A stretch of DNA of 64,000 nt from an uncultured Acidobacteriota bacterium (lineage in GTDB: Bacteria; Acidobacteriota; UBA6911; RPQK01; JAPXNP01), in NCBI GenBank assembly GCA_963777605.1, contig CAVZRV010000006.1, positions 96,001-160,000 on the forward strand. The letters are read 5' to 3'. Shown in pieces: positions 1-64,000 of this stretch. A model generated the notes under the pieces. The model had not been told where the DNA came from. It did no database searches and saw only the letters and a program-made list of their open reading frames with translations. The position numbers and the translations under genes were made by a program. How positions within the stretch are numbered: position 1 is the first letter of the stretch; the number at the start of each line of letters is the position of its first letter.

Positions 1-302
1 CGTTCGACCTGGCCGAGCAGATCCTGGTCGTCCAGCATGAGGAGGTGGGCTTCGATGATGTAGGAGTGATCCGTTTCCAATACCTGCTCGAGCTTCTGCT
101 TGTCGCGCAGGTACTGCTGGCGAGCCTGGCGGACCGCCTCCTCAAATCGGGCCCGTTCGGAATCAACCTCCGCCTCTGAGATGCGCAATCGGTAGAAGCT
201 TGGCTGGGTCGCCTCGACCCGGTAGGCGACACCACACCCGACTCCCGGAGCGAGACCCTTGCCATCGAGTTGTCCTGTATGGTTCTGCCTGTCTGCCGTC
301 AA
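1..302 (-). CDS. ptsI: PTS Enzyme I (PEP-protein phosphotransferase), 5' part; runs off the window edge
   Basis: Manual translation gives ...LDGKGLAPGVGVVVAYRVE...ERARFEEAVRQA...IIEAHLLMLDD, the EI N-terminal pattern. A putative TTG start at 302 overlaps the ptsH stop. Absent from the ORF track. Confidence 0.85.
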   Translation of the reverse strand, partial: MTADRQNHTGQLDGKGLAPGVGCGVAYRVEATQPSFYRLRISEAEVDSERARFEEAVRQARQQYLRDKQKLEQVLETDHSYIIEAHLLMLDDQDLLGQVE

Positions 303-574
303 CGTTCTTCACCAAATCTGCTCTGTATTAGGTCAATTATCTCCCGGGCCGCGGCTTCCTCGTCACCACCGTCGAACGTGATTCTCAGACGAGTCCCCCG
401 CTTGGCCGCCATGAGAAGGATTCCAAGGATACTCTTGGCATCAATGCGCTGGTCCTGCCCGTCCCTCGACAACTTTATGTCTGATTCAAACGTCGATGTC
501 AGGCGGACCAGCTTGGCCGCCGCGCGGGCATGAAGGCCCAGTTCGTTCTCAATTTCGACTACCCGCTGAATCAT
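299..574 (-). CDS. ptsH: Phosphocarrier protein HPr
   Basis: 91 aa with GLHARAA (His15) and DAKSILG (Ser46) motifs. Confidence 0.95.
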   Translation of the reverse strand: MIQRVVEIENELGLHARAAAKLVRLTSTFESDIKLSRDGQDQRIDAKSILGILLMAAKRGTRLRITFDGGDEEAAAREIIDLIQSRFGEER

Positions 575-984
575 TCGCCCAAGAGTTCGCTGGCGATGGT
601 GATGTGACGCTGACCCTGGTCCCTGACTTTCTTCGCAAGATCGTCAAGCGATTCCTCACCACTCTGGTTCGCCAGTTTGATCAGCATCGGAAGATTGACA
701 CCGGTTACGATTTCAATCTGATTCTTCTCCAGCAGGGGCATCGACAAGTTCGAGGGCGTGCCTCCGAACATATCGGTCAGGATGATCACTCCCCGTCCCT
801 GATTCACCTGTTGGACACCGTTCGAGATCCGGTGCTTCGATTCCTCCACGTCATCGTTCCATCCGAGCGAGAGAAATGCCATGTGGCTAACGTCGCCCAC
901 AATAGTACGGGTCGCCTCGAGAAGCTCTTCCCCAAGACGGCCATGGGTTACCAGCAAGGTGCCAATTAAATTCATTTCGCTCAT
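571..984 (-). CDS. PTS EIIA component, mannose/fructose family (stand-alone)
   Basis: LLVTHG, ILTDMFGGTPSN and VTGVNLPML motifs. ATG at 984 overlaps the rapZ stop (ATGA); the ORF-track start at 1092 looks over-extended. Confidence 0.9.
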   Translation of the reverse strand: MSEMNLIGTLLVTHGRLGEELLEATRTIVGDVSHMAFLSLGWNDDVEESKHRISNGVQQVNQGRGVIILTDMFGGTPSNLSMPLLEKNQIEIVTGVNLPMLIKLANQSGEESLDDLAKKVRDQGQRHITIASELLGE

Positions 985-1868
985 TCGAGATGAAGATCGC
1001 GGTGCACAAGGTTCACTTCGAAACCCTTGGAAGCCAGCCGGCCGGCAAGTTCTCCGGCGATCATCACGGACCGATGTCGACCGCCCGTGCACCCGATTCC
1101 CACCGTGCAGTAAGACTTCCCCTCCTGAGAGTACCGCGGGAGCAAATATTCTAGCATGTCCTGGATTTTCCCAAGGATCTCTCCAGTCTCCTCAAACCGG
1201 TTCAGATACTCGATTACCGGGCGATCGTTTCCGCTCTGTTCCCGCAGACCCGGTTCGAAGAACGGATTGGGCAAAAAGCGAACGTCGAAGACCAGATCCG
1301 AGTTATAGGGGATCCCACGCTTAAAGCCAAAACTGACGATGGAGAGGTTGAACGGGCTTCCGGCCCCGCTCCGAAACCGCTCACCGATCAACCTTCGCAA
1401 TTCGTGGACCGAAAGGTCCGCCGTGTCGACGACCATGTCCGCCATGGCCTTGATTTCTGCCAGCGACTCCCGCTCGGCCTGGAAACCATCCAGGAGCGAG
1501 GCGCTCCGTGCCAGGGGGTGAACCCGCCGGGTTTCACTGTATCGCTCGGCCAGGATCCGGTCCGGTGCATCGAAAAATACGATCTGGGACGAAAACGGGA
1601 GGGAACGGAGACGGCTAAAGAGCTTCTTGAAATCGGCCACCGATTCGCCCAGCCGGGCATCCACTACCACGGCCAGCTTCTCGATCTTGCCGCCTGATGC
1701 GATCGTCATCTCGATCAGCCGGGGAACCAGAGCGGTCGGGAGATTGTCCACGCAAAAGAAACCAAGGTCCTCAAATGCCTTGAACGCGGTGTGCTTCCCG
1801 GACCCGCTCATGCCGGTGATGATTACGACCTGTTTGGCATCTCTCGAGGGCTCAGTCGACACTGTCAT
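981..1868 (-). CDS. rapZ: RNase adapter RapZ (YhbJ/YvcJ P-loop protein)
   Basis: GMSGSGK Walker A, FCVDNLP, SFGFKRG, FDVRFLPNP and GCTGGRHRSV motifs. Confidence 0.95.
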   Translation of the reverse strand: MTVSTEPSRDAKQVVIITGMSGSGKHTAFKAFEDLGFFCVDNLPTALVPRLIEMTIASGGKIEKLAVVVDARLGESVADFKKLFSRLRSLPFSSQIVFFDAPDRILAERYSETRRVHPLARSASLLDGFQAERESLAEIKAMADMVVDTADLSVHELRRLIGERFRSGAGSPFNLSIVSFGFKRGIPYNSDLVFDVRFLPNPFFEPGLREQSGNDRPVIEYLNRFEETGEILGKIQDMLEYLLPRYSQEGKSYCTVGIGCTGGRHRSVMIAGELAGRLASKGFEVNLVHRDLHLE

Positions 1869-2818
1869 CTTCCATTCCCGTCAATCTGGCGTGGAGGGAA
1901 TCCAGAAATTCAGCAGACGGTCGATATCCCTGCTTCTTGAGCAACTGAATCCGAACAGCCACCTCGACGAGCGTGGCCACATTTCTTCCCGAAGCTACCG
2001 GCATCGTGATCAGCGGCACCGAGCAATCGAGGAGCCGGCACTCCTTCTCTTCGAACTGCAACCGATCCTCCTCCTGCCAGTCCCTCCAGTGGACCAGCTC
2101 GACTGCAAGTTCGACCTGCTTTTGCCCGGTAACCGACGAGATTCCGAAAAGCTCACGGATATTGATCACGCCGAGTCCTCGGACTTCCATGTGGTACTTC
2201 ATGTGATCGGGCCCGGATCCCATGAGACGCTCCGCCCCGAAGCGCCGCATAACGACCATGTCGTCGGTCACGAGTCGATGTCCCCGCATGACCAGTTCGA
2301 GTCCGCATTCGCTCTTTCCGATTCCCGATCGTCCGGTGATTAGAACGCCCAGCCCATAGACGTCGATCAGCACACCGTGAATCGAAGTCGAGGGCGAGAG
2401 TCGTTCCTCGAGGAATTCGGTGATCTCGTCTACCGTCCGCACCGTAGGCAGAGGCGTGATCAAGATCGGGACCTCGTATTCCTTGGCCAGAGTGAGAAGG
2501 ACGCCGGGAGGGTTCATGCCGCCCGTGATCACGATGCAGCACACGCCAAGGCCGAAAGTCCGGCGCAGTGCTTCGGACCGTTCTTCCTCGGTGAAATTGG
2601 ACAGCAATCCCATCTCGGAACGCCCGATGAACTGAACTCTTCCATGATCCAAGTAGTCGGTGTAGCCAGCGAGGGAGAGCCCCATCTTCTGGATGCGGGC
2701 AGAGGTTATGCGGGTTGTCGAGCCCGTTAGCCCCGGCGACCAGGCGAATCTCCAAAGACTTGGCCTTGGCCTGATAGAGCTGGCGAACAGTTCTGCTGGA
2801 AACAATCTCATCCGACAT
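1852..2818 (-). CDS. hprK: HPr(Ser) kinase/phosphorylase, with an apparent +1 frameshift near 2712-2714
   Basis: HGVLIDVYGLGVLITGRSGIGKSE, LVTDD and MEVRGLG motifs. The N-terminus MSDEIV...LVAGANGLDN is in another frame and joins RITSARIQKMGL if one base of the 3-base run is removed. Confidence 0.92.
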
Positions 2819-2880
2819 GGGGGCAAGACACATTCGGACTCTATCTCACCGCAAACTGGGACGCGGACACCACTCAGGGG

Positions 2881-4314
2881 TCACTGCAGGAGGGAAAGTT
2901 TCCGCTCCCGTGAGCCCGGCAAGTTCATCTGATCGCGATACTTGGCGACTGTCCGGCGGGTAATCTGGATTCCCTCCTGGCTCAACATCTTCGAAATGCG
3001 CTGGTCCGATAGAGGCTTCTGCGTGTTTTCCTCTTCAATTATCTGCTTGATACGCTCTTTAACTCGAACCGTGGAGACATTCTCCCCATCGGCACCTTCA
3101 ACACCAACCGTGAAAAACTTCCGGAGCTCGATCACGCCCTGAGGAGTGTGGGCATACTTGTTGGCCACGACGCGGGAGATGGTTGAGGGATGAACTCCCA
3201 ATTCCGCGGCGATGTCCTTGATCAGCATCGGCCTCAAGAACATGCGCCCCTTTTCAAGGAACTCGGACTGCAGGTCCACAATCGCCCGGCACACCCGGAA
3301 AATCGTCTGCTGCCGCTGGTCGATACTCCGAATCAACTCCAGGGCCGCCCGGAAGCGTTCCTTGACATAGCTCTTCGTGTCCTTGGGAACGTTGTCTCCC
3401 TTGAGCAACAGGCGTCGGTAGGCCCGGTTGAGGCGCAAGTGGGGCAGGCCGTCATCGTTCAGGACGAAGTGGTACTCGTCGTCCAGCTTATAGATGTAGA
3501 CGTCGGGGCGGATGTACATCGGCTCCTTGGCGCTGTACTTCTGGCCCGGTTTGGGCGACAGCTTGCGGATCACCTCAAGAGCCGTTCCGATGTCGCTCAA
3601 GTCACACCGCAAGCTCTTTGCAATCTCCTTGTACTTCTTCCGCTCAATCAACGGGAGATAGTTCAGAACCAGCTCCTCGGCCATGGTTCCATCCAGCCCC
3701 GCGGCATGCAGCTGAATCAGGAGGCATTCCCTGAGATCCCTCGCCCCCACACCGATCGGGTCAAGGGACTGGACCAGAGCGAGCGCCTCTTCAACCAGTG
3801 TCATTTCGACACCAAGGGATCTCTCCACTTCCTCCACTGTGCAGGTCAGGTAACCGTCTTCGTTGATGTTACCGATCATGTAGTCGATGATCGGCCTAAT
3901 CTCTTCGGGAACCTCGGACATCGTGATTTGCCACTCAAGGTGGTCGGTCAGTGACGTCGATGTGGAGAGAAACATCTCGAAGGTCGGCCGGTCGTCCGGG
4001 ATCTCGTATTCCCGGTTGCGGAACGGTGAGCTGAGATACTCTCCGAAGAAGTAGTCGTAGTCGAAGTCCTCCAGGCTGTCCTTGGGCTTTTCCGGCTCCG
4101 CCTCCTCGGTTGGAGTCTCCCGCGACGATTCAGGATCGGCGCCGTCCGGCACCTCTTCCAGGAACGGATTCTTGACCATCTCCTGGGTCATCAGGTCGCA
4201 GAGCTCGAGCTGGTTGAGCGTCAGCAGCTCAATCTTCTGCAACAGCGAAGGCGTCATCGCCAGCCGCTGCGAGATGGTCACATTCAGTGTCGGTCTAAGC
4301 TGATTCTTGCTCAC
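2881..4314 (-). CDS. rpoN: RNA polymerase sigma-54 factor
   Basis: Region I MTPSLLQKIELL, DPIGVGARDLRECL, HPSTISRVVANKY and RpoN box TRRTVAKYR. Confidence 0.97.
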   Translation of the reverse strand: MSKNQLRPTLNVTISQRLAMTPSLLQKIELLTLNQLELCDLMTQEMVKNPFLEEVPDGADPESSRETPTEEAEPEKPKDSLEDFDYDYFFGEYLSSPFRNREYEIPDDRPTFEMFLSTSTSLTDHLEWQITMSEVPEEIRPIIDYMIGNINEDGYLTCTVEEVERSLGVEMTLVEEALALVQSLDPIGVGARDLRECLLIQLHAAGLDGTMAEELVLNYLPLIERKKYKEIAKSLRCDLSDIGTALEVIRKLSPKPGQKYSAKEPMYIRPDVYIYKLDDEYHFVLNDDGLPHLRLNRAYRRLLLKGDNVPKDTKSYVKERFRAALELIRSIDQRQQTIFRVCRAIVDLQSEFLEKGRMFLRPMLIKDIAAELGVHPSTISRVVANKYAHTPQGVIELRKFFTVGVEGADGENVSTVRVKERIKQIIEEENTQKPLSDQRISKMLSQEGIQITRRTVAKYRDQMNLPGSRERKLSLLQ

Positions 4315-4364
4315 AGTTAAACAATCAGTATCTTAACAGCGTTCGATGACCGGAATACATGGCC

Positions 4365-5108
4365 TCAGTACAGCCTGAAATGTTCTCCGAGGTACACTCT
4401 TCGGACCTCCAGATCCGATGAAAGCCGGTCCGGAGTCCCCGACCGAAAGATCGAGCCCTCTTTAATTATATAGGCTCGATCCGTGATGCGGAGTGTCTCT
4501 CTCACATTGTGATCGGTGATCAGGACGCCGATTCGGCGTTCCTTGAGTCCTCCGATGATCCGTTGGATTTCGAGTACCGCCAGCGGGTCAATCCCCGCAA
4601 ATGGCTCATCCAGCAGAATAAACGATGGATGCGTCACCAGCGCCCGGGCGATCTCAAGCCTTCTTCGCTCGCCGCCGGAAAGAGTGTAAGCCAGGTTCCG
4701 ACGAAGTGGGGCAATTCCGAATTCTTCGAGCAGTTCACTCACCGTCTGATCGGCCTCGCCCGGGCTCATCCCCAGAACCTCGGCGATCGCGTACAGGTTG
4801 TCTTCCACCGACAGCTTTCTAAATGCCGACGGTTCCTGCGGGAGATAGCTGATTCCCTTGCGCGCCCTCAGGTACATCGGAAGCCAGGTAATCTCCTCTC
4901 CGTTGTGGATTACCTGGCCGGCGTCGGGCGCAGCGAGGCCGACCATCATGTAAAACGTCGTGGTCTTGCCCGCACCGTTCGGCCCCAGCAGTCCAACGAC
5001 CTCTCCGGAACACACTTCGACGTCCACGTTATCGACCACACGCCGCCCGCGATAGCTCTTGATCAATTTCCGGGCAGCCAAGGTTGGAACGAATTCTTCC
5101 AGTGTCAT
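4365..5108 (-). CDS. lptB: LPS export ABC transporter ATPase
   Basis: [32 protein letters not shown] and [10 protein letters not shown] motifs; directly upstream of rpoN. Confidence 0.96.
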
Positions 5109-5213
5109 TAAAAATGCGCCTCAGAAACTCGTCAGCAGTCTAGCACCGGGGGCGGTTAAGGGTCAACCAGGATACAATGTAAGACTTTATTTTTCAGTGA
5201 TTTGTAACGCGAC

Positions 5214-7478
5214 TCACTTCGCCGCGATGACCCGATCCGTTGCCCGGTAGTAAACCGCCTTTTCGGTCTGCCAATGGCGCCCTTGCTCCCGAATGTCGAC
5301 ACCACCACCGGCCTCGATGCGGTCCATCCCCTTCGCCGGAGCCGTCGCGAAATAGGCATCCAGGCGCGGTGCCTTCAGTACCAACTCTTCTGCCTCGAGG
5401 ACGACTTCACCTTCATAGGTTGCGCGGTTTTCACCCGACATGACCCGCATTCGATTCGATCGAACCTCAAATTGCTTGGCTTCATTCTTTTGCCGATCCA
5501 CCCAGACACTATCGACTTTTCCACGGGCCTCGAGTGCGCCTTCGGTTCGATTCACGCGGATCTCTTCCGCCTTCACCAGGTTCTCATCCTGCACCATGCG
5601 CGGATTTCCAGTGTACTGGATCCATCCCGTCACGCTAGAGGACTCCATGTACTCAGCAGTGATCACACTGAGGCCACCGTCGCCTTCCAACGCGCTTTCG
5701 ACATTGCGCTCAGCCACGATCTCCCCTTTGGCCCGCGACAGGCGAAGTTCCCCGGCCCGGGTTCGAAACGTATTCCCGCCCGATTCCAGAGTCAGTTCGG
5801 GCCGATCTTTGCCGCGGATCGTCAGGTTGGCGCTGGTCAGGTCGTAGAGCCCGGTGTCACCCTTGACTGTGAGAGCTCCTGCCGAGTCGGCACGGTTCAG
5901 GCGGAACTCCCCGGCAAATTCGGCCTCGGCGAGGGTTCCACCCTTGAACCGGGTCACGAGCCTTTCCCCGGAGGCTTTGACTTCCTCCAGGGCGGACTTG
6001 AGCGTGAGCTCTGCTCCGCCTTCCGCAACCCCCTCGTCCGGCTTTCCATCAGAAAACCGAAGCCGAAAGGTCGGCGCCGTGACCGCTTCGCGCTGAACCT
6101 CGCTCTCGCTGACCAACCGGCATCCGCCCGTGGCCTGGATAAGCTGAGGAAGACCATCACGGTAGTTAATGGTTGCGTTCCCCCCGGCCGTCACTTCGCG
6201 GGTGCCCGCACCTCCTGAATGAATGAGACGAACGGGTCCCTCAGCCAGGCAACTCTCCGGAGAACCCGACTCCGCGAACTGGAGATCCAACCGCCGGCAC
6301 CAGAGTTCATCATTCTCTCCAGATCCTGACGGTTCCGCCCCGCCGTCCCGGCGCAGGTAGGCGTCCCCATCCAGTCTCAGTCGAGTGATGCCCGCTCCAG
6401 AACCCGAAAAGTCGGCCCGAAAACGTTCCGCTGTGCCAGTGGTAAGTTGGGCTGGTTCAGAACGAAACGAAGTCTGTCCACTCCCCGACAGCGAGGAGAG
6501 CGCAATCCCGGCTCCTGCCGGCGACGCCTCATCGAGATACGGTGCGTCTATGCGATCCGCCAGCAATTCGTTGACTCCGCCTTCCACTGATTCGCTGTAG
6601 CGCGCCGCCTCCACGCGCGGACGTTCGGGGCTCAGCCGGTCTCCGAATATCACGAGGCTTCCTGGCATTCCGGGTTCCGGAGGCACCACCATCTCGATCC
6701 TCTGGCCGGTGAAGCGCCGGTCCTCTCCGATGTGCAGCGACGCCGAGCCGAGCGCAGACAGCCGTTCGAGGCGGGACTGATCGACGACCTTCAAGTCGAT
6801 CTCGGCGGCGCTCAATTCATGTGCCGCCATCTCGACCCGAGAATTTCCCTTCAGCCGGATGATCCCGGCAGCCATTTCGTAAACACCACTCAATGCAGAC
6901 GAGCGCCCCTTCTGACCGGCGGTGTCGAACTCGAACTTGAGCCCTGAACTGATGATCAGCCGGCGAGGGTTGATCTCATACAGCAACCCCTCGCCTGACC
7001 CCTCGATGGTTCCCTGCACGAAGCGGAACTGATCCTGGATATTGACGATCTCCCGGTCCAGGTCGGCATCCGCTCGATCCGCGAAAATCCGTGTTCCCTG
7101 GGAGAGGTTGATGACTACGTCATCCCTGAACTCCAACTGCTTCTCATTGAGTCGGTAAAGTGCGGAACTGGCGTCGATCGTGTCGGTTTCCTGGCCGGCC
7201 TCGTCCAGCCGAACGAGGTGAACCTGCTCCAACAGATGCTCGTCGTTGCGGGTCGTGGTGCTCACCCCCGCCTTTACCAGGAAGAGGACCCGTCCCCCCT
7301 TCAACTGGGAGTACTCGAAGTCAGTGGATCGACGGGTGATCTCCGAGGTGAGGATTTCCGAGGGCCTGTTCCCGTCTACGCGGCGCTCACTCCGGTTCCA
7401 GATATTGACGGCAATGACGGCAACCCCGCCAAGGAGGAGGACGATCAACAGGAATCGAAAAGAGCGGGAGCGAAACAT
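5214..7478 (-). CDS. Large LptC/LptA(OstA)-like beta-jellyroll LPS transport protein
   Basis: N-terminal TM anchor, repeated beta-rich OstA-like segments (e.g. RATYEGEVVL...IEAGGGVDI...EKAVY); directly upstream of lptB. Confidence 0.75.
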   Translation of the reverse strand: MFRSRSFRFLLIVLLLGGVAVIAVNIWNRSERRVDGNRPSEILTSEITRRSTDFEYSQLKGGRVLFLVKAGVSTTTRNDEHLLEQVHLVRLDEAGQETDTIDASSALYRLNEKQLEFRDDVVINLSQGTRIFADRADADLDREIVNIQDQFRFVQGTIEGSGEGLLYEINPRRLIISSGLKFEFDTAGQKGRSSALSGVYEMAAGIIRLKGNSRVEMAAHELSAAEIDLKVVDQSRLERLSALGSASLHIGEDRRFTGQRIEMVVPPEPGMPGSLVIFGDRLSPERPRVEAARYSESVEGGVNELLADRIDAPYLDEASPAGAGIALSSLSGSGQTSFRSEPAQLTTGTAERFRADFSGSGAGITRLRLDGDAYLRRDGGAEPSGSGENDELWCRRLDLQFAESGSPESCLAEGPVRLIHSGGAGTREVTAGGNATINYRDGLPQLIQATGGCRLVSESEVQREAVTAPTFRLRFSDGKPDEGVAEGGAELTLKSALEEVKASGERLVTRFKGGTLAEAEFAGEFRLNRADSAGALTVKGDTGLYDLTSANLTIRGKDRPELTLESGGNTFRTRAGELRLSRAKGEIVAERNVESALEGDGGLSVITAEYMESSSVTGWIQYTGNPRMVQDENLVKAEEIRVNRTEGALEARGKVDSVWVDRQKNEAKQFEVRSNRMRVMSGENRATYEGEVVLEAEELVLKAPRLDAYFATAPAKGMDRIEAGGGVDIREQGRHWQTEKAVYYRATDRVIAAK

Positions 7479-7545
7479 GCGTTCTCCGGGAGGCCCATTC
7501 TACCCGATCGTCAACGCAGGAGTGCGAACAGCGGCATTCGGGAGT

Positions 7546-9250
7546 TCAACCGCGGAGATCCTTGACCGTCAGAACGATCCTCTCCTGCCCCCTGAACTCC
7601 TCCCGGGCGACCGTGTAAGCGAGGTCCACCCGCTGTCCGGTCTGAAGTTGGGAAGCCAGCTCCCCGTGCCGCCACCAGATTATGTCGATCGGCATGCCAT
7701 TTCCACCGGCACTCAGCTTCAAATGCCGGTCCCCGATCACCCAGGGCCCCCCTTCGATCTCCACTTGCTCCGAGGAAAAAATCGGGACCGGGTTTCCAAT
7801 CCCGAACGGGGCCAGGCTCTCCAGTTGCCGGCAAAGGTCCAGTGTGACCGACTCGACTGAAAGCACCGCGTCGACCGGAATTTCGGGCTGCAGTTCCTCC
7901 TCTCGAATATTGGCGGCCGCATATTCCTGCAACGCAGTGCGCACCTCGTCCAATCCCAGAATCGAGCAGTATTTGGGTTTCAGGGTGCAGCCTGCCGCCT
8001 GGGCATGTCCGCCGAAGCGAACGAAGTAGCGGGCATAGTGCTGGATCGAATCGAGGAGATGGAACCCGGGAATACTCCGACCAGACCCCTGTGCCCCGTC
8101 CTCCCCGAGAGAGAGGACGATTACCGGACGATGGAACCGGTGGACGAGCCGGGCGGCAACATTTCCCAACACGCCCCGGTGCCATCCTTCCCCGGCCACA
8201 AGCAGAAATGGCCGGTCCCAGGATCCCGGGTCCTCCTCGATTCGACGGTTGATCTCCTTCAGGATCCGGTCCTCTTCGGCTCGCCTTTGACGGTTTTTCT
8301 CGATTCATCTCTTCAACAATCGCCGCTGCTTCGGCGGGGGTTCTGGCGGAGAAGAGTTCAACGATCTCCTTGCCTCCTCCCATGCGGGTGAAGGCATTAA
8401 TCCTCGGTGCCAGCTTGAAGCCGACATCGACATGATCTACCCGCCGGCCGACACCGGCAGCCTGAAGCAGCGCCTGAAGCCCCAGGTTTGTGGTCTCCGG
8501 AAGGTCACTCAGTCCCAACTTGACGATCACCCGGTTTTCCCCGGTCAGGGGAACCATGTCGGCGATCGTCCCGATAGCGACCACTTTCAGGAAATGGGGC
8601 ACCAGATCGCCCCTCCCACGCTCGGTAAACATGGCCTGCACGATCTTGAGCCCCACTCCGACGGCTGCCAGTTCTTTGTCCGGGTAGTTGCAGTCGGACC
8701 GTTGCGGATTGAGCACAGCCAAGGCCTCAGGCAATGCTTCGGCGGGTAGGTGGTGATCAGTGACGATCAGGTCCAGACCAATTTCACGGGCATGACTGCA
8801 AGCCTCGAAATCGCGGATGCCGCAGTCCACCGTGATCACCAGGGAGTAACCGTCATGGCGGGCCTGGTCAAGGACGTCGCTCTTCATTCCGTAGCCGTCC
8901 TCAAGGCGATGAGGGATATGATAGCCGACGTCCCCGCCCAGCATCTCGAGGGCCCGTTTCAGAACCACGGTCGCGGTGATTCCATCGACATCGTAGTCGC
9001 CGTAGACCAGGATCTTTTCACCATTTTCGATGGCGGCACCCAGGCGGTCAACCACCGTCCTCATGTCCTTCATGAGAAAGGGATCGTGCAGATCGGAGAT
9101 GGACGGGTTGAGAAATCTCCGCGCTCGTTCCGGATCGGTGATGTCGCGGTTCACGAGGAGGGACGCAACCATCGACGAGACCCCCAGTTCGCGGCTGAGG
9201 ACACGAACCTGTTCCGGCTTGGGCTCGAGACACTTCCACAGGTACTGCAC
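7546..9250 (-). CDS. recJ: ssDNA exonuclease RecJ, with an apparent +1 frameshift at 8294-8298
   Basis: YGDYDVDG, ITVDCG, VTDHH and APRINA in ORF 7511..9250; DHHA1 motifs GSGRS and GGHAQAAG in ORF 7546..8199. The two join (MNRENRQRRAEE) if one A of a 5-A run is removed. Confidence 0.93.
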
Positions 9251-9305
9251 GAGGGCATCCTAGCAGCGCAGCCTGACGGCAACCCAGGGCGGTCGGTGCG
9301 CCAGA

Positions 9306-9464
9306 TCAGAAGAGCGTGTAGATGAATGGAGCCACTGCGGACGACTCCGTAAAGACGATCAGGAAGCCCAGCAAAACCAGGAAAACGACGATCGGAAGCA
9401 GCCAGAACTTCTTCCGGACCTTCAGGAACTGCCACAGCTCAAACAGGATTCCAATCTTGCCCAT
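9306..9464 (-). CDS. Small membrane protein, DUF5989/SxtK-like (52 aa)
   Basis: Manual translation MGKIGILFELWQFLKVRKKFWLLPIVVFLVLLGFLIVFTESSAVAPFIYTLF, with the RKKxWLxP...APFIYTLF signature. Below the ORF-track length cutoff. Confidence 0.85.
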   Translation of the reverse strand: MGKIGILFELWQFLKVRKKFWLLPIVVFLVLLGFLIVFTESSAVAPFIYTLF

Positions 9465-9554
9465 CTCAGGATTGCCTCGCCCACATTATGCCCGCACGGC
9501 AAAGTCTGCATCAAGGCCGCCCTTTCACCGTCCAACCGCTTGGGGTTAGAATTG

Positions 9555-9869
9555 ATGTCAATGTTCAGCCTTCGAAATCTCAAGGCCCGTCCGGGATCAA
9601 TCATTGAGGAAGACCCTCTGCGGACGATTGAGCTGGCAACCGCCTTTCGGCGTCTCCACTGCTACCGGTGTGACATGACTGCGATCTACAAGTACCGGGT
9701 ACAGCAGGTTCGGCGCAGTCCGGCTCCGGTCGACGGCGATGGCCTGGAACTCCCGGAAGACCAGGTCCGTGCATGGAGAGACATGCCACGATTTGCCGAA
9801 ATCCCCGAAACGGTGAAATGCAAGCGTTGTGGCGAGGTTCTGGGACTCCACACCGACTGCATCTACTGA
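9555..9869 (+). CDS. Small hypothetical protein with two CxxC pairs (zinc-ribbon-like)
   Basis: HCYRC...VKCKRCGEVL in 104 aa; fills the intergenic gap. Confidence 0.65.
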   Translation: MSMFSLRNLKARPGSIIEEDPLRTIELATAFRRLHCYRCDMTAIYKYRVQQVRRSPAPVDGDGLELPEDQVRAWRDMPRFAEIPETVKCKRCGEVLGLHTDCIY

Positions 9870-9894
9870 AGCCAGCCGCCGCCGCCGGGCCTTC

Positions 9895-11655
9895 TCAGGC
9901 TTGCCAGCCGTTGATGATGGTCTCCCGCAGGTCGAACCCGAACGAACGTTCCGAAACCACAATGATCGGGGCCGCCTGCATTCGTTTGTACACCGAACGG
10001 TTCAGGCTTTGGTAGAGTCTCGCGGCCAGCTCCGAGAATTGCTCGATCGAATACCTGGAATAGAGGGTTTCTCCAAAGGTGGCAGGGTTTAGCTTTCGTT
10101 TCCTGAAAAGCTCAATCATGTCGGCCGGACTGAGTCCGCGCTCAACGTAGGAACTGACCAACGGACCGACCACTTCATAGTCAAACGGGTCAACCTGGCC
10201 TTCACTCAGTTCGGCCGACGCCGGGATCTCAAAAATGTCCTCGGGGATCACCGGGCGCCCCCACTTCCGGTTGACGTACCGAGCAACGCGGTAGACATCG
10301 GGTTTGGAAAGGTCGCCTATGACGGCCAAACCTCCAACCATGTCCCCATAGAGGGTGGCGTACCCAAGCGCGATCTCCGTTTCATTGCCGTTGGTGAGCA
10401 GGAGCGCCTCCCGATCGTTGGACTCGGCCATCATGATCAGGCCGCGGACCCGCGCCTGCAGGTTCTCGATCGTCAGCGACTGCTCGACAGCATGGAGGTT
10501 TTCCTCGAAGTCGGAGACGATTCGATCAACCATCCGTTGGATCGGCACTACCTTGTACTCAAGCCCGAGGTTGCGCGCCAGTTCGCGAGCCGCCTGTTGA
10601 GTTCGGGACGAGTTGTAACGGGACGGAAGGTTGTAGAGGGTCAGCAGTTCAGGGCCCATGGCTTCGTAGGCGATAGCCGTCCCGAGAGCAGAGTCGATTC
10701 CTCCGGAGACCGCTTCGAGTACGCCCTTGAAAACCCCGACTTTGTAGTAGTAATCCCGGACACTCATCGCCAACGCCTGGAAGATCTCGGCCTCACGATT
10801 AAACTCGGGAGGTTCAACTCGGTCGGCCAATCCATCCTCGAAGACCACGGTAGACTGGTCTTCCTCGAAACTCTTCAGTGATGCCACCATTCGCCCGGAC
10901 CGGTCATAGGCACAACTCGCTCCATCGAACGGAAGCACGTTCTTACCGTTGTCCCCTGCACCGACCGTGTTCACCGAGATGATCGGGACGCCAATCCGGT
11001 CGATCTGCCGTCTTATCAGGGCTTCCCGCAAGAATCGCTTGCCGTCCCGGGCCCCGGGGTTGGAGCCGACAAATGGGCTGGCATTGATACAGAACAGGTA
11101 ATCGACGCCCTTTTCGTGGTAGATCCGGCAAGGCTTGAGATCGTACTGCTCGTCCCAGAGGTCTTCACAGATCAGAACCCCAACATGAACACTTCCCTCG
11201 GAGAACTCCAACTCGAGGGGTTCAATCTCGGTTCCAGGGCGAAAATAGCGCTTGTCGTCGAAGTAACGATAGGAAGGCAGCAACCGCTTGTAGACCACCT
11301 GCCGCGCCACTCCCTGGTGACAAATTGCAGCCGCGTTGTAGCGGACCGGATCCTGCCCGGGTCCCTGCTGCCCCTCCTCGAAGTCGACAAATCCGACGAC
11401 GGCCGCAACATCGGTGCACGCCGGAGCAATTTCCTCGAAAAGGATGCGGCGATTCTCTCGCAAGAACTGCCGATTGAGGAGCAGCTTTTCATCGAGGCAA
11501 TACCCCGTCAAGCACATCTCCGGAAGCACCACGACGTGAACCCCGGCCCTGCGCCCTTCCTCGATCGCGGCCAGGATCCGGTCCCGGTTTCCTCGAAGGT
11601 CGCCAGTCTTCGGGTTGATCTGGGCAATTGAAACTCTGATCCGCATTTTCGCCAT
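9895..11655 (-). CDS. nadE: Glutamine-dependent NAD+ synthetase
   Basis: Nitrilase-type domain (PEM, YKRLLP, ICEDLW) fused to a synthetase domain (SGGIDS, ENLQAR, GYATLYGD). Start is likely MAKMRIRV. Confidence 0.95.
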   Translation of the reverse strand: MAKMRIRVSIAQINPKTGDLRGNRDRILAAIEEGRRAGVHVVVLPEMCLTGYCLDEKLLLNRQFLRENRRILFEEIAPACTDVAAVVGFVDFEEGQQGPGQDPVRYNAAAICHQGVARQVVYKRLLPSYRYFDDKRYFRPGTEIEPLELEFSEGSVHVGVLICEDLWDEQYDLKPCRIYHEKGVDYLFCINASPFVGSNPGARDGKRFLREALIRRQIDRIGVPIISVNTVGAGDNGKNVLPFDGASCAYDRSGRMVASLKSFEEDQSTVVFEDGLADRVEPPEFNREAEIFQALAMSVRDYYYKVGVFKGVLEAVSGGIDSALGTAIAYEAMGPELLTLYNLPSRYNSSRTQQAARELARNLGLEYKVVPIQRMVDRIVSDFEENLHAVEQSLTIENLQARVRGLIMMAESNDREALLLTNGNETEIALGYATLYGDMVGGLAVIGDLSKPDVYRVARYVNRKWGRPVIPEDIFEIPASAELSEGQVDPFDYEVVGPLVSSYVERGLSPADMIELFRKRKLNPATFGETLYSRYSIEQFSELAARLYQSLNRSVYKRMQAAPIIVVSERSFGFDLRETIINGWQA

Positions 11656-11827
11656 CTTCCTCAAAGAGTACATCTTCCAACCGTATTCGCGCATCCGCGC
11701 GGAGGCTGCGAAACCACCGCCGAACGGTTCCCAAATCGTCATTGCCTTTCCCGCCTCCAGCGCCTAGGATTCTACCGACGAGGTGCTGGCCTGAAAGGAA
11801 ATCCACTGTCTTTGAGAATTCGCTGAG

Positions 11828-13120
11828 GTGCAAGTGAGCAACAGAACATCCTTTCCCCGCGTATTCTGGGTAGCAAATTCGATCGAAGTCCTGGAGCGCT
11901 TCTCTTACTACGGGATCTACTTCGGATTCGGTATCTACATGGCCTCCCTCGGGTTTTCAAAGGCCGACCTGGGGATCATCCAAAGTGTCTTTCTGCTCTT
12001 CTCCTACGCCGTTCCGGTGGTCTCTGGAACCCTGGCCGATCGCTATGGATTCAAGAAGGTTCTGATTGTTTCCTACATGGCCTATCTGCCCTCAATTCTC
12101 CTTTTGATCCTGACCCGATCCTTCTCGGGAATCGCCTTGACCATGTTGAGCATCGGACTGGCAGCGGGCATCTTCAAACCGCTGGTCTCGGGAACCGTCC
12201 GGGCCGTGACCGACAAGTCGAACAAGACCCTGGGATTCGGGATCTTCTACGCGATGGTCAACGTCGGCGGGACGTTCGGCCCCATCGTGGCCGGGAAGCT
12301 TCGCGCGATTTCCTGGAACTACGCCTTCATAGCGGCGGCGATTGCCATCTTCATGATGCTCGTCATCACAATCCTGTTCTACAAGGAACCGGAGCGGGAC
12401 ATCGAGCGGAGCACACTGGGCGAGAAGTTAAAGGAGATAGGGACTGTCCTCTCCGACGCGAAGTTCAGCGTCTTCCTGCTTCTGCTGGGAATCTTCTTCT
12501 GGCTTCCATTCTGGGCTTTTTTCAATCTCACGGCGATCTACGTAGATACCAACATCGACACGGCTCAACTCTATCTCACGATGAAGGGAATCTTCGGTAC
12601 CGGCTTTGCAGACTTCTTCTCTCATGACGAGGGAGGCGTCCGGAAGGTACTGGGAGAAACCATCTCCACTACCGGCTACATCATCATGATCCTTCAGGTT
12701 TTCGTTTCCCGAATCCTGGAGAAGTTCCAAGCCATCCCGTCCTTTCTCTTCGGCCTGTTTGTCTCCGCTGTCGGGTTCGTCGTTCTCGCCCTGGCCATCA
12801 ACTCGGTCCCGGCCCTGATCTTCCTTGGAATCTTCTTTTTCGCAATCGGTGAGATGATCTCGTCTCCACGGATCCAGGAGTACATCACGTGGATCGCGCC
12901 GAAGGAAAAAGCTGGCCTTTACATGGGCTCGAACTTCCTCGCCACCGGCCTGGGAGGGGCGACCAGCGGAGTCACCTACACCAGCCTTTACGGGTACTTC
13001 GACAACATGGGTCATCCTGAATACGTGTGGTTCACGCTTGCAGCCCACCTCCTCCTCGGAATCGTCGCGCTGACTCTCTATACCAGGATCGCCGGGGAAT
13101 TCCGGGAGCGAGAGGAGTAG
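11828..13120 (+). CDS. MFS transporter (POT/peptide-transporter-like)
   Basis: EVLERFSYYG (ExxERFxYY), GTLADRYG and FYAMVNVG motifs; about 12 TM segments; followed by a peptidase gene. Confidence 0.85.
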   Translation: MQVSNRTSFPRVFWVANSIEVLERFSYYGIYFGFGIYMASLGFSKADLGIIQSVFLLFSYAVPVVSGTLADRYGFKKVLIVSYMAYLPSILLLILTRSFSGIALTMLSIGLAAGIFKPLVSGTVRAVTDKSNKTLGFGIFYAMVNVGGTFGPIVAGKLRAISWNYAFIAAAIAIFMMLVITILFYKEPERDIERSTLGEKLKEIGTVLSDAKFSVFLLLLGIFFWLPFWAFFNLTAIYVDTNIDTAQLYLTMKGIFGTGFADFFSHDEGGVRKVLGETISTTGYIIMILQVFVSRILEKFQAIPSFLFGLFVSAVGFVVLALAINSVPALIFLGIFFFAIGEMISSPRIQEYITWIAPKEKAGLYMGSNFLATGLGGATSGVTYTSLYGYFDNMGHPEYVWFTLAAHLLLGIVALTLYTRIAGEFREREE

Positions 13121-13224
13121 CCCGGTCCAGGTCGAACACCCAAACGAGAATCCGTGGCAGGATGGACATAACCCGGGCAAATCAAGTCCCGGACCGTGCT
13201 CCGGCCACAGTAAGGTAGATCGAT

Positions 13225-14423
13225 ATGGCCAAAGAACTCATCCGGCAGAAACTGGAACAGGCGGCAGAGATTCTACGAGGAATGCGGCATCGACTGCTGG
13301 CTGACTTTCGTCAGAGAGACCGCGGTGACAAGCGACCCGATGCTTGCGTTTCTCACCCCCGGCCACCTCACGTGGCACTCTGCGATCTTCGTGACGGCTC
13401 GTGGTGACAAGATAGCCATCGTCGGAAGCCTCGACCAGCGAGCAATCGAAGACCTCCAGCTCTACGATCCGGTCATCGGGTACGTCGAAGGCATCGGCAC
13501 TTCCTTCAGGGAAGTCATTCGGAAGCTGGAGCCCCGAACGCTGGCAGTGAACTTCTCCAAGGAAAGCGAAATCGCCGACGGCCTCACTCATGGAATGTTC
13601 CTTCAGCTCGAGGACCTCCTCGCCTCGGCGGGATTCGCCGGAAAACTGATTTCCGCGGAGCCGGTCATCTCGAGTATACGGGCCCGGAAAACCCCCTATG
13701 AACTGGAACGGATCCAGCTGGCCATCGACGAAAGCCTTGACATTTTCGAGCAGGTCAAAGGCCTGCTTCGGCCCGGGATCAGCGAAACCGCCATCGCCGA
13801 CTTCGTTCACGCCCAAGCCCGGGCGCGCCACCGCGAAACGGCCTGGGATCCGTCCCAGTGCCCGGCAGTCTTTACCGGTCCGGACACTGCGGAAGCCCAC
13901 TATCAACCGACTGAACGCCTGGTTGAAGCAGGGCATGTCGTCAATATGGACTTCGGCCTCAAGGTCGATGGCTACTGTTCCGACCTGCAGCGCACCTACT
14001 ACGTTCCCGACCATCCTGAGGGCGACGTCCCCGACCCAGTGCAGCGTGGCTTCGACACGATCGTGACAAGTATCGAAAAGGCTCGCCTGGCGATGCGCCC
14101 GGGCGTTCGTGGATTCGAAATCGATGCCGTCGCGCGCGACCACATCTGCGCGACCGGCTATGAGTCATTCCCCCACGCGCTGGGACACCAGGTGGGACGC
14201 TTTGCTCACGACGGCACGGCGCTGCTCGGACCCACCTGGGAGAAGTACGCCACGAAACCGAACCATCCGCTCGAGGCCGGGAATGGTGTTTACGCTGGAG
14301 CCCCGCCTCAAGGTCCCCGGCCGTGGTACGGTTACCATCGAAGAGATGGTCGTGGTGACCGAAAGTGGTGCCGAATTCCTTTCAAACCCCCAGAAACAGT
14401 TATGGACCAGCGATTTCACTTGA
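13225..14423 (+). CDS. M24 Xaa-Pro aminopeptidase, with two apparent +1 frameshifts (~13280 and ~14280)
   Basis: DFGLKVDGYCSD and HALGHQVG...HD motifs, then MVFTLEP and IEEMVVVT in the shifted frame. The N-terminus MAKELIRQKLEQA joins CGIDCWLTFVRET. Confidence 0.88.
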
Positions 14424-14480
14424 CTTTAGACTTAATCTATGGATTCTTAGTTGTGACAAAATTGAGCCTGGGACCTGACT

Positions 14481-14888
14481 GTGAAGTACTTTTTCAAGGA
14501 CATTAATGAGACGGCGAGCATCGAACGCCTGGAAGGCGCGGAAGAACTCTTCCGACTCCGCTACACCAACCAGTTCTATGGGAACTGCGCCCTTCGTCTC
14601 CACCTGAGCCGGAAGACGGACGGTCAGATCCACGTTCACCGCCCGTCGATGCAGGTCGAAGCCAGTGACGTTAAGAAAGGGGATCTGAACTCCCTGATCA
14701 CGGTTTCACTCAGGTTCCTGACTCAAAAACTGGCGCAACATCCTGAGATTCTTCGTGGTGAACGCACCCAAGCCAGATCAGGCGTATTGGCCAGGTTACG
14801 ATCGTGGTGCGGACTCGCGCAACCGGCTCCGAAAACGACCGTCTACGAGAAGGAGCGGTCCCCGCTCCGCAAGACCGGTACTGCTTAG
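14481..14888 (+). CDS. Hypothetical protein
   Basis: 135 aa ORF with a GTG start filling the gap; no recognised motif. Confidence 0.5.
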   Translation: MKYFFKDINETASIERLEGAEELFRLRYTNQFYGNCALRLHLSRKTDGQIHVHRPSMQVEASDVKKGDLNSLITVSLRFLTQKLAQHPEILRGERTQARSGVLARLRSWCGLAQPAPKTTVYEKERSPLRKTGTA

Positions 14889-15099
14889 ATAGCCCCGCCT
14901 CCTCCGTCTCTCCACAAGTACTCACGAGAACTGAGAACTCTTGCTGGGTGAGCCCATGAAGGAATAAGGCCGTTGATCTTCGCCCTTGCCGGGCAAAACC
15001 TTTGAGTTCCGGAAGAGAGATAGTGAGGATTCCCCAAGCCGGCATCGCGGGAGCTGTTGCTGGTTCAACTCCCGCGATATCGCTACCCGATCGGGAAGA

Positions 15100-16056
15100 T
15101 CAGGGCACGCCCAGTTCCTTCTTGGCAGCGTTGATGAACTTGTTTGCGTTCGATGTGTTTCCGTACCGAGTCTTGAGGAGCGTGTAGAGCTGCTGCCGCG
15201 CCTCCCGCGCGCTCTGCCCGTTCAACGCCACGGTTCGTGCATACCCGAGGATGGCGTCGTCCATCCGGCCGTTCCTCCAGCAGCATTCGGCCAGTCGGAA
15301 CTGCCCGAAGTCGTCCTTCGGATCGAGCCTGACAGCCTCCTTGAAATTCTTGTATGCGGTCGAAAAATCACCCAACCGGTGGGCATTTTCACCAATCGCG
15401 CGGTAAGCGAATGCGCGAGTCGCGTTGGTCTCGGGGTCCTCTTTGTCGCCCATGGCGGCGAGCAGTTGTTCCCCTCGCTTGGCTGCTCCGGCGAAGTTAT
15501 TCGATTGCCAGTCGGTAAAGACCAGCAGTTTGAGCACGTCAATATTCTTCGGTTCATGCTTGAGTGCCCGCTCCGCCCACTTCTCCGTGTTCGGGTAGTC
15601 CTTCATCCCGTAGTACGCCGTCATCAAAAGGTAGGCGGTCGCACCCGACGGAGCCTGCGAGTAGAGTTTGGTCCCGAACTCGATCAACTTGGCCGGTTGC
15701 CCCAGCTTCTGATAAGCCTCGGTGGCCATGGCAGCCGCCGTGCCGTCAGATGGCCGGTACCGCAGGTATTGTTCGGCGGCGGTGGCCAACTGAGCCCACC
15801 GCCCACTCTGCTTCAGGCTGCCCAGGTATTCCCCGTAGAGGTATGCCACGTTCGGGTCAAGTGCAGAGGACTTAAATTTCTGGACGAATTGCAGCGCCAG
15901 ATCTTTCTGCTTGGCGGCATTGGTTTCGGATGCGGCCTGCTGATAGAGCGCGTACTCCTCAGCATAGGTAGGGCTCTGTTCTTGAGCCAGGACCATGGCC
16001 GAAACGCAGCAGGCCAGGATCATCAAGAGAGACAGTTTCCGATAGGTAGAGTGCAT
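15100..16056 (-). CDS. Exported TPR-repeat protein
   Basis: Signal peptide (…SAMVLA/QEQ) and TPR-like helical repeats (AYKNFKEAVRLDPKD, AILGYARTVAL); GGAGG SD before ATG 16056. Confidence 0.8.
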   Translation of the reverse strand: MHSTYRKLSLLMILACCVSAMVLAQEQSPTYAEEYALYQQAASETNAAKQKDLALQFVQKFKSSALDPNVAYLYGEYLGSLKQSGRWAQLATAAEQYLRYRPSDGTAAAMATEAYQKLGQPAKLIEFGTKLYSQAPSGATAYLLMTAYYGMKDYPNTEKWAERALKHEPKNIDVLKLLVFTDWQSNNFAGAAKRGEQLLAAMGDKEDPETNATRAFAYRAIGENAHRLGDFSTAYKNFKEAVRLDPKDDFGQFRLAECCWRNGRMDDAILGYARTVALNGQSAREARQQLYTLLKTRYGNTSNANKFINAAKKELGVP

Positions 16057-16509
16057 CGATCCTCCTTCCGACCGCCTTTCGCGATCAATCACCTTCGCAC
16101 AACCCGGCGAGCCAGGGCCTGATCGATCGGTCTCCGATGCCCAACACCGCGACCGAACGATCTCAAGATCCCTCCTTAAAGCGGCGACCTCATCGCTTCA
16201 AAAAAACGCGCCAAGCCCGCCAGGTCAGGCACCGGTTTCAAGTTTACTCCTGAAGAAAGAGAAAGCCCATCCGAAACCGCTTTGAGGAGGTCCAAATCTC
16301 CAAATTTCCGCTCCGGGAGTCATTGATTTTTGAGGCAATCGAGACTAAAGTGACGTTCGGGTATTCCGAAAGAGGCTTTTGATTAGGCGAAGGAGTGTTA
16401 ACACATGCTCGTATGCTCATACGGTTCGGAAGACCGAGTCGGATTCGAGGATTCGATCCTTCTTCGCCTTTTTGTCATTTCTCCATTCCACTTCACTTAG
16501 GAGGATTCC

Positions 16510-17841
16510 ATGTCGCGACTTAAAGAGAAACTGCATGACAAGATTGTCGAGGGTCGAGATCGGGTAACAAAGCTGCTCAAAGAATCGGGGAACGTCAAGA
16601 TCAGTGACGTCACGATTGCCCAGGCGATTGGTGGAATGCGAGGCGTTAAATGCCTGGTTACCGACATCTCCTACCTCGACCCGGAAGAAGGCATCCGTTT
16701 TCGCGGCTACACAATTCCGGAGACCCTGGCCCAGCTGCCGAAGGTGCCGGGCTGCGAGATGCCTTACGTGGAAGGCCACCTCTACCTGCTCTTGACCGGC
16801 GAAATGCCCGGGGAGGAAGACGTTCAGGAAGTCGTCCAGGAGTTTAAGTCGCGCCGCGCCGTGCCCCAGTACGTTTTGGATATCTTGCGTGCCATGCCGC
16901 GCGACAGCCACCCGATGACAATGTTCTCGGTGGCGATCGACGCCATGCAGAGGGAATCTGAATACGTGCGGCAGTACCAGAAGGGCATCAGCAAGTTCGA
17001 CTACTGGGACTCCACCTACGAGGACGGGCTCAACCTGCTGGCCAAGCTGCCCCAGATTGCGGCTTACATCTTTCGAATGAAGTATCGGGGCGATACTATC
17101 ATTCCGTCCGATCCGAACCTGGATATGGGCGGTAATTTCGCTCACATGATGGGAATCCAGAAGCCCTATGACGACGTGTCCCGCCTCTACTTCATTCTCC
17201 ACAGTGATCACGAGAGCGGCAACGTCAGCGCCCACACCGGACACCTCGTCTCCAGCGCCCTTTCCGACATGTATTACTCCATTTCCAGCATGATCAATGG
17301 CCTGGCTGGACCTCTCCACGGCCTGGCCTGCCAGGAAGTGCTCCGCTGGATCCAGGGAGTCATGGAGAAGATGGGTGGAAAGATCCCGACCGAAGAAGAG
17401 ATGCGTGAGTTTGTCTGGGATACGCTCAACTCCGGCCAGGTCGTACCCGGCTTCGGTCACGCCGTTCTGCGCAAGACCGATCCGCGTTACCAGGCCCAGC
17501 GGGAGTTCTGTCTGAAGCACCTGCCTGACGATCTGACCTTCAAGTACGTCAATCTCCTCTTCAACGTGGTCCCACCGGTACTCCGGGAACAGGGCAAGGC
17601 CAAGAACCCATGGCCGAACGTCGATGCCCAGTCCGGCGTCATACAGTGGCACTACGGAGTCCAGGAGTACGATTTCTACACCGTCCTGTTCGGCATTGGC
17701 CGGGCTCTGGGAGTCGTCAGTAACATCATCTGGGATCGCGCCCTCGGTTACCCGATCGAGCGGCCCAAGTCCCTCACCATGGCCATGCTCGAAGAGATGG
17801 CCAGGCAGGCTGCCGGCAAAGAGACAACCGGCGTCCGCTAG
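16510..17841 (+). CDS. gltA: Citrate (Si)-synthase, eukaryotic-like type
   Basis: GGMRG, EGIRFRG, HSDHESGNVSAH, GLAGPLHGLA, PGFGHAVLRKTDPR, WPNVDA and ERPKS motifs; AGGAGG SD. Confidence 0.95.
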   Translation: MSRLKEKLHDKIVEGRDRVTKLLKESGNVKISDVTIAQAIGGMRGVKCLVTDISYLDPEEGIRFRGYTIPETLAQLPKVPGCEMPYVEGHLYLLLTGEMPGEEDVQEVVQEFKSRRAVPQYVLDILRAMPRDSHPMTMFSVAIDAMQRESEYVRQYQKGISKFDYWDSTYEDGLNLLAKLPQIAAYIFRMKYRGDTIIPSDPNLDMGGNFAHMMGIQKPYDDVSRLYFILHSDHESGNVSAHTGHLVSSALSDMYYSISSMINGLAGPLHGLACQEVLRWIQGVMEKMGGKIPTEEEMREFVWDTLNSGQVVPGFGHAVLRKTDPRYQAQREFCLKHLPDDLTFKYVNLLFNVVPPVLREQGKAKNPWPNVDAQSGVIQWHYGVQEYDFYTVLFGIGRALGVVSNIIWDRALGYPIERPKSLTMAMLEEMARQAAGKETTGVR

Positions 17842-17880
17842 AGAATCACACCCGAATCTTTCTGTTTCGGTGAAGAAGGC

Positions 17881-17912
17881 AGGGCGGCTTCCCACGAAGC
17901 CGCCCTTTTTTT
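17881..17912 (+). terminator. Rho-independent terminator after citrate synthase
   Basis: AGGGCGGCTTC-ccac-GAAGCCGCCCT followed by a T run. Confidence 0.85.
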
Positions 17913-18022
17913 CGCCCGCCCTCTTCCTTTTCGACGGAGTGACACAGGTGTCCGCGACGGTGATCAGGGAGTAGAACCCCTTATTGCTCCCATCGTCACG
18001 GCCGGGGACGGCCGTGCCACAG

Positions 18023-18051
18023 TTGAAATCATGCAACCATTTGCATACTCT
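18023..18051 (+). promoter_or_regulatory. Putative sigma70 promoter with a palindrome in the spacer
   Basis: TTGAAA-17 nt-TACTCT, with ATGCAA-ccat-TTGCAT at 18031-18046. Confidence 0.35.
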
Positions 18052-18111
18052 TTTCGTTAATTATTCCAACCTGGGTTTCCTAACAGTTCACATTAATCGA
18101 GGAGGTGCTGT

Positions 18112-18723
18112 TTGCGCCATATCCATGATGCAATCATGTATCGAGTCCTGGTTGTGTTCCTTGGAGTCGTCGGGGCAGTTCTGTTCTTGGACGGGTCATC
18201 CCTTTTTTCGCAGTCGGGCGTGGTTCAACCAAGCGAGCGGGTCCAGAAGGGTGCCTACCTCGTCACGCTCAGCGGTTGCAACGACTGCCACAGCCCCAAG
18301 GTGTTCACCGACAAGGGGCCGGAACCCGACCCGACACGCCTCCTGGCGGGGCATCCTGCCGGAAGCCCGATGCCTGAAATCGACTTCGACCGGATTTCCC
18401 CAGCCGGATGGGTACTGCTCAGCAACGATCTGACCGCCGCGGTCGGGCCCTGGGGCATCACTTACGCCGCCAACCTCACGTCCGACGAAGAGACCGGCAT
18501 TGGACGGTGGACGGAGGAGGCTTTCATCGCCACCATGCGGAGTGGCCTGCACTGGGGAGTGGGTCCTGCGATCCTTCCACCCATGCCGTGGCAGAACCTG
18601 GGCCAGGCGTCCGACGACGATTTGAAGGCCATCTTCGCCTACCTGAAATCTACTCACCCGGTGCACAACCCGGTACCGGCGCCAATGTCGTTGGAAGAGC
18701 TGAAAGCGAGTCGGAGGAAGTAG
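18112..18723 (+). CDS. Exported c-type cytochrome (single CxxCH)
   Basis: RGxYL-like QKGAYLV, CNDCHSP, ANLTSDEETGIG and LPPMPW (distal Met); hydrophobic N-terminus; GGAGGT SD before TTG 18112 (alternative ATG 18136). Confidence 0.85.
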   Translation: MRHIHDAIMYRVLVVFLGVVGAVLFLDGSSLFSQSGVVQPSERVQKGAYLVTLSGCNDCHSPKVFTDKGPEPDPTRLLAGHPAGSPMPEIDFDRISPAGWVLLSNDLTAAVGPWGITYAANLTSDEETGIGRWTEEAFIATMRSGLHWGVGPAILPPMPWQNLGQASDDDLKAIFAYLKSTHPVHNPVPAPMSLEELKASRRK

Positions 18724-18729
18724 GCTTCA

Positions 18730-18792
18730 AGGTTTCGGGTTGCGGTCGGCGGCCCGTCCAGTGGGACCCCGAAACCCGAAACCTCGGAACCC
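18730..18792. repeat. Inverted repeat built from 7-nt CCGAAAC units between convergent genes
   Basis: AGGTTTCGGGTTGCGG (18730-18745) pairs with CCGAAACCCGAAACCT (18769-18784) with one mismatch; a degenerate third unit follows. Confidence 0.55.
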
Positions 18793-18803
18793 GGGGCCGC
18801 GGG

Positions 18804-19421
18804 CTACTTCCCAGGCCAGCTGCCGAGAACTTCGATCCAGTCCACTCTCGACGATGCCGGCGTCAGGCCACCAGGCATCAGGTCAGTGAATCCGACTTCG
18901 AGAACCCGGTTCAGAGCAGGGTCTTTCTGCCAGTCCTCTTCGGTCACTCGCTCGATATTCAGCTTTCGCCAGTGAACGTCCCGCAGGTTGACCTCCCAGA
19001 TGTGCCAGTCAGCAGTTGTCCCATCGAACTTGTCGCTCACCAGCCAGGTTCCATCCTCGAGCCTTACGATCACACGAAGATCACGGAAGCCGGACTGCCT
19101 TGAACGCCACCGGACAACGGCGTCTCCGGACAGGTTCAGGGCCCCGCGCTTGTGCCGGAGGGTCACCGCCCAGTTTCCGGGGCAGACACCGGACCAGACG
19201 TAGTAAGGATCATTTTCGATCCAATCATGATGGCTCTTCTTGATGCCGGCAAAACCCGGCCCGTAAAGGCCCACTGTGAGATCGGGGTTGGCGACGTGAT
19301 TCTGACCCAGGGGAATCTCAGCCGGAGTCTCTTTCCAGTCCTCGCGAAACAGCAGTTCCGGCGCGGCCTCGACCAACGATGATAATGGCAATGAAAGGAG
19401 CAGCAGGATAAGGATCCTCAT
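18804..19421 (-). CDS. Exported hypothetical protein (Trp-rich, beta-sandwich-like)
   Basis: Signal peptide MRILILLLLSLPLSSLVEA, then LLFREDWKE...GFTDLMPGG...SRVDWIEV. Confidence 0.75.
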   Translation of the reverse strand: MRILILLLLSLPLSSLVEAAPELLFREDWKETPAEIPLGQNHVANPDLTVGLYGPGFAGIKKSHHDWIENDPYYVWSGVCPGNWAVTLRHKRGALNLSGDAVVRWRSRQSGFRDLRVIVRLEDGTWLVSDKFDGTTADWHIWEVNLRDVHWRKLNIERVTEEDWQKDPALNRVLEVGFTDLMPGGLTPASSRVDWIEVLGSWPGK

Positions 19422-19488
19422 GGCAGAATCATAGCGTGGCCGCATCAATCGAGCAATTGACTAATCATCAGGATCGGACAAGACTCAA

Positions 19489-20873
19489 GTGGTGAACATT
19501 TCGGAAGAACAGGCCCACCGTCATCCACCAGGCTAGCCTGCGCATTCTGGATTCCACCGGCATTCAACTCGAGCACGACGAGGTCGTCTCGCGATTGATC
19601 AGTGCGGGAGCCCGGCCCGGAGACCGGGCCAACCTGGTCAGGATTCCGGGAGGCCTCGTCCACGAAGCCCTTGATCGAGCTCCCGGCGAGGTCCTCCTTG
19701 CCGACCTGGCCGGCGGCGTTGCAACCCTCACGGCCCGAAGCAAGGCGATGTACTGGACCAACCCCGGGCTCCTGATCCAGGACGGAGACAACCCGCGGGA
19801 GGTCACATCAGCCGACCTCGCCAGGGTCGCCCGGCTCTGTGATCGCCTTGAGAACGTTGGCGGGGTGATGGGCATGGCCATGGCCGACATTCCACCCCAT
19901 CACCGCGATTTTGTCGGAGTCCGGGTCATCGCCGAAAACTGCCGCAAGCATGTACGGGCACTTTGCTTCACTCCGCGAGGGATGGAGGCACTGGGAGCGA
20001 TGCATCCCGTATTCGAAGGGAACTGGCTCAGCATCGGCTTCACCGCCCACGGACCACTGAGGTGGACCCACCTGGCACTCGATATTTTCCTGCGCAGTTC
20101 CGGAAGAGGTATCCCGGCGACCATCAACGGGGAACCGATGGCCGGAGTGACCGGCCCGGTCACCCTGGCTGGTTCGATTGCCGTCGGCAATGCCGAGATC
20201 CTCGCTGGGATTGTCGTCAACCAGATTCTCGAGCCTGGCCGACCCGTGATCTACAACCTGGGCCTGGCTCACACCTTCGACATGCGCTACGCAACCGCCG
20301 TCACGGGTGGACCCGAGAACGCCCTTTTTGCCGCAGCCAGTGCCGCCATGGGACGGTACTACAACCTGCCATCCGCGTCCTGGGTCTCGACCGATTCTCT
20401 CTTCGACGATTCCCAGGCCGCCCTTGAAAAAATGTTCGGGTTCCAGACCCACTCGGCGTCCGGTGTTTCCTTGGTCTGGGGAATGGGACAACTGGAAAGC
20501 GAAAAGAAAATCAGCCTGGTTCAGCTCGTCCTGGACAACGAGATGATCAACTATTGCAACCGCTTCCAGCGCGGCATCGAATTCGATCCGGACTCGATTC
20601 AGGTTCCGCTTATCGAACATGTCGGCGCCCTGCGGCTCGTTTCTCGAAACCGACCACACGTTTACCCACTTCAGAGAGGCCTTCTGGGAACCTGGGCTGC
20701 TCAATCGCCAGGCGGCGACGCCGGACTCCCGGCCCGTGGAAGTACTCGCCGCCGCGAAAGCGGACGCACTCCTCCGCGAGGAACCGCTGTCCCGGCAAGA
20801 TCAGGATCGTGTCAGAGCCCTGCGGGAAATTGAGGCGTATTACCGTCGAAGTTCGGAGGACGTTTGGAACTGA
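19489..20873 (+). CDS. Trimethylamine methyltransferase (MttB) family protein, non-pyrrolysine, with two apparent frameshifts (~19515, ~20627)
   Basis: IHQASLRILDSTGI, MAGVTGPVTLAGS...NAEILAG, PGRPVIY, DSQAALEK, QLVLDNEM and GSFLETDHT motifs. Confidence 0.85.
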
Positions 20874-20946
20874 GCGAAGTTTACCAGACCGGAAATCTCT
20901 GGTATGAGATGAATATGGATCCAAATTCAAGGAGGTCTCTTTTACG

Positions 20947-22266
20947 ATGAGTATTTCAAGACGGGCTTTTTTGGGCTCTTCCGCCGCCGCAGTGATCACT
21001 GCCGGGGCCGCTTCCAGAAGTGAGATCTGGGGAGCCAACGACCGGATAGGCACGTGCGTGATCGGGTTCAACGGACGCGGTGGAGAACATATTCGCCAGA
21101 TTTTGAAAGAGCCTGGTGCCGAAATCGTCGCTCTTTGCGACGTTGACTCCCGGGTCCTCGAAGCCGGCATTGCCGAGGTCGCGAAAGCCCAGGGAAAGGC
21201 GCCAAAAGCCTATCGTGACGTTCGTGACGTAATGGCTGACCCATCCATTGACGCAATCACAACAGCCACTCCCAACCATTGGCACTCCCTGATCACGGTT
21301 TGGGGCTGCCAGGCAGGCAAAGACGTCTACGTCGAAAAGCCGATGGCGCACGAACCGTATGAAGGCCGACAGTGCGTTGCGGCAGCCAAGAAATATGGCC
21401 GCATCGTCCAGCACGGTACGCAGTCACGCTCCGATCACACTCTCATCCGCGACATGAAGTTGATGCACGAGGGTTTCATCGGAAAGATCGTGCAGTCTCG
21501 CGGCGTCGTCTATAAGAACGGAAACCGCCAGGCCATCGGCCACGGTGCAGTCGGCCCAGTTCCCTCATACCTGGACTGGACGCTCTGGCAGGGCCCGGCC
21601 ATGGAACAACCCTTTCTGATCAACAAGGACCACCCAGACAAGCCCGGTCTCTACGTTCACTACGACTGGCACTGGTTCTGGAACTACGGAAACGGAGAGA
21701 TCGGAAACCAGGGTGTCCATCAGATGGATATCGCCTGCTGGTCCCACAATCGCGGCAAGCCCGTCAAAGTGACGAGCACCGGAGGACGCTATGCCTGGGA
21801 CGACGACGGCCAGACTCCGAACACTCAGGCAACCCAGTTCACATACGCAGACGGCTCCATTCTGACGTTCGACGTCCGCAACCTGGGATCGTTCTGGGAA
21901 GGGGGCGAAGAGGCGGGAGCCAGCACCAACAGCGCTTTCGGTGAAACCGGCTACTGGGTCTACAATCGGGGGTTTTTCGACTACAAGAACAAGCCGATGG
22001 AAGTCACCGAACCCCTTCCCGAGGATATCGGCCCCTTTACCCGGTTCTTCCGCGCTGTACGTTCGCGGAAACTGTCCGATGTACCGGTCAGCGTCGAAGA
22101 GGCCCACCTGGCTTGTCTGCACTGCCAACTGGGAAATATCGCGTATCGAACGGGACACACACTCTTCTTTGAAGGCCAATCGGAGCGCTTTCTGAACTGC
22201 GAGGAAGCCAACCAGTTGCTCAAACGGGAGTATCGGCAAGGATTTGAGATTCCCGAGAGTGTTTGA
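20947..22266 (+). CDS. Tat-exported Gfo/Idh/MocA oxidoreductase
   Basis: SRRAFLG Tat motif; ANDRI..IGFNGRG, ATPNHWH, GKDVYVEKP and GNQGVHQMD motifs. Confidence 0.92.
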   Translation: MSISRRAFLGSSAAAVITAGAASRSEIWGANDRIGTCVIGFNGRGGEHIRQILKEPGAEIVALCDVDSRVLEAGIAEVAKAQGKAPKAYRDVRDVMADPSIDAITTATPNHWHSLITVWGCQAGKDVYVEKPMAHEPYEGRQCVAAAKKYGRIVQHGTQSRSDHTLIRDMKLMHEGFIGKIVQSRGVVYKNGNRQAIGHGAVGPVPSYLDWTLWQGPAMEQPFLINKDHPDKPGLYVHYDWHWFWNYGNGEIGNQGVHQMDIACWSHNRGKPVKVTSTGGRYAWDDDGQTPNTQATQFTYADGSILTFDVRNLGSFWEGGEEAGASTNSAFGETGYWVYNRGFFDYKNKPMEVTEPLPEDIGPFTRFFRAVRSRKLSDVPVSVEEAHLACLHCQLGNIAYRTGHTLFFEGQSERFLNCEEANQLLKREYRQGFEIPESV

Positions 22267-22312
22267 TCACAAGCCGCAGGCAACGACATCTCTTTGACCA
22301 GGGAGGTTTTCG

Positions 22313-23143
22313 ATGGAAAATTCTTTCAATCGGCGCAAGTTCCTCGTGACGTCCGCTTCAGTCGTGGCATTGACCGGAGTGGGACCGGTCGAGGCTCGAA
22401 ACGCCCCGGGCGAACTGAAGCTCGGGGTTGCCACCTACTCACTTCGCAAGTTCCCAAGAGACAAGGCGATCGAGATACTGAAACAGCTCGACGTCTCCTA
22501 TGTCAGCATCAAGTCCTTTCACCTGCCCTACGAAGGCTCCGCCCAGGAGACCGCGGCCGGGAGCCAGGAGTTTCGGGATGCCGGGTTCACGGTTCTGAGT
22601 GGTGGCAACATCAGTCTCCAGAATCCGGCCGAGCTGCGTGCCATGTTCGAGTATGCCAAGGCGGCCGGAATGCCGATGATGGTCTGTGCCCCGACGCCCC
22701 AAACCCTGGACGCGGTCGAAAAGCTGGTCCAGGAGTTCAACATCAAGATTGCGATTCACAATCACGGTCCGGAAGACAACGAGTTCCCTTCCCCCGAAAG
22801 TGCCCTGGTTGCTCTGAAGGGAAGGGACCGGCGGATGGGTCTCTGTATCGACGTCGGCCACACGGCCCGGACGGGAGCCGATGTCGTGGAGTGGATTCGA
22901 AGGGCGGGGCCCCGTCTCTTCGACGTCCACATCAAGGACCTAGCCGACCTGATGGCCGCCGACAGCCAGGTCGCGGTCGGTCAGGGAGCCATGCCGGTTA
23001 CCGCGATTTTCCGACAACTCCTGGACATGAACTACCAGGGCGGCGTCATGCTCGAGTACGAGATCCATCCCGACGATCCCCTGCCGGGCATGATCGAGTC
23101 CATCGCATACATGCGGGGAGTTCTGGACGGCTTGGCTGTCTAG
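22313..23143 (+). CDS. Tat-exported sugar phosphate isomerase/epimerase (AP-endonuclease-2 TIM barrel)
   Basis: NRRKFL; AIHNHG, CIDVGH, HIKD and LEYE metal ligands. Confidence 0.9.
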   Translation: MENSFNRRKFLVTSASVVALTGVGPVEARNAPGELKLGVATYSLRKFPRDKAIEILKQLDVSYVSIKSFHLPYEGSAQETAAGSQEFRDAGFTVLSGGNISLQNPAELRAMFEYAKAAGMPMMVCAPTPQTLDAVEKLVQEFNIKIAIHNHGPEDNEFPSPESALVALKGRDRRMGLCIDVGHTARTGADVVEWIRRAGPRLFDVHIKDLADLMAADSQVAVGQGAMPVTAIFRQLLDMNYQGGVMLEYEIHPDDPLPGMIESIAYMRGVLDGLAV

Positions 23144-23177
23144 ACCGAATCCCTCCAGTCGAGACCTTTTCGATGCC

Positions 23178-23210
23178 CTGTCCGGGCGAGAAAGTCCTCC
23201 GCCCGGACAG
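23178..23210. terminator. GC-rich hairpin between convergent genes
   Basis: Perfect 11-bp stem CTGTCCGGGCG/CGCCCGGACAG; no clear T tract. Confidence 0.45.
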
Positions 23211-23261
23211 CCTTCTCCGAACGGATCGAAAGATTTCCCAGGTGGCCGGCTGCCGCTGACT

Positions 23262-23489
23262 TTATTGAACGTGCCAGTGATCGGGGGCACCGATGATGAC
23301 CGCGTCAATATCCGTGCGTTCCAGGTGCCTTCGATCGTCCACCACCTCATCCGCGCCTGGAGCCAGTTCCGTTTTGGCGCGACTCCGGTTCAGTCCGTAA
23401 CCATCACACACCGCAGCGAACTCGGTTCCACCTGCGTTATTCGCCAGCCGCATGAGGTACCGGCATCGCCCGCCGGTACCGACCGCCCC
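23262..23489 (-). pseudogene. N-terminal remnant of a Gfo/Idh/MocA oxidoreductase
   Basis: GAVGTGGRCRYLM...AAVCD...DIDAVIIGAPDHWHVQ then stop; no EKP motif, no C-terminal domain. Confidence 0.7.
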
Positions 23490-25047
23490 CGGAAGAAGAC
23501 GAAGGAAAGAGTCTCACCACCATTACGCCGTGAGGCCCAATGCTGGCGTAAAATTCATCCCTGAATCCTTCGAGGTCAACCTGGCGCCATAGGTCTCGAA
23601 CTCTCCCGACTCGCGACAGGCCCAGCTCCGCCCAGCCAACCTTCATTTCCCGGTCCTTCCCGGACAGGTTGAATAGGCCAACCGCGACAGAACCATCCTC
23701 GAGCGGTTTCGCCAGCACGAACTCCTGTGCCGTCTGGCGAAGAACGCGGGCCTGGCGGCCCAGGGAATCCTGGTCGACATCGATGATCTCGGCGTTGCAA
23801 AGCACGTTCAGCGTAAAGTCGTCGAGGCGGCTCATGTCACCCGAGAAGATCAGGGGAGCGGCCATGAGTGCCCACATCGACATATAGCTATATTGCTCGT
23901 TTCCACTCAGAGTGGTCGGACGCCCCTCCCCCATCCGGTGGGCGTCGCCGACCCAGCCGATGAGGATGTAGTCAGGGTCATTCCACGCCCCCGGGCCGGC
24001 ATTGGCGAAATGGGCCGCGTTCTTCAGGCCGATCGAATAGAATCCGGGCAGGCTGGTTGCCGCCTCCAACCCCAGGTCCCCGGTTGTTCTCCAGCACTGT
24101 CCGCCGACACTCTCTCCCCAGTTCCAGACGTCGCCCATCCCGTACTGGCAGAGGTTGAGCAGCACGTCCCGATCGAGTCCCCCCAGGACCCCTCCCATTA
24201 GTCGATAGGGTTTCTCAAGCCGCGGGAGCCCTTCGCCCGTGGCAACCCGTTCATAGGAGCACCAGTCATACTTGAGAAAGTCAAAACCCCACTCGGCGAA
24301 CTGCTCGGCATCGAGCCGCTCATGTTCGTAGCTGCCCGTGTATCCGGCGCAGGTCGTCGGCCCCGGAGAGGTGTACAGGCCGGCCCTCAAACCCTTGGCG
24401 TGAATGTAGTCGGTCATCGCCTTCATGTCTGGAAAGTAGCCGTTCGGAAGGATCGCCCCGTTCCCATCTCTCGCCTCGCCTGCCCGCAGCGGGTCGCTGT
24501 GACCAGGCTTGTTCATCCAGCAGTCGTCTATGTTCACGTACATATACCCGAAATCGGCCATCCCACTGGCCACCATCATGTCGGCGGCCTCCCGCATGAC
24601 GGCATCGGTGACCCGGTCGTAGTGGATGTACCAGCTGTTCCAGCCCATCGGGGGAGTCAGCGCCAGCTTCGATCCGACCACGATCACGAAAGGTCGTTCC
24701 GAGGCACCGGACCCGTTCTCCGCCTTTAAGGTGACGCGGTACCGTCCAGGCTTCCCCGGAACTCTACCGGAAATGATTCCCGATGAAGAATCGAGGACGA
24801 GTCCCTCGGGGAGATCCACGGCGCTGAATCGGATCGGCCGAGTCCCCGTGCAGGGAATCCGATAGGTGAAAGGGTGCCCGGGCCTGGCTCCAAATACCCG
24901 GGGACCATTGATCTGCGGAGCCGGTCCCGGAGCAGGAGTCAGGATGATTGAGGCATCCCCCTGGCTCGCTCCCTCCGCCGGGGCCGTTCCCGAAATCATG
25001 ACTCCGATTATCACCGCGAATGCCAAACCCAGCCGTGTCTTCACCAC
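23437..25047 (-). CDS. GH27 alpha-galactosidase with an N-terminal putative Ig domain
   Basis: LALTPPMGWNSW, VNIDDCW, FLKYDWC, WRTTGD and WNDPD motifs; LPEGLVLDSSSGIISG Ig motif; signal peptide. Confidence 0.92.
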   Translation of the reverse strand: MVKTRLGLAFAVIIGVMISGTAPAEGASQGDASIILTPAPGPAPQINGPRVFGARPGHPFTYRIPCTGTRPIRFSAVDLPEGLVLDSSSGIISGRVPGKPGRYRVTLKAENGSGASERPFVIVVGSKLALTPPMGWNSWYIHYDRVTDAVMREAADMMVASGMADFGYMYVNIDDCWMNKPGHSDPLRAGEARDGNGAILPNGYFPDMKAMTDYIHAKGLRAGLYTSPGPTTCAGYTGSYEHERLDAEQFAEWGFDFLKYDWCSYERVATGEGLPRLEKPYRLMGGVLGGLDRDVLLNLCQYGMGDVWNWGESVGGQCWRTTGDLGLEAATSLPGFYSIGLKNAAHFANAGPGAWNDPDYILIGWVGDAHRMGEGRPTTLSGNEQYSYMSMWALMAAPLIFSGDMSRLDDFTLNVLCNAEIIDVDQDSLGRQARVLRQTAQEFVLAKPLEDGSVAVGLFNLSGKDREMKVGWAELGLSRVGRVRDLWRQVDLEGFRDEFYASIGPHGVMVVRLFPSSSSGGGRYRRAMPVPHAAGE

Positions 25048-25171
25048 GTACCTCCTGCCACGTTGATCGAAAGCCCGCTTCCTGGAACTCTAAAGGACCG
25101 CTGCCCTGGAAACAACACTTTGCACGCACCCGTTGACAGGCTTCGGCCCGTGTTGAGAGACTGCCGATTGT

Positions 25172-25948
25172 ATGGTCGATGATCTCTACCTTCCGGTAAA
25201 TGATGAAACCGAGATTGATCGAGTCCTGGTCGGATTTCCGGCGGTCGTCGATCGAAGACAGTTCGTTGAATTCGTTCAAGGCTTCCCGAGGCGTTACCTC
25301 ATCCAGACACCGAAGGTGGAAATCGTCAAGCACTACCTTCTGGCCCAAAGCCTGTCGAGCCATCGAATCATCACGGCGCTTTCCGAAGAGAAGGGTCGCT
25401 GGAAGCTTTCCGTACTCACCCGTGACCGGTCGTTTCTTTTCGCCCAGATTTCAGGGACTCTGAGCTGTTTCGGGATGAACATCGTGACCGCCGAAGCTTT
25501 TGCGAACGCTCACGAAATCGTTCTCGACACCTTCTACCTCGAGGACCCGGCCAACAAGTTCCAAGACACCGGGGAACGCCAGATTTTTCAGGACCTCCTG
25601 GAAGACATCGTTTCCGGAACGATTGCTCTCGAACCGATGCTCCAAAACCTCTGGCCAGATATTGACTCGTGGCAGGAGGAACGGATCGATGTCAGCTTTG
25701 ACAATGAGACTCTCAGCTCCTCAACCCTGATGGGGCTCCGCTGCCGGGACCGGTTCGGTCTCCTCTACCTGACCAGCCACTTCCTCTCGGAGCGCGGTTA
25801 CTCGATCGAGATGGCCTATATCCGTACCAAGGGCGCAGAGGCCGACGACGAGTTCTATCTCAGGATCAACAACCGGAAACTCGAACCGCACCACCTCGAG
25901 GAGTTGCACGAAGCCTTTCAGCACTTCTCCGTTCCCCGCTTCGCGTGA
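25172..25948 (+). CDS. Stand-alone tandem ACT protein resembling the GlnD C-terminus
   Basis: TRDRSFLFAQISGTL...GMNIVTAEAF...VLDTF (ACT1) and FDNE...RDRFGLLY...IEMAYIRTKG..ADDEFY (ACT2); no nucleotidyltransferase or HD domain. Confidence 0.8.
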   Translation: MVDDLYLPVNDETEIDRVLVGFPAVVDRRQFVEFVQGFPRRYLIQTPKVEIVKHYLLAQSLSSHRIITALSEEKGRWKLSVLTRDRSFLFAQISGTLSCFGMNIVTAEAFANAHEIVLDTFYLEDPANKFQDTGERQIFQDLLEDIVSGTIALEPMLQNLWPDIDSWQEERIDVSFDNETLSSSTLMGLRCRDRFGLLYLTSHFLSERGYSIEMAYIRTKGAEADDEFYLRINNRKLEPHHLEELHEAFQHFSVPRFA

Positions 25949-26138
25949 CCCGCAACTTCAAGCGAATGATCTTCGGGCCTCCTTGGCGGTGCTGTCAGAC
26001 GATGATCGATTTGAGGTCACGAAAACCAGATCCGCAGTCAGTTCCCTGCGCCTGGTCCAGATTCCGGGCACACAGTACCTGCTAAACCCGTCGAAAACAT
26101 GGCAACTGTGACCTCACCATGTGTTATTTTTGCTGGCC

Positions 26139-27483
26139 ATGAAGCTGTCTCGGCCCTCGATTGTCCCGTCACCTCGATCACTCGTCACATCCGTGTCACT
26201 GCTGGTTGTTGGCGCACTCCTTTTCGGTTCCTGCAGCCAGCGCCCGGACAGCGCCAATGCGTTTCACATGGAGCAGGCGACGCTCTTTCGCGGAACCCGC
26301 CCCTATCCCCTACGAGCCGTCCAATGGGACCGACTGGGAGATCCTGGATTGGGGATCATCGAGAAAGCAAAGGTTCTGAACCAGGTTTGTCGAGTCGGCG
26401 GCAACTCCGTGGTAGTTGAGCTTCCCCGAGTCGAGTGCGTGACCGGTTCTCCGGTCTCGGTCTGGCTCAGCGCAGCAGCCGGACTCGTGGAGGAAACCCG
26501 AAAACGGAGTATGGGGCTGATCCTTCGGGTGGACAGCGATTGCGGAACTCCGCCCTCTGTACTGACTGAGTACCTGGCGAAGGCATTTGGAGCAAATCGC
26601 TCGATTCTGCTCTGGATCGATGGAACCCGCGCTGCCGAGGTCGTCCAAGGCCTTCGATCGTCGCACTCAACGAACGTTCTTGCTCTCTTCCTCCGCCGGT
26701 GCCGATCTCTCGATGCAATCGCAACCGGGAGCTCGTTCGGGTTCCGTCCTTCTGGATCCCGCCGCTCTTGCCGGCGAGAACGAGCACTACATTCTCCTGG
26801 GAGGCGGATCAGCACTGACCCGCCTCGACGAAGTCTATGGACCCACTCAACAGGTTTACGCCGGTCCGCCCGACGGCGAGGGTTTCCGCCCCCTGTTCGA
26901 CGGCACCAGCCTCGACAGTTGGAAGGCATCGGGTGACCCTTCGGGCTGGGGAGTCGTGGATGGAACCATCGCCTGGAAACACCGCGGAGGAGGACGACTC
27001 GAGACGCTGGCCCGCTTTTCGGACTTCGTCCTCCGGCTGGAGTGGAAAATCGAGGATGGTGGCAACAGCGGCCTCTTCATCCGCTGTCCCGCCGCCGGCA
27101 GAGAATCCCGGATCGGCATGGAACTGCAGCTATTCGGTGACTATGGCCAGGCGGCAAACCGTAACGGGACTGCGGCAATCTACGACGTCGTTGCCCCATC
27201 CGAGAATGCCTCCCTGCCCGCCGGAGAATGGAACCGGATGGAAGTCGAATGCCGGGGGTCAAACCTGCGTGTAGAACTCAACGGGAAGACCGTCCAGGAC
27301 CTCGACCTGGACACAGTTCCAGAACTGAGCGTGCGCCTTCGCGACGGCTTTATCGCGTTGCAGGACCATGGAGACCCGATCGAGTTTCGCAGTATCCGGA
27401 TCAAGCCTCTCGAAGCAAGTCTCAACAGCTCGGATTCCTCGGATCAACAGCCGGTACCGGCAACAGGCCCAGTTCAACCTTAG
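26139..27483 (+). CDS. Lipoprotein with a C-terminal DUF1080 (3-keto-disaccharide hydrolase) domain; apparent +1 frameshift ~26670-26690
   Basis: Lipobox LFGSC; GFRPLFDG, FSDFVLRLEWK, GNSGLF, GEWNRMEV and IALQDHG...FRSIRIK motifs. Confidence 0.8.
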
Positions 27484-27487
27484 TGCG

Positions 27488-28954
27488 TTACTCGTAATAC
27501 CACTTTGACATCCAGGGATCGCAAGTCCGGCGCTGAAACTCCTTCAGTTTTCCCTTGAGTTCCTCCAGCACGCTCGCGAAGTCCGGGTCTCCGGCAAGGT
27601 TCTTCGATTCCCAGGGGTCCTTGACGATGTCGTAGAGTTCGAACTCGGGCCGATGAATGTATTCCCCGACGGTTCGGGCTCCGTAGGGAGTCTCTGGTCC
27701 TTTTCGATAGGCGGCCTGCCAGGTTGCAGCAGCCCAAAGATCGGACGCAAATGGAAACGGCAGCGGATGGGCAATGTTCCAGATCAGCTTGTACTGACGG
27801 GTTCGGACGGCCCTCATCGGGTAGTACATCTGGAGCTCGTGAAAGGTGTGTGAAGCATAGGCCTCATCCCAGCCTTCCGGGTGCTCCTGCTCGAGAATCC
27901 CGAGGAAGGAGCGTCCGTGCAACCGGTGACGAGCGGGGAATTGGTCCCGCACGGCCGGAATGGTCACCTGATTCTCATATTCGGGTTGCTCGACCCCTGC
28001 AAAGTCCAGGATCGTCGGCGTGAGATCCGCCCAGTTCACCAGGGCGTCGTTTACAACTCCCCGCTTCACAAGATAGGGATTTCTGACGATGCAGGGCGAC
28101 TTCAACCCCGGTTCGTAAACCGTCGTTTTGGCACCAGGAAAAGCGATTCCATGATCCGAAATGTAGATGAACAGCGTGTCGTCAAACACGCCGATATCCT
28201 CGAGTACCTCGACCAGCATCCCGACTCCCTGGTCGAGACGGGACACGGACTGGTAATACTGGGCCAACTCAGCCCGGGCTTCCGGTGAGTCGGGAAGGAA
28301 CGGCGGCACGATCACCTCCGACGGGTCATAAGTGATCGTCCGGATATCCGGGTATCCGTCCGGCCGGTTGCCGAACCGGTCCGGACGAAGGGGAGACGAC
28401 TCGACCACCCCCCCTCCGCGGTGCGGATCCGAGACACAAAAGTAAAGGAAAAAGGGCTCTTCGGTCGACTTCTCGATGAAGCCGCGACACTTGGCGATCA
28501 TCTCGGACGGGCTTCGCTCCGAACCGGGGTAAAACTCGTCGAACTGATAGACCGACTCGGGAGCGACGTGGTACTTGCCGACTGACGCGGTCCGATAGCC
28601 TTTCTCCCCCAGTAGAACCGGCAGGCTCTTGAGGTTTTCAAATGACCAGAAGTGGTTGTAGTCGTGCTGGTGTCCATACTGGCCGGTCCTGTGGTTGTAG
28701 AGCCCGGTCAGGATCACCGATCGACTGGCACTGCAGCTCGCAGTCGTCGCAAATGCGTTGGTGAACCGGGTGCCTCCCTCGGCCAGGGAATCCAGGTGCG
28801 GCGTCTGCACGACCGGGTTTCCATAGCAGCCGGCATCCTGCCCGTGGTCGTCGGCCACGAACAGAACGATATTCCGCTTAGCCGCGTAGCCATTCCGGGC
28901 ACCAGCCAGCATCAACAGAACAAACCCGAAGACAATAACCCTACCGAGTTTCAT
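27488..28954 (-). CDS. Exported Cys-type sulfatase (N-sulfoglucosamine sulfohydrolase-like)
   Basis: ADDHG, CSASRSVILTG (formylglycine motif), GKYHV, DPHR, SDHG and HTFHELQMYYPMR motifs. Confidence 0.9.
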   Translation of the reverse strand: MKLGRVIVFGFVLLMLAGARNGYAAKRNIVLFVADDHGQDAGCYGNPVVQTPHLDSLAEGGTRFTNAFATTASCSASRSVILTGLYNHRTGQYGHQHDYNHFWSFENLKSLPVLLGEKGYRTASVGKYHVAPESVYQFDEFYPGSERSPSEMIAKCRGFIEKSTEEPFFLYFCVSDPHRGGGVVESSPLRPDRFGNRPDGYPDIRTITYDPSEVIVPPFLPDSPEARAELAQYYQSVSRLDQGVGMLVEVLEDIGVFDDTLFIYISDHGIAFPGAKTTVYEPGLKSPCIVRNPYLVKRGVVNDALVNWADLTPTILDFAGVEQPEYENQVTIPAVRDQFPARHRLHGRSFLGILEQEHPEGWDEAYASHTFHELQMYYPMRAVRTRQYKLIWNIAHPLPFPFASDLWAAATWQAAYRKGPETPYGARTVGEYIHRPEFELYDIVKDPWESKNLAGDPDFASVLEELKGKLKEFQRRTCDPWMSKWYYE

Positions 28955-29086
28955 CACAACCTCCGGTCGGGAATTCTAGCACCGCCTCCCAAGCTTCGAC
29001 ACCCCAGGCCGGCGTGCACGGCCAGGCTGCCCACCGCCGTGCTTCTTGAACTCGAATGATGGGCTCCGGTATCTTTGTGTGCAAGC

Positions 29087-29629
29087 ATGAAACTCCGGGT
29101 CACCCTTTTCTTGCTGTTCTTTATCGGTGTTGCGTTTGCCAATGACGCCGAGCTGAACACACTCAGCTTCGACGCCGATGCGCTCAAGCAGGAGTTCAAC
29201 GCGACCAACGACCGCTCCAGGATGATCGTGATCCTGTCTCCGACCTGACCGCATTGTCTTCAGAGGGCCTCTGAACTTGAACAAATTCTTGAGCAACTCC
29301 CAAACCGGCCGATCCGGGTCCTTCTCTTGTGGTCTCCGTTCATGCCGTACGACACTCGCGGCGCCGCTCAGCGAGCGACCACGTACGTCCCCGACGAGCG
29401 GGTGACTCAGTACTGGGATCTCTGGAAATACGGGTCGCGCACACTGGCACAGAAACTGGGGATTCCAGAACTTGAGGCGTGGGATCTGTTCGCCTTTTAC
29501 AGACCCAATCTAAGCTGGAAGGACAAGACGCCCGAGCCCACCTTCTGGATGCAGGCCCGGGGACTCAAACACGGCGAAGAGTATTCCAAGGCGGCATTGA
29601 CGAGCAAGCTGGAAACCTGGTTGCCCTGA
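29087..29629 (+). CDS. Exported thioredoxin-fold selenoprotein (UxxC), 180 aa with UGA read-through
   Basis: Signal peptide (…GVAFA/ND), ...RMIVILSPT-TGA(29246-29248)-PHC..., continuing in frame into track ORF 29327..29629; SECIS-like hairpin just downstream of the UGA. Confidence 0.85.
29254..29284 (+). promoter_or_regulatory. Candidate bacterial SECIS element
   Basis: TTCAGAG-GGC-CTCTGAA 17-nt hairpin at 29259-29275, starting after a 10-nt spacer from the UGA; G-led apical loop; lower stem TTGT/ACAA. Confidence 0.75.
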
Positions 29630-29755
29630 TGTCCGAACCGGGCCACCGTGCCTTGATCTAGTCGAGCAAGTTGATTCCCCCCACAGCTTGCCATTCTCTA
29701 TCACCTCTGTGCACAATCGGTGCGGGCACAGATCAAGTGCTCAAAGGCAGGCAAC

Positions 29756-31474
29756 ATGAATCGCTCTTCTTCCCCAATCTCTCTTCTCTTCATTCTCTCG
29801 GTCCTGGCAACGCTTTTCGTCCCTGCCGCGGCTGTAGCGCAACCGGCCCAGTCCGCTGTCGTGCGGATCGACCCGGGTTTGGCCCTGGTCGATTTCCTGG
29901 CCTTTGACCAGAGTGGAAAATTCGTCCCGGACCTGCGGGCGGACGAGGTGCAGCTCTTCGTTGACGGAAAGCCCGAGAAAGTTGATTTTTTCCAACTGGC
30001 TGACTTTCGCCCAGAACCGTCGGGTGGCGAATCCTCCCTGGGTTCGACGCCGGGCAAGGAGTACACCGAGATCCGCGGCCCCAGCCCGATCATTTTCGTC
30101 TTTGACCTCGACAGTATGGAACCGAGCTCGCTGGCCCCTGCCCGGGAGTCTCTCAAGTCATTTCTTCAACAACCGCACCAAAATCGCCGTCTTTACATGC
30201 TTTTTGCGATTCAGGGTGGCCTCTCCCTGCGCTGCCGGTTGACTGATGACCCGCAAGAGGTTCTCGATGCAGCAGAGTTGCTCACGATCAACCGAACCCC
30301 GGACACCTTCATCGGGCTGATCGAGCAGCTCGCCAAGACCTTCCGAACCCTTGCCCCGGCTCGCCTCTATCTTCAGGCCATGCAGGATTCGGTCTCCGAA
30401 GCCAAGATCTTCGTCAATAACGCGATCAACCACTTGACGACCTTCACCGAAGCGGCGACCGGGCTCGCCCACCAACTCGAGCCGCTTCCCGGTCGAAAGA
30501 GCGTGGTTCTGTATTCAAGCGGTTATCCGGTCACACCTTCGTCCACGGCTTTCCAGATCCTCCTCCAGTTCAACCACAGTGCCGGCCCTGAAGACATCAT
30601 GCCGATGCACATACTGACCGCCCGGTTTGGCCAGCTGACGGATGAAACCGGAACTGACCGGCTGCGGGCCGCACTCCGCGAACTCAACGGGAGTCAGACG
30701 TCCGTTTACGCAGTGAACACTGCCCGGTTGACTGGCGAGGGCCTGGCTAACTCTCCCGAGTCCCAATACATTCCTCGCTCTCTTCAGGGGCAGTACAACA
30801 GCGAGGACCGGAGCAGCCGAAAGTCGTTTCTCGAGCGCGTATCCGATTCAACGGACGGGCTTTCGTCGGAGCTGACAGCGTTCGAAAAGCTCGAGAAACG
30901 GCTGCTTGAAGACAATTCCGCCTATTACGTCCTGGGGTTCCGGCCGTCCTGGAAGTTCAAGGAAGGATCGTTCAAGAAGTACGAGGTCAAGGTCGATCGG
31001 CCGGGAATTTCCGTTAAAGCCCGCTCCGGCTACCTGCTCCGCAAAGAGGACACGGCCCGGGACACGATTGAGTCCGCCTTTGAATTTCCCGAAGTATTTC
31101 GCGACTTCCCAACCGCGGGCACGGCCTCGGTGACAGGGAACCAGGTCTCGGTGCAACTTTCGATTCCCACCCAGGCGCTTCTATTCGGGACGGAGAACGG
31201 GAAGTGGGTTTGCAGGATTCGGGTATTAGGGGTGCTGGTCGATTCGTCGGGGACCTGGCAAACCGGGGGAAACAAGTACAGTATGGCCCGGGAGTTCAAC
31301 CTCTCACTGGACAAGGCGCGCCTCGAGACATTGTTGAAGACCGCCAACGTCACCGCTCCACTGACCGCCCAGGCACCGCCGGGACGCTACGAGCTGATCC
31401 TTGTCACCCGCCAGTGGCCGAGTGGAAGGGTCTCCACCTGGTACACCGACGTAGCGGTCCCGGAGCCCCAATAG
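29756..31474 (+). CDS. VWA-related protein, acidobacterial type
   Basis: LVDFLAFDQSGKFVPDL, FVFDLDSM, LPGRKSVVLYSSG, YYVLGF and VKARSGY; signal peptide. Confidence 0.85.
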   Translation: MNRSSSPISLLFILSVLATLFVPAAAVAQPAQSAVVRIDPGLALVDFLAFDQSGKFVPDLRADEVQLFVDGKPEKVDFFQLADFRPEPSGGESSLGSTPGKEYTEIRGPSPIIFVFDLDSMEPSSLAPARESLKSFLQQPHQNRRLYMLFAIQGGLSLRCRLTDDPQEVLDAAELLTINRTPDTFIGLIEQLAKTFRTLAPARLYLQAMQDSVSEAKIFVNNAINHLTTFTEAATGLAHQLEPLPGRKSVVLYSSGYPVTPSSTAFQILLQFNHSAGPEDIMPMHILTARFGQLTDETGTDRLRAALRELNGSQTSVYAVNTARLTGEGLANSPESQYIPRSLQGQYNSEDRSSRKSFLERVSDSTDGLSSELTAFEKLEKRLLEDNSAYYVLGFRPSWKFKEGSFKKYEVKVDRPGISVKARSGYLLRKEDTARDTIESAFEFPEVFRDFPTAGTASVTGNQVSVQLSIPTQALLFGTENGKWVCRIRVLGVLVDSSGTWQTGGNKYSMAREFNLSLDKARLETLLKTANVTAPLTAQAPPGRYELILVTRQWPSGRVSTWYTDVAVPEPQ

Positions 31475-31510
31475 GTTCAGGGGACTCCGGGCATTTTTGC
31501 GATTCGGGTC

Positions 31511-32431
31511 TCAGCCGTTGATGAGGAGACGATCGACCCGGTTTGCGACGTCTTTGAGGTAGGCCAGGTCTCCACCCCGGATCTCGACCGTCACAGGTCC
31601 GTGGTAGCCGACCTCCATCAACGCTTCCCGCACTGCCGGCCAGTTCACGTCACCGTCGCCAAGGTTCACGAACTGGTAGCCTTCCCGCTTGAAGTCTTTC
31701 AGATGAACCTTGTCAATCCGGTAGCGCAGGGTGCGGATCCAATCCTCCGGGTAACCATAGAGCAGGACGTTGCCCACGTCGAAATAGGCCTTCAGCCAGG
31801 GACTGTTGAAGTGGTCAACGTAGCTGCGGAATTCAATCGGGCTGAGCAGAAACCGGTTCCAGACTTCCTCGATCGCAATCACCACTTCGAGTTCCTCGGC
31901 GAGAGGAAGCAGTTTCCCGACCTGCTCTACGGAGCGGTCCCAGGCGTCCTCGTAACGCGTCTCCGGATTTACTACCGCAGGGACCAGCAGCACGCTGTCG
32001 GCCCCCCAAAACTTGGCGTTCCGGAGAGACTGCCTCATTCCTTCGAGACTCTTCTCCACTGCTTCGGGGTCACCGCTGGAGAGCGGGTACTTCCAGTGGG
32101 CCTGGTTCATCACATCGCGGATGATGATCCCTGCGTCCTCCGCCGCGCGCTTGATCTCCTCCGCGGTGGCTTGATCCGGCTCCGTGTAGGTCTGCACGTT
32201 TTGGAAACCCGCATCCCGGGCCAACTTCATTCGATCGGCAATGGACAGTTCCTTGGGCAACATCCCCCACACGACGCCCTTCGTCACCGGAAGCGGTTTT
32301 CCGGACGCACTGCCTGCTTGCGCGGCGGTTGCCGACGCGGTGATGCTCGCGGTTGATTTGGCCAGGACGGCTGCACCTGCTGCAGCCATAGACCCGGTCA
32401 GGAACTTTCTTCTGGTCGTATTTGAATTCAT
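31511..32431 (-). CDS. Tat-exported sugar phosphate isomerase/epimerase (hexulose-6-P isomerase-like)
   Basis: TRRKFL; VLLVPAVV, IEEVWNRFLLSP, YFDVGN and HLKDF motifs. Confidence 0.9.
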   Translation of the reverse strand: MNSNTTRRKFLTGSMAAAGAAVLAKSTASITASATAAQAGSASGKPLPVTKGVVWGMLPKELSIADRMKLARDAGFQNVQTYTEPDQATAEEIKRAAEDAGIIIRDVMNQAHWKYPLSSGDPEAVEKSLEGMRQSLRNAKFWGADSVLLVPAVVNPETRYEDAWDRSVEQVGKLLPLAEELEVVIAIEEVWNRFLLSPIEFRSYVDHFNSPWLKAYFDVGNVLLYGYPEDWIRTLRYRIDKVHLKDFKREGYQFVNLGDGDVNWPAVREALMEVGYHGPVTVEIRGGDLAYLKDVANRVDRLLING

Positions 32432-32751
32432 CGTCTCTCCTTCAGTATCGACATAACGCAATCAACGCCTGCTTTCGGCGCTCCTCCCTGTTTGAACAAT
32501 GAGAAGACCTCCCCGAACCCGAGTCTATGCACCAGGACCGGGTCGGTCAATAGTTCGTACTCGGTTTCCCCTTCGATCAATTCCACGAGCCTTCACGACC
32601 ATCCCCATCTTTTGGAAATTGCACCAGAGCATAGCCTGAGTATACAATCCTGTGTCATCTCTTTCTCTACTTGTCATTTCCATCAATTCCAGTACTTCAC
32701 TGTTCACTGGCGGTGAAGATCCGAAGGAATCTCTTTCGAGGAGACAGCACC

Positions 32752-35700
32752 ATGCGCGCTGAGGGTTTGGTTCGAGTCAACCTTTTGATCATGACCGTCT
32801 TGCTGGCCTGTTCCCAGGGCCAGGCAGCCACGACGCTCAATTTCCCCAGGGTATCGTTCGACCCCAACACCCTAACCGGAGTCGCATTCGTGAATCCCAC
32901 GGATCAGACTGCAACCGTTCAGGTGGTCGCGTACGGAGAAGATGGCAAACCCGTTACGGGAGACGCGTTCGCGAACCCGGCCGAGTTGACGATCGCACCT
33001 TACCGCCAGGAAGCGCGTCTCCTGAGTGAAATCTTCAGCGGATCCTTCCCATCCGACCAGGTCGCGTGGATGGAGGCAACCAGCAGTGTCGACGGAATCA
33101 CTGGCTTTTTTCTCTACCTCGACCCCTCGCTTTCCTTTTTCGACGGAGCGGACCTGCCTGAGACTCAGCGGAAAATTGTCTTCAACGAGGTCCGCTCGGA
33201 CGATTCATCTTCGACTGAGCTAAACGTTTTCAACCCCAACCCGTCGCCGACGATCCTCACCCTGACCCTGTTTCGCCCCAATCTGGCGCCACTCACACTG
33301 AACAATCCGATCAACCTGGCCGCCCACGGTGTGACCCGCTTCGACGCCGGTTCGGTATTCGGGCTCGATTCGATTCCGGTGGGCAGTACCCTCACCGTGG
33401 TCGCATCTGCCCCGGTCGGAGGTTTCGAATTTGTCAGGTTCCCGGGCCAGGATCTGGTGGGACTGAACGCCAAACCGGGCACCGAATCCCTGTCTGCACT
33501 CTATTTTCCTCAATTGGCGGTGCTTGGCCCCTGGAAGACGGAACTGGGTGTCGTCAGCTATGCCGAACAGCCTTCCATCCTCACCATCTCGGCATACCGG
33601 GGAGACGGGTCCCTGTACGCGGAGCCCGATTTGATCGGGTCCAATCCGGTGACGCGAATCCTCCCCGCGGGCCAGACGATGCTGGAAGACATCTCGACCC
33701 TCTTTCAGTTCCCCGGAACCGAAACCCTGACCGGGTGGCTCAAGGTCGAATCGACCTCCGATGCAGTCAACGGGTTCATGTCTTACGGGATTCCGATCGC
33801 CGGCTCCCGAGCGGCCGTTGCCGCTCAGGGCATCCCTCGGAAAATTGCCCTCTTCTCTCACATTGCCACAGCCTTCGGCTATTTCACCGGGGTCGCGTTG
33901 TTGAATCCGGGCACGATCCCCACCAACTATCGGGTGATCGCATTTACGAAGGAGGGGGCTCAGATCGGGACTTACGAAGGGCTGCTCCGACCCGGCGAAC
34001 GGGTCAGCCAGCTCATTACCGAGATGATCGAAGGAACCGCGGCTCAGAGTTCGGGATTCTTTATTGTCGTTGCCGAACAGCCCATCTACATGAGCTCACT
34101 CTTCGGAACTTCGACCGTCCTGGCCAACATTGCTCCCCAGTCCAGTTCGGCGCTGGACGGAAATACGATCGGAGGCCAGTCCTCGACAGTGACTCCCCAT
34201 CTGGCCGTTGTCAGACCGGGTGCCTCGTTCCAGTTCCAGGCTTCCGCCTTCACCATCGACCCGGTCTGGAAAGTCGAGAGCTTGCCGGGCGGTGATCCGG
34301 AGATTGGAAACATCTCCCAGAGTGGTCTCTTCACCGCTCCCTCTGCTGCTCCCGACCTTCTTCCGGTGACCGTGTCCGCCGAAAGCGAAAACCAGGTATC
34401 CGGGGCGGCAGCGGATATTCTCGATCCTTCCGTACTCCTCCGGGGCCAGGGAACGGTTCTTTCGGTGGCTTACCTCCGCAACCTGAAGCGACTCTATACC
34501 GCCGAACTCAGCGCACAGGCCATTCAAGCGACGAGTTCCGGGCAGTCCCCGGCAGCCGACCCGCCCACCAGCCGAATCGTTCGGGTGTTTCCCGGAGCCG
34601 CAGTACAGCGGGCGGAGTTTCAGGGGGAGCGCATCTCCAAGATGATTCCCTACACGGCCTCGAACGGGACGGAGTTTCTGCTGTTTACGGCTAACTCCAG
34701 CGGAAGAGTCATTCGGCTGAACCCGGATACCGGGGAAATTCGTGATGTCATTACCGGTCTGAACGCTCCCTCTGCCCTGGTGCTCGACCCGGTGGGCGGG
34801 AACCTGCTTGTGGCCGAGCAGAATCAGATCCGAAGCTTCCCTCGACCTCTCCTGGAAGGTGACCTGCCCGCTCAAAGTCAGACCGATATTGCAGCTCAAC
34901 GATCCTCGACGCGACGGCCCGTCGCGGGTTCGGCTCAGGTGGTCTCCGGGCTCGTCTCACCCCAGGGCCTCGTCGTCGATGCCTGTTCAGGCCGACTCTA
35001 TTTCAGTGACGCCGGCTCGGTCGTGGAGTTTGATCGGCTGACCGGTCAGTCCCGCATCCTTGTCAATGACCTCGAGGCTCCCGGGCAACTGCTTGCGATT
35101 TACCGTTCCGGGCAATCCTGCCCTTCCGCGTTTCATTTGCTCGTCTCAAATCCCGGGGGAGAGTCACCAATTCTGGTAGTTCCCTCCGAGGACCTGGTCC
35201 TGCCGTGGGTGGGTCTGCCGGATACGGCGGACCTGGCATTCGTCCCTAAAGACAGTTCTCTCGGCACCGCCGAATCAGTCCTGCTCGGCGAAGTCGATGG
35301 AAGCAGCGGACAGGTTGAACGCGTCCGGGTTTCCGGACTCTATTCCGATCATCCGACCAACCCGTCTGGTGCCATACCGGCGCTGGACTTTGCCGATCCA
35401 CTCGGAGACACGTTCGGAAGCGGAACCTATCAGCCGGACGCGTGGAGCGTCACGACTTTCTTTTCCGAGCCCTCAACAACCCAGAACAATGCAGCGCTCG
35501 TGTTCATGCAGGGCGACTCCACCAGCAACGGGAACGAGATCGTCTCGGGATTGAAACTGACCTTTCGAAATCATGTGAGCCCTGCCGGGAGCGGACAGGA
35601 GGACGACCTGTTCGGCTGGATCGATCTTGATACGGACCAGGATCCCCTGACGGGCCGGACTTCGTACGTCGACGAGCGGACCAACTATTCCGCCGGGATT

Positions 35701-35982
35701 GGGAGTGATTTCATCCTCGACTTCGGAGGCTTCAGCTCTGGTGACGGGACGATCCCGCTTCTGCAGGTCGTGGGAGAAAGCCTGGAAGAGGTCGCTCGCA
35801 TTCGAGTCGCTTTCGTGGATGAGCCTGATTTCGGCGGCACCAGCGTCCTGCTCGATTTTCACATTGACGATATCGATCCGGACGGCCGAGCCAACGTGGC
35901 GATCCTGGTCGGGACCGCCGAGGAATCCACCGACGCCATCCCGAACGGAGGTTATCTCAGCTCCGGTTACTCCGCGCCCTGA
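32752..35982 (+). CDS. Large exported modular surface protein (repeated beta domains, Ig-like, NHL-type propeller)
   Basis: Signal peptide; three related modules (LNFPR..TGVAFVNP / LYFPQ..WKTELG / LFSHIA..TGVALLNP); GNISQSGLFTAP Ig motif; GLNAPSALVLD and GLVSPQGLVVD NHL-like blades. Confidence 0.75.
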   Translation: MRAEGLVRVNLLIMTVLLACSQGQAATTLNFPRVSFDPNTLTGVAFVNPTDQTATVQVVAYGEDGKPVTGDAFANPAELTIAPYRQEARLLSEIFSGSFPSDQVAWMEATSSVDGITGFFLYLDPSLSFFDGADLPETQRKIVFNEVRSDDSSSTELNVFNPNPSPTILTLTLFRPNLAPLTLNNPINLAAHGVTRFDAGSVFGLDSIPVGSTLTVVASAPVGGFEFVRFPGQDLVGLNAKPGTESLSALYFPQLAVLGPWKTELGVVSYAEQPSILTISAYRGDGSLYAEPDLIGSNPVTRILPAGQTMLEDISTLFQFPGTETLTGWLKVESTSDAVNGFMSYGIPIAGSRAAVAAQGIPRKIALFSHIATAFGYFTGVALLNPGTIPTNYRVIAFTKEGAQIGTYEGLLRPGERVSQLITEMIEGTAAQSSGFFIVVAEQPIYMSSLFGTSTVLANIAPQSSSALDGNTIGGQSSTVTPHLAVVRPGASFQFQASAFTIDPVWKVESLPGGDPEIGNISQSGLFTAPSAAPDLLPVTVSAESENQVSGAAADILDPSVLLRGQGTVLSVAYLRNLKRLYTAELSAQAIQATSSGQSPAADPPTSRIVRVFPGAAVQRAEFQGERISKMIPYTASNGTEFLLFTANSSGRVIRLNPDTGEIRDVITGLNAPSALVLDPVGGNLLVAEQNQIRSFPRPLLEGDLPAQSQTDIAAQRSSTRRPVAGSAQVVSGLVSPQGLVVDACSGRLYFSDAGSVVEFDRLTGQSRILVNDLEAPGQLLAIYRSGQSCPSAFHLLVSNPGGESPILVVPSEDLVLPWVGLPDTADLAFVPKDSSLGTAESVLLGEVDGSSGQVERVRVSGLYSDHPTNPSGAIPALDFADPLGDTFGSGTYQPDAWSVTTFFSEPSTTQNNAALVFMQGDSTSNGNEIVSGLKLTFRNHVSPAGSGQEDDLFGWIDLDTDQDPLTGRTSYVDERTNYSAGIGSDFILDFGGFSSGDGTIPLLQVVGESLEEVARIRVAFVDEPDFGGTSVLLDFHIDDIDPDGRANVAILVGTAEESTDAIPNGGYLSSGYSAP

Positions 35983-38825
35983 GAAACGAGCTCCGGGTTT
36001 CTTGGCAAGCTGAGCAGATTGGCGATCAGGCGATAGGCTCCCGGAACTCCTTCGGGCAGCTGGCGGTAGAACGCGTAGGCGCAGTACACATAGATTCCTC
36101 GACCGTAATGGGCGTAGAGGAAGCCGCCTGACTGCGGATCCTGCCCGGGATCATGGGTTTCGACCAGCGCCTCGTAGTGGGCGTCCCAGGACCGCATGAA
36201 CTTTGATCCCCGCTGCTCGATCCAGCCTGCGAAATCATCCGCCCCGATCCGGTTGGGCCAGGTCAAAGCCGGGTTTTCGGGCTTCAGGATCTCGACCGGA
36301 GAACGCTCATCGGTCACTTCCTCGGGATTTCGCCCCATCTCATAGGGATAGGGGCCGAAGTTTTCGTCATATTCGGGAGTGTTGTATTGGACCACCACCA
36401 CTCCGCCGTTCTTCACGTAGTCGAGCAGTCGCCCGTTGTGGGTCTTGAGAGCCGGGCGCGCGGCGTAAGTTCGAACACCCAGGAGGATGACGTCGAAGCG
36501 GCTGAGGTCTCCCGACGCCAGGTCCTGGTCACTCAGAAAGGTGACCTGGATACCCAGGTTGGTCAGGTATTCGGGAACGGAGTCCCCGGTCCCGGTGATG
36601 TACGCGACGCTCAGGTCTTTGGCAACTTTCACGTCCACGCCCCGAGTCTCGTAAAGCGCAGGTCGGTAGAGGTTGTAGGGCCTCAATCCGGGGTAACCAG
36701 CCTGCCGCAATCCCTCGCTGTACTCACGTCCATCGTAGGTGGCGACGGCACGAATATCATAGGCCCGATCCTCCACGCCTGCCGGGAATACCCGAAAGGC
36801 GATTCGGTCTTCTTCACCGTCCCGAGCAGTCTGGTAACGCGCCGACTCCGGTTCGGCTCGCCACCCCTGGGGCAGGCTCAACCTCAAGTCGCCCTCCGCG
36901 GCCCCTTTCACGTTGCTGCCCACGGTGACCATCAATTCGAACGACTCTGCGCCAAATGGCACCACTCCCCGGCCCGGAGACACGGCAACCGAGACAGGGG
37001 GCCCGACCACGAGTGGGTTCATGACGGCACCCAACCCGGTGACCCTCTTGAGCGTCTGAACCACCTGCCCGGTTTCCAGCTTGACACCCCGGTAGTTCAG
37101 AGTCAGCCGAGCGGCAAGTGGGTATGGCCGGTGTGAGCGACCCAGAAACTGCGTCTCTTTCACGTCGTAGTAGGCCTGTTCAATTCCCGGGCGGGTGAAG
37201 TAGGGGCGGGTGTAGGTCGGGTTGGAGGGCACCTTGACTTTGAACCGGACGTCTTGTGGGGTGTTCTCCGCCAGGTCCCGCGGAAACTCCGCCGAGGTCT
37301 CAATCTGCCAGGGAGAGGAATCGGAGGCAACCAGCTCGACTCGGGCCAGTTGTACCGGCTCGGAGGTCTGGTTGGTCACCGATACCTTGACCTGGAACTC
37401 CAGGTCCGGAATCGCCAACTGGAAGGTGTCTCGCATCCGGCGGAACATGGGGCTCCCCTCGGGTTCATCCGGGCTGACGACGGCCAGGGCCGACACTCCG
37501 AGCGCCTCCAAAAGTGCTTCGTTGAACTGCTTTTCCTTAACTCGGAGCTCAAACACCACGTCCATCCGGGCCGGCTGTGGCAAATCGGATGCCTCCACGC
37601 TGGAGATCAGCGCACGGGTGGCGGTCAATCCTTCCGCCAGCACGGGGCCGACTCGCCCTGTTTCCTCCGCCGAGAACTCGTTCAGAGCGCGATCGACCAA
37701 TTCCTGAATCTGTTCCAGGCCCAGGAGAAGAAATGACGGCGGGTTGTCGCCAGCCAAACCGGAGATGCCCTTGAGAGTTGTGTCGATGCCATCGAAGAGC
37801 CCTGCCTCGGTTTCCCCCGACTTGACCCGCGAGCCGAACCGATAGTAGTCGGACGAAAAGCTCCCCGCCGGGGGAACCGAAGCTCCCCCGTTTTGACATT
37901 TCTGCAGTCCGAGCCCTTCCCGGGAAATCTGCAGGAAGTTGAATCCCAGCAGCGGGTCATAACTCCCGGACTCCACCTTCACCGTCGTCGGCATGCCGCC
38001 GTCGGTCCAGGTATTCGCGACGTAGTTCTGGAAACCGGCCGGAGACCACTTCTGCGTTGCGTAGTTGTACAACCCTTTCGGATCGAGGCTTCCTTCCTTG
38101 AGGGACGAGGGGACCCGGGCGTACACCTTGAGCGGGTTCCAGGGCCTCAGTCCCTCTTTGAGTTGCTCCGGGTAAACGGTTGGATCCCCGGCCAGCCGGA
38201 AGGCTTCCTGGGCGAGCTGACCGGTCGTCTGGTGGTTTCCGTGCCCGTCGGTCGCCCCTCCAACAAACACGGAGGTCAGGACCAGTGGCCTTGTCATGCG
38301 GATGACCCGGACGACGTCGGAACGCACCCGGTCATAGCCCCACTCGTCGAAAGCCTCCTCCCTGGTTTTCGAAAAGCCGTAGTCGGTCGCCCGGCTCCAG
38401 TACTGAGAGACACCATAATAGCGGTCGGCAGCGAGCAACTCCTCCGTCCGCACCAATCCGAGGGCATCGAAAAAGTCGTCGGACATCACGTTGGCCCCGC
38501 CCTCGCCCCGGGTCAGGCAGAGAAGACCGACTCGCGCTCCGTTACCCCGTGATTCCAGAGTCAGCAGACCACCGTCCTCGTCATCGGGGTGGGCGGTGAT
38601 CATCAGCAGACTGGCCCGGGTCCCCAGCTTACGGAGGCTCTGGTAGAGGCCCACCGCTCCCCGGTCGTAACTCAGAGGCGTCGCGAATTCATCGGGTTCA
38701 ATGGTGGTTTCGGGGTTCCCTGGGAAGCGTGTCTCGTTTGCAGCAGACAGCGCAATCGAGCCGGCGATGACCGCCGGCAAGGCAACGGAAATCCAACCCC
38801 ATCGTGGCACGTATCTAAGCTTCAT
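35967..38825 (-). CDS. Exported PIG-L/LmbE family deacetylase with NEW3-like and C-terminal glutamine-amidotransferase-like domains
   Basis: AHPDDED, LTRGEGG, RTEELLAA, DYGFSK, HGNH and FYRQLPEGVPGAYRLIANL motifs; GGAGG SD before ATG 38825. Confidence 0.9.
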   Translation of the reverse strand: MKLRYVPRWGWISVALPAVIAGSIALSAANETRFPGNPETTIEPDEFATPLSYDRGAVGLYQSLRKLGTRASLLMITAHPDDEDGGLLTLESRGNGARVGLLCLTRGEGGANVMSDDFFDALGLVRTEELLAADRYYGVSQYWSRATDYGFSKTREEAFDEWGYDRVRSDVVRVIRMTRPLVLTSVFVGGATDGHGNHQTTGQLAQEAFRLAGDPTVYPEQLKEGLRPWNPLKVYARVPSSLKEGSLDPKGLYNYATQKWSPAGFQNYVANTWTDGGMPTTVKVESGSYDPLLGFNFLQISREGLGLQKCQNGGASVPPAGSFSSDYYRFGSRVKSGETEAGLFDGIDTTLKGISGLAGDNPPSFLLLGLEQIQELVDRALNEFSAEETGRVGPVLAEGLTATRALISSVEASDLPQPARMDVVFELRVKEKQFNEALLEALGVSALAVVSPDEPEGSPMFRRMRDTFQLAIPDLEFQVKVSVTNQTSEPVQLARVELVASDSSPWQIETSAEFPRDLAENTPQDVRFKVKVPSNPTYTRPYFTRPGIEQAYYDVKETQFLGRSHRPYPLAARLTLNYRGVKLETGQVVQTLKRVTGLGAVMNPLVVGPPVSVAVSPGRGVVPFGAESFELMVTVGSNVKGAAEGDLRLSLPQGWRAEPESARYQTARDGEEDRIAFRVFPAGVEDRAYDIRAVATYDGREYSEGLRQAGYPGLRPYNLYRPALYETRGVDVKVAKDLSVAYITGTGDSVPEYLTNLGIQVTFLSDQDLASGDLSRFDVILLGVRTYAARPALKTHNGRLLDYVKNGGVVVVQYNTPEYDENFGPYPYEMGRNPEEVTDERSPVEILKPENPALTWPNRIGADDFAGWIEQRGSKFMRSWDAHYEALVETHDPGQDPQSGGFLYAHYGRGIYVYCAYAFYRQLPEGVPGAYRLIANLLSLPRNPELVSQGAE

Positions 38826-38871
38826 CAGACCTCCCCCGAAACATGTCGAATCAGATTCGATCCCTCGTTCG

Positions 38872-38951
38872 AAACGCAAGGGCGCCAAGACCGCCAGGGT
38901 CCTTTTGGGTTCAAGAGAAGAAAACCTTTGCGCCTTGCTGTCTTGGCGGTT
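38872..38951. repeat. REP-like imperfect inverted repeat of CGCMARG units
   Basis: AAACGCAAGGGCGCCAAGACCGCCAGG ... CTTTGCGCCTTGCTGTCTTGGCGGTT, located between two co-oriented genes. Confidence 0.45.
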
Positions 38952-38985
38952 CAATCCAACGTGGATATCCTCCCCGAACGCCCCC

Positions 38986-40377
38986 TCATCCTTGCACCTC
39001 ACGTTGTCCTCTTGACCGCAGGAAGAGGAAGTAGGCGGCGACCGATGCGCCCAGGAACGCGGCCGAGAAGATCACGCCCGCCATTGGGCCGGTGAAGAAA
39101 ATATAGAGCCAGAGTGCGAGCGAGATCAATGCCGGGAACGGGTAGAACCACATGAGGAAAGGATGCGGAATGTCTTTCCGATAGCGATGAAGCAAGATCA
39201 CGCCCAGGCACTGCCAGATAAACCGGAGCAGTATCTGCACCTGAATCAACCAGCTGACCAACTGACCAAGCGTAAAGAAGCAGAATGGCAGAGAGATCAC
39301 TCCGAGCGTGATCAACGAGACGTAGGGGAAATGCTTCGTCGGGTGGACCTTCGCGAACACTGCAAAGAAGTCCCCGTCCCGGGCGGCCGCAAAGGGGATT
39401 CGCGAGTATCCCAGGATAACGGCATAGAGCGACGACGCCGCCACGAAAAGGATCAATCCCGTCATGACGATGCCCGCAATGTGCCCGACCTCCGGGTCGG
39501 TGAAGGTCCTCGCGATGAAAACCGAGGCGACGGTCCGGGTCTGCTCGGCTTCCTGCCAGGGAATCATACCAACGATGACCGTGCTCATCAGGATGTAGAG
39601 CGTCGCCACCACAAAGATTGCCAGGACGATAGATCGGGGAACGACTTTGGTCGGGTTCTTGATCTCCTCGGCAATGTTGCAGACCTGGTTGTAGCCACCG
39701 TAACTGTACATGGCCAAAACCGAAGCCGCGCCCAGGCTGTAGATCCATTCACTGTCGATCCGAAAGGCATGCTCGGGAAAGGTAAAGGCCTGCGCAGGAG
39801 AGAAGTTGAACAATCCGGCGATGATCACCCAGCCCACCGTCACCAGGACTCCACCCAGCATCACGACAGCTAATTTTCCGATCGACTCGATGTCCCGGTA
39901 CAGCAGTGCCGTCATCCCCAGGCAGACGAAGGCAGCTACCAGGTTGTGCTCGAGCGGCGACATGGTGGACCAGTAGAAGCCGAGGTAGTCGGCAAACCCG
40001 ACGGCGCCTCCGGCAATCGAGAGGGGTGCGACCAGGATGATCTGGAAGATGAAGATGAACGCCATCATTCGCCCGATCCCAAATGGCTTGTAGGCTTCGC
40101 GCAGGTAGAGGTAAGGGCCGCCGCTGCCGGGTATTGCCGCCCCGAGCTGCGCGTACACCAGACCGTCGCAAAGGGCCAGAAAGGCTCCAGCCACCCAGGC
40201 GTAGATGATGTGCGGCCCGTGCATGGCCGCGATCATGAAAGGAATAGTCAGGAAGGGGCCGACCCCGACCATCCCGATGATGTTCGTGGCCGTGGCCTGC
40301 AGTAACCCCATGCCCCGCTCCAGGTGCGGGGACTCGTCCAACGGTGTACTCAATTCAGCCGCACTTTCCGAGTTCAT
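38986..40377 (-). CDS. APC-family amino acid/amine permease
   Basis: MVGVGPF, PGSGGPYLYL, YSYGGY..IAEEIKNP and SRIPFAAARDG motifs; about 12 TM segments. Confidence 0.92.
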   Translation of the reverse strand: MNSESAAELSTPLDESPHLERGMGLLQATATNIIGMVGVGPFLTIPFMIAAMHGPHIIYAWVAGAFLALCDGLVYAQLGAAIPGSGGPYLYLREAYKPFGIGRMMAFIFIFQIILVAPLSIAGGAVGFADYLGFYWSTMSPLEHNLVAAFVCLGMTALLYRDIESIGKLAVVMLGGVLVTVGWVIIAGLFNFSPAQAFTFPEHAFRIDSEWIYSLGAASVLAMYSYGGYNQVCNIAEEIKNPTKVVPRSIVLAIFVVATLYILMSTVIVGMIPWQEAEQTRTVASVFIARTFTDPEVGHIAGIVMTGLILFVAASSLYAVILGYSRIPFAAARDGDFFAVFAKVHPTKHFPYVSLITLGVISLPFCFFTLGQLVSWLIQVQILLRFIWQCLGVILLHRYRKDIPHPFLMWFYPFPALISLALWLYIFFTGPMAGVIFSAAFLGASVAAYFLFLRSRGQREVQG

Positions 40378-41666
40378 GGAACCCCCAGATCCGATAACAA
40401 TTGACTTGCTGTTTCAAGGTCCGTCACAAGAGGATTGGCGGCCAGGGCCCGGCGGCAACTCTCCACGTCGCGCTCGTGCGAGGCGACGATGGTCAGTCGC
40501 TCGTAGTGCTTGATCCGCTCGATGAGTTCCCGGGTGTGGGAAGGAACCGGCGGAACGCTGAGAGCGAGAGCCCCGCTGCAGTTGACGACGCAGGGGACCT
40601 CGATGATGTCGTCATCTTCGAGGAAGGGGAAATTGCCCCGGTTCCGGACATTCAGTGGAATGATGGCGCCGTTGTTGAAGTGAATGGCCGACACAACGGC
40701 CATGGCGATGCGGTCGTAGCCCGTGAGGACGCCGGAAGAGCCGGCAGGCCGCCGCTCGGCACCGGTCTCCACCTCCATATAGCCGGCGTCCCGGGCAGCA
40801 AGGTAGCTCCGGTAGGCACCAGCGCGATCGACTCCGGGACGGCGCAGCTCCTCGAGGAGCCGGCGATTCAGCCCGGCGATGATCTCCCCTCGCGAGGACC
40901 CGGCTTTTCGAAGATTGGCAAGGGCCCGATCGGTCCGGTAGTAGTAATAGAGGTACTCAGTCGGAAGCAGCCGTAATTCCTGGAGCCGGGAGGTTTCGAA
41001 CAGGGGCGCACGATAGACTCGTTCCAGGCGCTCCCGATCATCCCAGATCGCGTCCAGAATCGGGTTTCCCCGATGAAGGACCTGGCGAAGCCAGCCAAGG
41101 TGATTCAGTCCGAAGAAGTCGAAGTAGCAGTCGTGCGAAGAGACACCCATCACGTGGGCCACCTCTTCGAATAGTTCGGTCGGCGTGTCACAGATCCCGA
41201 TGATGCGGTATCGCGCCGCTTCCTGGACCGCCTGCGTGATGATACTGACCGGGTTTGTGAAATTGATGATCCACGCCTCAGGCGCGTGTCGGGCAACCTG
41301 GGTCACGATCTCGAGCATCGCCGGAATCGTGCGGACGGCCATGGCAAAACCGACCGGGCCCACCGTTTCCTGCCCAACAACGCCGCGCTCGAGAATCGTC
41401 CTCTCATCGCGGGCTCTTCTCTCGATTCCTCCGACCCTGATACTGACGAAGACAAAGTCTGCTCCGGAGACGCAGTCGGCTATTTCCCTGTGACGAGTTA
41501 CCAGGAGGCCCGGCGCCATATCCTGGGCCAGCCCCCCGATCAGTTCGAGCCGATCCTGGTCGACGTCGTAGAGAGCGATTTCCTCGAGCGGCAATCCTGA
41601 CTCCGCCAAACCCTGGACCAGCAATGGGCACCGCGCCCCGGCCCCTCCAATCAACGCGATCTTCAT
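40374..41666 (-). CDS. GH4 NAD-dependent glycoside hydrolase (6-phospho-beta-glucosidase-like)
   Basis: MKIALIGGAG, GQETVGPVG, INFTNP, IGICD, GLNHLGW and YLYYYY motifs. Confidence 0.92.
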   Translation of the reverse strand: MKIALIGGAGARCPLLVQGLAESGLPLEEIALYDVDQDRLELIGGLAQDMAPGLLVTRHREIADCVSGADFVFVSIRVGGIERRARDERTILERGVVGQETVGPVGFAMAVRTIPAMLEIVTQVARHAPEAWIINFTNPVSIITQAVQEAARYRIIGICDTPTELFEEVAHVMGVSSHDCYFDFFGLNHLGWLRQVLHRGNPILDAIWDDRERLERVYRAPLFETSRLQELRLLPTEYLYYYYRTDRALANLRKAGSSRGEIIAGLNRRLLEELRRPGVDRAGAYRSYLAARDAGYMEVETGAERRPAGSSGVLTGYDRIAMAVVSAIHFNNGAIIPLNVRNRGNFPFLEDDDIIEVPCVVNCSGALALSVPPVPSHTRELIERIKHYERLTIVASHERDVESCRRALAANPLVTDLETASQLLSDLGVP

Positions 41667-42544
41667 AAGAGTTCCTCCCGCTTCGGGAGACCGTCGAGGC
41701 CCCCGGCTCTCAGTGTCGATAACGCCCCCATCCGGTTACCCTCGGTCAGGCAACACTCGAAGTCTTTGCCGTTCAGAAGTGCTGCCAAAAAAGCGGCATT
41801 GAAAGCGTCGCCGGCTCCGGTCGGATCAAGTGCTTTCACAGTTAGCGCTGGGACCGCGATCGTCTCCTTCGCCGTAACCAGCCGGGAGCCTTGCGCCCCC
41901 AGCTTGATCACCGCCTTCGACGCGTGACCCCGCCAGAACTCCTGTGCGTTCAAGAGCGTCGCTGCTTCTGAATAGAGTAGTGCCTCGGCTTCGTTGACAA
42001 ACACAAAATCCAGTACCTTCAACAGTGAATGGAATCCGGGATCGCGGATGAGACCTTCGTTCCACCCGAAATCCCATGACGTCGTCCGGCCCCGCCGACT
42101 GGCCGCGGCCACAATTTCCGCCCACAGCCCGCAGTCAGCGGGGTAGAAAGCGAAGTGGAGATGCCGTCCGTCGGCACGCCGAGCCGGGCCCTGCAGTCTC
42201 TCCTCCAGAACGTCGTTGACGCCATTGTACGTGACGAACGTTCGTTCCGCACCAGTGGAAAGTGCCGCACTGATCGCGTGAGGTTCGTTGGAACGGCGGA
42301 CATTCCGCACCGTGATGCTCTCGCTCCGCAGTCGCCGCACCGCCTCGCGGCACAACCCGCTGATCACCAGGCAATTCAGCCCCAGACGTGAACCCGCGAC
42401 GGCCGTGATCATGACGCCGCCGCCGAAGGTTCTCACGAACTCGCCGGTCTTGAGTTCTTCGCCCAGCCCGGGGAGGCGGGGAAGGTTGAGAAAAATGAGA
42501 TCTTCAAATGATTCGCCGATGGCTACCAAATCGTATTTTGGCAC
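41663..42544 (-). CDS. PfkB-family carbohydrate kinase
   Basis: FVNEAEA, VIKLGAQG and DPTGAGDAFNA motifs; stop overlaps the GH4 start. Confidence 0.92.
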   Translation of the reverse strand: MPKYDLVAIGESFEDLIFLNLPRLPGLGEELKTGEFVRTFGGGVMITAVAGSRLGLNCLVISGLCREAVRRLRSESITVRNVRRSNEPHAISAALSTGAERTFVTYNGVNDVLEERLQGPARRADGRHLHFAFYPADCGLWAEIVAAASRRGRTTSWDFGWNEGLIRDPGFHSLLKVLDFVFVNEAEALLYSEAATLLNAQEFWRGHASKAVIKLGAQGSRLVTAKETIAVPALTVKALDPTGAGDAFNAAFLAALLNGKDFECCLTEGNRMGALSTLRAGGLDGLPKREELL

Positions 42545-42682
42545 CCCGGGAAGATACCACAGCCAATCCGACCTCCCGCAATGCCCGTCTCGATCAGGAG
42601 TTCGAACCTGGCTCGAGGTCGGGGCTCGTCGACGTTCCAGACACCTGGTTGAGGCGGAAGGTCCCCATTTATGTCAACTTAG

Positions 42683-42793
42683 CTTCAACACCACCGGTGG
42701 ATTGGCCAGTGGGCTGACCTGATGGATTTCGAGGTAGACACCGTCCTGGATGATGAGGAGGTCGCCCAAGTCCTTCGGGACAGCTTAGGTTAG
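42683..42793 (+). pseudogene. Possible C-terminal remnant of a DUF3303-like small protein
   Basis: Reads HRWIGQWADLMDFEVDTVLDDEEVAQVLRDSLG*, preceded by an in-frame TAG. Confidence 0.35.
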
Positions 42794-42832
42794 GCAGTTT
42801 TTCTCTGTACAGCAGGACAGACCTGTGCTTCC

Positions 42833-43993
42833 ATGGTCCGAACCATGGCAAAGTCGAGTACGCTGACCGCCGGACCAACACCTGAATCAGCCCCTCACCG
42901 AGTTGCGAACGGCCCATCACTCGACAAGAAGACCCGCCGGCTGGTTTCCCTTGACGCGTACCGGGGACTGATCATGATCTGCCTGATTTCAGTCGGCTTC
43001 GGTCTGGCCGCATTCGAGGGCCATTCCTACCTGGGATTCCTGGCCATGCAGGTGGATCACGTCCAATGGCAGGGCACGGTGTTCTGGGACCTGATCCAGC
43101 CGGCCTTCATGTTCATGGTCGGCGTGGCAATGCCGTTTTCCTACGCCAAGCGGCGTGCTCTCGGCCAGTCTCACAACCGGATTCTGATCCACGGAGTCCA
43201 GCGCGCAGTACTGCTCATCGTTATCGCCAACGCGATGGCAACAGTCCAGGAAGGCGTTCCCTCGATCGGATTCATCAACGTCCTCGATCAAATTGCGATC
43301 GGCTATGTCCTCGCCTTTTTCGTCCTTCGGCGCGGCTACCTGACCCAGGGACTCGTTGCCGGGGGAATCCTGTTGGTCTACACCCTGGCCTGGGTTTTCT
43401 ATCCCGGAAACGGTCCTGCGGGTCCGTGGGCCATGACCACTCAAAACCTCGGCGGAGACTTCGACCTCTGGATGCTCGGACGGCACTATTCCGGCTATTA
43501 CGTCGGACTCAACGCCATCCCCTCGACGGCCACGATCATTTTCGGAATCATGTGTGGCCGCCTGGTCGGCAGTGAACTTCCGCCGAGACGGATTGTCCGG
43601 ATCCTCCTGGGAAGTGGAGTCGCCGGGATTCTGATCGGCTTGGCCCTGAGCCCGATGGTTCCCATTATCAAGCGGATCTGGACCGCGTCGTTCACCCTCT
43701 ATTCGGCGGGATTCGTGATTCTGGGCCTGCTCTTCTTCTACTGGATCGTGGAGATCAGGAAACTCCAGCGGTGGACCTTCCCACTGGTCGTAGTCGGGAT
43801 GAATTCGATCTTTGCCTACATGATCTTCCAGATGGCCCGGGGATCTGTAGAAGACGGAGTCATGGCGTTCATCCGGCCTGTGGTGGAAGCGCTGGGCCCG
43901 TATGGGGCCGTGATGCACTCTGTTTTGAGCCTGGCGGTTATCTGGTACGTGCTTTACTTCTTCTACAAACGGCGCATTTTTCTCCGGGTCTGA
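42833..43993 (+). CDS. HGSNAT/NagX-like membrane acyltransferase (DUF5009 type)
   Basis: RLVSLDAYRG, HVQWQG..FWDLIQPAFMFMVG, PIIKRIWTASF and GMNSI motifs (alternative start 42845). Confidence 0.88.
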   Translation: MVRTMAKSSTLTAGPTPESAPHRVANGPSLDKKTRRLVSLDAYRGLIMICLISVGFGLAAFEGHSYLGFLAMQVDHVQWQGTVFWDLIQPAFMFMVGVAMPFSYAKRRALGQSHNRILIHGVQRAVLLIVIANAMATVQEGVPSIGFINVLDQIAIGYVLAFFVLRRGYLTQGLVAGGILLVYTLAWVFYPGNGPAGPWAMTTQNLGGDFDLWMLGRHYSGYYVGLNAIPSTATIIFGIMCGRLVGSELPPRRIVRILLGSGVAGILIGLALSPMVPIIKRIWTASFTLYSAGFVILGLLFFYWIVEIRKLQRWTFPLVVVGMNSIFAYMIFQMARGSVEDGVMAFIRPVVEALGPYGAVMHSVLSLAVIWYVLYFFYKRRIFLRV

Positions 43994-44011
43994 CAGGTCG
44001 GACACGTTCAA

Positions 44012-47000
44012 CTACTCAATCCCGTCAAAAACAGACTGTTCCTTCTCAGGCACCGGCACCCTCGATATGACCAGCGACAATTTCCCGTTGCGGGCGTGGT
44101 AGATCCCCTGGCTCTGGTAATTCCGGATCACGTACTCGGCGAAATCCAGGCAGGTCCCGTCAGTGCCCTTGAGCGGTTTCTCCCCGATCTGCGCCAGATC
44201 CAGGGTCGCCGGGTAGGACTCACTGGCCAGGTTGTAGAGCTTTTTCGGTTGCCACGGCGGGAGACCTAGTCGGGTCAGTTCAGGGTAGTAATCCACGTCG
44301 GCCCGGGCCCTTTCGAACGCTACCAGGCCGGCCCTTCCCGAGAGCTTGTGCCCCGGCTTGTCGTAATCGCCAAATACCCCCCCGTGGGTGATCACGATCT
44401 CGGGCCGATAGGCCCGGATCGCCGCCACCATCTGGCGAACCACGTTCTCCTCTCCTTCCCAGAGGCGCTCGCTGAAGTGGTAGTAGTCACTGCCGTTGTT
44501 GCCGGTTTCGAATTCATTGAAATTGGTTGCCGTCCGCACCCCGACCATCCACATGTCCCGATCATGTTCCAGGTTGTAAGTCTCCTCGTACTCGCTGCTG
44601 TGAACGTCACTGAGCGTTCCCACGTCAACGATCGTCCGGTTTTCGTTAATGGTGTAGTGGGCAAAAAATGCGTTCAGGTTGATAGCGGCGTCATCGCCGT
44701 GGGCCATCATGACGAGAATGTCGGCCTTAGGCTGAGGGACTCTTCCCGGTTCCCAGTTCCGCCCGCCATCGTGCGAACGCAGCACCTGCTCCTGTTCCCC
44801 GACGACGATCACCTCACCACCATCGTTTGCCCAGACCGCCCGCATCCATCCGCTATTGGGCAACGGCTGGTAGCGCCAACTGGCTCCCCCGTCTTCAGTC
44901 ACCAGCATCCGGGTTCCCAGTTCGCCCACCGCGTAGCCGATCCGGGGCGTCACGAACCGCACGCTTCTCAGGTCCATGAGATCGCGGATCTCCGATTTGA
45001 AGAAGGTCGCGGCCGGGTGCCAGGACTCTCCACTGTCATTCGACACGAGGACGGTTCCGTTCTGGCCTACGATGCAACCGGTTGAACCGTTGAAGGTGAC
45101 GTCGGTGTAGATCGGCTGAAATCCGTACGGTCGTCGGTCGGCCTCGGCCTGAACCGGTGTCCATGACTCACCACCGTCGGCGGTCTTGATCACCGTTTCA
45201 TTCAGACCGACGGCGAAACCGGTTTTCTCGTCTCTGAATTCAACCCCGTAAAGCCAGTTGATCGAGCCCGTGGTCGGCAAGACCGACCACGACCTCCCCC
45301 GTCTGTCGTCTTGAGCAGGAAACCCCGCTCTCCGACGGCGTAGCCGACTCGTTCGTTGACGAGGTCGAGACCCAAAAGCAGCCGCCCTCGCTCGCCGTAC
45401 TGGCACTCCCAGGTCTTCCCGCCGTCAGTGGTGTGAAAAATGTAGCCGTAACCCCCGCGCCGGTCATGACGCATGCTCTCGTTGGTCTCGGCGATGCGCA
45501 GCCGGCCACCGACGGCCCACCCCTCATTCGGACTGACAAAGTCAACCCGGTACAGGTCCGCGTCACTCTCCAAAGGGATACGCTGCCAGTGTTCTCCTCC
45601 ATCCTCGGTACGAAGGATTGTTCCCATCGCTCCAACCGCCCAACCGTTTGGGCCAATGAACTGGACGTCCATCAAGGGATAACCACCCTCCGCGGGATGA
45701 GGCACGGATGCGTAATACTTCGCGGCATCGATCACTCCCAGCATCTGATCCGCCTGCTCCAGGATCCTGGATTCCTGGGATGAATCACCGTCCAGGGAAA
45801 GTTGCTCGAGCGTCTTCCGAACTTCCGACACCCCGCCGGCAACCTCACCGATCCGCTCGATCCCGGCAAGGAGATCGTCCCGTCTCCTTCCGAGCGTCGC
45901 CTTCACTCCACCCGGGTCGAGGGTGTCGATGCCGTCGAGAGAACCGAACGTTCTCGGGTCAAGGAAATTTCCTCCCGAGTAGCTCCAGGCCTGGAGTTCC
46001 GACTCTCCCTCGCCAATGAGCCGGTTTCGAAACAGGTTTAAGCCCCAGGTCTCGCGGCTCTTCAACGGCAGATCCAGGGCCGTCAGATCGACCAGGGCCC
46101 GGGCTCCCCAACCGCCGGCGGTTTCATACCGCTCCACCTTGACCGGAGGAGTCCAGGAACGGGCCGGCTCGCCGTACGGTCCGTAGTGGGTTCCCCGGAC
46201 GCCGCCCTCGTTGTCCACGACGATCATGTAGAAAGCCTGGTGCACCGAATCACCGGGCGTACCCCGGGGTTGCAGGATGATCCAGAAGCACTCTTTCTGG
46301 AATAGACCCTGATCGACGAAAATCCCGTTGACCCCGGCCAGTCTGGGCCTCCATGCCCTTCCCCAGGCTGGTATCGTCCGCACTTCTTTCCGCGAGCCCG
46401 GCGCCATCTCCCTGGAGATTGACCGCCAGGCTCAACCCGCTCAGAACCACCTGCGCCCGCGCCCGGTTGCCTTCAACCAGTTCGCCCATCCGATCCGTCC
46501 AATCCAGTTTGAGAACCGGAACCGATTCCCAGAGCCCTCCATCTCCTGAGCCGCCCGGAGGCGGGATCGAATCCAACCGGCTGATCTGCGCGCGAACGGG
46601 CTGCTTCTGGCTCATGTCCGGCTTCACCTCTTGCAGGAAGTCAGGCCGCGTCCAGTAGTAGGACACTAGTCCGGGGCGCCGGACCATTACGTCCTGGGTG
46701 ACGGTCACGCCGACGTCCGCTGAGGTAACACGCGCCTGACCCTGCGCCGACTGAGAGCCATGGTGGAATGCCAACCGCCAGTCCCAACCAGGATCCGAGA
46801 AGAGGTCCAACCCGCTGAATGGAATCCGCATTTCAAGATCCCAGCCCCCGTCTCGATGGGCCGTCGCCACTTCCGCACCGGAGTTCCAGGAAGAGAAAAA
46901 GAACCCGTCCAGGTAAGGATCGAAATAGGAGTCCCAGACCGTCCCCAGGGGATTGGCGGCAATGGAGTAATAGTACCCGCTGCGCACCTTGATCGAGTCG

Positions 47001-47422
47001 GGCAGCCAGGGCCGAAGATCAACCTGCACGTAGTCATCACCGGTGATCACGCCGTCGAAATCCTCGAGCGACGCAGTGATCCCATCCGGTTCATCGACCG
47101 ACCAGAAAAGGTAGATGTTCTCGCCATCAAAGAGGACCCGAACCGAGGTCTTGTCCAGGTTTCCCGATGCGTCGCCCAGAGGGGAGATCTCGGCCGCGCG
47201 GTTCCAGTCGTCCTCCGTCATGGTCCCGTCTACGGTGATCTGCCTGGGCACGAACGTATGCCTGGTCTGGTAGAGCTGTTCTCCAGGTCCTGACTTGACC
47301 GAGATCAAGCGGTTTCCCCGGACGACCCGGTCTCCGGAAGCGTAGTGCTTCTGCCCGAGCGCCGGCGCCCCACTACAAAACACAGCTAGACTCACTACCA
47401 GAAAGATTCGCCTGAGATTCAT
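44012..47422 (-). CDS. ~1136-aa exported fusion: CBM9/DOMON-like + YCF48/BNR propeller + PIG-L-like domain; two apparent frameshifts (~46342, ~45298)
   Basis: ITVDGTMTEDDW...WDLEMRIPF; many T/SxDGGxxW Asp-boxes; MMAHGDD...IRAYRPEIVITH...PWQPKKLY. The three track ORFs join with single-base corrections. Confidence 0.78.
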
Positions 47423-47830
47423 GATCACCTTACTTCTGGCCTTTTCGACCGCTGTTGACCGAACGGCGGGGAGGGTTGGGCTGGCGAGTAACCTGCTGAA
47501 GACGCCTGATCTTGTCGGTGGGAAGATTCTCTTTTTCGCCTCGGACAGGCTTTTCATTATCGTCAGTTTTCTTCATCGAGCTACCCCCAAACAAATGTCC
47601 AGTCGGCCCCATCATCATCCTATGACTAAACGGCGTCAAGGGTTCTGCCGGAGGAAGTCGGTCCGTTAATCGTCAAGGTCGGCACCGTCCTTCTTCAGAC
47701 AATCGGAGCATATTGAATCCCTGGTCGGACTTTTCCGACTGCGCGCCGATTCATCCGGCATCCCCGGGAGGGGACAGATGGAGTGGACAACAAGTCACCT
47801 TTTATTGTACATGCGGATCGAGACAGCTGA

Positions 47831-48175
47831 TTGTTTGCATCCCTGGGTTGGGACCCGACCTGGCAGCGCCGAATGCCGGCCCGCATCAAGATGATCTGGA
47901 CGATCACGGTCGTCCTGGCCACGGCGTCGCTCTATGCTTTGAGGTTTCTGGCCGTCTGCTTTATGCCCTCTGGACAGCGATGGATTCCCATCAGCATCGT
48001 CGTCTTCGCCTACGCGCTCTTCTCCCTGGCCCAAGTCCTGGTTCGACGCGAGGTCTTCCGCCGACTGGATAGTGACGAGGATCAACTGGCCGCCCGGCAG
48101 ATCCAAGTGTGGCTTCTTCCCACGGATTTGCCCGCGGCGTCGAACCCTCCGATGATACGGCGATCCTCGCAATGA
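47831..48175 (+). CDS. Hypothetical small membrane protein or fragment
   Basis: Two hydrophobic stretches; start uncertain; no recognised motif. Confidence 0.3.
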   Translation: MFASLGWDPTWQRRMPARIKMIWTITVVLATASLYALRFLAVCFMPSGQRWIPISIVVFAYALFSLAQVLVRREVFRRLDSDEDQLAARQIQVWLLPTDLPAASNPPMIRRSSQ

Positions 48176-48189
48176 AGGTGAAATAGGCC

Positions 48190-51100
48190 CTACGAACCAA
48201 AGGTTTCTACAACCTTGCGTTCCTTGGAGCCAAACCAGCGACGGGAACTCAGCCACACGAGTGCATTTTCCTTGCTCACATAAATCACCGGGATCAGGAC
48301 CAGAGTGACGAGCGTAGAAGCCGTCAGCCCTCCAATCACGACCCGGGCCAGGGACGCCTGGATCTCCGCACCGGCTCCGATCCCCAGCGAAAGAGGCAAC
48401 AGCCCCAGGACCGTGGTCAGAGTCGTCATCAGGATCGGGCGTAGCCGCAGCCGGCCCGATTGCACTACGGCTTCTCTTACCTCGAGACCGTGTTCCCGAC
48501 GCATCAGGTTGATGTAGTCCACGAGAACGATTGCGTTGTTCACGACGATTCCAATCAGCATGATCATCCCCATCAGGCTCTGAATGTTGATGGTCGTGCC
48601 GGTCAGGATCAGGGTCGGCACCACACCGATCACGGCAAGTGGAACCGAGAACATCACCACGAGAGGGTCGAAGAAGCGCTCGAACTGGGCCGCCATCACC
48701 ATGTAGATCAGGACGAGCGCCATGATTATTGACAGCCGAAAATCCGAGACCGCGCGCTGCTGTTCCTCGTACTCACCTCCGAAAAAGAGTGAAAACGCTT
48801 CCGGCAACTGGACGCCGCCGACACGGGCCCGAATCTTGTCCACCGCCGCCCCCAGCGGTACTCCGCTCTCCAGGTTCGCCGTAATCATCGTGATCCGCTG
48901 GCCGTCAATTCTGCTGATTTCCGTTGGGCCCCGGCCGCGACTCTGGACCACAACTGACGACAAAGGCACCACCTCACCGTCGCCTGTGCGAATGGAAATG
49001 TTCTTCAAGTCATGGGGACTGAGTCGGTCCTCCTGACGCAGCCGGACCAGGATCGGGAACTCATCGCCTCCTTCCCGGAAAGCACCCGCCCGACTCCCTC
49101 CAACGTTGGTCTGGATAACCCGCGCAACATCGCTCACGGTCAGGCCGAGATCGGCAATCTTCTGGCGGTCGAACTCCAGGTTCTGCTCGGGTCTTCCCTC
49201 CCGTCGACCCACTCTCACGCCGGATATTTCGGGAATCTCTTCCATCCGGAGCCGGATCTCCTGGGCCAATTCCTGGGCTCGTTCCAGATCGTAGCCCCTC
49301 AGCTGGATGGATACGGACTCGTTCCCGCCCGAGCCGAAGATCCGGCGGAGAATCCAGAGCCCGGACTGGGCCGTGACTCGAATGTCACCACCCGGAACCT
49401 TTCCGTCAACGGCTTCCCTCAACCGGTCCGCCAGTTCGAACGTGGAAACAGAACGACGATCGGCGCCAACCATCGTGATCTCAACTTCTGCACGGCCGTC
49501 GCGAACGTCGGTGGTCAGGTGCCCCACGTCCTCCATCGGGAGGTTGTCACGGACCACCCGCTCCAACTCCTTCAGGTATTCATTCTGCACCGCGATATTG
49601 GTTCCTTCAGCCATCAGGAAGTCAATGTCGATCTCATCCGCGTCGGTCTGGGGTGCCAGTTCCATCGGGATCATCGGAAACAGGACGAAACAGGCAACCA
49701 CCAGGAGAGTGGTAACGCCGAAGACGATCGCCTTGTGGTTCAGTGCCAGCCCGATCACTCCGGCATAGCCTCCCTCGAGCCGTCCGAAAACACGCTGGAA
49801 ACGACTCCGCTTTGGACTTCCCGTCTTGTTCCGTCCCTTGATGGTCAGGAAACGGCTGCAGAGCATGGGAACGAGCGTCAGTGCCACGAACAGTGAACAG
49901 ACCACCGCGAATACGACTACCAGGGCCAACTGTTTGAAGATCAGCCCGGATATCGTCTGCATGAAGACAACGGGAAGGAAGATCACGCAGGTCGTCAGCG
50001 TGGACGCGACGATCGCACCGGCCACCTCCCGGGTGCCGACCAGGGCGCTCGCTTTCAGTTCCCTGCCCTGTTCCTCTCTTTGCCGGACAATGTTCTCGAG
50101 TACCACGATCGCATTGTCAACGATCAGGCCCACCCCCAGGGCCAGCCCCCCGAAACTCATCTGGTTGAGGGTCAAGCCGTTGAAATAGAGGAGCCCGAAG
50201 GTGGCGATAATCGAGATGGGGATCGAGACGGCGATGATCACCGTCGAAGAGAAGTTCCGGAGAAACAGGTACAGGATGAAGACCGCCAGGAGGCCTCCCC
50301 ATATCGCCGATGTCTGCACGTTGTCCATCGAAGCCTGGATGAACCGGCTCTGGTCGGTCGTGACAAACAACTCCAGATCGTCTCGCTCCTGGTTGATCCG
50401 ATTGATTTCCCGGCGGACATCCTGCGCCACCTCTACCGTGTTGGCCCCCGTCTGTTTCCGGATCGCAAACCGGATCATCGGGTTCCCGTCGATGGTTACC
50501 ACCCGCTCGAGATCCTGGTACCCCCAGCTCACTTTCGCCACGTCACGCACCCGAATCGGCTTCGAGTCGATAATCGTGATGATGACATCGGCAATCTGGT
50601 CGATCGAAGTGTACTCGCCCAAACTGCGGACGTAGAGGCGCTGGATTCCCGAGTTGACGTTGCCTCCCGGCAGGGTCGCGTTCTCCGCCGCGATGGCCTG
50701 CTGGATCTCGGCAGAGGAGAGCCCTGCCGAGATGACACGATCCATGTCCAGGTCAACATGGACCTCCTTGTAGATGCCACCCCAGATATCGATCGACCCG
50801 ACTCCCGGGATCTGCTCAAACCGCCGGGTGACCTCGCGTTCCAGGACCTGCGTCAATTCCTGAAGGTTGCGCGTCGAATAGGCACCAACAATTACGACCG
50901 GAAAGTTGTCCGGGTCGAACTTGCGAATGCGCGGCGTGTCAACTTCCGGAGGGAGGTCGTCACGGATCCGGTCGAGTGCCGCACGAACGTCATTGGCCGC
51001 AACGTCGACATCGGTTCCCTGGGCGAATTCCAGGGTGACGTCACTTTCACCCTCCTGAGATCTGGAACGCACTCGCTCGACACCGGGAACGCTGGCGATG

Positions 51101-51309
51101 GTGTTTTCGATCGGCTGGGTGATGATCTGCTCGATCTCCTCCGGACCCACGTTGGGATACTCGGTCGAGATCGTCAGTTGGGGATATTCAATGGGCGGTA
51201 GCAGGTCAACCGGAAGGAAACGGAGCGACATCACTCCGACCACGATGATTATGAGGAAGAACATCGTCGTGGCAACCGGTCGCTTGACGGCGAGTTCGGT
51301 GATATTCAT
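48190..51309 (-). CDS. RND efflux permease (AcrB/MdtB-like)
   Basis: 1039 aa; KRPVAT, GLIVDNAIVVLENI, GIVVNNAIVLVD and RLRPILMT motifs. Confidence 0.95.
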   Translation of the reverse strand: MNITELAVKRPVATTMFFLIIIVVGVMSLRFLPVDLLPPIEYPQLTISTEYPNVGPEEIEQIITQPIENTIASVPGVERVRSRSQEGESDVTLEFAQGTDVDVAANDVRAALDRIRDDLPPEVDTPRIRKFDPDNFPVVIVGAYSTRNLQELTQVLEREVTRRFEQIPGVGSIDIWGGIYKEVHVDLDMDRVISAGLSSAEIQQAIAAENATLPGGNVNSGIQRLYVRSLGEYTSIDQIADVIITIIDSKPIRVRDVAKVSWGYQDLERVVTIDGNPMIRFAIRKQTGANTVEVAQDVRREINRINQERDDLELFVTTDQSRFIQASMDNVQTSAIWGGLLAVFILYLFLRNFSSTVIIAVSIPISIIATFGLLYFNGLTLNQMSFGGLALGVGLIVDNAIVVLENIVRQREEQGRELKASALVGTREVAGAIVASTLTTCVIFLPVVFMQTISGLIFKQLALVVVFAVVCSLFVALTLVPMLCSRFLTIKGRNKTGSPKRSRFQRVFGRLEGGYAGVIGLALNHKAIVFGVTTLLVVACFVLFPMIPMELAPQTDADEIDIDFLMAEGTNIAVQNEYLKELERVVRDNLPMEDVGHLTTDVRDGRAEVEITMVGADRRSVSTFELADRLREAVDGKVPGGDIRVTAQSGLWILRRIFGSGGNESVSIQLRGYDLERAQELAQEIRLRMEEIPEISGVRVGRREGRPEQNLEFDRQKIADLGLTVSDVARVIQTNVGGSRAGAFREGGDEFPILVRLRQEDRLSPHDLKNISIRTGDGEVVPLSSVVVQSRGRGPTEISRIDGQRITMITANLESGVPLGAAVDKIRARVGGVQLPEAFSLFFGGEYEEQQRAVSDFRLSIIMALVLIYMVMAAQFERFFDPLVVMFSVPLAVIGVVPTLILTGTTINIQSLMGMIMLIGIVVNNAIVLVDYINLMRREHGLEVREAVVQSGRLRLRPILMTTLTTVLGLLPLSLGIGAGAEIQASLARVVIGGLTASTLVTLVLIPVIYVSKENALVWLSSRRWFGSKERKVVETFGS

Positions 51310-51327
51310 GCTGGTCCCTGGTTTCGT

Positions 51328-52626
51328 CTATTCTCGTCTCAGGACTTCCTTAAGCAAGTCCTCTCGTTGCAGGTTCTGCAGTTCCATGACACGGTCCCAA
51401 CTCATGGGACGCACCCGGGCCCGGTCCCGCCCTTCTGCGAGAAGGTTCTGTCCAACCGTAACCACCCAGGATTTCGGATCGAGCCCCTCCACTCCGACCT
51501 CCATCCGCCCTTCGGCCAACACGTCGATCGGCTTGAACTTTGCTTCCACCGCAGGCGAAACCGACGCACTCGAATCCGGTCCATCAGTAACCGCGTGGTC
51601 GTTCGGTTCGAAGGACGGAATGTGATAAATCCCTTCCTCTCCTGTTGCCGGATGGGTGTAAACGGCACTCGCCGGAACGAGTGTCGCTTGCCGGCTTTCG
51701 CCGTAGAGGATTTCGACGGAGACCGACATTCCCGGTCTGAGCACGCTCCCGTCGTTTCGGATATCGATTTCCGCCTCGGTACTTCTCGTCGCAGGATCTA
51801 GAAACGGCGAGATTCGGGACAACCGCGACGCGAGCACCCGCGCTCCGTCATCCCTCCCTCCGGTGTACACCTTGACCGTCTGACCCACCTTGACGTTGGC
51901 CAGGGCGGCGGAGTTCAGGACTACTTCAATCCGAAGCCGCTCCAGGTCGCCGATCGTGAAAAGCTCGGAATTGGCGCCGACCTGCATCCCAACCTCGGCG
52001 TTTCTGCGCCCAACGGTCCCGGTGATCGGAGCTCGCACGACGGTCTTGGACAAGATCGTTCGCGTCTCTTCAATTACCGATTCCGATTCCTGGATTTGAG
52101 CCTCGGCCAGTTCGATATTGGCCCGGGCCGAGTCGAGTTGGGCCTGCAGCGTCTCTACTTCCAGCTGACTTGACAGGCCCTCCTCAGCCAGGGCGGCCGT
52201 CCGACGGTACGACACTTCCAGCTCCCGGTAGCGCGCGCGGGCCTGGCTCAGCGCCGCCTGGTTCACCTTCAGCCCGGCCTCGGCCTGTCTCAACTGTTCC
52301 CGGTACTGGCTGTCGTCGAGCACAGCCAGGGGATCCCCGGCCCGAACCAGATCCCCGTTCCGGGCGAGCACACGAACCATTCTTCCGCTGATTTCAGGGT
52401 AGAGCGAAACCTGGTTCTGGGCGATGACCGTCCCGTTCAGTCGCTCGGACAACGGTAGCGTCCCGAGCCTCGCCTGAACCGCTTCCACGACTGGGACGAT
52501 CGATTCGGACGCCGTGTCGGCAGCGCCCGCCGTTGGCGGAGTGAAAGACGAAGAACAGCCCGACATCAGAATTGAGGTCAAGAGTCCGGATAATACAGCT
52601 GCGGCATAACGTGTCGACAAGCTCAT
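51328..52626 (-). CDS. RND periplasmic adaptor (MFP) lipoprotein
   Basis: Lipobox LMSGC, lipoyl-like GDLVRAGDPL, coiled coil, VRAPITG and LRPGM. Confidence 0.93.
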   Translation of the reverse strand: MSLSTRYAAAVLSGLLTSILMSGCSSSFTPPTAGAADTASESIVPVVEAVQARLGTLPLSERLNGTVIAQNQVSLYPEISGRMVRVLARNGDLVRAGDPLAVLDDSQYREQLRQAEAGLKVNQAALSQARARYRELEVSYRRTAALAEEGLSSQLEVETLQAQLDSARANIELAEAQIQESESVIEETRTILSKTVVRAPITGTVGRRNAEVGMQVGANSELFTIGDLERLRIEVVLNSAALANVKVGQTVKVYTGGRDDGARVLASRLSRISPFLDPATRSTEAEIDIRNDGSVLRPGMSVSVEILYGESRQATLVPASAVYTHPATGEEGIYHIPSFEPNDHAVTDGPDSSASVSPAVEAKFKPIDVLAEGRMEVGVEGLDPKSWVVTVGQNLLAEGRDRARVRPMSWDRVMELQNLQREDLLKEVLRRE

Positions 52627-52770
52627 GGTTCTCCCGGCCTTATGCGTTTAAAATCGGAACAGAAATCCGACGATTTGAAGCAGAAAATGGACTTGCTTTA
52701 TAGCCTACCAGACAAAATCGATCACCTCCGGCTGGATTTCGGCGGACTGAATCGTTAGTGTAGGCTCATT

Positions 52771-55029
52771 TTGCGAGCACTGGACAAGCTGGAGACGTTC
52801 CAATTAGTACAGAAGAGCTTCCCTCGAATTCTGCTTCCGGTAGTGGCACTGCTCGTCGCCGGGTGGTTTCTCAGTGCCTGCGGCAATCAGCCATCGCTGT
52901 ACGTGGCGTCGCGGGAATCGAACGACCTCGTGACTGTTTTGCGGTCGTCGGGAGTTCCTTTCGTACTTTGTGAACGTCCTGCGATCGCTGTCGAATCCGC
53001 TCCCGAAGGAGCAGGTGTTCTCCTGCTGGCCGACCGGTACCCCCTGGAAACGCTTGTCGCGCCGGAGTCATTACTTCGGACAGCCGACCGCAAGACCCTG
53101 CGACTCTTCCTGGAGTATCCCGGAGCCATCGGCGACTTGTCGCTGCCTCAACCCAGCCAGGATCGGCTTCTGAGAGGGGTCGTCACTTCCGACTTCTTCG
53201 GTCCCGACTTGCCACGGTTGAGAATCCTGGCCCTCAATGGAATGCACTTTGTCGCCCCGGAAGGCAACAGCTTGAAAACCCACCTTGCGGCTGCCCGGGT
53301 GGCGGGCTTTGATCGCGCCGTTTACGGGCTTCCCGAAACCACCTATCCCCTCCTCTCCGAGGGCTTGCTTTCCGATTTCTACTCAGGCCTGAATTCGAGC
53401 TCCGCGCCCCAGATAACGGAAGTCCCTGTCGAGTCCCAACGCGGCAGAATCCTGGTTGCCGGTACCGGAGTCAGCCATTTTGTCCGCGGACGGTTCGCCC
53501 CCCAGCGGGACTGGGGCATTTTCTGGCAACGCATCCTCGAGTGGGCCGGCGCACGCGACCTTCCCGAACTCAAGTGGGATCACCCGGTAAAGCCGGCGTA
53601 TGGCCGATTGACGGCCCGTGCCGACGACTCAGAATCGGTCGCCTTTGCGCGGGGAGTCGACTGGTTCCTGCGAGCCAGGATCATCGCCTCTCCCGGGATA
53701 CTCGACGAGAGTCGCCGACAGGACGATTTCCTGGTCCCATGGGAGGATGCTCCGGCTGCCGGGGACGGGAGCTCCGGGAGTATCGAGGCGGTCATGTCGG
53801 TCGTTAACCAGGATGGGGACCAACCCCTGGGCACGGTCCTGCGAGGGGACTGCATCGCCGAAACTGCCATGGCCCTTGCGGCCGGCGCCGCGATTCTGTC
53901 TCGGGATGACTACGCCGCCGTCAGCCGCCGCCTTCTCGACTTCTATCTGCTCGAGTCGAGGGCAACCAGGGGGGCAAGAGGCGATCTGTCGGCGGGAGCC
54001 TACGGGTTGATTGCCTGGGGAATCTCCAATGACGCCTGGTACAAGGCCAACTACGGCGACGACAACGCCCGCTTGATGCTGGCCACCCTGGCTGCTTCGG
54101 CCCTGCTCAAGGAGGACCGCTGGAATGACGTGATCATGCGCTGCCTGCTGGCCAATCTCCGAACGACCGGACGCAAAGGTTTCAGGACCAGCCGAATCGA
54201 CCTCGAGGACCTGGCCAGGAACGGATGGCGCCACTATTTCGACGCCTCTCCCGTCAATCCCGCGCCCCACTTCGAAGCCTACCTCTGGGCCTGCTACCTG
54301 CTCGCCTATCAGAAAACCGGTTTCGAACTCTTTCGGGAACGGGCTGAAAGCGCGATCCGGATCACCATGGACGCCTACCCCGACGGACTGAAGTGGACCA
54401 ATGGACTGTCCCAGGAAATGGCCCGGATGATTCTGCCGCTCGCCTGGCTGGTCCGGGTCTCGGACACCCCGGAAAATCGGGCAATGCTGAAGCGGGCTCT
54501 TGATCCCCTCTTGAAACTTCAGGACACCAGTGGGGCGATCCGTGAATTCCTCGGGGACCCGAAAAACGGCAAATACCCGCCTCCCGCCAGTAACGAGGAC
54601 TACGGCCGAAACGAGGCATCACTGATTGCCGAGAACGGTGACCCCGTCAGCGATCTTCTCTACACCGTCAACTTTGCATTCCTCGGCTTGAACGAGGCAG
54701 CGCGAGCAACGGGAGACCCGGAAATCCGAGCCTCCTGCGACCGTCTGGCCGACTTCCTGGTGCGCATCCAGGTCAGTTCGGAACGCTATCCGTACCTGGA
54801 CGGCGGGTGGTTCAGGGCATTCGACTTCGGCAGGTGGGAGTTTTACGCCAGCAACGCCGACATCGGGTGGGGTGCCTGGTGTATCGAAAGCGGCTGGACC
54901 CAGGGTTGGATCACCGCAGTCCTGGGCCTCCGGCAACTGGACGTTTCACTTTGGGATCTGGCGATCCAGCCCCGCATCGAGCATCGGTTCCAGGAACTCA
55001 GAACCTCCATGCTGCCTGGAATTGAGTAA
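52771..55029 (+). CDS. Large hypothetical lipoprotein with a probable (alpha/alpha) toroid, glycosidase-like C-terminal domain
   Basis: Lipobox FLSAC; helical region with RGDC, YGDDNAR, WTNG, DLLYT and GWFRAFD...GWGAWCIESGWT; start uncertain. Confidence 0.7.
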   Translation: MRALDKLETFQLVQKSFPRILLPVVALLVAGWFLSACGNQPSLYVASRESNDLVTVLRSSGVPFVLCERPAIAVESAPEGAGVLLLADRYPLETLVAPESLLRTADRKTLRLFLEYPGAIGDLSLPQPSQDRLLRGVVTSDFFGPDLPRLRILALNGMHFVAPEGNSLKTHLAAARVAGFDRAVYGLPETTYPLLSEGLLSDFYSGLNSSSAPQITEVPVESQRGRILVAGTGVSHFVRGRFAPQRDWGIFWQRILEWAGARDLPELKWDHPVKPAYGRLTARADDSESVAFARGVDWFLRARIIASPGILDESRRQDDFLVPWEDAPAAGDGSSGSIEAVMSVVNQDGDQPLGTVLRGDCIAETAMALAAGAAILSRDDYAAVSRRLLDFYLLESRATRGARGDLSAGAYGLIAWGISNDAWYKANYGDDNARLMLATLAASALLKEDRWNDVIMRCLLANLRTTGRKGFRTSRIDLEDLARNGWRHYFDASPVNPAPHFEAYLWACYLLAYQKTGFELFRERAESAIRITMDAYPDGLKWTNGLSQEMARMILPLAWLVRVSDTPENRAMLKRALDPLLKLQDTSGAIREFLGDPKNGKYPPPASNEDYGRNEASLIAENGDPVSDLLYTVNFAFLGLNEAARATGDPEIRASCDRLADFLVRIQVSSERYPYLDGGWFRAFDFGRWEFYASNADIGWGAWCIESGWTQGWITAVLGLRQLDVSLWDLAIQPRIEHRFQELRTSMLPGIE

Positions 55030-55329
55030 TCGGAGCTCACTCCGCATTGCTCGAGCAGTTCGACTGCCCGATCCACGGCATACCCCTTTGCGACTTCGCG
55101 TTTGGAAAGAAGGCTCGGGAATGGAGTTTCCCGTTACGGGCGCGTCGCGAATTGAGCAGAGGCGTCCTTAAGGCAAGGTCAGGACCGCGGGTTCGAGGCT
55201 GGACTGCTGAGTGCTGGGGCCTATCGCACGGAAGGCCCGACAGACTCCAGCAGGTCCTGGGCTCGGGCTGGCATCGAGGGGGTAGTCACGCAGGAGCTCG
55301 ACCGAAACGCCAACCTTGCCTTGAGGTGT

Positions 55330-55635
55330 TCAACCCCATTTCTCGCCAAGTTCGTCCAAACCGGCTTTCTCCAAATCTTCCGGCGTCATCGCGATGCGGA
55401 AGCGGCATTCGGCATTGAAGTTCAGAAAGAACGGTTCTGCGATCACCGGGATCTGGGAAGGGTCATTCACGTCGAGAACGAGAAGCGCCCCTCGTCTACC
55501 GTGTTCTTCTGTGAAATAGACCAGTTCCGGCTTGAGTTCGTCGAGAATTTTTCGAAAGATCGAACCCACCCTTTTTGTCCGCACCAGGGTGTTGAACGGT
55601 TCGTGTGGCATCGCAACGCTGACTAACATTCGCAT
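55330..55635 (-). CDS. Conserved small alpha/beta protein of unknown function (101 aa)
   Basis: MRML..PHEPFN...KPELVYFTE..GRRG...DPSQIPVIAEPFFL...AMTPEDL; GGAG SD. Confidence 0.75.
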   Translation of the reverse strand: MRMLVSVAMPHEPFNTLVRTKRVGSIFRKILDELKPELVYFTEEHGRRGALLVLDVNDPSQIPVIAEPFFLNFNAECRFRIAMTPEDLEKAGLDELGEKWG

Positions 55636-55825
55636 GTCTTGTGTCTCCTCTGAGTTGAGGGTCCCAGATTCGGGGTCAGAGCCGATTTCTTCTCTGCGGC
55701 ACTTCGTCAAAGCGACTCAGCTTGACGGAGATGAGGCGGGAAAGAGGCCCTCGACTATCCAGCCGAAAAGAGGGGCCAAATCTGTTGTTGCCTATATTGT
55801 ACGCTTCCATGTTGAATGAAGCCTG

Positions 55826-57193
55826 ATGAGAAGTTTGCCGAACGAGACTGAACACACGGAACTGCAAAGCTGGAAAGGAGTCGCTTCCTTTCTGGGGGTC
55901 TCGGTTCGCACTGCTCAAAAATGGGAGACAGACCTCGGACTTCCCGTTCACAGGATGGGAGCGGGACCCGGCTCTCGCGTCATGGCTTTCAGCGATGAAC
56001 TGGAACAGTGGAAAGTCCGGATCGCCAGCGAAACGGCACAGCGGAAAGGGAAAGAAGAGCCGGCAGCACCGGCTCGAAGGCGGCGGCTCCCCTGGCTGAT
56101 TCTTCTTTCTATCATTGTGGTCGCGATCGCAGTTGCCATCGCGGTCTACGTCAGCCATGCCCGGGCCAAACCATCCCAGTGGTCGCTCGAAAGGGACACC
56201 TTCCAGGTCATGGACCCGCAGGGAACGGTTCTTTGGTCTTTGCAGTTGCCCGCCGTGGAACCGGACCTCTACGAAAGGCCGATGCGTCGTCTCGGAGATG
56301 CGTGGCTTTCAGAAAATGCCCGCATCGACGATTTTGACGGGAATGGTTCGCCGGAACTGATTCTCATCGTGCGCCAACCTGGAATCAGTGACGAGCTACG
56401 CTGCTACGACGCGGCAGGTGAACCGCGCTGGACGTTCCAGTTTGGTCGAGATCGCCACGTGGGATCGCGCTTCTTCGAAAATGTCTACCTTGGTCGGCTC
56501 TTTATCGGTCCACTTCTCGGCCGAGACGGGCGGCGATACGTCCTGGCTTACGGAGAGCAGGGTGGCTTTTATCCCGCGCAGCTCGTCCTCCTTGATGCTT
56601 CCGACGGAACGGTTTGCTCCGAGTACTGGCATCCGGGCTACATGAGCAGGTATTCGTTTCTGCTGGAGGACCTCGACGGAGACGGGTTCAGGGAGCTGAT
56701 GGCCGGGGGCTTCAACAATCCCGAGCAGGGACCCGGTTACGCCGCTCTAGTCGTCCTTGGTATTCCGTTCAAGAAACCCCAACCGGAGATCAGGAACATC
56801 TTTGGGGATCCGGCGGGCCAGGAAGAAGCATACCTCCTCTTCTCCAGGCCGGATATCTGGAATGTGAAAGAAGAGACCCCGTTTCTGAACGAACTCTTTC
56901 CAGCCGACGGGACTCACTTCCGTGCGACGATTTTTGCCGCCTCGGGAGACAGTCACTACCGGCTACTACTCGATCGCCAGCTGAATGTCGTCGAAGCGAG
57001 AGCGGGAGATCAACTGGCTCGCATTCACCAGGATCTCTACCTGCAGGGGCTCCTCGATCACAAACTGAATGAATCAGAAGTCGAATCCTGGAAGCGGGTC
57101 CTGCACTTCCGTTCAGCACCCAACGGCAACGGCCCGGAAGTGAGACTCCTCTGGGAGAAGGGAGACAGCACTTCCAACGCAACGCAGAATTGA
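55826..57193 (+). CDS. Membrane-anchored protein: N-terminal HTH-like domain, TM helix, periplasmic FG-GAP/VCBS-type domain
   Basis: LQSWKGVASFLGVSVRTAQKWE..GLPVHR; TM WLILLSIIVVAIAVAIAVY; DFDGNGSPE and DLDGDGFRE repeats. Confidence 0.8.
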   Translation: MRSLPNETEHTELQSWKGVASFLGVSVRTAQKWETDLGLPVHRMGAGPGSRVMAFSDELEQWKVRIASETAQRKGKEEPAAPARRRRLPWLILLSIIVVAIAVAIAVYVSHARAKPSQWSLERDTFQVMDPQGTVLWSLQLPAVEPDLYERPMRRLGDAWLSENARIDDFDGNGSPELILIVRQPGISDELRCYDAAGEPRWTFQFGRDRHVGSRFFENVYLGRLFIGPLLGRDGRRYVLAYGEQGGFYPAQLVLLDASDGTVCSEYWHPGYMSRYSFLLEDLDGDGFRELMAGGFNNPEQGPGYAALVVLGIPFKKPQPEIRNIFGDPAGQEEAYLLFSRPDIWNVKEETPFLNELFPADGTHFRATIFAASGDSHYRLLLDRQLNVVEARAGDQLARIHQDLYLQGLLDHKLNESEVESWKRVLHFRSAPNGNGPEVRLLWEKGDSTSNATQN

Positions 57194-57326
57194 GAGGATC
57201 ACAGGCGACGGACACCGCCATCAGAAATCTAAAGATTTCGCCGCCTCTCGGGGCAGAATCGTTGCAATTCTCACAAGCTGATTGAGATGTGGACAATCGG
57301 GCGACCTCTCACCCGTGTGCACTGGC

Positions 57327-57540
57327 ATGAAAAACATGGCAACCCTGATCGCGGCAGGATTCATTCTCACGTCCTTCGGTCACGGAAATCCTCAACCCTC
57401 TGATCAGATGGTCAGTGTCGGGTCTCATCGGCTCCAGTCCGAGTCATGGGGAGTGGGCCCGCTACCGTCGGCATCGATTCCGGGCTCGCGGATCGACTGG
57501 CCGGGAAGATGGCACACTCATCGAGAAGTGATTCGAACGG
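57327..57540 (+). pseudogene. Possible degenerate exported alpha/beta-hydrolase N-terminus
   Basis: Signal-like start, then MVSVGSHRLQ...G, and PATVGIDSGLAD in a shifted frame; similarity is then lost. Confidence 0.25.
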
Positions 57541-57907
57541 TCTCCGCGCGCCTTGGTTTCGCCCTCCGGAGCGCGTCAAAGTCACCAGCGCGTAAAGCAT
57601 GCCCACAGCGACAGCAGGATCCTGGCTTCCGCGAGGGTGAGGGGCCGTTCGAGTCGGGACAGGTTCGATCCGGATGTCGCGTTCGAGGGGGAGCTTCTAG
57701 TGATTTTTGTCATTTGCCGTTACCGTAGACTTGCGGCCTGGGTGGCAGTGCCTGGCTGACGTGAATCGTTTACCGGTGTTGATTGATGTGATGAGTTTGG
57801 ACGCCTCTTATCGTCTCGATGAATTGATGGGAGGTCGCACCGATTTGGACGGTTACATGAGAGGCCGGGAACCTGGAATACAAGCAGAAATTGAATGGAG
57901 TTGAACA

Positions 57908-60208
57908 ATGATCACAACATCGGCCGACAATGGGAGTCTCTCACCATGGTGGAGGCACTCAGCCATTCTCGTGATGATCGCCGGCTTTTCGGTTCTTTCC
58001 CTCGTTACCGTCTTGACCTATACGAACGCTCCGCCCATCCCCGAGCAGGTTACGGATGGAACGGGGACCGTGGTGTTTACCAAGGCCGATATCCTGAAGG
58101 GCCAGGGAGTCTTTCTCAAGTACGGCCTCATGGAGCACGGGAGCCTCTGGGGTCACGGGGCTTACCTGGGTCCGGACTACAGCGCGGAGTACCTGCACCG
58201 GCTCAGCGAAGTGACACGGGACACGATTGCGAACGAGCAGTACGGAAAGCCCTTCGCGCAACTTACCCCGGACGAACAGAGCGCGGCATCTGCGCGGACG
58301 ATCACGGTGCTCAAGGAAAACCGTTACGAGCCGGCATCCCAAACTCTCCGGTTCTCGCCGGGCGAGGTGGCTGCCTACCAGACCCAGCTTCCAGAATGGA
58401 GTGACTACTTCACCCGAAAGGACGCCGCTCCGGGGCTTGCGGCCGGGTCGATTCAGAACCCTGGCGAGATTGAGGCTCTGACGGCGTATTTCGCCTGGGC
58501 GGCCTGGGCTACCACGGCGAATCGCCCTGGGAAGGACTACTCGTACACCAATAATTGGCCGTACGAGCCCATCGCCGGCAACCGTCCTTCTACCGAGGCC
58601 TATGTCTGGAGCGCCATGAGTCTGATCACTCTCCTCGCGGGGCTCGGGTTGATCCTCTTCGTCGTCGGCAAGTTCGACTACCTGGGCTGGAAGGGCGAGA
58701 GTGCCGGTTCCGAGGATATGCCGACTGCCTTATCACGGCCCCAAGTGTCTCTGCCTGCGTTGCAGCTCACACCCAGCCAGTGGGCTACGGGGTGGTTTTT
58801 CGGCATCGTGGCTCTGCTGTTCCTGGCCCAGTCCTTTCTGGGCGGAGCACTCGCGCACTATCGGGTCGAGTCCGGAGCCTTTTACGGGCTTGACCTGGCT
58901 CGCTGGCTACCCTATAACCTGGCTCGCACCTGGCACCTGCAACTTGCCATCTTCTGGATTGCTACTGCGTGGGTGGGTGGCGGCCTTTTCCTGGCTTCGT
59001 GGGTCGGCGGCAGTGAGCCCAGACGCCAGAAGCTGGGAGTGTACGCGCTCCTCGGTGCGCTGGTGGTGGTAGTCGTTGGCAGCATGGCGGGAGAGGCGCT
59101 CGGTATCAACGACAAGCTCGGCCAGGCCTGGTTTTGGTTCGGCCACCAGGGCTCCGAGTACCTGGATCTGGGGCGGTTCTGGCAGCTCCTGCTGGCCGCT
59201 GGCCTCCTCTTCTGGCTCTGGCTGATGTTTCGTGCTCTCAAACCCGCGTTCAAGAGCCCTGACAAGCGCCAACTGTCCTCACTCTTTCTCTATGCAGCTG
59301 TGGCCATCCCTGTCTTCTACCTGCCCGCCCTTTTCTATGGCCCGGAGACCAACTTCGCCATCATCGACAACTGGCGCTTCTGGATCATTCATCTCTGGGT
59401 GGAGGGATTCTTCGAGATCTTCGCGACGGTCCTGGTGGCCATCATGTTCCACCAGATGGGAGTCGTCAGCAGCAAGACCGTCACGCGCCTGATCTACCTG
59501 GACGTTATCCTGTATCTCAGCGGCGGGATCATCGGCACGGGCCACCATTGGTACTTTACCGGGCAGGGAACCCTCAACATGGGGCTGGCAGCATGCTTCT
59601 CCGCTCTGGAAGTCGTGCCCCTGACGCTGCTGACTCTGGACGCCTGGGATTTCATCAAGCTGAGTAAGGCGGAGGGCCCCACCGATCTGGTCTCGAGCCA
59701 GAAGTGGTCGATCTACTTCCTCATGGCGGTGGGAGTCTGGAACTTCGTTGGCGCGGGGATCTTCGGTTTCCTGATCAACCTGCCGATCGTGTCCTACTTC
59801 GAGGTGGGCACGACGCTCACTGCCAACCACGGACACGCGGCCATGTTCGGTGTCTTCGGAATGTTGGCGCTGGCGGTCCTGGTCTTCTGTTTGAGAGCGA
59901 TGCAATCCGACAGCACCTGGAAGGGGACGGAGAAGTTCATCCGAGTGGGCTTCTGGGGCGCCAACGCGGGCCTCGCCCTGATGGTGATCCTGGATCTGTT
60001 TCCGGGAGGAGTCATCCAACTCTGGGATTCCATTGCCAACGGGTATTGGCACGCGCGCCGCCTGACCTTTCTAATGGGCGGTACCTTCCACAAGCTGGAG
60101 TGGATTCGCCTGGTAGGCGATACTGTTTTTCTCCTCGCCGGTGCCCTGCCCATCACGCTGGCTGCCCTGCGCAGCGTGTGGAAAAGGGACCTCGCCCCCT
60201 CGAAGTGA
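57908..60208 (+). CDS. norB: Quinol-dependent nitric oxide reductase (qNOR)
   Basis: GSLWGHGAYLGPDYSA, SYTNNWP, RTWHLQ, HLWVEGFFE, GTGHHWYF and NHGHAA motifs; 766-aa single subunit. Confidence 0.96.
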   Translation: MITTSADNGSLSPWWRHSAILVMIAGFSVLSLVTVLTYTNAPPIPEQVTDGTGTVVFTKADILKGQGVFLKYGLMEHGSLWGHGAYLGPDYSAEYLHRLSEVTRDTIANEQYGKPFAQLTPDEQSAASARTITVLKENRYEPASQTLRFSPGEVAAYQTQLPEWSDYFTRKDAAPGLAAGSIQNPGEIEALTAYFAWAAWATTANRPGKDYSYTNNWPYEPIAGNRPSTEAYVWSAMSLITLLAGLGLILFVVGKFDYLGWKGESAGSEDMPTALSRPQVSLPALQLTPSQWATGWFFGIVALLFLAQSFLGGALAHYRVESGAFYGLDLARWLPYNLARTWHLQLAIFWIATAWVGGGLFLASWVGGSEPRRQKLGVYALLGALVVVVVGSMAGEALGINDKLGQAWFWFGHQGSEYLDLGRFWQLLLAAGLLFWLWLMFRALKPAFKSPDKRQLSSLFLYAAVAIPVFYLPALFYGPETNFAIIDNWRFWIIHLWVEGFFEIFATVLVAIMFHQMGVVSSKTVTRLIYLDVILYLSGGIIGTGHHWYFTGQGTLNMGLAACFSALEVVPLTLLTLDAWDFIKLSKAEGPTDLVSSQKWSIYFLMAVGVWNFVGAGIFGFLINLPIVSYFEVGTTLTANHGHAAMFGVFGMLALAVLVFCLRAMQSDSTWKGTEKFIRVGFWGANAGLALMVILDLFPGGVIQLWDSIANGYWHARRLTFLMGGTFHKLEWIRLVGDTVFLLAGALPITLAALRSVWKRDLAPSK

Positions 60209-60474
60209 GGACCGTACCTCACTGGAAGACCAAGGGATGTGAAGCCGAAATACGGTTGGAAAGGGTGTTCGCCTTCGGCAACACGTCCCAGGCTCGGACA
60301 AGCCCGGTCCTCGTTGGGAAGCTTCAAACATGGATCCAGTTCGTCCATGCGGAGCTTCCCTCCGGTTTCAGCGGCGTCGGAGGTCGGTTTGGCAGTCTTC
60401 CTGCCCCCGAAGGAATCGCCAATCTGACAAGCTGGGCTGATGGGCTCGCTGCCGGGCTCCCCCCGCCGCAGGGT

Positions 60475-60762
60475 CTAATCCGCCTCGCGCAAATGTCCCT
60501 TGAACACCGCCACCACCAGGAAGTCGTCCCTCTCGGCGCGGCTCCGAACTTGAAAAGCCTGCCTGCGGGCTTGCTCCCCCGCGTCCGCAGCATCTCTCGC
60601 GTAAACATGCTCGGTGTAGTAGTCCTCCCTGCATTTCTTGGACAAATTCGCCGGGCAACAAATCAAAACGGTGTAGGGTTTCAGTCTTGAGCCAACGGTA
60701 CCTCGCAGCTTCCCTTCTTCGCGCTGGCTCCGTTCCACACCCCCTCGTAAAACGAGTCTCAT
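60475..60762 (-). CDS. Small hypothetical protein
   Basis: KPYTVLI...HVYARDAADAGEQAR...VVAVFKGH looks like a compact beta-alpha-beta domain; start uncertain. Confidence 0.35.
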   Translation of the reverse strand: MRLVLRGGVERSQREEGKLRGTVGSRLKPYTVLICCPANLSKKCREDYYTEHVYARDAADAGEQARRQAFQVRSRAERDDFLVVAVFKGHLREAD

Positions 60763-60836
60763 CCTACCCTCCCCAAGGGTTTACAGAAACGTTATGTGCG
60801 GTTGGATGCGGATTGGGGGCGGGAGTTGCGCCGGTA

Positions 60837-61510
60837 TCACCGCCGGAAAAGCTCGAACAGAGAAAAGCTTGTCACCATCGCATTCAGGTTATGGATTGCG
60901 ACGGCGACGGCTCCCACCAGAAGCAGTCTCCAGAGACGTTGGGCACCCAGCCCCAGGGCCGGCAGCAAGAACAGAGAAGGAACCAGGCTCACGACATTCG
61001 CGCGCCCCAGATAAGAGCCCGCCGATGCCAGGTTGGTTTCCAAGTCGGAGCCCGATCCGCGCCTCAGCAACCGTCGGGCAATGTTTCCGCCGCTCACGAA
61101 ACGAACCATTCGCACATCGTGCCCATACACGTAGAAGAAGCACCAATAATCACCCCAGGTCTCGGAATACAGAACCGGGACCCGCTCATTGCGGAAGGCC
61201 GCCCGGACAGGATCCGAGAAGAGGACGCCATCTCCGGCCCCAAGGTAAAGACGGGCAGGCTGGTTGGCCAGTGAGAAGTGCGCGGCCTTTTGCGGTTGAG
61301 TGCGGTAATCCTCCCGTACCGCATCGAGCAGACCGGAAAACGACGCCCCGACGACGACAAGAACGATCAGGAGCAGCGAGATGCGACTCACGATCCTGAA
61401 GACTGCCTGCCCTCTCAGAAACAAAAGGAGGGCGCACATGAGCACGACCAGAGGAACGGGCAGGAAATCCCACTGGCGAGAGAGGACCGCCAGGGAAAGG
61501 AAGATGCCGA
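60837..61510 (-). pseudogene. Probable fragment of a polytopic membrane protein
   Basis: Several TM segments plus PVLYSETWGDYW; no SD-supported start; ends appear truncated. Confidence 0.35.
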
Positions 61511-61843
61511 GCATTGCCGCGCCCAGTGGGGGCAGCCGCTTCTCCGCCTCCACCTTCAGCACGAGATAGATGTGAGCGCTCGCCCGGTTGAAGCATCTCC
61601 TCTTCAAGCCTCACGACGACTCCGTCCACTGGCGGACCAATCGTGAATACGCCTTGCTCAGTGTCGAAATCAAGCGAAGCAGTGGCTGCCAGAACACAGT
61701 GGCTAAACCAAGGCTGGCGAGGAAGGCTCGACGGTCGATCTGGATACCTCACCGCTGCTCAAGTGGTTCCTGGGCGGTTAACGCAACCTGGACGGTGAAG
61801 TCGCATCGTTTCCGGCTAGGAGTGCCTAAATCGGGTTGAGCGG

Positions 61844-61885
61844 AAAAAAAACAGCCGCAGCGACCGTTCAATCACCGCGGCTGTT
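61844..61885 (-). terminator. Rho-independent terminator of the PEP-CTERM gene
   Basis: AACAGCCGC...GCGGCTGTT stem followed by a T8 tract on the minus strand. Confidence 0.8.
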
Positions 61886-61896
61886 ATTGGGGTTCT

Positions 61897-62562
61897 TCAC
61901 TGACGGCGGCGTTTTATGTGAGATGAAACCAGCCCGACCATGCCGATCCCAAGCAGCACGAGGCCCGACGGCTCCGGAACCGATGTAACCGTTCCCTCGT
62001 AAAGCAATCCGAACGGGTTTGAATCGGTCGTTGTCCCAGTCCCGACTTGGAAGGCTTCAAACGTTATCGTGTGCAAACCATCCGTCACGAAGGTGAAATT
62101 GATCAGGCCAAACTCATCCGGTTCACAGCCAACTGGACCATTTGCACAAGTGCTCTGAGTAAAGTTCGGGGCGTAAACTTCCACGCCATCGATGAGGACG
62201 CGTGAAGTGTCGTCAGTCCAGACAGCCAAGTTCAGCGTCGATCCTGCCGCCGCGTTAAAGGTCTCAACTACCGTCATTACGACAGCGGTGCCAGCGTATG
62301 GTGCGAGAGTTCCCCCTCCGACACCAGTTTGCGCGTAGGAGATCCACACTGCACCAGATTCTCCCACGCCATTATGATTCGGTTCCCAAGCTGAATGGAC
62401 GCCGATCGCCACTGCACCTCCGGCCGGAATACTACCTGGCGCATTGACATACGTTATCGTGTCGCTCGGATTCGAGATGATCACCACCGGATCAGCCAAG
62501 ACGGTTCCGAAACTGATGAGTAGGGCAGAAATGACGATCGCCAGAACGATGGAAGATTTCAT
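61897..62562 (-). CDS. PEP-CTERM sorting domain surface protein (221 aa)
   Basis: Signal peptide MKSSIVLAIV...VLA; C-terminal VPEPSGLVLLGIGMVGLV..IKRRRQ. Confidence 0.93.
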   Translation of the reverse strand: MKSSIVLAIVISALLISFGTVLADPVVIISNPSDTITYVNAPGSIPAGGAVAIGVHSAWEPNHNGVGESGAVWISYAQTGVGGGTLAPYAGTAVVMTVVETFNAAAGSTLNLAVWTDDTSRVLIDGVEVYAPNFTQSTCANGPVGCEPDEFGLINFTFVTDGLHTITFEAFQVGTGTTTDSNPFGLLYEGTVTSVPEPSGLVLLGIGMVGLVSSHIKRRRQ

Positions 62563-62611
62563 TGAGTTCACTTGTCCTCTCCTCGCATTGAGTTCACTTA
62601 TTCTCTCCTCG
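62560..62611 (-). repeat. 26-nt tandem duplication of the ribosome-binding site and start codon
   Basis: Minus strand CGAGGAGAGAATAAGTGAACTCAATG then CGAGGAGAGGACAAGTGAACTCAATG (2 mismatches). Confidence 0.9.
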
Positions 62612-62623
62612 GAGATGAGAGCA

Positions 62624-62640
62624 TGCAAGAAGAATGCCAG
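62624..62640 (-). promoter_or_regulatory. Sigma-54 (-24/-12) promoter of the PEP-CTERM gene
   Basis: CTGGCATTCTTCTTGCA: GG-N10-GC with canonical TGGCA/TTGCA. Confidence 0.85.
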
Positions 62641-62779
62641 CAACTGCGCCGCTTCCCAGCCCATAACGCTAAATCCTAGAGCGTAAATAGTTTCCCGAGT
62701 CGAGATTCACTGCACTTGCCAGTTGATACCGGGGGTGGGTTCCGAGACCTTAACTGTTGTGGTTTCGATTAATCGGAAA

Positions 62780-62796
62780 CGTCGGGTTACTTTACA
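62780..62796. promoter_or_regulatory. PEP-CTERM-box-like enhancer (candidate PrsR-type bEBP site)
   Basis: CGTCGGGTTACTTTACA about 140 bp upstream of the -24 element. Confidence 0.65.
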
Positions 62797-62930
62797 CCTA
62801 AAGCCAACATGGCCCGCTGGTGATTCCTTCATAGGGCTCAAAGTTTCTGGAGCTAGTGTGCTTATAGCGATTCACAGCCTAATAGGATGAATTGTGAATT
62901 AACGAAGAATTTCGACGTAGGAGGACCAGA

Positions 62931-63999
62931 GTGTCCGTCAATGATTCCGGCCGGTTGCGTTTGTGGGGACGACGCCCCCTGGTCCAAGACCGGACCTTGA
63001 TATCGGCGACGGGACCACCCTCACGCGGCAGGATCTCGTGAACTCCGTGAGCCAGGAGATCGGAAACAAGCTGAAACAGATTCAGGTGCTCATGAGCGTG
63101 ATGTCCGGCGAGGCCCAAGGCGCGGTTCCGCCGGGACAGCTCGAGCAGTTCGGAGTGGAGTTGCAGGCGACGTTAGAGCGCATCGGCCAGCTTCGAGAAC
63201 CGACTCCGAGCGAAGGTAAACCCCAGATCCAGGAACTCACCACGAACCTGACCCTGAGCATCTTCGTTCTCTCGACGCTGACTGCCATCGCCGTGGCTTT
63301 CTACGTTTCGCGCTTCTTCAACCGCCGGCTCGGAAAGCTTCGGGAAGGGGCGTAAATCATCGGCTCCATGAATCTGGATCATCGGATCAAGGTGGACGGA
63401 AATGATGAGTTCGGGCAGATGGCCTCCGCGTTCAATTCGATGACGGAGGAACTCGATCTGGCTCGGGGTCGCCTGACCGACGCAGACCGCCAGCTCGCCT
63501 TGCGAAGCCGGGAAATTGCACAGGAAAAGATGCGTTCGGAGGAGTTACTGCAGAATATCCTGCCCGATGAGGTAGCTCAAGAACTGCACCTCAAAGGCGC
63601 GGACGATCCAAAGAATTTCGAGGATGTGACGATTCTGTTCATCGATTTCGTTGGGTTATCCCATTCGACGCTGCGTCTCTCTGCTGAGGAATTGGTCGAT
63701 AATCTCCACGATTACTTCACGGCGTTCGACCGGATCGTCTATCGATATCAACTCGAGAAACTCAAGACGATCGGAGATTCCTACATGTGCGCCGGTGGGC
63801 TCCCCGTCAGAAACCCCGCCCACCCCGTCGAAGCGGTTTTGACGGGATTTGAGTTCCTGGAGACGGTTCGTCTGAGAGACTGCCCGGAAAACTCTGCCCG
63901 GTGGGGGGTGCGCATCGGGATTCACACCGAACCGGTGATTGCTGGAGTGGTGGTATCCGCAAGTTCGCATTCGATGTGTGGGGAGAAACCGTGTCGTGA
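62931..63999 (+). pseudogene. Disrupted membrane HAMP + class III adenylate/guanylate cyclase
   Basis: TM, HAMP (DEFGQMASAFNSM), LLQNILP, TILFIDFVG, KTIGDSYM and RIGIHT motifs. Lesions: in-frame TAA at 63353-63355, frameshift ~63952, and TGA at 63997 replacing the NxASR motif. Confidence 0.85.
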
Positions 64000-64000
64000 T

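Follow-up and report, generated by a model that had tools for sequence, protein, structure and literature searches.

Does the TGA triplet at codon 54 of the frame that begins with ATG 29087 end a gene, or is it translated as selenocysteine (Sec)? The question is raised by a single locus in the window, i.e., the whole 64,000-nucleotide stretch of acidobacterial DNA that was analyzed, for which a first-pass annotation had proposed a hidden exported selenoprotein with a UxxC thioredoxin-like motif. The frame as described there is indeed present in the sequence: from ATG 29087 it reaches the TGA of codon 54 inside S-P-T-U-P-H-C and then stays open up to a second TGA at 29627-29629. Reading through yields a product of 180 residues with the N-terminus MKLRVTLFLLFFIGVAFA/ND and the stretch ...RMIVILSPT-U-PHC-LQRASELEQIL... 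around the UGA. The remark that the ORF track lists only the last 100 residues downstream of the UGA also holds, as the table-11 list contains solely 29075-29248 (57 aa) and 29327-29629 (100 aa, TTG start). The features of the locus are the following:

29087..29629, + strand: complete gene of the proposed selenoprotein, translated with TGA = U; 180 codons plus TGA stop
29087..29143, + strand: predicted Sec-type signal peptide, residues 1-19, assigned by eye (MKLR, hydrophobic core, AFA before N20)
29246..29248, + strand: putative UGA selenocysteine codon (Sec54); the column is TGA/TGY across homologous loci
29246..29257, + strand: predicted redox motif U-P-H-C, codons 54-57, at the N-terminus of helix 1
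29259..29275, + strand: putative SECIS hairpin, 7-bp stem 29259-29265/29269-29275 with GGC loop 29266-29268
29627..29629, + strand: true stop, again TGA; homologue ends coincide

The full-length homologues have hydrophobic N-termini as well, and no hairpin lies 3' of the stop TGA at 29627-29629. When 28850-29850 was scanned for promoters and terminators, no terminator-like site appeared, and the only promoter-like one (29688-29717) lies past the 3' end of the gene.

To answer the question, we turned to the homologous loci and specifically to the column that is occupied by the TGA. A six-frame search with the read-through protein in 61 related genomes, drawn from the same family and order, gave a match in 58 of them, mostly with one TGA within the match. 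Among 21 loci fetched from relatives the SPT[U/C][PG]HC column holds TGA in 15 and Cys in 6, and over 43 distinct homologous loci, from which three duplicates were left out, it holds TGA in 32 and TGT or TGC in 11. The read-through protein can be aligned to its homologues across the TGA from about residue 5 to residue 179, and conservation of the protein is unbroken on either side of this column. Cys homologues aligning across the UGA, with Cys or TGA at precisely that position, are therefore at hand, and the motif occurs in the two variants U-P-H-C and U-G-H-C. Because the TGA recurs in homologous loci, a sequencing error at this position is very unlikely.

The family extends beyond the order: In an evenly drawn sample of 401 genomes of the phylum, 65 genomes matched at E<=1e-10, with one in-frame TGA in 64 of the 87 matched places and none in the other 23, the position of the TGA being verified in the fetched loci only, among them four (L090-L093) that belong to other families or classes. 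Six loci came out of a related-locus search with the single protein, and the title of every record concerned says Acidobacteriota. From three unpublished genomes (G018, G083, G202) come a single row of the alignment and some rows of the tables, on which none of the conclusions rests. Within its own genome the window copy has a paralogue (C7:377181-377702, minus strand) with 48% identity and one TGA, and genomes of the window's own taxonomic family tend to carry more gene copies, mostly three per genome.

The second line of evidence is the RNA hairpin. The sequence TTCAGAG-GGC-CTCTGAA, which the first-pass annotation had pointed out, was found at 29259-29275 behind a 10-nt spacer (29249-29258), so that the hairpin starts 10 nt and its apical loop 17 nt 3' of the UGA. 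Taken by itself the window hairpin is weak and not significant: Folded singly it reaches −6.8 kcal/mol over 21 nt (z −1.66), and the 40 nt from the UGA reach −8.0 kcal/mol (z −0.61), with equal folding in 39 of 200 shuffles. What lifts it beyond chance is that the TGA column and the hairpin recur together in 32 of the 43 loci, with covariation. Between the codon preceding the TGA and a point 45 nt past it, these 32 TGA forms align gap-free, which gives the consensus TGTCTTCGGGGGGCCTCCGAAGT, with the family hairpin TTCGGGG-GGC-CTCCGAA located 10 nt after the UGA. RNAalifold recovered the identical 7-bp stem from the 32 sequences, with double changes in five of the seven pairs. In the covariation test, for which an 8-pair version was used (the 7-bp stem and a flanking C-G pair), 95.3% of 256 cells are paired, and sliding the 3' partner by 1-3 columns lowers this value to 27-69%. 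Compensatory two-sided changes occur at six of the eight tested pairs (13 cells), and any of five covariation measures was reached in none of 500 shuffles, a count that overstates the significance and is not a probability because the alignment rows are related, the slid-partner control being the fairer one. The compensatory changes swap encoded residues (Q-R, R-G, G-R) yet preserve the pairs. Moreover, loop G24 is invariant in the 32 TGA forms, and in each of them T is the last base of the Leu codon preceding the stem, while CTT is found there in just 3 of the 11 Cys forms. The hairpin is absent from most Cys forms, with a partial relic in two (L039, L041). As judged from these aligned sequences, the hairpin is a constraint acting at the RNA level.

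In the homologues the hairpins reach −11 to −18 kcal/mol over 52 nt, and that of the paralogue in the same genome departs from the consensus with 5-6 bp and a larger loop. The bacterial SECIS model as given in passages of a 2026 review asks for a loop of 3-9 nt, an upper stem of 4-16 bp, a G in the first two loop positions, a distance of 16-37 nt from the UGA to the loop and a minimum free energy of at most −7.5 kcal/mol (PMC13188914). The window element lies within these ranges with its 3-nt GGC loop, 7-bp stem, loop GG and 17-nt spacing, and its energy is borderline with respect to the −7.5 limit (−6.8 for the 21-nt hairpin, −8.0 for 40 nt with flanks). The element resembles the SECIS of the Escherichia coli fdhF type in being a small hairpin about 10-11 nt after the UGA in which a G opens a small apical loop; it differs in its perfect 7-bp stem and 3-nt GGC loop, without the bulged U that the fdhF element has, and the consensus TTCGGGG-GGC-CTCCGAA is, compared with the fdhF type, peculiar to this acidobacterial family.

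A decoded UGA presupposes that the organism has the Sec trait, as had been proposed, and the same genome provides for it. The source assembly comprises 6.7 Mb in 53 contigs and is 96.7% complete, with the window on contig 6; no RNA run was listed, and two DNA metagenome runs contained only 5-6% of the sampled words. The genome encodes a tRNA-Sec (70.5 bits; ARAGORN call SeC(tca)), selA (528 bits), selB (354 bits) and selD (363 bits), all of which score above the curated cut-offs, and its selD has one in-frame TGA itself, as is the case for SelD proteins of the Sec type. A change in the genetic code is not needed, since TGA serves as a stop elsewhere, including at the end of this very gene. In 55 of the 61 relatives selA was detected (E<=1e-30). 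At this threshold no selA match was obtained in five genomes with the TGA form, all five of which have selB and tRNA-Sec, nor in G059, which has the Cys form only. Of the 401 genomes in the phylum sample, 301 have a selA match, as do 63 of the 65 family-bearing ones, the remaining two (G047, G050) having selB and tRNA-Sec. The co-occurrence of TGA form and selA is consistent with Sec decoding and discriminates little, because selA is near-universal in the order and common in the phylum.

We then asked what kind of protein the two halves form together. An AlphaFold2 model computed from a 48-sequence alignment (A1) has a pLDDT of 92.6 and a pTM of 0.86, with values below 70 only in the first 20 residues; the N-terminal helix 4-14 in the model is of low confidence and lies outside the folded domain. 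Strand 44-50, Sec54 and helix 55-70 take the position of the thioredoxin active site. Foldseek returned 22 matches in the PDB at E<=0.001, the best being 1lu4 (Mycobacterium tuberculosis DsbE; E 2.1e-5, TM 0.50/0.64), with DsbF and then SdbA and ResA behind it. In VIA-align against 48,161 representative chains, 1lu4 again came first (Z 12.8, rmsd 2.7 Å, 123 residues), and ResA (Z 12.6), Chlorobium DsbE, SdbA, CcmG and TlpA followed with Z 10.4-12.6; the lists also contain GPx, Sco and peroxiredoxins at Z of about 10-11. The prediction is thus a thioredoxin-fold protein of the TlpA/DsbE/ResA class in which Sec sits where helix 1 begins, and the assignment of the UxxC to the thioredoxin CxxC position, made earlier from the letters, is borne out by the modeled strand-Sec54-helix order and by fold matches up to Z 12.8. 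The C54 and C57 columns are at least 90% conserved in the 48 sequences, and the conserved set further includes F37, N38, R45, S51, P52, W82, D111 (within a Y-W-D stretch), A131, W132, W144, P149 and P151, of which P149 and P151, at least 90% conserved as well, directly precede strand 153-156 of the predicted model.

With TlpA, DsbE (CcmG) and ResA the predicted protein shares the thioredoxin fold with an extra central helix-strand-helix, the redox pair at the start of helix 1 and the export, which is likewise predicted for the window protein; the structures of this class (1lu4, 2f9s, 3gl3, 1jfu, 1kng) superpose with Z 10.4-12.8 over 123-131 residues at 2.6-3.1 Å. In contrast to them it shows just 6-16% identity, carries Sec for the first Cys and has a conserved set of its own (F37-N38, W82, D111, A131-W132, W144, P149-x-P151), and PF00578, PF08534, PF13905 and PF13098 gave no match at E<=1. 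In Pfam as a whole, the protein had no match at E<=1 save one weak unrelated one, and in NCBIfam none. The other 47 members of A1 gave nothing beyond weak matches in NCBIfam, where over all 48 members TIGR00411 appeared in seven (best E 0.0023) and TIGR02187 in one (E 0.0091). The best E value of a profile search of the PDB was 0.02, limited to the surroundings of the CxxC.

Membership in the DsbA family (PF01323/PF13462) was considered, since the NCBI name of a Cys-form relative is "DsbA family protein" and the P-H dipeptide is that of E. coli DsbA, and was rejected: Neither Pfam family matches the protein, hhalign against the genome's own DsbA-like domain aligned just 42 columns about the CxxC, with a probability of 3.4%, and the model lacks the large helical insert, with no more than one strand and two short helices placed between strands 76-82 and 134-138, whereas DsbA carries a helical insertion domain.

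Selenoproteins with a UxxC motif in a thioredoxin fold have been described since the early 2000s, and the present family agrees with the catalogued ones in having Sec first in UxxC, Cys homologues, a coding-region SECIS and a predicted redox function. The 2026 review counts 119 selenoprotein families, and the UxxC thioredoxin-fold families in its Table 1 comprise Trx, Grx, Prx-like, DsbA-like form 1, DsbG-like, thiol:disulfide interchange protein, thiol-disulfide isomerase-like, redoxin, SaoT and HUIPC-motif (PMC13188914). None of the Pfam or NCBIfam identifiers that this table gives for its families matches the window protein, and none of the NCBIfam ones matches the other 47 members of A1. 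Two entries, thiol-disulfide isomerase-like and UGC-TlpA, are defined in the table solely by cd02966 (PMC13188914), and the UGC motif of the latter differs from the UPHC/UGHC of this family. Identity with the "thiol-disulfide isomerase-like" family from the Sargasso Sea, for which passages of one paper give four sequences and no COG or Pfam identifier (PMC1088965), is possible. For Acidobacteria, three selenoprotein families with four selenoproteins are counted in passages that do not name them (PMC1794560), and the passages of another study list three known and no new selenoprotein genes for one Acidobacteriota genome (PMC12013277). Literature searches on selenoproteins of Acidobacteria or Acidobacteriota found no paper describing the family; those on the motif strings UPHC and UGHC found unrelated acronyms only, and "Solibacter usitatus" combined with "selenoprotein" found no papers. 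By comparison of Pfam and NCBIfam identifiers, in which families defined by cd02966 only fall outside the comparison, the family is probably uncatalogued; that it is already listed under another name is rather unlikely, if well within reach.

Taken together, the Sec/Cys column, the covarying hairpin, the Sec machinery and the predicted fold support the earlier reading as a Sec-dependent oxidoreductase. Very probably, the locus encodes an exported, Sec-containing protein of thioredoxin fold whose UGA54 is decoded via the hairpin and which has the redox activity proposed here. By the standard bacterial mechanism, SelB with Sec-tRNA(Sec) would bind the mRNA hairpin at 29259-29275, and a ribosome at UGA54, 10 nt upstream of it, would insert Sec instead of terminating; termination would take place at the second, hairpin-free TGA at 29627. 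The signal peptide of about 19 residues would carry the protein over the inner membrane and leave a mature protein of about 161 residues with a fold of the TlpA/DsbE/ResA class. There, helix 1 would have Sec54 at its N-terminus and Cys57 one turn further on, facing the Pro149-x-Pro151 loop, and the pair would cycle between the selenol/thiol and the selenenylsulfide state: The selenolate may attack a disulfide, or other oxidized sulfur, of the substrate, and Cys57 may then resolve the mixed Se-S bond.

The surroundings of the gene give no functional clue for the window copy or the paralogue. The divergent upstream gene at 27488-28957(−) encodes a sulfatase (PF00884, E 1.8e-44), which is of the Cys type because its site reads C-S-A-S-R, just as had been annotated, and the other flank is a 584-residue exported ORF without a Pfam match. 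In a neighborhood test by ORF clustering of 16-kb regions around 20 homologues and the window copy, no neighbors were common to the window copy and its closest relatives, and sulfatases lie near only three other loci, which are non-orthologous. The functional link to the sulfatase, which had been called speculative from the outset, was thus rejected: the neighborhood is not conserved among homologues. The neighborhood of the paralogue is conserved in six loci, and the genes there are housekeeping ones (homoserine dehydrogenase, RNA methyltransferase, Zn-dehydrogenase, NAD-GDH). Beside neither copy in the genome were metal or peroxide genes found.

Gene callers read the TGA as a real stop, which would leave either a pseudogene or a 53-residue peptide and a 100-residue protein starting from TTG 29327, and public records accordingly hold "hypothetical protein" fragments of 100-115 and of 53 residues; that the window hairpin alone is not significant would fit such a reading as well. 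Against it stand the TGA at one column in 32 of 43 loci with Cys in the other 11, the continuous conservation across it, a single thioredoxin domain that spans both halves with pLDDT >90, the covariation of the hairpin and the full Sec machinery of the genome, so that we regard a real stop as extremely improbable. What the selenoprotein does is a different matter. We tentatively suggest a periplasmic reductant or isomerase that is kept reduced by the genome's DsbD, as a protein working in the reduced state is indicated by the fold class, the presence of a complete DsbD (DsbD_N, TM and Trx) and the fusion partners of distant relatives. In a Pfam scan of 27 representatives, 14 of which had no family match, distant relatives of about 30% identity showed a MerT fusion in two (P0047, P0100), an HMA domain in five (clear in P0024, P0029 and P0100, below the Pfam cut-off in P0026 and P0166) and an AhpC/TSA peroxiredoxin domain in one (P0141), besides further fusion partners, and dithiols in MerT, HMA and AhpC/TSA settings usually act reduced. 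These same domains, with the GPx, Sco and peroxiredoxin structures among the fold matches, might instead point to a target other than a protein disulfide, with the selenoprotein acting as a selenol peroxidase or sulfenate reductase, or in the handling of soft metals (Hg, Cu). We consider this improbable: The fusions are confined to the ~30%-identity relatives while the window subfamily stands alone, no metal or peroxide genes adjoin either copy, and the retention of the resolving Cys57 in at least 90% of the 48 sequences fits a dithiol/disulfide couple.

The same selenoprotein could also act as a periplasmic oxidant, i.e., a DsbA-like donor that passes its selenenylsulfide to substrate cysteines and might be re-oxidized without DsbB or VKOR. 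Its motifs invite this comparison, as U-P-H-C and U-G-H-C match the CPHC of DsbA and the CGHC of PDI, both of which are oxidants, and 1lu4, which ranks first among the structural matches, bears the title of a secreted disulfide oxidoreductase. Searches of the 96.7%-complete genome detected no DsbB and no VKOR; among the 61 relatives DsbB occurs in 2 and VKOR in 26 (2 of 15 in the window's own family), and cross-reading of the two tables leaves 35 of the 61 with neither. This scarcity and the higher copy number in the window's own family would suit an oxidant. The fold class of TlpA, ResA and CcmG, however, consists mostly of reductants, in work on seleno-glutaredoxin a UxxC pair reportedly had a lower redox potential owing to its Sec, and the genome has DsbD as well as one separate exported DsbA-like protein with CPYC. 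Genomes with VKOR moreover also retain TGA forms, so that there is no clean complementarity, and we hold the oxidant to be unlikely, though not so unlikely as to be set aside lightly. A bolder version, in which oxygen, peroxide or a small-molecule oxidant directly restores the selenenylsulfide of a selenium-dependent periplasmic disulfide catalyst, so that DsbB and VKOR are not required, appears quite improbable to us; if true, it would mean that many Acidobacteriota dispense with both enzymes, and it would explain the wide retention of the Sec-decoding trait in the phylum.

For the exported selenoprotein of the preferred reading, the fragments in public records are telling in another respect. 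A search of 1.84 billion cluster representatives gave 1035 proteins at E<=0.001, a number that falls to 309 at E<=1e-10 and to 9 at E<=1e-30, and the best 150 matches include fragments of 83-119 residues that start at query positions 65-99 as well as a 53-residue fragment that corresponds to residues 1-53 with 85% identity. Such fragments are gene-caller leftovers of Sec forms. Their recorded name is "hypothetical protein", that of a full-length Cys form "DsbA family protein [Acidobacteriota bacterium]". In the ESM Atlas, the clusters nearest to a natural Cys-form relative are unnamed "hypothetical protein" entries (0.96-0.97), and named AhpC/TlpA-like clusters score only 0.88. Since its UGA gets read as a stop, an order-wide family, present in 58 of 61 genomes, thus routinely ends up as two "hypothetical" fragments, and a profile combined with the very regular hairpin could let annotators recover it automatically. 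In kind there is nothing surprising about the family, with its textbook UxxC, thioredoxin fold, coding-region SECIS and Cys homologues. It would probably add one more entry to the about 119 prokaryotic selenoprotein families, and a soil phylum with selA in three quarters of the sampled genomes would gain a widespread selenoprotein that is predicted to be non-cytoplasmic.

Finally, we examined how Sec and Cys forms are distributed within the family. A quick maximum-likelihood tree was calculated for the 43 loci with the Sec/Cys residue masked and with a midpoint root only; on it the Sec/Cys label changes at least five times, and at least two of these changes are forced by well-supported branches. 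Shuffled labels gave a mean of 10 changes, and a number as low was reached in 0 of 500 shuffles for the TGA-form label and in 1 of 500 for the Cys-form label. On this tree, whose midpoint root does not give the direction of change, the Cys forms lie nested within the Sec forms. For the lineages of L039 and L041, the hairpin relics that remain there suggest changes from Sec to Cys. In G010:C14 a tandem pair is found in which a Sec form is followed by a Cys form 120 nt later; such a pair, the at least five switches and the relics make the family a compact system for asking when Sec pays its cost.

Contig C7 of the window's own genome (G000) carries a second copy of the exported thioredoxin-like selenoprotein family as well as two genes of the selenocysteine (Sec) machinery:

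G000:C7:377181-377702 (locus L042, equivalent to L053:8001-8522), (-) strand of C7: family paralogue, 48% identity, motif SPT-U-GHC
G000:C7:931111-932034, (-) strand: selD, with one in-frame TGA
C7:942802-942896: tRNA-Sec, about 11 kb from selD

Because selD contains this in-frame TGA, the SelD of the organism is itself a selenoprotein. The paralogue hairpin, TTCAG-GCGTGTT-CTGAA, deviates from the family consensus by its stem of 5-6 bp and its larger loop, and the minimum-energy fold of this region of C7 is a structure other than this hairpin. The paralogue is adjoined by an RNA methyltransferase gene (TRAM and U5-MTase domains), which is convergent with it in the window's genome (L053:6236-7927, (+)) and co-directional in one other genome (L052:8506-9951, (+)), whereas the orientation of the remaining neighbours is unchanged between the two loci. 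This difference may reflect a local inversion or else a misreading of stop-to-stop frames.

Among the related genomes, G010 carries a tandem pair:

G010:C14:129947-131069 (locus L059, about 8001-9132): TGA form and, about 120 nt further on, Cys form, both belonging to the family

This pair constitutes a natural comparison of Sec and Cys inside a single genome. In G014 (C5:1925712-1926219), the family match is split into two pieces that overlap by a few bases and correspond to query positions 12-57, including one TGA, and 56-179; this copy looks frameshifted, or else like a pseudogene or an assembly error.

With regard to disulfide-bond proteins, the window's genome, which is 96.7% complete, yielded neither DsbB nor VKOR, yet it encodes a full DsbD and an exported DsbA-like protein with a CPYC motif; DsbB and VKOR occur in 2 and 26 of the 61 relatives, respectively. 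In four distant relatives of about 30% identity (P0047, P0100, P0029 and P0024), MerT and/or HMA (MerP-like) domains precede and are fused to the same thioredoxin-like domain, an architecture suggesting that, in these proteins, the domain acts in the periplasm alongside the transport of mercury or soft metals.

Downstream of the selenoprotein gene, the window contains the following ORFs:

29720-31474, (+), probable ATG at 29756: 584-codon ORF directly 3' of the selenoprotein gene, signal-peptide-like N-terminus
32671-35982, (+): large ORF (1103 residues) whose one match, to DUF5719, is weak and falls short of the cut-off
35967-39002, (-): large ORF (1011 residues), PIG-L deacetylase and NPCBM-associated domain

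The 584-codon ORF, which is preceded by a promoter-like site (29688-29717), gave no match in a Pfam search and does not adjoin the family homologues in the loci examined. Elsewhere in the region, glycan-degradation genes are abundant, encoding alpha-galactosidase, sulfatase, 3-keto-disaccharide hydrolase and a protein with a xylose-isomerase-like TIM barrel.
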